Positions 1-30,715 of a DNA stretch of 30,715 nt are shown here, piece by piece. Source of the DNA: a virus (Duplodnaviria > Caudoviricetes); IMG/VR virus record IMGVR_UViG_3300005758_000066, positions 1 to 30,715 of that record. One strand, written 5' to 3'. The notes under the pieces were generated by a model that was given only the letters and a program-made list of their open reading frames with translations, did not search any database and was not told the origin of the DNA. Every line of letters starts with the position of its first letter. Position 1 is the first letter of the stretch. Made by a program: the position numbers and the translations under genes.

Positions 1-2879
1 GAACCACTTGAACCACTTGAACCACTGGTTCCAGCAGAACCGCTAGTACCATTTGAGCCAGAAACACCACTTGAACCACTAGTTCCACTCGTACCGCCAG
101 ATCCAGAAGTTCCTGTTGAACCACTTGTTCCTGAAGATCCAGATGGTCCTTGAACACCTTCAATTTTACTAATTAATATTCTACTACCTGGATAATTTGT
201 ATCTACATTAATATCTTGAGTAGTAGAATCGTTATGCCAAACATAAATTTCTATATAATCATTATTCTCTAAACGCAATGTTGAACTAAAATTAGTTACA
301 GGAATATTATTATTCGCTGGTATACTATTATAAGAATATCTTCCTTGAAAAGAACTTAAATTACCATTTTTAACTATGAAAACAGCTCTTGAACTACCAG
401 CAGTACCACCAGATTCCCAACTTATATATCCATCAATATTTATTATAAATGATGAGCCTGATGTATTCGTAAATCTATCTGTACCATTAAATGTTAAACC
501 CGTTGTTCCTTGAGAATTTGCAGTGTCTGAAGTATTCCAATCTACTTTTGTATTTGTAGAAGAACTTATTGTTTGTATTGTATTGCTGTATCTTGCAATA
601 GTATTAGCTTCTGTTGGTGTTCCGCTTGTTCCACTTGATCCACTAGTTCCACTAGTTCCACTAGTTCCAGAAGTGCCACTTGAACCTGATGTTCCAGAAG
701 TTCCACTAACAGGTTCAATTACAATACCACGAAAAGTTAAAACATTTGCTGTAGTCGATGAAAGAGCAAATAATATTGGTTTAGAAATTTGTCCATTTGT
801 TGTAGGTTCAGTACCCGTGAAAGCTCCAGCAACTGTAGGAGATAGGAAATAAATTTTTCCAGGAGTCAAACCTGTTAATCCTGTTATTAAACCATCGTAA
901 ACCACATCAAATGTATTTGTTGTTGTTGATTGTACAACACCTACGACTTCAGCATTTGCCGCGCTATCTGCTTGTGCTAAATACCATGTTGTTCCATCAA
1001 ACCTTACAACATCTCCGATATTAAATGTATGTGAAGCTTGAGTAAAAGTATCTACTAAAGAAGTTCCTGTACCCCCTCCGGTAACTATTTGTCTTTTTAT
1101 TATGTTATCTTCAATTACTAAAGAATACAAACCTGTCGATACAGTCGTTGATGGCAATTCGGAAAAAACTAAATTATTAGAACCACTATAGTATAATGTA
1201 CTATTTGTTATGCTATCTTCACCATTAAATTTTGCCAAATAACCACTAGTCCCCGATCCTTCAATCAAATTTAAATCATAAACACCAGAAATAGTATTTA
1301 ATATCCCAGAAGATGTAAATAAAAACGCATCAGAATAATCTGTGTAAATATTTTGATTTACGATACCTCTTACTTCTACTCTATAATTATCTGCATTATT
1401 AAAAGGAATAAAATAATAAGGCTCAAAATCAGATACAACAATAGAAGTATTTGGAGATTGAAAATCAAATCTTTCAGCTATTAAAATACCAGATGCATTT
1501 TCAATATATTTTATACCAGATCCTGTTTCTATTATTGTGTTATAATAATAATCAGAAGTATATGAGCCAATTAATGTAGAATCATTACTATAAATTGTTC
1601 CTGAACCTGTTGATCCTGTATTATAAATTGAGAAATTATTAGTACCAGTATCAAAAAAATATGTTAAAAATAATTTCTTACTATTTAAAGATCCTGAAGG
1701 CAAAGTTATAGAAAATAAATCATCGATAACATCATCGGCATAAATTCCAGAAGGAAAAGAACCTTTACTGTCAACGATAATTGTATGCTCTTTCCATTGG
1801 ATACCGCTTGCTCCAGATGGACTAAAAATAGATTCAAAAGAATATCCAGAGTAAAATGGATTTATATTTTCCTGAATATTACTCAATAAATTTTCACCAG
1901 TCCCCTGAACAATGTAAGATATATTTTCAATTTTTGGAGAGTTTAAATAATATATATCTGATACATTTTTGTCTCCACTTCTTGTAACATGAATCTCATA
2001 ATCTAAAGGAATATTAGAAAAATTAGGAGACCATTTAACAAACAACCTTTTATCAAAAACTTTTAAATTTGAATCATAATCAATATAAACAGCACCAGTT
2101 AAATTAACAGGTTTAGCATCATATTGTGTTGCATCAATATTGTTTAATTTTATTTGACCAATTAAATATGATGATCCTGTATTGTAATAATCTTGAGAAG
2201 TTAAATTATAAAATAATTTATCTACACGATCATTATTAATAAAAATACTAGAGCCAACTTCTGACGTTACAGAATCATATTTTCTTGACCCATCAATATC
2301 AAAAGAACTTTCTAAAGTTATTGATTTTAAATACTCTTTTTCAGTTACTGAATAATTAACAAAAAGTCCATTAGATATTACAGGCGATACGCTAGAAAAA
2401 ACAGAAATCGGAAAAGATAATGCAAAAAACGCTTGAGATGTTTTACCATCTATTGTGTAAGATGTTATTTTAATTCTACAATCGCGCAAATAATTTTCAT
2501 CACCATAATATAAATTTGAAAAACCGTATAGTATTGATGTGTCAAAACTTATAAATGGATTTTTAAGATTTTCAGCGAGTCTATTAACAACGATATTATT
2601 TTTATCTAATAAATCAACATCAAAATATCCAAAATTTGAATCTTCAAATCTATATATTTCGTTATTTTTAGGATCCAATACTTGCCAAGAAAATGTTATA
2701 TTTGATGAATTTACTATAACTTTTGAACCTATTATTAAAGCATAATTAGGATAATCAGGATCAAAAGAAGGATCAAAACCATAATCTTGCTGATTAGTTA
2801 TATCAGTAGATGTTATACTGCAATTAAGATTAACTATCTTAAATGGCTTAGGACTTGATATTTGATCGTTTGTAAACAT
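1..2879 (-). CDS. Large tail fibre/tail-tip protein (partial, 3' end beyond the window): FN3/Ig-like N-terminal region, Gly-Ser/Thr collagen-like repeats and a C1q/TNF-like domain
   Basis: Not in the ORF track, consistent with its stop lying outside the window. ATG at 2879-2877 overlaps the J stop (TAATG). Segments translated by hand share one frame: MFTNDQISSPKPFKIVNLN...ITFSWQVLDP, KPVNLTGAVY...LFVKWSPNFSNIPLDYEIHVTR (FN3-like), HTFNIGDVVRFDGTTWYLAQADSAANAEVVGVV...GLTPGKIYFLSPT, (GTS/GSS)n, TKVDWNTSDT...IVKNG...LRLENNDYIEIYVW, (GSS/GTS)n to the window edge. At least 959 codons. Confidence 0.85.
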   Translation of the reverse strand, partial: MFTNDQISSPKPFKIVNLNCSITSTDITNQQDYGFDPSFDPDYPNYALIIGSKVIVNSSNITFSWQVLDPKNNEIYRFEDSNFGYFDVDLLDKNNIVVNRLAENLKNPFISFDTSILYGFSNLYYGDENYLRDCRIKITSYTIDGKTSQAFFALSFPISVFSSVSPVISNGLFVNYSVTEKEYLKSITLESSFDIDGSRKYDSVTSEVGSSIFINNDRVDKLFYNLTSQDYYNTGSSYLIGQIKLNNIDATQYDAKPVNLTGAVYIDYDSNLKVFDKRLFVKWSPNFSNIPLDYEIHVTRSGDKNVSDIYYLNSPKIENISYIVQGTGENLLSNIQENINPFYSGYSFESIFSPSGASGIQWKEHTIIVDSKGSFPSGIYADDVIDDLFSITLPSGSLNSKKLFLTYFFDTGTNNFSIYNTGSTGSGTIYSNDSTLIGSYTSDYYYNTIIETGSGIKYIENASGILIAERFDFQSPNTSIVVSDFEPYYFIPFNNADNYRVEVRGIVNQNIYTDYSDAFLFTSSGILNTISGVYDLNLIEGSGTSGYLAKFNGEDSITNSTLYYSGSNNLVFSELPSTTVSTGLYSLVIEDNIIKRQIVTGGGTGTSLVDTFTQASHTFNIGDVVRFDGTTWYLAQADSAANAEVVGVVQSTTTNTFDVVYDGLITGLTGLTPGKIYFLSPTVAGAFTGTEPTTNGQISKPILFALSSTTANVLTFRGIVIEPVSGTSGTSGSSGTSGTSGTSGTSGSSGTSGTPTEANTIARYSNTIQTISSSTNTKVDWNTSDTANSQGTTGLTFNGTDRFTNTSGSSFIINIDGYISWESGGTAGSSRAVFIVKNGNLSSFQGRYSYNSIPANNNIPVTNFSSTLRLENNDYIEIYVWHNDSTTQDINVDTNYPGSRILISKIEGVQGPSGSSGTSGSTGTSGSGGTSGTSGSSGVSGSNGTSGSAGTSGSSGSSG
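3..158 (-). repeat. Collagen-like Gly-X-Y repeat (Ser/Thr-rich), at least 17 triplets, truncated by the window edge
   Basis: Minus-strand translation GVQGPSGSSGTSGSTGTSGSGGTSGTSGSSGVSGSNGTSGSAGTSGSSGSSG. 9-bp periodicity in the DNA (gaaccactt). Confidence 0.9.
615..704 (-). repeat. Collagen-like Gly-X-Y repeat, about 10 triplets (GTS/GSS)
   Basis: Translation GTSGTSGSSGTSGTSGTSGTSGSSGTSGTP. Tandem ccactagtt units in the DNA. Confidence 0.9.
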
Positions 2880-5800
2880 TAGATGAATGAATCATTGGTT
2901 CCAAGTGGATATATTCTTAAAAACTCATTAGTATTTTGTTTATCAAATGAAGGTACAGCTATTGTATATATATTTTGATCGTTACTGTTAGCATGCCATT
3001 TAAATGAAACTTTTTTAGAGTTTAAAACATATTCTATCAACAATCCTTTAACTGCACTAGGATTGATGTCCAAATCATTAGAATATGTCAATATAGCTTC
3101 TAAAATCTTATTCACATTTATAGTATTTACACTAAATAAAGTTGATATTTGCGAATCACTGAAATCTATACCACTCATTATATAGTCATATTTTGTAGAA
3201 TATGAGAAATTGTTAGTCGATGAACAAATCAAACCATCACCAAAAACAATCTTTACTGTATCTGTCTGCTTACTTAAAAGGGCTGGAACGATATCTCTAG
3301 GTATTGTTACTAATTGATTATTAGATTCAGTAGAATAAATAGTATTTGCTGATAAATTATCTCTATTATCAACATAAGAAAATTTATTTTTTACATATTC
3401 AACCGCAGTTATGTCATACTCTACAGGGTTACTTTCTTTTATACCTAAAATTCTGTATTGTTGAAAAAATTCAGTAGTAGTATTAGTATTACTTTTTTCA
3501 TAAATCCATAATGTTGATGGACTTATTGAATAAGAATTTTCTAAAGCTTCATCACTTTCATCTGTTTTTAATGTTATTTTAGTTCTAAAGTTACCTTCTG
3601 AACCTACTGATAAAACTTTAAATGTGTATATATAAGTTGTCGATAAGTTAGATATTTGAGTGTCTGATATTGTGGTTTGCAATTGTGTTTTAGTTAAATC
3701 ATTTAATTCATCAACAGATATTGATTTCTTTGGTACTATAAAACTTATACTATCATTAACTTTTATAAAATCATATTTACTATCTAATATGATTTCATTA
3801 TTATCATTGACATCTACTACTCTTCCTCCATATCTTTTAGATAATTTTAAAGTATCACTAACATTAATTATATCGCCCGGATTTAACAACATAGCTTCTG
3901 GACCAGCTTGAAATGTTATCAAATCTTGCTCAATTTGATTTGTTACCAAAAACCATTCTCCAATTCTTTTAGCTTGAGATCTTGAAGTTATTCCAAATCC
4001 CAATAATTCTTTTTCAACGTAACCATATCTTTTAATATTTAATTTATCTTCTACATATACAGTTTTATCTTTGTATCCTTCAGAAGCGTCAGAATATACT
4101 ATTTTAACGACTGTATATCTTGTATCTTTAGATGAACCGGAATAAGAAAAAACACCATTTTTAACATTTGAATTATTAAAAAAATATGACGGTTCTTTAG
4201 GTCTATCATTATCTAATTTTAAATAATCATTTGACCAATAAATTAAACCTCTAAAAACTGATGCGAAGTTATTAATCAAATTTATTATGTCTGTTTCTGA
4301 ATTGATAAATAAATTAGATGTAAATCTTGGTTCTACAATATCTAAATAGCCATCGAACTTCTGCGCAGCACTTCCACTAGTTTTTACATATTCATTGATT
4401 TCATCTTTAGAAAACACTTCTTGACTCAAAATATAATTTTTAAAATTTGGAAGTGACTGTGAATTAACGTTTATTAATTCACTTAGTATCAAAGCTAATG
4501 CTTGATTCGATGTTTTAACAGCATCTTTCTTAGAGAGAACATAATCTCTCACTTCAGCAAATTCAGAGCAAACTTTATGCAAACCAAAATCATTAAATAA
4601 TTCAACAAAAACAGAACTTTTGTTAGAATTAAAATAAAAGCTTTTTATTCTTTTTCTATAACTTCTGATCACTGTTTCGGTTTGACCTGTTAGAGAAGTT
4701 GTATTAAATTTTAAATTTGTTAAACATAATAAACCACCAACTTGCAAAGATGCAGATGGAATATCAGTACCATTTAATGTAATCCAATTATTTCTTGAAT
4801 CCAATCCTAGAGCAGCAACATTTAACATTGGATATTTTGTATTATTAAAAGTTGGCACTAATTCATCGCAATATTTACCAATCTGATATATTGACCATTT
4901 ATCAACTAAACTTTCTGGTACATTAAATTTACCAACTCCATATCTATAATTTGTTACCAGATCATATAAAATCCATGCAGGATTATCAGTCCATCTTAAT
5001 TTAGCATCAAATTCACCACTCCAAAAACCATTATAAGTTTTAGCATCAGCATCATAATTTTCTGGAACTTTTATTTGTAATAATTTTAAATTAAAAGATC
5101 TAGAAGGTAATTGAGAAAAACCTCTTGCATCTAAGCTAATAGTATAATAAGCGGAACTCGGATATTTAAAATTATTATCTATAATTTCAGTTATCGATCC
5201 TATTCCTAAGTTGAGTTGCGTTTTTGTGTCCCTAATATCAGGAGCATTACTTAGATTATATATTTTAACAAAAGGTTGAGCAGCTTTATTAAAGTCTTTA
5301 ATATTTAAAACGATATCAAACTGATAGGGCGAACTAGCTATTCCATAAACTTTATGATAAATATAATAATTAAAATCAGGATTTTGTTTGAATCCTAATT
5401 GTATACCAAAATGAGCATAATTATTATCCATGTCACCTTCGTTTATTGTATACAATGTATTTATTTTTAGAGTAATTATAAGAAAATCTGTGTTTTCATC
5501 TTTGACTTGATGATAAACACCAAAACATTCTTCAAAAATAGAAGGGGTAAATATTCCATCAATATTGACAGAATAATTTATTTTATCCTTTGCATAATTT
5601 TCTATGCTTGATCCATTTTTTTTAGTTAAATATGTGTTATGAGTATAATAGTTTCCAACAAAAGGATCAGCAGATCCTTCGTTCAAGTGTTTCAAGATTT
5701 TATTAGCATTTAAATTATATAAAGCTTTATTATAATCATATGTAGTTCCAATACAATATGGCGAAAATAAGCCATCAGATTCACTTGCAATCGTAGATGA

Positions 5801-6256
5801 CATAGAACTCTGAAATTCAGACCCAACTTTGCCAAAAACATTTACTCTACTATAATTTAAGGTATTATTGACAGAATTTTTTACAGGATAATCATTAAGG
5901 TATAAACCTTTAAGATTTTCTTCATTATTTTGAGCATTATCAAATAATGTTAAATCATTACCTAAATCATCAAATAATCCAAAAATTGGACCTTCACATA
6001 TTAAATCGTGCAAAAAAATTCTTGAAGCAGATTGTAGTTTAAATTCTTTTTTATTAGAATTTATATTAGGACATAAAGTTCCTTTTGTCTGAAAATAATT
6101 TACGATTAAACCACCAGCTTGATTAACTTCGTAAAATGGTAAAATACTACTCGGATTATCATCTGTTGAAGAAGTTGAAGTGGAATTAGCAGCTATATTT
6201 TTTAATTTAGCTTGATTAATGCCATATTCTGTTAAAAGTGTTGAAGTTAAAGGCAT
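2879..6256 (-). CDS. Tail tip / central tail fibre (host-specificity) protein, lambda gpJ-like
   Basis: gpJ-family motifs: LICEGPI, YPSSAY..LDARGFSQLPSRSF, IKVPENYD...Y.G.W.G.F, WTDNPAWILYDLVTNYRYGVG, VDKWSIYQIGKYCDELVP, EPRF..N, F.YSGSSKDTRYT, FGITSRSQAKRIGEW, LNPGDII.V.D, GGRV, ITAVEY...KF. Lies directly after the L-K-I genes. Confidence 0.93.
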   Translation of the reverse strand: MPLTSTLLTEYGINQAKLKNIAANSTSTSSTDDNPSSILPFYEVNQAGGLIVNYFQTKGTLCPNINSNKKEFKLQSASRIFLHDLICEGPIFGLFDDLGNDLTLFDNAQNNEENLKGLYLNDYPVKNSVNNTLNYSRVNVFGKVGSEFQSSMSSTIASESDGLFSPYCIGTTYDYNKALYNLNANKILKHLNEGSADPFVGNYYTHNTYLTKKNGSSIENYAKDKINYSVNIDGIFTPSIFEECFGVYHQVKDENTDFLIITLKINTLYTINEGDMDNNYAHFGIQLGFKQNPDFNYYIYHKVYGIASSPYQFDIVLNIKDFNKAAQPFVKIYNLSNAPDIRDTKTQLNLGIGSITEIIDNNFKYPSSAYYTISLDARGFSQLPSRSFNLKLLQIKVPENYDADAKTYNGFWSGEFDAKLRWTDNPAWILYDLVTNYRYGVGKFNVPESLVDKWSIYQIGKYCDELVPTFNNTKYPMLNVAALGLDSRNNWITLNGTDIPSASLQVGGLLCLTNLKFNTTSLTGQTETVIRSYRKRIKSFYFNSNKSSVFVELFNDFGLHKVCSEFAEVRDYVLSKKDAVKTSNQALALILSELINVNSQSLPNFKNYILSQEVFSKDEINEYVKTSGSAAQKFDGYLDIVEPRFTSNLFINSETDIINLINNFASVFRGLIYWSNDYLKLDNDRPKEPSYFFNNSNVKNGVFSYSGSSKDTRYTVVKIVYSDASEGYKDKTVYVEDKLNIKRYGYVEKELLGFGITSRSQAKRIGEWFLVTNQIEQDLITFQAGPEAMLLNPGDIINVSDTLKLSKRYGGRVVDVNDNNEIILDSKYDFIKVNDSISFIVPKKSISVDELNDLTKTQLQTTISDTQISNLSTTYIYTFKVLSVGSEGNFRTKITLKTDESDEALENSYSISPSTLWIYEKSNTNTTTEFFQQYRILGIKESNPVEYDITAVEYVKNKFSYVDNRDNLSANTIYSTESNNQLVTIPRDIVPALLSKQTDTVKIVFGDGLICSSTNNFSYSTKYDYIMSGIDFSDSQISTLFSVNTINVNKILEAILTYSNDLDINPSAVKGLLIEYVLNSKKVSFKWHANSNDQNIYTIAVPSFDKQNTNEFLRIYPLGTNDSFI

Positions 6257-6261
6257 AATTT

Positions 6262-6912
6262 TTACCAGACTTTTTGCTGTATTGTTGGATTGTTACCTAC
6301 CCCACCAACGAAACCAATTGATGTACCTGCCGCATTCGCAGGATTCGTTGGTTCATAATCAAAATTTATTCCATAACTACTTACAACAGAACTAGCAACT
6401 CTTAGCTTACCATAACCTATAGGAATAGGTGTATTTCTAGCAGCTATATTAGTTTTACTACTTAATATAAAAGATGATGTTTTTACTTGTTTTGGATCTT
6501 TTGGAGCCAATAGCTTAGAAACTAAAAAGCTTATTCCAAAAGATAGTATTGAAATTAATAATACATTTACTGTAAATGCTATTGCTGCTGCTGATATACC
6601 AGTTGCAGCAGCGGCAGCTACAATTGATGCAGTAGTAGCTGTAACAAATGCACTAAAAACTTGAACTGGTATTAATTCAATCTTATTGCAATTTCTGATA
6701 TCATCATTAATTGTACTTAAATCTGTAATAATTTTATCATCAATTACTACCAAAATAGAATCAAATATATCACTATATCTTTTTAATTTATTACCTAATT
6801 TAGGAAAATTTACAATCAAACACTTTATAATATCATCAAAATTACTAGCTTTGACTGTTAAGCTTCCACATGCCAGCTTCTTCAAAATACCATGTAGTAA
6901 TAATTTTTTCAT
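6262..6912 (-). CDS. Tail assembly protein, lambda gpI-like (ubiquitin-like N-terminus, hydrophobic segment, PIPIGYG motif)
   Basis: MKKLLLHGIL...IELIPV Ubl-like N-terminus, Ala-rich/hydrophobic middle ending LLAPK, C-terminal NIAARNTPIPIGYGKLRVASSVVS. Sits between the K-like and J-like genes. Confidence 0.88.
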   Translation of the reverse strand: MKKLLLHGILKKLACGSLTVKASNFDDIIKCLIVNFPKLGNKLKRYSDIFDSILVVIDDKIITDLSTINDDIRNCNKIELIPVQVFSAFVTATTASIVAAAAATGISAAAIAFTVNVLLISILSFGISFLVSKLLAPKDPKQVKTSSFILSSKTNIAARNTPIPIGYGKLRVASSVVSSYGINFDYEPTNPANAAGTSIGFVGGVGNNPTIQQKVW

Positions 6913-7258
6913 TTTTAATATTTACACCAGAAAAGATGTTATATTTTAAACTATATATAATAATAGGAATATCGAAATTTTTAATAAAAAAGATATCATT
7001 TTCAGAAGGGTCTGCTGAAAAAAGATGGCTATGAAAAGTAAAACTTATATCATCTGGTTTGCATAAATGATTATAAAATATCTTATCTGGTACAAAATTA
7101 ATGAGATCTTTTCTTATAGATTCGCAAAAAATTATTTCAGAATAATTTTTTACTAAACCTCCTGATTCATAAGGATATTTATCTAAACAATAGTTTTTTA
7201 TTGCATTAAAAATATTAGACTGAATATTCAAAAGGTCTAGTTCCTGGAAATGCTCCAT
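6845..7258 (-). CDS. JAB/MPN (Mov34) metallopeptidase, lambda gpK-like, without NlpC/P60 domain
   Basis: YPYESGG (catalytic Glu) ... FHSHLFSADPSEND matches JAMM E-xn-HxH-x(6-7)-S-x2-D. Lies between L and I. Start uncertain: ATG 7276 (ORF track), ATG 7258 or TTG 7231. Confidence 0.85.
   Translation of the reverse strand: MEHFQELDLLNIQSNIFNAIKNYCLDKYPYESGGLVKNYSEIIFCESIRKDLINFVPDKIFYNHLCKPDDISFTFHSHLFSADPSENDIFFIKNFDIPIIIYSLKYNIFSGVNIKNEKIITTWYFEEAGMWKLNSQS
6919..6927 (-). promoter_or_regulatory. GTGTAAATA motif, putative phage late promoter element upstream of the gpI-like gene
   Basis: GTGTAA followed by 9 nt then ATG (6912). The same motif occurs at similar spacing before the TMP and the 16366 fibre gene. 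Confidence 0.45.
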
Positions 7259-8291
7259 AAGGCAATCCCTTTCCATGGTTTTGCCAACGTAATTTACAAG
7301 CTTTTAAATTTTTAGCGCAGCTATCTTTGACCCAATATTCTGGCGATAATTTTGGATCTTTTATTCCATCATTAGCACCACTATAAGTTTTAATACAAAC
7401 ATAAAAAGAATACGAAATACTATCTTCTGAAAATTGTGTTGATTGACCAAAGAAATCATAGTTTATTGAATCTATATATTTGACAAAATCACCAGCAGTA
7501 TAAGTTTCTACTCCTGGATTGTATACTCCTCTATTTTTTATTCGTGTTAAATTATATCCATATGGTGAATAAAATTCCTTATTATTTTCGTCAGCAATAG
7601 GAATACCTTCATTATTTCTATTATTCCATAAATCTACACTGTTTTCTAATATTGGTGTTGTATTATTGGCAACATAAAACTTTTGACCACCTACTGGATC
7701 CCAAGGTATTTTACCATAATTACAACCACAACCACGATACTTCCAGCTACATATATTGTCTGAAATTTTTCTATTTGGTAAACTTTGATTTTCCAAATCA
7801 ATAGGACTGCTAAGATCAAATTCAATATAAAATTTATTTTCCTGACTTTTTCTATTAATTATATAATTATCTTCGTAAAAAGTTTGACCATATCCTAGTA
7901 CAGCATTTCTTTTTTTTCTATATCCAAAAAAAGGATTTACTTGATCAGAAAAATTTGCATCATCTAAATTTCTAACGAAAACTTTTATACGTTTTAATTT
8001 AGAATTTATCAAATCATTTTTATTTTTTATATTATCAGTTATAAAACCATCTACATTTGCCACTCGCAGAGTTGGTCTATTTTGTTTACCATCTGCTGAA
8101 AATTCAAATCCACTAAAATCAACTGGCATAGGTATATAAGTGTTTCCTCTAAAAATAATACTATTAGTAAAATTTTTTCCCGCATGAAATCTGAATATAC
8201 CAGTTGTTTCATCGATATAAACCTCAAATAAATCGACAAAAGAATCAGGATTTAAGTTTATTAATGATGTTGATGAAATTATGTCAGACAT
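7215..8291 (-). CDS. Minor tail protein L (lambda gpL-like) with C-terminal Cys cluster
   Basis: LNP...VDLFE, FRFHAG, IIFRGNTYIPMPV..SGFE...GKQNRPTLRVANVDG, RNLDDANF, YIINRK..EN...IEFDLSSPIDLE...LP.R, CSWKYRGCGCNY ... DSCAKNLKACKLRW, LPYGAFPG. The Cys residues fit the Fe-S-binding C-terminus of gpL. Confidence 0.93.
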   Translation of the reverse strand: MSDIISSTSLINLNPDSFVDLFEVYIDETTGIFRFHAGKNFTNSIIFRGNTYIPMPVDFSGFEFSADGKQNRPTLRVANVDGFITDNIKNKNDLINSKLKRIKVFVRNLDDANFSDQVNPFFGYRKKRNAVLGYGQTFYEDNYIINRKSQENKFYIEFDLSSPIDLENQSLPNRKISDNICSWKYRGCGCNYGKIPWDPVGGQKFYVANNTTPILENSVDLWNNRNNEGIPIADENNKEFYSPYGYNLTRIKNRGVYNPGVETYTAGDFVKYIDSINYDFFGQSTQFSEDSISYSFYVCIKTYSGANDGIKDPKLSPEYWVKDSCAKNLKACKLRWQNHGKGLPYGAFPGTRPFEYSV

Positions 8292-8293
8292 AA

Positions 8294-9970
8294 CTATATT
8301 ATAAATTTATTTACTTTTCCAAATATATTTGGTCTATCTACTTGAGAATAGTAGATATCTTTATCGTTCTGAATCTCAGTAGAACCGAACATAGCTTTCT
8401 CTTTATACTTTTTTATCAAATAATCAACTATAATTCTCTGTGGATTACCAGTATTTAAATCTTGTATATTTCTATAGGATAATATTTCATATAATTTATG
8501 AGAAAAATATGGTCTAAAATTATTGACATCATATCTATAAGCTCCACTGCCAAGTGTTATCAAATAATTTTTAGGATCTACAAGCATAGATTTATGCAAC
8601 TGTTGCATTACAAAATTAGATTTATAATATCCATGAAAATATTTATAATAAGAATTATACTGGTAAAAACCATTAAACATTATAGAAAATTTATTTTTTC
8701 TTATCAGTTGTGGAACTCCAGTATATTGAGATTTTAAATATTGCCTATCGCCTATTCTGTCAAAATTAAAATTAGGATCACCAGTATCTCCATTATTAAC
8801 GATGTTATATTGTAAAGAATTTGGATCAGCAAAGCTTATATTTTTAAGAAAACTATTTTTAAACCATGTAAATTTATTTTTATAATCTATAATACTATTG
8901 TTAGTTTTCGATCTTTTATATTTAAAACGAAAACCATCTAAACCAACTGAAGAATATGATTCTCTTAATGATGAAACGTCTGGTGTAGTATTTGTATCTG
9001 TATAAGCTGTTGAAATACAATGAGAAAATGCTGTACCATTAATAATTGACCATTGATATATTTGATAAATTGTTACAAACGAACCAATAGGAAAAGATAT
9101 TGAAACGCCTCTTCTATTTTCCTTATTAAAATGAAACGAAAGACTTCCTGTACCAGAATTATAAGAAGTTACTGTTCCAAATATATAATTAGAATCGTTT
9201 GTTATGTCTCCAATAATTATTATGTCTCCACTTGCAAAAGCTTTTGCAGTTTCAATTGTTATAGTAACTGATGTACTTGTTTGATTTTGAGGTATAGGAT
9301 CAGAAACTATGTAGGAAATATAATTATCGTTTACATCTATTTCACTAACAAAAACATTTAATAAATTCGTTGTATCTGTTGATGCATTGTTAACATTTTT
9401 AGTTAAAAATTTAGTACAAGTATTTCCAGAAGACGATCCATTCAAATCAAAATAATATTTATTTAAACCAAGCTCAGTATCTAAAATTGTTTCAATTTGT
9501 TCTGTGCCATTAGTCCTAACAGTAAAATCAGCAACAGTTGATCCATTATTATATAAATTTGCAGTTGTAGCTACACCAGAGTAAAGATTAGCAAATTTTA
9601 ATTGTTCAGAAGAAGCATAAATATTTATATCAGATGTTGGATTTATATATCCGATATTCACCTGAGATTTATTACTTGAATTTTCAATTATTTTAATAGC
9701 ATGACCACAATCATTTTCATCTTTTATTTCTTTAGTATAAAAACGATCACCTAGATCTGTTTGAACATCTAAAGCTGAATTAGGAGTGCCAACTCCTTCT
9801 TTAAACTCTATTAATGGTTTATAACTTTTTTCTCCTAAATTACCTCCTTTTCCTCCGAACAATTCCAACATTTGCGTTTTTGCTGGTAATTTCGTTATCG
9901 CATTTGCTTCTAAATTAGGAAGATTATTATCGTATAACGAAACAAGTTTTAAAGAACTAAGAAATGACAT
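8294..9970 (-). CDS. Putative virion/tail-tip accessory protein, unknown family (Gly-rich N-terminus, beta-rich, possible LamG-like C-terminus)
   Basis: 558-aa ORF tightly packed between the Dit-like and L genes. Contains FGGKGGNLG, a segment TITIETAKAFASGDIIIIG...YIFGTVTSYNSGTGSL, and a C-terminal LYEILSY...IIVDYLIKKY resembling the end of LamG/ConA-like domains. Function is inferred from context. Confidence 0.6.
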   Translation of the reverse strand: MSFLSSLKLVSLYDNNLPNLEANAITKLPAKTQMLELFGGKGGNLGEKSYKPLIEFKEGVGTPNSALDVQTDLGDRFYTKEIKDENDCGHAIKIIENSSNKSQVNIGYINPTSDINIYASSEQLKFANLYSGVATTANLYNNGSTVADFTVRTNGTEQIETILDTELGLNKYYFDLNGSSSGNTCTKFLTKNVNNASTDTTNLLNVFVSEIDVNDNYISYIVSDPIPQNQTSTSVTITIETAKAFASGDIIIIGDITNDSNYIFGTVTSYNSGTGSLSFHFNKENRRGVSISFPIGSFVTIYQIYQWSIINGTAFSHCISTAYTDTNTTPDVSSLRESYSSVGLDGFRFKYKRSKTNNSIIDYKNKFTWFKNSFLKNISFADPNSLQYNIVNNGDTGDPNFNFDRIGDRQYLKSQYTGVPQLIRKNKFSIMFNGFYQYNSYYKYFHGYYKSNFVMQQLHKSMLVDPKNYLITLGSGAYRYDVNNFRPYFSHKLYEILSYRNIQDLNTGNPQRIIVDYLIKKYKEKAMFGSTEIQNDKDIYYSQVDRPNIFGKVNKFII

Positions 9971-9971
9971 A

Positions 9972-12860
9972 TTATGAGCCTCCTATCGTTGAATATGATC
10001 CTTGACCATATTCAATTATACACTTTAAATTATAACCATCAGATTTATTCAAAATAGAAGCATTATCAACAAAAGTAATGGCATTTATACCAGTGCCTTT
10101 TCCAAAACCAGCACCAGCACCGCCAAATATTTGATATGCATCTGGAGTTCTAGTCGTATCAAAAAATTGATATAATATAGAAGATCCCTTTGTTGTAGTA
10201 GTATTGTTATTTATTATAATATTACTACTATTAAAATAAGTATTCTTAAATGTATTATATTTATTATTATCTATATATGAAGCATTTGAATCAAAATCAG
10301 TTTTTAGCTTTGCGTACTTATTATTAAATGATGGACCATAATCTACAATATCGGATAACAATATATTATCTCCAGCGCCACCACCGGCCCCGAATATAGT
10401 ATCGTAATCCTTGTTTATATTTATTGTTCCACTACAATTAATATAAAACGCATTTCTGCCAGAATATATAGGATTATTTACATCTTTTGTTTTATAGGTA
10501 TTTCCACCTTTTCCAATTATTTTACTATTAGTGAAATTTAATTCAACGCCAGATGGCATTACGGAATAATTTCCTGTTATTATAAAAACTCCTGTATTAA
10601 ATACATCAATATCAACATTAGTAGTTAAAGGACCATAATAAACATTATTGAAATTTATTTTAATTCCTGAATACAAACTGAATGCTGCTCCAAATCTAGC
10701 ATTTGCTTCTATATATTTATATAAATCAAAATAATTATCTTGAGTATTATCTACATTAAATGTTTCTACTACACCATCAATTCTTATACTTGGAGGATTT
10801 ATTCCAAAATTAGAAAGATTATTTAAAGTCAAACCTGAAATAACCTGTGGATTAGTTATGCTATCTGTTATTCTGTTGACTCCAGATGCAAATACATAAT
10901 TACCATAATTTTCACCTAAATAATTTGTGTTTAATCCACTAACTCTTACATAATAATCAGTACTTAATGATAAACCGCTAAAATTAATATCAAAATATGT
11001 TGAACCTGGTGTTCCTATATTATACAGATCACTAGTTTCATCAATGCTTACGTTTATATATGATCCAGTAAATTGATTTGTTATAAAAGTTCCGCTTGTA
11101 GACGTTAATCGTCCAGAAAAATTATTAAAATAATATCCTGATTCAGGAATTGTAAATCTAGTTTTTAAACATAATTGATTTGTTTTAAAATCATAATAAG
11201 GACTTGCAATACAAGATTTTAATCCACTCAAAAATGGTGTAGTTATAGTTTCACCAACATCAAAAAATTTTCCAGAATAATATAACGACAAATCATTATT
11301 TGCTATAATTCCATTATTTTCTTTTTCTTGAACGAATTGATATAATCCAGTATATTTAAACGAACTTGTCGCAAAAGCGCCTTCATTCTCTACATTAATA
11401 TCGCAATCAATATTATAATTAGCATAACCTCCAGCCGGTGCTGTTTGTATTGAAGATTCATTATCCAATTGATGAACAAATGATACATCTACATTTGGTG
11501 AATCTGCTGGTTTAAATTGATCGGCACTTATTGTATATGTAACAGGTTTATTTTCATTATTTTTTATCTTTACAAGCTGTCTCTTTGAAAAACCTATTGG
11601 AACAAATCCGAAATCAATTGCACTAGGATCTACAACGCTATCGAAAATAGAATCAGTAATATAATTAAATTTTGATTCAACTATTCTTGCTTTTATGCTG
11701 TGATTATCAGCAAAATTATATGTATGACTCCATTCTGGACAAAAAAACGCTCTCGTTCCAGTATATGGAGGAAACATATCATATTCAAAAAGATCTAGAC
11801 CATTATGATTTTCTAAAAAGTGCAAAATAGCTTTTGCTTCTTTATCTGATCTATTATTAAAACTTAATTGTAAATCAAAGAAATTTGGATTTAAACCAAC
11901 CGTTTGATTTAAATAAAAGTTACCTAAATCGTTTTTATACATTAAAGAATCAAAAGCAAGAGTTTCAACAAGGTCAGGTGAAAAATAAAATTTCTGCGTC
12001 CAGTTGTTATTAGGACTATCAGAATATGGACTTATATTTTTAGATGGCGTGTCACCAGTGTAGTAAAAGAAACCTTCTGAACTTCTATTAGATTTATATT
12101 CAAAAACATAATCATGTTTATTATATGTCTGAGTATCATAATAAAAATTTTGAGAACTCTTAAATGGAATTAATTTTTCTTTCCATGATGTCAAAGAAAT
12201 AAATGGCGACTCAACTTCTACAGTAACATTATTGAAATCAACATTTTCAAAATCATTGTTTACATTTTTCAAATAAAAAGGTCGAGATTTTTCATGAGGA
12301 TAAAATAAACTTATATCAACAGGCTTCATACCTTGACCAAAAGCCAAATTATCTTTAGTAAAATAATTCTGATAAAAATGATTTATTGCACGGGCTTCAT
12401 TATCAGATATTCCTTGAAAATTCAATGTCGCTTTTACCTGAATTACGTTTTCACTCTTTCCAAGAATATATTTATAATTATCTTGGAACATATTTTCATA
12501 ATAATTTGCTGAAAATTCTATTGATGAACCATAAGTAGGAACAAAGAAAAAATTCTGAACCCACCAACCATATTGATCTGAAGCCGCTCCACTAGGTATA
12601 TTTAATATACTATCAGGTCTAGTCCAAAAGACATTTTTGCCAGAAGTTGTATAGATAGGATTTTTTAAATAATAATAACCTGTTCTCTCGGAAGTTGGAT
12701 TTACAACTGTTTGTGTTATTGGTGGCGGATTTGTATTATCTGTATAAGTACCAGGATTAATTCCTGTATAATATACTATTTCATATTGATTGAATGCAAT
12801 TCCCGTTTCATAATACGGGATATTTGGCATTAATATTCTATAATCGTTTATAGCTTTCAT
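9972..12860 (-). CDS. Multidomain distal tail protein: two tandem lambda gpM/Dit-like domains plus Ig-like, FN3-like and Gly-rich domains
   Basis: Copy 1 (~12200-12552): FFFVPTYGSS...LNFQGISDNEARAINHFY. Copy 2 (~11673-11990): FYFSPD...GLNPNFFDLQLSFNNRSDKEAKAILHFLENHNGLDLFEY..PPY..TRAFFCPEWSHTY. Then VDPSAIDFGFVPIG (Ig-like), FSGLSLSTDYYVRVSG (FN3-like), IIGKGGN...GAGGGAG...GGAGAGFG (Gly-rich). Confidence 0.75.
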   Translation of the reverse strand: MKAINDYRILMPNIPYYETGIAFNQYEIVYYTGINPGTYTDNTNPPPITQTVVNPTSERTGYYYLKNPIYTTSGKNVFWTRPDSILNIPSGAASDQYGWWVQNFFFVPTYGSSIEFSANYYENMFQDNYKYILGKSENVIQVKATLNFQGISDNEARAINHFYQNYFTKDNLAFGQGMKPVDISLFYPHEKSRPFYLKNVNNDFENVDFNNVTVEVESPFISLTSWKEKLIPFKSSQNFYYDTQTYNKHDYVFEYKSNRSSEGFFYYTGDTPSKNISPYSDSPNNNWTQKFYFSPDLVETLAFDSLMYKNDLGNFYLNQTVGLNPNFFDLQLSFNNRSDKEAKAILHFLENHNGLDLFEYDMFPPYTGTRAFFCPEWSHTYNFADNHSIKARIVESKFNYITDSIFDSVVDPSAIDFGFVPIGFSKRQLVKIKNNENKPVTYTISADQFKPADSPNVDVSFVHQLDNESSIQTAPAGGYANYNIDCDINVENEGAFATSSFKYTGLYQFVQEKENNGIIANNDLSLYYSGKFFDVGETITTPFLSGLKSCIASPYYDFKTNQLCLKTRFTIPESGYYFNNFSGRLTSTSGTFITNQFTGSYINVSIDETSDLYNIGTPGSTYFDINFSGLSLSTDYYVRVSGLNTNYLGENYGNYVFASGVNRITDSITNPQVISGLTLNNLSNFGINPPSIRIDGVVETFNVDNTQDNYFDLYKYIEANARFGAAFSLYSGIKINFNNVYYGPLTTNVDIDVFNTGVFIITGNYSVMPSGVELNFTNSKIIGKGGNTYKTKDVNNPIYSGRNAFYINCSGTININKDYDTIFGAGGGAGDNILLSDIVDYGPSFNNKYAKLKTDFDSNASYIDNNKYNTFKNTYFNSSNIIINNNTTTTKGSSILYQFFDTTRTPDAYQIFGGAGAGFGKGTGINAITFVDNASILNKSDGYNLKCIIEYGQGSYSTIGGS

Positions 12861-12861
12861 T

Positions 12862-14415
12862 TTAATTATTACCTACTCCGTACCAAAATTTTGTTCCAAG
12901 ATCTATTATATAGGGTTTTTCTATGGTTCCATTACCAACAGAAGGAGAATTGATTTCTCCCCAAACTTCTGAATATGTTTTTTCAACAGTTCTTACAGGT
13001 AAATTTTCAGGACCAGTTGGCGCTGTAAAAGTAAATTCGAAAAAATTATTTGAAATATTATTATTATATATCTTGCCAAGATGAAATTCATTTTTAAATG
13101 CTTTATTGACTTTAAATGTAAGAACTAAAGCATCATTTTTAGTATAGTAAAATCCATTAGCATCTTCTTTTCTTAACAATTCTACTTCTTTACCTTGAAG
13201 AGTGGTTCTCTCAACATTAAAATAATAGTTATATAAAATTTGTGGATTACTATTATCTGCATCTGTAAATCTTCCTTTAAATAATGGAAAAGAAGAAGCT
13301 ATAGTCACATAATTATTTCCTTTTATATTTGGACCAACAGAATAAAAATCAAAATCAACTAAAATTATGTACCAAAAATATTCATCTTTGTCCACTTCTT
13401 GCGTTGGAGTTATTTCACTGCCTATTTGTGGATCATCTTGTTTTGGCTTTTGATTATCAACTTCTTCTTTTATTTCTGTTGTTGTTGGTGTATTTGGAGG
13501 ATTAATAGTATTATTTGTAGGAGGACTTATAATATTAGGATTACTAACTTCCATCGGAATAGTAACTACTGAACGCTTTCTATTTAATGATTGTGTCATT
13601 TTTATTTTACTCAATCCATAATTATCTTCTCCAATTTCATAACTTTGATCGATAATTATTCCAGTCAATTGAACAGTATCATATACACTTAAATCTGTAC
13701 TATCTCTTAAAGTAGCAGAAAATTGAGCAGTATTACCATGTATATCTAAATATCCATCAATATTATTAGTCGATAAAGAAAATTCAGCATTCGCTTCTTT
13801 CATTGCAACTCTTGTAGGAAAAGTATCGCCTACTCTAAGGATTGGAACTCTTTCTACTGAAAATTGATAATCAAAATCTGTAACAATAAAATCAAACGGA
13901 TTCTCAGAAAATGAAGACCTGTTATCTGTTAATATGTAACTAGAAGTTCCATTTAAAGTTTTTAAACCTGATGTAAAAAGCTCTTTAGAATTAGCAATAC
14001 TTCTTGAAACATTGTTTGGTCCAAAAGCGTTTATAACAATAGGATCTGTATTCATAGCTTTTATACCATGATAAAAAACAAAATCAGCTTTTACTGGAAT
14101 CGGCTCAAAAGGTCTTACTGAAAAACTTAAATTAGTTAAATAACAATCTGGAATAACAATAGTATTAAATGCAATCTTAATTGGCGATTCATTTTGATTT
14201 TCTAATCTAAAATAACTTGGTAAAGCACCAGTTAAAAAGAAATTTAATCCAACAGTTCCTTGTATAGGCCCACTAGGTGAATAATATAATATATTACCAT
14301 ATATATCTTTTACGGGTACTGTATTAGCACTCAATTGCAAACTAACACTATTTGCTGGAAAAAGCTTATCGTTTACGAGTACTTGATTTTCTTCAAATGT
14401 AAGAAAATTTGCCAT
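12862..14415 (-). CDS. Tail tube-fold paralogue (baseplate-proximal tube protein-like) with Pro/Thr/Asn linker and C-terminal extra domain
   Basis: The first ~280 aa repeat the pattern of the major tube protein: CYLTNLSFSVRPFEPIPVKADF and VTDFDYQFSVERVPILRVGDTFPTRV. Then PPTNNTINPPNTPTTT linker and ~170 aa of unknown sequence. Confidence 0.6.
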   Translation of the reverse strand: MANFLTFEENQVLVNDKLFPANSVSLQLSANTVPVKDIYGNILYYSPSGPIQGTVGLNFFLTGALPSYFRLENQNESPIKIAFNTIVIPDCYLTNLSFSVRPFEPIPVKADFVFYHGIKAMNTDPIVINAFGPNNVSRSIANSKELFTSGLKTLNGTSSYILTDNRSSFSENPFDFIVTDFDYQFSVERVPILRVGDTFPTRVAMKEANAEFSLSTNNIDGYLDIHGNTAQFSATLRDSTDLSVYDTVQLTGIIIDQSYEIGEDNYGLSKIKMTQSLNRKRSVVTIPMEVSNPNIISPPTNNTINPPNTPTTTEIKEEVDNQKPKQDDPQIGSEITPTQEVDKDEYFWYIILVDFDFYSVGPNIKGNNYVTIASSFPLFKGRFTDADNSNPQILYNYYFNVERTTLQGKEVELLRKEDANGFYYTKNDALVLTFKVNKAFKNEFHLGKIYNNNISNNFFEFTFTAPTGPENLPVRTVEKTYSEVWGEINSPSVGNGTIEKPYIIDLGTKFWYGVGNN

Positions 14416-14416
14416 T

Positions 14417-16366
14417 TTATTGAGATATATAAGTACCAGCTTCGCTATTTGTATCTGATTCTATAAAATAACTTACTATAGTGTTTAAATTCTTTGCGCC
14501 ATATAATGGAGTTATTGCTGGACTAGCGGCTCCAGTAACCGCATACGCAACCCAACCTATATTATCAAATTTATTAAAATCTAAAGATGATGTTGATCCA
14601 TAAAATTTTTCACCATCAGTTGTATTTGATCTGCGAGCTTGTAAATTTAAAAATCCTTGACCAGTTATCAAACCAGAAACATATGCATATGTACCAAAAG
14701 TTATATCACTTGGATTTTTATAGATATTATTTGCAGCATCCCAAATTTGAAAGAAATTTCTAGGTCCAATTGCAGTACCAGATACATAAGTATTGCCACC
14801 AACATTAGTTAATTGTAAATCAGCAAATCTATTAAATACCAAATATCCAGTTCCATCAGCAATTCCACTATTCAATTGACAAGTAAAATCAACACCTTGT
14901 ACACTACCTTTTAATTGACACAATGAATGGTATGCTAGACTACCTGTTGTTTGATAGTTATAATTTATATTATCTAAATTTAAATAAACAGGTGCATATG
15001 TATCAGTACAACTAGAACGATGAACTTGTATAAATTTACCTTGGCAGAAACTATTATTAGTGCTATAATATCTATCAATATCTAAATCACCTTTATCAGA
15101 TAAAGTAGCTATATTTCGTGATGAATTGTAAGAATTAGATGTATTTCCTGTTTGCCAAAAATATTGTCCTACATCGCCAGCATCACTATAATTATTATCG
15201 CCAACAAATTTATAACCAACTATTAAATTATTATTAGTTCCAGAAGAATATGTTGTAAAAATTTCATTAAATGCGCTGCCAGCTTCTGAATTAATCTGAT
15301 ATTTGATTATCATTGTTTCACCAGCAGACTGATATCTTCTATGTAAAGTATTACTTCCCGAAACATCAATATAATAAGATGGATCAACATTTATCCCTAC
15401 TCTTCCATTGAATAAGTCAAAAATTATTGGATCTAAAGAACTAACTGCACCTGCTGATTTATTTCTACCCCAGTATAATTGACTATTTGATGGATCAAAT
15501 GTTGCAGAAGCTGTTGTAGTTGAACCAATTTTTCTCCAAAATATATTTGGATTAGTAACATCTTCTACTAATAATGTTTTATATGTTGTTCCATCTGTTG
15601 TATCGTTTGTAACCATCAATCTTGCATCTGGAGATCTATCATCATTATTACCAATTCTTGTTAATGCATTATCATGATCAATAAATACTGCACCACTTAA
15701 ACCAACAAATGTTCCGCTTGTAATGCTAACATCTTGATGATAATTTATATATAAATTTTTATCGCTCTGGATTCCACTGAAATTAAAATCAATATCATTG
15801 CTACTCGTATTATCATCAAAAGACATACGCAAACCTGTTTTTGCAAAAAATTGTAAACTAACTCCAGATTCAACACCGCTCATCGAATACTGACTACCAT
15901 CAGTAATTAATATATCACCATCATTTTCTATATTTATTGAGGGTTGATAAATATTGTTAGAATTACCACTTATAAAAAATTTACCATTTGGAATATTACC
16001 TACATACCAAGGAATCGTTGAATCATAAAATTTTAAATATCCTGTATATCCACTAGTAGGCTCAATTGTTAAAATTGTATTTTGACCAGTATAACCACTT
16101 ATATGCAAAATAGAATTCGGCACAAATGAAGATCCGCCGCCGATTCCAACATATCTATTGTTTGCTGGTATTCTAATTACTGGTAAAGCATAATCAGATA
16201 CACCGATTTGCATCGTATTACTTCCAGTGGATTTTAGAAAATAAAAATTACTTTGAAAATCATCAAACGTAATAATCTCTGTATCTCCAGCAGCATTAGA
16301 TTTTATCAAAACGTCCAAAGACGAAATAGTACTGGATGATGGTAAGTCTGATATTTTATCGCCCAT
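14417..16366 (-). CDS. Tail fibre-like protein
   Basis: N-terminal KISDLP motif typical of fibre N-termini. Repeated VGI..P...L.V.G units (RYVGIGGGSSFVPNSILHISG, RIGNNDDRSPDARLMV, GRVGINVDPSYYIDVSG). Ser/Thr/Gly/Asn-rich. Located in the tail operon. Confidence 0.7.
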   Translation of the reverse strand: MGDKISDLPSSSTISSLDVLIKSNAAGDTEIITFDDFQSNFYFLKSTGSNTMQIGVSDYALPVIRIPANNRYVGIGGGSSFVPNSILHISGYTGQNTILTIEPTSGYTGYLKFYDSTIPWYVGNIPNGKFFISGNSNNIYQPSINIENDGDILITDGSQYSMSGVESGVSLQFFAKTGLRMSFDDNTSSNDIDFNFSGIQSDKNLYINYHQDVSITSGTFVGLSGAVFIDHDNALTRIGNNDDRSPDARLMVTNDTTDGTTYKTLLVEDVTNPNIFWRKIGSTTTASATFDPSNSQLYWGRNKSAGAVSSLDPIIFDLFNGRVGINVDPSYYIDVSGSNTLHRRYQSAGETMIIKYQINSEAGSAFNEIFTTYSSGTNNNLIVGYKFVGDNNYSDAGDVGQYFWQTGNTSNSYNSSRNIATLSDKGDLDIDRYYSTNNSFCQGKFIQVHRSSCTDTYAPVYLNLDNINYNYQTTGSLAYHSLCQLKGSVQGVDFTCQLNSGIADGTGYLVFNRFADLQLTNVGGNTYVSGTAIGPRNFFQIWDAANNIYKNPSDITFGTYAYVSGLITGQGFLNLQARRSNTTDGEKFYGSTSSLDFNKFDNIGWVAYAVTGAASPAITPLYGAKNLNTIVSYFIESDTNSEAGTYISQ

Positions 16367-16371
16367 ATTAT

Positions 16372-16380
16372 TAATTACAC
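16372..16380 (-). promoter_or_regulatory. GTGTAATTA motif, putative late promoter element upstream of the fibre gene
   Basis: In the 31-bp intergenic gap. GTGTAA followed by 8 nt then ATG (16366). Confidence 0.45.
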
Positions 16381-16397
16381 CTTTATTATATTAAAAA

Positions 16398-17372
16398 TTA
16401 TTCTAAATAATTTCCAACATATGATGGATATATTTTATTTAGATATGTTAAATAAGTTAATTTCACTGTAGTAACATCATCAACTGTACTAGTAACTTGT
16501 TCAGATATTAATCTTGTATTCGAACTACTAAAATTAAATATTGACTGAGAATTTGGATCAATATCATTCTTTTTTAATATTAAAATAGGAACACCAGCTT
16601 CTGTTGTTATTGTAGTTCCATTTTCAGTGGTCATTTCAGCATCCTCATAAACAATTCCATGAACATTAATAGAAAAGCTATCAAAAGAATTACTAAAAAA
16701 AGAATCTGATTGACGCTTAGTTTCATAATCATCAACTTCCATTGTTATATTTGTAGTTACCTCGATAGGCCATTTAGTTTTTATTTGAAATGGAGAAGTT
16801 GAATTAACACGCCAGATTTCATGTTTATTTATTTGTGTGGATAAATCAAAACTTGTAACTCTATTAGTTGAACTACCACGACAAACTATATTAATTGTAC
16901 TTGGAAGAGGAACTTTTAATGGCGCATCTTTTTTATATCCTAATGCATTCAATGATGATGGATCGTCCAACATAGATGCATTTGATGAATCGATATACAA
17001 ACCGCTACCAATATCTCCATAAACTGTTATTCCATAATTGGCTACAGGTGGCTCACCATAATTTACAGAATAAGAGTACGAATTTAAACTTCCTTGATTA
17101 AAACCAAAAACTTTGTCACCATAATTAATAGAACCTCTTATAAATGAGTCTACACCTGTATACATACGCATAAAATCATTAGCAACCATAGTTCTTGTTA
17201 TAGAAAAATCTCCTTGAGGTATTGCGGCAACAACATTTTTAATAACTCCTTGACCCATAATATTTATGGGCTTAACAGTAAGTGAATAAGATCCGTCTAC
17301 TTCAGTAACGTAATCTAATTTACGCCCACCGATATAAACGCTTTGATCGTATTGTGCTTGTGAAAATTTCAT
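16398..17372 (-). CDS. Tail tube-fold paralogue immediately after the TMP (baseplate/tube-initiator-like)
   Basis: LDYVTEVDGSYSLTVKPINIMGQ, GSLNSYSYSVNYGEPPVANYGI, RVTSFDLSTQINKHEIWRV...WPIEVTTNITM and LISEQVTSTVDDVTTVKLTY align by eye with the major tube protein (LDRVQNCNFNFTINRQDINELGQ; GFITEYSLDASVGNIPTASVTV; HIQSFAFTIPLTRTVLQRL...VPLNMDVTINA; LNSESYSTDIGGNQTVDLTY). Start overlaps the TMP stop (TAATG). Confidence 0.65.
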   Translation of the reverse strand: MKFSQAQYDQSVYIGGRKLDYVTEVDGSYSLTVKPINIMGQGVIKNVVAAIPQGDFSITRTMVANDFMRMYTGVDSFIRGSINYGDKVFGFNQGSLNSYSYSVNYGEPPVANYGITVYGDIGSGLYIDSSNASMLDDPSSLNALGYKKDAPLKVPLPSTINIVCRGSSTNRVTSFDLSTQINKHEIWRVNSTSPFQIKTKWPIEVTTNITMEVDDYETKRQSDSFFSNSFDSFSINVHGIVYEDAEMTTENGTTITTEAGVPILILKKNDIDPNSQSIFNFSSSNTRLISEQVTSTVDDVTTVKLTYLTYLNKIYPSYVGNYLE

Positions 17373-20300
17373 TATCGTTTTTTAGTTGAATCTAATAAAC
17401 CACCTGTTCTTTGTTCATTAGTGATTACATCTAATACAACTGATTTAATTCTATTACTTAATTCTTTAGCATTGCCCTCTGTACCGCTTCCAGTATTATC
17501 AGATTCTTCACCATCTGATTTACCATTTGTAGCATTAACTGTAATATTGATCGCAATATTACTATTAGAAGAATTAGATGTATTTGAAGGAGACATCATA
17601 TCAGATTGAACGGGACCACCATCTTGAAATCTTGCGATTCCAGCGTTGATTCTATTCAATCCACCAACACCATATTTTCTTACAGCTTTACTATTAACAA
17701 CGTATTCGCCACCACTTAAATAAGCTGGTATGCTATCAGTTAAACGAGATCCATATGGTAAAAATCCACCTTGGTTAAGTCCAATAATACCACCCTCTTG
17801 ACGACCTCCACGAATTCTTACATTAGGAACTCTTGGTTTAAAATTACTCATATTTCTAGTGAAATTAGAGGCAGAACCTAAATTACTAAAATTAGCATTT
17901 ACTTGTGTACCATATTCTGGAAATAATGAATTATATGGAGTTGTTGTTCCTTGTACATTGTAATTTGGTTTACCTCCAAACATACTTCCAGGTTTAACTG
18001 AAATTCCTGATGCTGCAAATCTACTAGCAGAAATATCATTGAATGTAGACTTAGTTATAGGAGAAGATCCAAAACTTGATTTATTAATCACGGATCCATC
18101 TCCTAATGTTACAGAACCCCCGCTATTTATTAATTTTTTAGCATCACTAAAGCTTGTAACTTGAGTAGTTGTTTTACCATCAGCCATTGTGCCAGTTGCT
18201 CCTTTTAGATTTGCAGAAGCTGCTGAACTTTCTCTCGCAGCACTAACTGCTGATGAAATACCCATAGATATACCAGTTGTTATCAATGTTCCTAAAAATT
18301 GATTTAATAAAGCCTTTCTTTCTGCGCGTTTCTTTTCTTTAGCGGCTTCTTCTTCTCTTATTTTATCCATATAGTTTTGGAACTCTGGACTCTGTTCTCT
18401 TCCAAACATGCTTAATCTTTCAAATGCCGCGCCAGCATCTGCACTTGCAGACATCGTACCGGGGTCTCCACCTGTTGCAAAACGAGGAAATGCATTAAAA
18501 TTCATATTATCAATTGCTTTTGGACCTCCCAAAGCTCTTACAGCATTTCTATTTAATACATATTCGCCATCCTCAAGCAACGCTGGATTTTTATCTCCAG
18601 TTCTTCCACCGCTGATATACATTCCCTTTTGAGCGCGAATAATACCACCTCTTTGTTTAAAATTAGGTTCAACACCAGCGGCTGGTTGACCAAATGAAAA
18701 TGCACTGCCAACGCTACCGACTATATTATTAGCAATATTACGCAACATCATTCCTTGAATTTCTCTCAAGAAAGAAGCAGCAACTCCCATCAAAGCTGAT
18801 TCAAGATCATCAGCTTTGTTAAGAGCAGCATCCATAGCTCCAACCAAACCATCTCTGAAAAGACCTGGAATTTTTTCTCCAAAATCTTTTCTGAAAGTTT
18901 CTCTTTCTTGATTTATAGTATTAAATCCAGCACTTAAACCAACAGAAAAAGACTTAGCATCACGAAGTCTTCTTCTGTCTTCTTCATTTCTTATTTTTAA
19001 TAATTCTGTTTCTTCTTTAACTTTAATATTTATATCTCTGTGAATAGTTTCAAGATCTTTCAAAGTATTAACTTCATCTTGATACATTGGATCTAGTTTA
19101 TCTAAGCCAGCAAGATATTCTTTTTGATATTTTATTAATTCAGGCAAACTTTCTAATGTTAATTTATCTGCATCTTTTTTATTTGCAAAATAAGAATTTT
19201 TCATTCTAGCTGCTATTCCAGCGCTTAAAGGAGATCCACTTGCTTCTAATTTTCTTATTTCATTATTAATTCTATTAATTGCAGCTTCAGCAACTTTTCT
19301 CGCATTTTCTATATCTGATCTAGTTTGTAACTCTAATGATTTTTTACTTTCTTGCTCTCTATATCTAATTTGCAATTCTGATTGTTGTTGCATAGGCATA
19401 TTATAAAAATTAGGTTGATAATTTAAATAACTTTGACTTTTTGCTTGATCAATTTTAAATTGACTTTCTTGTTCTCGCAAAATTGTTTCTCTTTGAGATG
19501 CATACCTAGCAGAACTAGCGGCAGCATTAGCTTCAAAGATTGCCAATTCTTTTCTAATTCTTTGTTGACGAGCGTTTTCTTCAAGAATTTTAGTTTCTCT
19601 TTGTAAATTTGCAGATCTTTCTTCTTCAGCAAATTTTTGCGCTCTTAATAGTTCTTTGAATTTATTTATAGTATCTTCAGTTACATTCTGATTAACAATA
19701 GATTCAAAAAATGATTGATATTCTTGAACGCCAGCATTTTTATTAGCCGTCAATGTTTCTAATCTAGCCATTATATCAGGACTAGCTCCGAAAACAGGAG
19801 TATTGCGAATTTGTTCAGCAAAGGTTTTAGAAAATTCAAAATTAGCTTTACGAGTTTCTCTATCGAAAGAATTTTGTAAAAATGATTTTTTATCTTTTAA
19901 TTCAGACTCTACAAATTGTGCTGGAGTTAATAATCCTTCAATTAATACATTATTAAATGTTGATTTTAATTCATCGAATTTATCTTTAAATTCTTCGGCA
20001 GCTAAATTTCTCTTTAATTCAATATTTGTTTCACTTAAAAAGTTTTCTATAGCTGTATATATACTTGTGGCTGATCTTTGAACATTTAGAGTTCCAGCGC
20101 CTTTTTTAATATCTTGTTTTGCAGATATCATATTACCAAATCTTTCGTTCAAAAATCTTATCGCTTTATAATCTTGACCTGCCGAACTTTCACCTAAAAT
20201 TTTATCATAAAAACTTGGATCAAAAGTGGTTTTAAAATCTTCAAAAAGTTTAATTTGTTGTTTTGGATCTAAAGATTTAACTATATCAGATTGTTTCAAA

Positions 20301-23300
20301 AGAGTTTGTATTATACCTCCTTTTTCAAATAAAGTCGCTCTTTCATCTCTATTACTAGCCTTAATAAGAATAGCACCAATTTTTTTAAAGCTATCATCAA
20401 TTGTAGCTAACTCAGCAATTGTTTGCATAGCTCTTTCGACATCATACTCTGTTCTATCAGATGCTCCTAATATAGATAAACTCATTACTTTTTGTCGTTT
20501 TTCATTTCTTTGTTCAAATTGTTCAAATAAATTTTGTACTTCTACACTAGTACCTGTAGGACTAATTTGATTTCTTAAAGCAGATGGAATCTTTAATAAA
20601 AATTTCTGTCTCTCTTTTTCTGTTTTTAATTGTTCTTTTGGAGATAAACCACCTTGTTCAAGTTTCTTTAATGAATTTAAATATCCTTGAACAGCATCTT
20701 CTTGTTCCTTGTCTCTTTGTATAAAATCTCCAACAACTTTATTAAAATCTTCTACTTTATCTTTTGCAGAAGTCATGGCTCCTGAAAATCCTACTATTGC
20801 ACCTATAGCCGCACCAGCCGCAGTTCCAATTCCTGGTAAAACCATACTACCAATAAAAGCTCCAGTACTTGCACCAGTTAATGTTGCACTTGCACCTGTT
20901 GATGCTAGTCTTTCTGCATATCCCATTTGAGATCTATCTCTACCTCTTGCGACTATAGATTCTAATTGCCCAGCAATCATTGGAACCGCAATTTGAAAAG
21001 CAGGATTATTTACTACATTTGTTAATTTATTATTTAAACTTTGAAAACGACTTGGTTGTGTTGGTTGTGTTATATTATTTGGATTTATTGCTACTCTACT
21101 AGATGATGCTGTAGGCATTGCTCTAGGCGTATTAGCTGCCGCTTGAGCAGTTGCCTGTGCAGCAGCTTTTTGTTGAGCAACAGCATTTTGTTGTAAAGCT
21201 TTAACTAAAGCATTATTAGCATCATTAACTATAGATGCTGACTTAGTACTTTGTTGTAAAACCAATGCATTAGTTTGAACTGTATTAACTAAAATCTGTT
21301 GTTGTTGAGATGTTAATTTCGTATTTCTAGTTAATTCACTCAATGCCTTATTCATATCAACAAACAATTTTTGTTCATTTGTTCCTAATCCCGTAAAAGG
21401 AATTCCAAAAGTTTGTTTAGCATTTACAGTAGCAAAATTAGGAATATAACCACTACTCATCAATCCAGCAGCTTCTTGATTACGCATTGAATCATTTAAA
21501 GCATTTTTTAAACCGCCATGATCAGATATTGCTGAAGCAAAATTTGGTTGATCACTATTTCTAATAAATGGAAAAGGTCCAGTTGTGGTATCAAGAATAG
21601 CATTCTTGCCACTCATGTTTTCTTCAAGACTCATTACTGATTGTTTGTATGCAAAATTAGGAATAAAACCTTTATTCAAACCAAACATTCCTTGATCGTT
21701 AGGATAAGTTTTAGCAAACTCAGTGGCTAATTTAGCAAACGTATTTGGATCATTTAAATTTAAATTTCTTTTCTTAGCTGTTTCTATTAACCAATTTTTT
21801 TGAAAAGAGTTTCTACCTTTAATAAAATTAAAATTAGGTATAAAACCTGAAGACATTTTATTTTCTAATTGAGACTTTTTAAATTGATAAGCGTATTGAA
21901 GAGACCAAACAGGATCATTTTCTGGAGGCCATGTAGATTTATTTTTTGATAAATCTTGCGGATTCATTGGGAACTCATAACTACCATTATTAAATGCTGG
22001 ATCTAAAAACCAATGCTTCATTGGCAATTTTTTATTTTTTACATCACCTTTTCTTAATTTTCTGTAACCGTCCCAAATTCTTCTAGCTTTATCACTAACT
22101 GTAAATCTATCGGATGTCAACCACGCTCCTTTTTTTGATACTTCAGCTAATACCGCATCATATAAAGAAATACCAAATCCAGAACCAGGAATGCTTACGC
22201 TAGAAGATCCAACTGAATATAAATCTGTAGTTTCAGGAACAAGAAAAGCCTTAACTCCACCTGTTAATTTTTTACCTTTTACTTCTGAACCTTTACTATA
22301 AAAAGATTCAACCGCATCTTTACCGCTGTTTATTTTAATTTTTGGATTAGCAAAATTAGGAATAAAACCTCCAGCAGCATTCATTCTCAAAAAGTTAGGA
22401 TCTTTAACATATCTTTCTAGTAACATATTTGTTTCTGCCGATAATTCTTTTACAAAATTAGGAGTATTCTTCAACATTTGAGAATAACTTGTTCCAGCTA
22501 ATTGAATAAAATTTTTACCAAATTCAGATGGCAATTGATTTTCATGTCCTGGCTCATTAAAAATCATAATCGCTTCTTTTATTTTAGCCGCTTGTTCAGG
22601 ATTAGTTTTAAGAACTCTATTATATTTATCGGTCATGTGTTTAGCAACTGAACCGCCCGATAAATTAATTTTTGGAAAACCTTTATAATCAACACCAATT
22701 ATTCCAGCTTTTTGTAAAAAACCTGCATCAAAAGCGGTTTGATCACGAATCGCTCCAGATTGTAATGCGCTACCTGTAACTAATTCACCAAATATATTTG
22801 ATTGATTTACTAATTGTAATGCTCTTCTTCCAAAAGCTTCGTATAATGGACCAAAAATATTAGGATCACCCTGTTTATCGGCGTTTTTGGCAGTGCTTCT
22901 GAATTGAGTTTGTCTAAATGTATCTACATCACTAGCTTTAGAGATGCCTAATGTAGGTTGAATATTATCATAAGCTGGATTAGCAAATTTTTTGAACCAA
23001 GGAATTCTCATTGCGCTAGTAGGAGGAGCAAAATTAGGAATGAAACCTTGAGATTTTTGAGCAACAGCGTGAATAACTGTACCTAATTTAGCAGAAATTA
23101 CATCTTTTTCTTTATTTCTTTTGAATGAATTTGGAGATGTTTTTGCATAACCTCTTAAAAATTTTTCTAATATAACCTCATCAGAAACATCGTTTTTCCT
23201 AACTTTTGTTTCTACAAAAGAAACCCTATTTGCAATAATCTTGCTAAAATCAGGTCCAATTTGATTGATCAGTTTACTATGTTTACTAAATATTTTTGCA

Positions 23301-25576
23301 GTATCATTTTCTGCAAATCCTCCAGCAATTTTATTTAAATGTTTTTTTGCATCTGTAGTATCTGGTTCTTCAAAGTATTTTTTTTCTAAAGCTTGAGCGT
23401 ATCCTCCAGTTACATTTTTTAAATATTTATTTGCATTTTCTAAACCACCATTTGCCCCTTGTGTTTTATAAATTTTCAAAGCATTGTTAAAAGCATAAGC
23501 CGCTTTCAATCGATATTCATCATATGTGTATGGCAATTTGAACATTTTTATTAATCCTTGATCATCATATTTATCATAATATGTTTGATTATCAACTCGA
23601 TCTCCTACATCATAAAGATTATTTAAACTTTCCTTTCCTAACGATTTAATGCTTTTTTCTGCAAAATTAGGAATAAATCCACTAGCCATATATGGATCAA
23701 TACCTGTTCTATTTATAGCATTTTGTCTATGTTTGCGACCAGCTTTTGAATTAGCAGGAGGATTTATAAAAGGTTGAGCAAAACCAGAAACATATTTTAC
23801 TTCTTCCGCAGAATTCATGTATGTATTAGCACCAACTGATCTTGGAGCTTTTACAACTTTGCCCGATTTATAACCACCCATTGCTGCACCCATTCTTTCA
23901 GACATTTCAGCAAAAGCTGGAATATGACCACCAGCTTTGATTCTTGGTCCAACTTGTATACCTCTACTTCCAACAGTAACATTTTGAGCAGCTAATAATG
24001 GTGCTAATTGTTGAGCGATTTGTAATTGTTGTTGATATTGAGCGGTTTGTAATTTAGCGTAATTTAATATTGTTGCTGCTTGAGTAGCCGCATTGCCTTG
24101 CTGACCTTGCAAAGCTAAAGATAAATTTGATTGCGTTTGTAATATTGCAATAATTGATTTTTCAATATTAGCTCTTTTTTGAGCTTCAGTTGTTAAACCT
24201 AAAATTGCTGGCAAAGCTTTTGTAGCATCTTCAAAAGTATTTTTAGCAACTTTAGCAATAACTGCAAATGTAACTGCTAAACCTGGACCAGCAATTACAT
24301 TTCTTATTCCTTTTAATAAACCATTAGCAAAAATTGAACCTGGACCTTCGCCTTCTAATGTATCATTTATATATTTTACTGCATCATTAATTGGTGAAAC
24401 AATAGCTTCAAATAATGGAGCAAAAGTTACTTTACCAATATTATTAGCTAATTGTTGCAAACCAACTCCTGTCTGTGCTGCCAATGCTGATAAAGTTTTA
24501 TTTAATTTCTGATTAGCTATATCAGCTTCGTTTGAAGCTTGTGCGCCTCTTTCAAGAGCTTTTGAATATGTGCTTTGAACACCAGTTAAATCTGTAATTA
24601 TTCCTTTAAGAATGTTTACTTGATAAACACCAGCAACTTGTTCTGATAATTGTGCGCGTTGAGCATCAGCTAAATCATTATATTTATTTGCGAAATTCTG
24701 CAATATTTGCACTGCTGGTAAAATATTACCTTGGACATCACGAACAATTATGTTAAATTTTTCTAATTGATCAAGTGTTTCAGTTCTTTGTAAACGAGTA
24801 AAAATAGTTTTTAATGCGTTACCAATTACTGCTCCACCTCTTGCTGTATTTTGTTGAGCAGTTGTAACTAAAGCATTTAATTCATCGAAATCAACGCCAG
24901 CTTCTTGAGCAGCTTGACCTGTTCTAGATAATGCTTCGGTCAAGTCCGCTGCTGAAACAGCGAAATCTTGTTCAACCGCTGCTAATTTATTTACAACCTG
25001 AGTTGTTGTTAATCCAGCTTTAGAAAAACCGTTGATAGTTGCTGTTAGATCTTCTACAGCTTTTGTTGAACTTATTCCTGTAAGACGAACTAATGTTAAT
25101 GCATCAGCAGTTCTTTTTAGAGTTTCTTCTGTATCTAAACCTTGACGGGAAAACTCTAGCGCAGCTTTACTAGCATCATTAAATGATGAAGCTGTTTGTT
25201 TTGAAACATTGAATAATTCCGAAGAAAATTTTTGCAAACCCGACGTAGATAAGTTAAGTACACGATTAATATCTGTTAATGATTTTTCAACTTCTATTGT
25301 TACATTTGCAATCTCTTTAAAAGCTTTAGTAACACCACCTAAAACAGCAGTTGAAGCGCCGAATGCTAATACGCGAGCATTAGAAGCTTTAAGCGCAGAC
25401 TCAAAATCAGCAAGATCACTCGTAATTCTTCCCAATGGCTGAGAAAAATTTCTTGAATTGATCTGTAAATTTAATTGATTTTGTCCCGCATATCTAGCGT
25501 TAAAAGCCGCAACTCCTTGAGCTATGCTTTGAGCTAATGCTGTTTGACTGGCTTGAACATTAATCTGTACAGACAT
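17372..25576 (-). CDS. Tail tape measure protein (TP901-type N-terminal core) carrying an internal array of enzyme-like cassettes
   Basis: 2734 aa. N-terminal TMP core EKSLTDINRVL...AALEFSRQG...LTATINGF...AVSAADLTEALSR...VDFDELNALVT...GAVIGNALKTIFTRL. Long Ala/Gln/Glu/Lys helical tracts, a Gly/Ala hydrophobic segment (GAFIGSMVLPGIGTAAGAAIGAIVG), and C-terminal DSIPAYLSGGEYVV motifs. Follows the chaperone pair. Confidence 0.93.
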   Translation of the reverse strand: MSVQINVQASQTALAQSIAQGVAAFNARYAGQNQLNLQINSRNFSQPLGRITSDLADFESALKASNARVLAFGASTAVLGGVTKAFKEIANVTIEVEKSLTDINRVLNLSTSGLQKFSSELFNVSKQTASSFNDASKAALEFSRQGLDTEETLKRTADALTLVRLTGISSTKAVEDLTATINGFSKAGLTTTQVVNKLAAVEQDFAVSAADLTEALSRTGQAAQEAGVDFDELNALVTTAQQNTARGGAVIGNALKTIFTRLQRTETLDQLEKFNIIVRDVQGNILPAVQILQNFANKYNDLADAQRAQLSEQVAGVYQVNILKGIITDLTGVQSTYSKALERGAQASNEADIANQKLNKTLSALAAQTGVGLQQLANNIGKVTFAPLFEAIVSPINDAVKYINDTLEGEGPGSIFANGLLKGIRNVIAGPGLAVTFAVIAKVAKNTFEDATKALPAILGLTTEAQKRANIEKSIIAILQTQSNLSLALQGQQGNAATQAATILNYAKLQTAQYQQQLQIAQQLAPLLAAQNVTVGSRGIQVGPRIKAGGHIPAFAEMSERMGAAMGGYKSGKVVKAPRSVGANTYMNSAEEVKYVSGFAQPFINPPANSKAGRKHRQNAINRTGIDPYMASGFIPNFAEKSIKSLGKESLNNLYDVGDRVDNQTYYDKYDDQGLIKMFKLPYTYDEYRLKAAYAFNNALKIYKTQGANGGLENANKYLKNVTGGYAQALEKKYFEEPDTTDAKKHLNKIAGGFAENDTAKIFSKHSKLINQIGPDFSKIIANRVSFVETKVRKNDVSDEVILEKFLRGYAKTSPNSFKRNKEKDVISAKLGTVIHAVAQKSQGFIPNFAPPTSAMRIPWFKKFANPAYDNIQPTLGISKASDVDTFRQTQFRSTAKNADKQGDPNIFGPLYEAFGRRALQLVNQSNIFGELVTGSALQSGAIRDQTAFDAGFLQKAGIIGVDYKGFPKINLSGGSVAKHMTDKYNRVLKTNPEQAAKIKEAIMIFNEPGHENQLPSEFGKNFIQLAGTSYSQMLKNTPNFVKELSAETNMLLERYVKDPNFLRMNAAGGFIPNFANPKIKINSGKDAVESFYSKGSEVKGKKLTGGVKAFLVPETTDLYSVGSSSVSIPGSGFGISLYDAVLAEVSKKGAWLTSDRFTVSDKARRIWDGYRKLRKGDVKNKKLPMKHWFLDPAFNNGSYEFPMNPQDLSKNKSTWPPENDPVWSLQYAYQFKKSQLENKMSSGFIPNFNFIKGRNSFQKNWLIETAKKRNLNLNDPNTFAKLATEFAKTYPNDQGMFGLNKGFIPNFAYKQSVMSLEENMSGKNAILDTTTGPFPFIRNSDQPNFASAISDHGGLKNALNDSMRNQEAAGLMSSGYIPNFATVNAKQTFGIPFTGLGTNEQKLFVDMNKALSELTRNTKLTSQQQQILVNTVQTNALVLQQSTKSASIVNDANNALVKALQQNAVAQQKAAAQATAQAAANTPRAMPTASSSRVAINPNNITQPTQPSRFQSLNNKLTNVVNNPAFQIAVPMIAGQLESIVARGRDRSQMGYAERLASTGASATLTGASTGAFIGSMVLPGIGTAAGAAIGAIVGFSGAMTSAKDKVEDFNKVVGDFIQRDKEQEDAVQGYLNSLKKLEQGGLSPKEQLKTEKERQKFLLKIPSALRNQISPTGTSVEVQNLFEQFEQRNEKRQKVMSLSILGASDRTEYDVERAMQTIAELATIDDSFKKIGAILIKASNRDERATLFEKGGIIQTLLKQSDIVKSLDPKQQIKLFEDFKTTFDPSFYDKILGESSAGQDYKAIRFLNERFGNMISAKQDIKKGAGTLNVQRSATSIYTAIENFLSETNIELKRNLAAEEFKDKFDELKSTFNNVLIEGLLTPAQFVESELKDKKSFLQNSFDRETRKANFEFSKTFAEQIRNTPVFGASPDIMARLETLTANKNAGVQEYQSFFESIVNQNVTEDTINKFKELLRAQKFAEEERSANLQRETKILEENARQQRIRKELAIFEANAAASSARYASQRETILREQESQFKIDQAKSQSYLNYQPNFYNMPMQQQSELQIRYREQESKKSLELQTRSDIENARKVAEAAINRINNEIRKLEASGSPLSAGIAARMKNSYFANKKDADKLTLESLPELIKYQKEYLAGLDKLDPMYQDEVNTLKDLETIHRDINIKVKEETELLKIRNEEDRRRLRDAKSFSVGLSAGFNTINQERETFRKDFGEKIPGLFRDGLVGAMDAALNKADDLESALMGVAASFLREIQGMMLRNIANNIVGSVGSAFSFGQPAAGVEPNFKQRGGIIRAQKGMYISGGRTGDKNPALLEDGEYVLNRNAVRALGGPKAIDNMNFNAFPRFATGGDPGTMSASADAGAAFERLSMFGREQSPEFQNYMDKIREEEAAKEKKRAERKALLNQFLGTLITTGISMGISSAVSAARESSAASANLKGATGTMADGKTTTQVTSFSDAKKLINSGGSVTLGDGSVINKSSFGSSPITKSTFNDISASRFAASGISVKPGSMFGGKPNYNVQGTTTPYNSLFPEYGTQVNANFSNLGSASNFTRNMSNFKPRVPNVRIRGGRQEGGIIGLNQGGFLPYGSRLTDSIPAYLSGGEYVVNSKAVRKYGVGGLNRINAGIARFQDGGPVQSDMMSPSNTSNSSNSNIAINITVNATNGKSDGEESDNTGSGTEGNAKELSNRIKSVVLDVITNEQRTGGLLDSTKKR
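21431..23929 (-). repeat. Seven dispersed copies of the peptide motif G-[FYH]-I-P-[NA]-F-[AN] inside the TMP
   Basis: Copies at 23909-23929 (GHIPAFA, aa550), 23660-23680 (GFIPNFA, aa633), 23027-23047 (aa844), 22349-22369 (aa1070), 21827-21847 (GFIPNFN, aa1244), 21650-21670 (aa1303) and 21431-21451 (GYIPNFA, aa1376). Confidence 0.95.
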
Positions 25577-25584
25577 ATATCCAA

Positions 25585-25593
25585 TATTTACAC
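25585..25593 (-). promoter_or_regulatory. GTGTAAATA motif, putative late promoter element upstream of the TMP
   Basis: In the 23-bp intergenic gap. GTGTAA followed by 11 nt then ATG (25576). Confidence 0.45.
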
Positions 25594-25599
25594 ATAAAA

Positions 25600-26586
25600 T
25601 TAGGTCGCTCCCATTAATTTCATCAAATCATTCATATCTAAACTGCCGCCTTTTTTCTTCGCCTCCTCAGAAAGACTCAAAGCTTTTCTATCTCCCTTAT
25701 CCATATTAATGTATTTATAATCTTCTTTAGTTGCACCAACAATTGACTGAGCTTGATTGTCTTTGTCTTTTATTCTTTCTTTAGCCTTTTCATTTGCATT
25801 GATGTAATCAATAAGTTTATCTGGATCTTTTCTTATATTATCTGGGATCTTATCATTAGTTGATAATATATTTTTAAAATATCTGGCATATAAAATTAAA
25901 CGCAATTGATTATATGTTAAATTTATAATAGGTTTGCCATAAAAGTGAATAGGATCTTCACAATAAGGCATATAATAAGTAAAAAAATCTTCTAAAACCA
26001 TCCTTTGAATACGAGAATCGGTAAATTCGTTTAAAGTTTTATTATATAAATTTATTAAATAAGATAAATCATCAGATGAAATTTCATCAAAATCATCATC
26101 ATTATAATATAAAATTTTTAATTCAGAATCTTTAAACAATGTGAATTTAAGAAATTCTTCTGTTACTCTTTGCTCCGCATAATTTTCGCATGTATTACCT
26201 AAATAAGAACTCCGTTTATTCTTTAAATCATTTAGTTTAGTAACTGACTCATTAATTTGTTTATTCAATACATCAATTTGTGACTTTAAATATGTATTTT
26301 TTTTCTGTTCATTTATTTTTAGCAAAAAAACTTCTTCTTGTTTTATTGCGCTTTCATCTTTTTCTGTCCAATAACCTTCTTCTTTCAAATTAATCAAAGC
26401 TTCTTCAACTGTAGGTATACCTCTTTTTTTAGCTTCTTCGATGTATTCGCTTTTATACTCATCGAGTAATACTTGATCTGAAACGCTTATATGTTTGAAA
26501 TAAAATTTGCCAAGATTACAACTAATTAAAGTATAACCTTGGCAAATATCTCTGAAATTCTTCTTATAAATTAAAGAAGTATCCAT
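25600..26586 (-). CDS. Tail assembly chaperone, GT-like (G-like N-terminal domain plus C-terminal extension)
   Basis: Immediately upstream of the TMP, charged and helical. N-terminal ~190 aa resemble the upstream 252-aa protein. Function inferred from position. Confidence 0.65.
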   Translation of the reverse strand: MDTSLIYKKNFRDICQGYTLISCNLGKFYFKHISVSDQVLLDEYKSEYIEEAKKRGIPTVEEALINLKEEGYWTEKDESAIKQEEVFLLKINEQKKNTYLKSQIDVLNKQINESVTKLNDLKNKRSSYLGNTCENYAEQRVTEEFLKFTLFKDSELKILYYNDDDFDEISSDDLSYLINLYNKTLNEFTDSRIQRMVLEDFFTYYMPYCEDPIHFYGKPIINLTYNQLRLILYARYFKNILSTNDKIPDNIRKDPDKLIDYINANEKAKERIKDKDNQAQSIVGATKEDYKYINMDKGDRKALSLSEEAKKKGGSLDMNDLMKLMGAT

Positions 26587-27344
26587 TATTGACCAGCTAA
26601 AATCTTATCGAATTCTTCCTTATCTACCTTACCAGTGAAGAACCAGAAACTAATAATACTAGCCAACTTATTGTATGCTTTAGAGTAAATTTCATCATCT
26701 TTATCCTCTAAAGAAAATAATACTTCTTCTTTCTCTTCGAATGTTTTTCCTGGAAAAATAGGTACATAATCTGTGTGATTCTTGCTTGAGTCCTTGTAAA
26801 AACTCAATGTTAAAACATACCATAGAATTGATTTATTTTGAGCTTTTGTATCTGCTGTATGATTAAAAAGATTTAAATAACTCGTTTCTCTTTCTACAAT
26901 GGTTCTTCTAATTTCAATTAGATCAGATTGTTTTTCATTTATGAGTTGTTTGTCTTCTTCAGTACGTTCAGATTCAGGCTTGAGATTAAGATTAGCTAAT
27001 TCTACTTGCAAACCATAGTATTTTTCATAATTAGAATTTAATTCAGTAGAATCTTTTTCATTAACTAAACCACCAGTATCGCTATACTTATTAAGCAACA
27101 TCGTCTTTGTTAAGATTCCCTGCTTAATACACTTACTCATTTCTATTGAATATACCATTTCAGCCTCTTGCACTTGTTTTCGATTCGGCAATTTAATTGC
27201 AATTTCTACTGGAATAGTCTTTTCAACCATCTCAGTAATAGTTCGCTCTTTTTCTACACCATTTTCATCGGTATACTTTTCTTGCCTTTTCTCAGAAATT
27301 TTTGCGACCTTTTCGATATTAAATGTGTAAATGTACTTAGACAT
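26586..27344 (-). CDS. Tail assembly chaperone, G-like
   Basis: First gene of the minus-strand block, two genes before the TMP. Charged, with a coiled-coil stretch. TAATG coupling to the next gene. Confidence 0.6.
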   Translation of the reverse strand: MSKYIYTFNIEKVAKISEKRQEKYTDENGVEKERTITEMVEKTIPVEIAIKLPNRKQVQEAEMVYSIEMSKCIKQGILTKTMLLNKYSDTGGLVNEKDSTELNSNYEKYYGLQVELANLNLKPESERTEEDKQLINEKQSDLIEIRRTIVERETSYLNLFNHTADTKAQNKSILWYVLTLSFYKDSSKNHTDYVPIFPGKTFEEKEEVLFSLEDKDDEIYSKAYNKLASIISFWFFTGKVDKEEFDKILAGQ

Positions 27345-27384
27345 ATTTATAATATTGTATTTTTAATGTGTTTAAATTCTAATT

Positions 27385-27840
27385 ATGGGAACTAGTTTAT
27401 TAACTTCTACTGAAAAAGCAGCTTTGGCGGCTGTTTTTGATGATATACATGAAACTTTTGCCCGTGAAATAACTGTTTTTAAAGAAGCTTCAACAGTTGT
27501 TATCATAACAGACCCTAATTATAATCCGTTGTATAAAACTGCTGGTCAAACTACTTCAGTTATAAATACACCTGTTTATAAGACATTTAAAGCAAGAATT
27601 CAATATCAAGATGACGTTGGTAAAAAATATTGGAGTGAACAAGGTCTTAATTCTCAAATAAAACTAGAAGCTGTAGTTGGAACTGTTAGATTAAAAATAG
27701 ATCAAGTTGCTTATGATTATGTTAAAGACGCTCGTCGTTTCGATGTTGATGGCAAGAGATATGTTTTGAATTCAACATTTAGACCTCACGGTTTATTTGA
27801 TATACAATATTATACATTATATCTCAAACCCGATCCCTAA
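27385..27840 (+). CDS. Putative head-closure / head-tail joining protein
   Basis: 151 aa, beta-rich C-terminal half (TFKARIQY...GTVRLKID...RFDVDGKRYVL...YYTLYLKP), as in SPP1 gp16/lambda gpFII-type stoppers. First of three small genes before the major tube gene. Confidence 0.5.
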   Translation: MGTSLLTSTEKAALAAVFDDIHETFAREITVFKEASTVVIITDPNYNPLYKTAGQTTSVINTPVYKTFKARIQYQDDVGKKYWSEQGLNSQIKLEAVVGTVRLKIDQVAYDYVKDARRFDVDGKRYVLNSTFRPHGLFDIQYYTLYLKPDP

Positions 27841-27842
27841 AA

Positions 27843-28442
27843 ATGACAAAACTTGATTCGTCAGAATTACAACAAATTGCCGAACAATTAGTAAAAGAAA
27901 ATAATTATATAAAATATGTTTATACAGAACTTCAAAAAGAAATTGAAAAAATTAAAGAAGAAATTCTTGAAGAATTTGAAAACCATCCTATCACTCAAGA
28001 AATAAAAGGAGGTATCGAAGCTTCGAATATTTCTAATACCTTGAATGGCATAACTAATTTATATTCTTTTATAGGTTTTGAAAATGGCGATAGACCACTA
28101 GATCCTATTCGCGAAGAATTAAAAAAAATAAAATTAAAATATACTATAAATAATAAAGGAGAATTAGTTTTTAACGTTGAATTTCCTACAGCCAAAGATA
28201 TTTTCAAAGTGACCCCTATGCCTTGGGCCACAGGAAGAAGTTGGGCGCAAGGAATTGAAATAGGAATATCTGGATTAGGATATTATATTAAAAAAGTTAA
28301 AAATAGTAGATCTGGATTAGGCGTACAATCTGAAACACAAGTAAGATCTGGAGCAAGATTCAAAAATACAAAATATATATCTCAATTAATTAATTCATAT
28401 ACAAAAAAAATTCAAAATTTATCTAAGAATACAACGTTATGA
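27843..28442 (+). CDS. Putative neck/tail-completion protein
   Basis: 199 aa, helical N- and C-termini, PWATGRSWAQGIEIGISGLG core. Positioned between the closure-like and terminator-like genes (HK97 gp10-like slot). Assignment is by synteny only. Confidence 0.4.
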   Translation: MTKLDSSELQQIAEQLVKENNYIKYVYTELQKEIEKIKEEILEEFENHPITQEIKGGIEASNISNTLNGITNLYSFIGFENGDRPLDPIREELKKIKLKYTINNKGELVFNVEFPTAKDIFKVTPMPWATGRSWAQGIEIGISGLGYYIKKVKNSRSGLGVQSETQVRSGARFKNTKYISQLINSYTKKIQNLSKNTTL

Positions 28443-29299
28443 TTCCAGCATTTTCACATAATATAACCAACAGTTTTTTTCTATGGTTTGATAATAATTT
28501 AATGAGAAAAGCAGATGCATATAAAAATTATACTACAAAATTATATAACTATAGCGATGCCAGACTTGGTGATAATAAAGTAGTTTACGGTAGTCCATAC
28601 AAACAATGGGTTTATGATAAAAGTATAACTGGCGCAGTTATTCCAACTGGTTTTACAATTGATGGCGCATTTATACCAACTGGCACAAGCGGAATGTTCA
28701 TTGATTTTGAAAACGGTAGAATCATTTTTAATAGTGGTGTATCTACGAATTTAAATATAACTGGAACATACGGAGTTAAAGAAATAAATTCATATATAAC
28801 AGATCAACCAGAAGATAATCTTATAATTGAAGGTAAATATGTAACTAACAGTAGGTTTACTGTCACAGAAACTTATGTCGCACCTTATAATCCAGTAGTG
28901 CCTTGCGCTTTTATTTCTATTGAAAATATTGACAACAATGGATTTGCTTTAGGAGGCGAAGACGAAACTAGAGTAAGAATGAAAGCTGTTGTATTTGCGG
29001 AAAATTTATATCAACTAGATGGTGTTTTAAGCGTATTCGCTGATACATACAATACTAATTTTAATATTATTCCAATGGTAAATCATCCTCTTGGAGAATA
29101 CAATAATTTAAAAACAGGTTTATACCCAACAGGATACGATTATATAAACGTTAATAAACAATATAGTGATAATAAATGCTATATATATGATGTCACAACA
29201 TCAAAAATAAAAGATGACGTTATAAAAGAGCTTAATCCAATTTTACATATAGGTTTTATAGATTGGAACATCGGCAACATAAGATACCCAAGATTATAA
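28439..29299 (+). CDS. Putative tail terminator / tail-completion protein
   Basis: 286 aa, ATGA overlap with the previous gene. C-terminal half PCAFIS...FALGGEDETRVRMKAVVFAENLYQLDGVLSVF fits an alpha/beta terminator-type fold. Directly precedes the major tail tube gene. Confidence 0.5.
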   Translation: MIPAFSHNITNSFFLWFDNNLMRKADAYKNYTTKLYNYSDARLGDNKVVYGSPYKQWVYDKSITGAVIPTGFTIDGAFIPTGTSGMFIDFENGRIIFNSGVSTNLNITGTYGVKEINSYITDQPEDNLIIEGKYVTNSRFTVTETYVAPYNPVVPCAFISIENIDNNGFALGGEDETRVRMKAVVFAENLYQLDGVLSVFADTYNTNFNIIPMVNHPLGEYNNLKTGLYPTGYDYINVNKQYSDNKCYIYDVTTSKIKDDVIKELNPILHIGFIDWNIGNIRYPRL

Positions 29300-29357
29300 T
29301 TTCACAAAATAACCCATACACTGTAAAAATAATTAACATTTTAACAAATAAAAAATT

Positions 29358-30665
29358 ATGGCAAGAAATCGTGTAATTTACCAAAGTCAGGCTTTATATA
29401 TAGCTCCAAATAGCACTGGTATTCAAACTAGTGGCTATGGCATGGCTGATCCAGTAACTGCCGCATACACAACTGGCGAATTAGCTAGTGGTATTGGTCT
29501 ATTATATAAACTAGACAGAGTACAAAATTGTAATTTCAATTTTACAATTAATCGTCAAGACATCAACGAACTAGGTCAACTAGCTCGTATCGATAGTATC
29601 GTTAATGATACTCCTACAGTAGGTTTAGATTTCAGTTATTATATTACTGATGGTCTAAATGAAAGATTAATGGGATTCAATTTTTCTGGAAGATCTACTG
29701 GAGTAAATAATTTCCCTTTAGACACCCAATCTATTTCTGGAGCAAGCGCAATTTCTGGATTGATGGTTGATACTCAAGGTAATAATTATTATATTCTCAC
29801 TGTTGATGAAGGTGAAGATGTAGTTAATGCAGACCTAGCTAGTAATAATAATTCTGTTATTGCTATAGGTAATGGTTTTATTACTGAATATAGTTTGGAT
29901 GCTTCTGTTGGAAATATTCCAACTGCAAGTGTAACTGTTGAAGCTTTTAATATCAAGAGCGATGTAAATAAAACTCGACTACTTGATAATGGAACAACCG
30001 TTCTAACTGGAAGATCACCAGCAGTTGATTATAGTCAAACTCCAGCAACTCGTTTGACTGGTAATAATAGAGGATATATTATCAGTGGTGCTAATAATAC
30101 AGCGGGAGTAAGCACAGTATCTGCTCTTCGTCCTGGTGATATTGTTTTGTCTCTACCAGTAAATGATGGATTCACTGAACTTGATGATGCATCTAATAGA
30201 GCGCACATTCAAAGTTTTGCTTTCACAATTCCTCTTACAAGAACAGTGCTACAAAGATTGGGTAATGTTTTTGGATTCGCTCGCGTACTAGAAGTTCCAT
30301 TGAACATGGATGTAACAATTAATGCAGTAGTTAATGAACTTCAAGATGCTGATATATTTGATCAACTTTGCGGAACCGCTGATAAGAAAAACTTTATTGT
30401 TACTCTAAATCAATGTGCTGATGTAGGTGGCACAGTAACTCCTAAATTAGTTTATCAAATTAAAGGTGCTATTCTAAATTCTGAAAGTTATTCAACAGAT
30501 ATTGGTGGAAATCAAACTGTTGATTTGACTTATAACGTTCAAATTGGTGGCGCAAATGACACAAATAATGGTATATTTTTTAGCGGTTCTTATACAACTG
30601 GAGCCGCTATGACAAGTGGCGTATTGAATAACTATTATAAGCTTGGAACAGGTAAGAATTACTAA
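29358..30665 (+). CDS. Major tail tube protein (two tandem tube-fold subdomains)
   Basis: 435 aa, Gly/Ser/Thr/Asn-rich and beta-rich, with an internal duplication (RVQNCNFNFTINRQDINELG versus HIQSFAFTIPLTRTVLQRLG; ITEYSLDASVG versus LNSESYSTDIG). Followed by a strong terminator, as expected for a highly expressed structural gene. Confidence 0.75.
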   Translation: MARNRVIYQSQALYIAPNSTGIQTSGYGMADPVTAAYTTGELASGIGLLYKLDRVQNCNFNFTINRQDINELGQLARIDSIVNDTPTVGLDFSYYITDGLNERLMGFNFSGRSTGVNNFPLDTQSISGASAISGLMVDTQGNNYYILTVDEGEDVVNADLASNNNSVIAIGNGFITEYSLDASVGNIPTASVTVEAFNIKSDVNKTRLLDNGTTVLTGRSPAVDYSQTPATRLTGNNRGYIISGANNTAGVSTVSALRPGDIVLSLPVNDGFTELDDASNRAHIQSFAFTIPLTRTVLQRLGNVFGFARVLEVPLNMDVTINAVVNELQDADIFDQLCGTADKKNFIVTLNQCADVGGTVTPKLVYQIKGAILNSESYSTDIGGNQTVDLTYNVQIGGANDTNNGIFFSGSYTTGAAMTSGVLNNYYKLGTGKNY

Positions 30666-30679
30666 GATAACTGATCAAC

Positions 30680-30715
30680 AAAAAACCCCAGTCGAAAGAC
30701 TGGGGTTCTTTTTTT
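30680..30715 (+). terminator. Rho-independent terminator (possibly bidirectional)
   Basis: Perfect 10-bp stem AACCCCAGTC (30684-30693) / GACTGGGGTT (30698-30707), GAAA tetraloop, T-tract after and A-tract before. Starts 18 nt after the tube gene stop. Confidence 0.95.

Follow-up and report, generated by a model that had tools for sequence, protein, structure and literature searches.

A motif-fenced array of exchangeable cassettes in the tape measure protein of an aquatic siphophage, a possible magazine of injected effectors

The DNA analysed in this work (hereafter the window, 30,715 nt) is an entire virus record of 30.7 kb, with a CheckV completeness of 26%, and it carries a siphophage tail operon with a lambda-like tip, as indicated by Pfam and PHROG. 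Its tape measure protein (TMP) gene, located at 17372–25576 and, like all the features described below, on the minus strand, encodes a protein of 2,734 aa devoid of cysteine. This assignment relies on a PF10145 match at aa 123–316 (E=3.9e-27), on the matches of ten PHROG tape-measure families and on the position of the gene directly upstream of the distal tail and tip genes, followed by the lambda-like tail tip genes M, L, I and J (PF05939, PF05100, phrog_32 and phrog_31). The genes on either side of the TMP gene encode products of 328 aa (upstream) and 324 aa (downstream), in line with the original prediction that no small immunity-like gene adjoins it in the window. In related loci, the distance between the TMP stop codon and the next long ORF was -4 to +12 nt in 56 out of 65 cases and +56 nt in one, while no ORF was present in the remaining eight. 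Between the gpL-like and gpI-like genes, at the position of lambda K, a gene at 6845–7276 had no Pfam match and displayed an E...HSH...S..D pattern, which we take to be of the JAB/MPN type.

The public runs that best matched the window were freshwater metagenomes, and no relative was found among 50,697 GenBank phage records, the group having no cultured member. Contigs 65–90% identical to the TMP scaffold occurred in bins labelled Flavobacterium, Gammaproteobacteria and others, possibly as mis-binned phage DNA. Contigs from RNA runs also overlapped short parts of the window, an overlap that cannot show expression.

The TMP of a siphophage fills the tail lumen, sets the tail length and is ejected. 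In the window, its N-terminal scaffold (aa 1–549; 23930–25576) contains most of the invariant columns of the homologue alignment (A1) and is followed by seven copies of the motif G[FYH]IP[NA]F, starting at aa 550, 633, 844, 1070, 1244, 1303 and 1376. They extend from nt 23929 to 21431 and are separated by 76, 204, 219, 167, 52 and 66 aa. This is exactly the arrangement originally reported; 2,000 shuffled versions of the TMP did not contain one copy, and the six frames of the window did not yield any further copy. Copy 1 (GHIPAFA, 23909–23929) opens the first module within a block of pLDDT 89 and is degenerate (GYIPxx) in most relatives. Copy 2 (GFIPNFA, 23660–23680), of low pLDDT and linker-like, forms the left border of the exchangeable array. 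Next come copies 3 (GFIPNFA, 23027–23047), 4 (GFIPNFA, 22349–22369), 5 (GFIPNFN, 21827–21847) and 6 (GFIPNFA, 21650–21670, the right border of the exchangeable array). Copy 7 (GYIPNFA, 21431–21451), behind the last module, is kept as protein and is the least uniform as DNA. The array also differed in composition from the N-terminal scaffold, with 11% aromatic residues and 5% proline vs. 5% and 2%. Further along the protein, a hydrophobic glycine-zipper stretch (aa 1572–1605; 20762–20863), recognised by hydropathy and by weak Gly-zipper Pfam matches below cut-off, is likely to insert into the membrane. The sequence GGIIR-AQKG (aa 2310–2318; 18623–18649), at the start of a C-terminal domain pair, is the nearest match to the maturation site of T5 pb2, and the second domain of this pair matched lambda gpH 726–795 (hhalign 84.7%, E=6.7e-6).

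The six modules enclosed by the motif belong to families F6, F18, F2, F26, F12 and F1, in this order, and had been described as mutually unrelated cargo. This view has to be amended in two respects. Modules 1 and 6 are a fixed, conserved frame and not cargo: module 1 (F6, 76 aa; 23681–23908), a small alpha/beta fold modelled at pLDDT 82–94, has a counterpart in 119 of 121 proteins, and module 6 (F1, 66 aa; 21452–21649) in 119 of 120 homologues, at a mean identity of 77%. Modules 2 (F18, 204 aa; 23048–23659) and 3 (F2, 219 aa; 22370–23026), moreover, share an E..D..[ED]xK catalytic pattern. Module 4 (F26, 167 aa; 21848–22348) is a predicted GNAT acetyltransferase, and module 5 (F12, 52 aa; 21671–21826) is a short basic module present in 10 of 120 homologues. 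A kinship of F6 and F1 with each other or with the C-terminal GEYV-type domain, plausible to the eye, was considered and rejected, since an hhalign score of 88% among these domains was due to the shared motifs, and the motif-free cores gave 0.2–41%, which is not significant. The fold of F6 could not be named either, a search with the F6+F18 model returning only generic helical matches from its low-confidence part.

A search with TMP aa 380–645 yielded 411 homologues of 1,503–4,785 aa, and the best 120 of these were analysed. Each of them carried 2–9 motif copies according to a simple pattern, and a profile found 652 copies vs. none in shuffled sequences. In these best 120 of 411 TMPs, the copies delimited 529 segments of at least 25 aa, which fell into 47 families and 77 architectures. 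The order of the array was constant, namely the frame domain F6, a first slot occupied by one of 15 families, usually F2 (94 of 120 homologues), zero to five accessory cassettes and the frame domain F1; no motif copy was seen beyond the last frame domain. Scanning IMG/VR DNA with the 20-nt form of the motif revealed at least 155 loci; among the 81 with flanks, some of them overlapping on one contig, 80 were long cysteine-free ORFs with two or more motif copies, and they added at least 34 further cassette families. Three related TMP loci (L075, L076 and L078) had no array and continued directly to the glycine zipper; the array is therefore an optional insertion. In five partial genomes, there were no orphan cassettes, and one motif copy outside the TMP, in a tail-fibre-like gene, was read as a chance occurrence.

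The variation of cassettes exactly at the motif, on a conserved N-terminal scaffold, which the original prediction had offered as a check, was borne out in the homologues. That the DNA of the motif also doubles as a crossover point was missed at that stage. Among 108 pairs of proteins with scaffolds at least 95% identical, 87 differed in their arrays, this comparison concerning the 68 of 120 proteins with complete N-termini that were left after a filter had removed 52. On a 120-tip FastTree scaffold tree, the first slot changed 62 times (15 states), F12 10 times (10 carriers), F26 five times (five carriers) and F2 three times, counts that may partly reflect poor resolution between close tips. 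At 406 internal junctions, sequence identity tracked the cassette on the left as far as position -3 and the one on the right from +6 onwards, and crossover is placed inside GFIPNF because of this switch. Public contigs gave a consistent picture, with 99%-identical cassettes joined to different neighbours at the motif: F26 pieces, 99% identical, stopped at 21830 in three runs. In one contig, a 573-nt F26 piece (3 differences) that stops at this position runs on into the beginning of an F21 cassette, while in a different contig the end of an F13 cassette is joined to the motif at 23047. Loose contig ends fell within the motif in 10 of the 24 cases listed (97 more ends exist), including those at 23661 and 23662 within copy 2, while the motif makes up 4% of the stretch. 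Exchange thus very probably proceeds by recombination within the 18–20 nt that encode the motif.

Is the motif then conserved as DNA or as protein? The proline codon of the motif was CCT in 81% of cases vs. 44% expected from codon use, with a higher value than expected in 48 of 50 loci, and CCT was favoured in 51 of 58 families; internal copies deviated from one 20-nt consensus by 1.4 mismatches vs. 2.4 and 2.8 for the edge copies. The DNA of the motif thus varies less than would be predicted from codon use, in keeping with crossover at the motif, and its conservation may partly stem from recombination. The codon bias is not decisive, because single orthologous proline sites show a similar bias by descent, reaching 73–91% CCT (in 4 of 12 cases outside motif copy 2). 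The 253 motif copies were encoded by 77 different 18-mers in which all synonymous codons occurred; all 253 lay in frame within the TMP, with none in 638 kb of flanks, and the 214 occurrences of near-consensus motif DNA were without exception in frame 0 of the TMP. The last copy, a site without exchange, was kept in all 45 loci scored. The constraint on the motif thus still appears to act on the protein. An integron-like array was rejected, as the diversity of 18-mers and the occurrence in frame 0 only do not fit a conserved DNA recombination site independent of the reading frame.

Several of the cassettes between the frame domains are predicted to be enzymes, in line with the two PD-(D/E)xK-like and one GNAT-like motifs recognised from the outset in three modules. 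In module 3, the putative catalytic residues are E913, D950, D963 and K965 of the TMP, and E63, D100 and K115 of F2 were invariant in 26 of 26 sequences, position 113 being D or E. Its model was confident and globular (pLDDT 86.9, pTM 0.86); nearly all the top 50 structural matches had a restriction-endonuclease fold, each match being weak. The best was Hjc (Z 4.7, with 94 aa superposed at an rmsd of 3.3; best Foldseek E 8e-3), and a PD-(D/E)xK homing endonuclease was included (Z 3.6). Module 3 is predicted to be a PD-(D/E)xK nuclease. The structural check suggested for each cassette had a poorer outcome for module 2, as the F18 model reached a pLDDT of 25–61 only and the closest named family in the atlas was YqaJ, at no more than 0.76. 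Module 2 is nevertheless predicted to be a PD-(D/E)xK nuclease as well, on the basis of E756, D776, E789 and K791 of the TMP: in 17 aligned, mostly first-slot cassettes of 14–34% identity, only D137, E150 and a later K were invariant, E117 was conserved in at least 90%, and K, R or V stood two residues past E150. The first-slot and F2 profiles matched at 0.6% only, though their E, D and ExK columns lined up. All the first-slot families inspected were nuclease-like, with G..E, D and [ED]xK patterns. One of them (20 members) was instead a staphylococcal-type nuclease (PF00565) of unrelated fold, and the slot therefore appears to select activity and not ancestry.

Module 4 looks like a GNAT acetyltransferase, as suggested by its top atlas match to a viral GNAT cluster (0.95; 197 of 256 features; PF00583 on 36% of its members) and by a G-x-G-F-G sequence invariant in five F26 sequences; F26 had no Pfam match of its own and no PDB sequence match. 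The accessory family F3 scored above the Pfam GNAT cut-off (PF00583), and one cassette of locus L088 was PcfJ-like, while HAD-, kinase-, P-loop- and ART-like accessory modules were suggested by weak matches or by motifs seen by eye. Most cassettes had no Pfam or NCBIfam match. Searching PDB sequences with profiles built from the alignments of F2, the first slot and F26, or with the C-terminus, returned nothing, and PADLOC recognised none of 18 cassettes. An automatic triad screen was set aside, as it missed F2 and flagged GNAT-like families. Among the close relatives within reach of the search, no free-standing F2 or F26 gene was found: five short F2 matches contain the motif and resemble fragments of TMPs, and the single F26 match was a fragment.

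Whatever their activity, the cassettes share a peculiar composition. They contained one cysteine in 84,524 aa or, counting one member per family, one in 7,878 aa, compared with a cysteine content of 0.65% for 548 further ORFs from these loci; cysteine is also absent from T5 pb2 and lambda gpH. Each of the 45 cargo families had a net basic charge, a property shared by 44% and 43% of the scaffold windows and by 11% of the remaining ORFs, and the 34 further cassette families from the IMG/VR loci were all likewise net basic. From this cysteine-poor, basic composition, we therefore infer that the cassettes share the route of the ruler through virion and envelope, and the composition of the cargo indeed seems to fit passage through the tail and the cell envelope. 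As for the charge, it may help the cassettes to enter against the membrane potential or to bind the incoming DNA, and it could also come from nucleic-acid binding alone.

A further question is whether the motif is a cleavage site. T5 pb2 is processed into pb2* and pb2C by a cut after R1127 (PMC10038345), the surrounding sequence retrieved here being NSFVPR↓AEGGMM. In the TMP studied here, the closer likeness to the T5 site is found not in the array motif but at one place, aa 2314, ahead of the C-terminal domain pair. The pattern of this site, GGx[IVL]xA[QE]xG, occurred in 112 of the 121 proteins. The array motif itself resembles the T5 site by eye. In the distant relatives L079, L085 and L089, it takes the form VPNFAGG, or the modules are bounded by AxGG, and in 636 of the 652 copies NF was followed by A, G, S, V or N, a residue that goes with the downstream cassette. 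The T5 site, the site at aa 2314 and these relatives together lead us to read GFIPNF↓A as a putative tandem version of a TMP maturation word. Comparison of the neighbouring domains with T5 pb2C by hhalign was not significant. As for the protease, an HExxH sequence was absent from the window TMP, present in three of 121 proteins and seen by eye in the distant L089, and the JAB-like gene at the lambda K position may be considered as a candidate. For lambda gpH, processed into gpH* and gpHC, the cut site and the catalysis are stated not to be known in the available part of the source (PMC12617516).

From a mechanistic point of view, these observations suggest a working scheme. The tail assembly chaperones, and later the tube, would most likely prevent the chain from folding; this may also be why no immunity gene accompanies the TMP. 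At infection, the cassettes would leave the tail with the ruler, and the ejected chain would be anchored by its glycine zipper (compare PMC10240207). They would then be freed at the motif, with a predicted cut at GFIPNF↓A, and refold, so that nucleases and protein-modifying enzymes might act in the host before phage gene expression, with host take-over or anti-defence as their putative purpose. We consider it likely that the cargo travels inside the virion and is delivered to the host cytoplasm and, given such delivery, cleavage at the motif seems reasonably probable. An injected polyprotein with motif-fenced exchangeable cassettes, cut at the motif and acting in the host, has in our opinion an even chance of being correct. 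The complete proposal, in which the TMPs of a widespread group of aquatic siphophages are programmable multi-effector magazines, with a motif serving both as protease site and as DNA crossover point and a cargo adapted to threading through tail and membrane, stands at slightly less than even.

Delivery could also occur with the chain uncut. The motif would then serve the tube, the assembly chaperones or the frame domains as a docking or spacing signal, and the enzymes would work at the inner membrane, next to the entering DNA, while still attached to the ruler after its ejection. The virion RNA polymerase fused in the N-terminal part of the P23-45 TMP is indeed proposed to remain on the pore (PMC10770324), and the order predicted for motif copy 1 within the F6 fold, the lack of an HExxH protease in the TMP and the location of the membrane-type glycine zipper after the array would all suit a tether. 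A tether would nevertheless not require each domain to be separated from the next by a near-invariant peptide, motif copy 2 is predicted to be a flexible linker, and the motif resembles a mapped TMP cut site, so that we regard the uncut chain as rather unlikely.

Other explanations do without effectors released in the host. The cassettes could be selfish or directed against other phages, their nucleases acting mainly on the DNA of co-infecting phages, or in the producer cell once excised during tail assembly, and spreading themselves in the manner of free-standing homing endonucleases. The very fast replacement of the nuclease slot, the nuclease-like character of every first-slot family inspected, even with an unrelated fold, and the homing endonuclease among the F2 matches are in line with this. 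The GNAT-, HAD-, kinase- and ART-like accessory cassettes are not nucleases, however, the loss of cysteine is unexpected for enzymes that never enter the virion, and the order of slots is fixed, which makes this explanation improbable. Still less probable is a motif that would be a mere recombination joint and neutral linker without any processing signal, the modules being passengers or length filler. The internal copies nearer to the DNA consensus, the preference for CCT in most families and the array-less relatives speak for it; yet every synonymous codon is used, the codon preference also arises by descent at single sites, the motif is retained where no exchange happens, and the catalytic residues remain invariant at 14–34% identity. 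Injection of a motif-fenced polyprotein is accordingly retained here as the preferred reading.

Elements of this scheme are found in known systems. Gp96 of Thermus phage P23-45 is a TMP fused to a virion RNA polymerase (PMC10770324). An enzyme that works in the cytoplasm is built into the N-terminal region of this giant siphophage TMP and proposed to be injected, as is also proposed for the cassettes described here. It differs by its one fixed enzyme, and a repeated motif, cassette exchange and cleavage are not reported in the available part of that source. The T5 and lambda TMPs are cut during assembly, the T5 site FVPR↓AEGG separating off an enzymatic domain (PMC10038345; PMC12617516), and the window TMP resembles them by its site at aa 2314, similar to the eye, and by its gpH-related C-terminal domain. 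In these phages, by contrast, a single C-terminal cut releases a cell-wall enzyme or none, by proteases that are not known from the available parts of these two sources, whereas in the present group a related-looking motif is repeated 2–9 times in the middle of the protein, around nucleases and transferases.

Polyvalent proteins of phages and conjugative elements assemble 2 to 15 biochemically disparate domains in one chain, including GNAT, ART and kinase domains, and are predicted to be injected with the DNA and split by proteolysis (PMC5512222). The array likewise combines nuclease-, GNAT-, SNase-, PcfJ-, HAD- and kinase-like modules. The zincin-like metallopeptidase embedded in about 36% of polyvalent proteins, and hence not universal, is absent from the window TMP (no HExxH). 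Phage polyvalent proteins are thought to be packaged in the capsid, often with their own zincin peptidase, and a short delimiter motif or an order of slots is not described in the available part of PMC5512222, the main text of which does not contain the term tape measure; the available part of PMC7824862 draws no link between polyvalent and tape measure proteins. No description of a motif-fenced TMP cassette array was found in open-licence PMC and bioRxiv literature, and the external architecture lists of PMC5512222 might include such proteins.

The exchange of cassettes recalls another class of proteins. In polymorphic toxins, including the MuF toxins of phages, variable nuclease cassettes recombine on a conserved delivery scaffold, with one C-terminal toxin, an adjacent immunity gene and orphan cassettes. 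The present TMPs also exchange variable nuclease cassettes on a conserved delivery scaffold; they differ by several internal cassettes, by the lack of an adjacent small gene and by the absence of orphans in the five partial genomes, and a polymorphic toxin system in the strict sense, with a C-terminal toxin and its adjacent immunity gene, was therefore rejected. The array works like a polyvalent protein housed in a TMP and is exchanged like the cassettes of polymorphic toxins.

To our knowledge, TMPs have been viewed as rulers and DNA channels with, at most, single enzymes attached. The array offers a testable handle on where and how TMPs are cut, and the motif and frame domains are small enough for tests in laboratory phages. 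If the proposal is true, about 80 mostly unannotated cassette families would constitute a catalogue of effectors that precede phage gene expression, and phages with non-contractile tails would have in the tail a general means of delivering proteins.

The part of the tape measure protein (TMP) which follows the array (window 17372-21430, minus strand) was devoid of GFIPNF motif copies in all 104 complete homologues, in which it ranged from 1,068 to 1,679 aa, with a length nearly independent of that of the array (r = 0.21). In L012, L021, L088, P0039, P0069 and P0077, motif copies were separated by as little as 3-21 aa, a spacing which resembles scars of cassette loss. A 638-aa cassette (L088:10390-12303) carried a PcfJ-like domain (PF14284, E = 2.9e-7). 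A lone GYVPNFA was read as a chance occurrence; the protein that contains it (L109:1583-4891, 1,102 aa) is tail-fibre-like and has internal repeats. In a distant TMP (L089:7489-9399, no Pfam match), AxGG joints replaced GFIPNF as module fences; by eye, one of its modules displayed HExxH, one was ART-like and one ParB-like. Frame domains and array were both absent from the related TMPs of L075, L076 and L078 (1,850 aa in the complete ones).

At the lambda K position, a 143-aa gene (window 6845-7276, minus strand) lacked the NlpC/P60 part and had no Pfam match; its E...HSH...S..D pattern resembles that of a JAB/MPN metalloprotease. A Prok-JAB match was obtained in one of the three related partial genomes searched. 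Neither the four genes of opposite orientation (window 27385-30665, plus strand) nor the two at the tail-chaperone position (window 25600-27344, minus strand) had a convincing Pfam or PHROG match. Finally, two different TMP contigs, L094 (90% identical to the scaffold) and L096 (65% identical), shared one genome bin labelled uncultured Flavobacterium, which is either a hint as to the host or a case of mis-binning.
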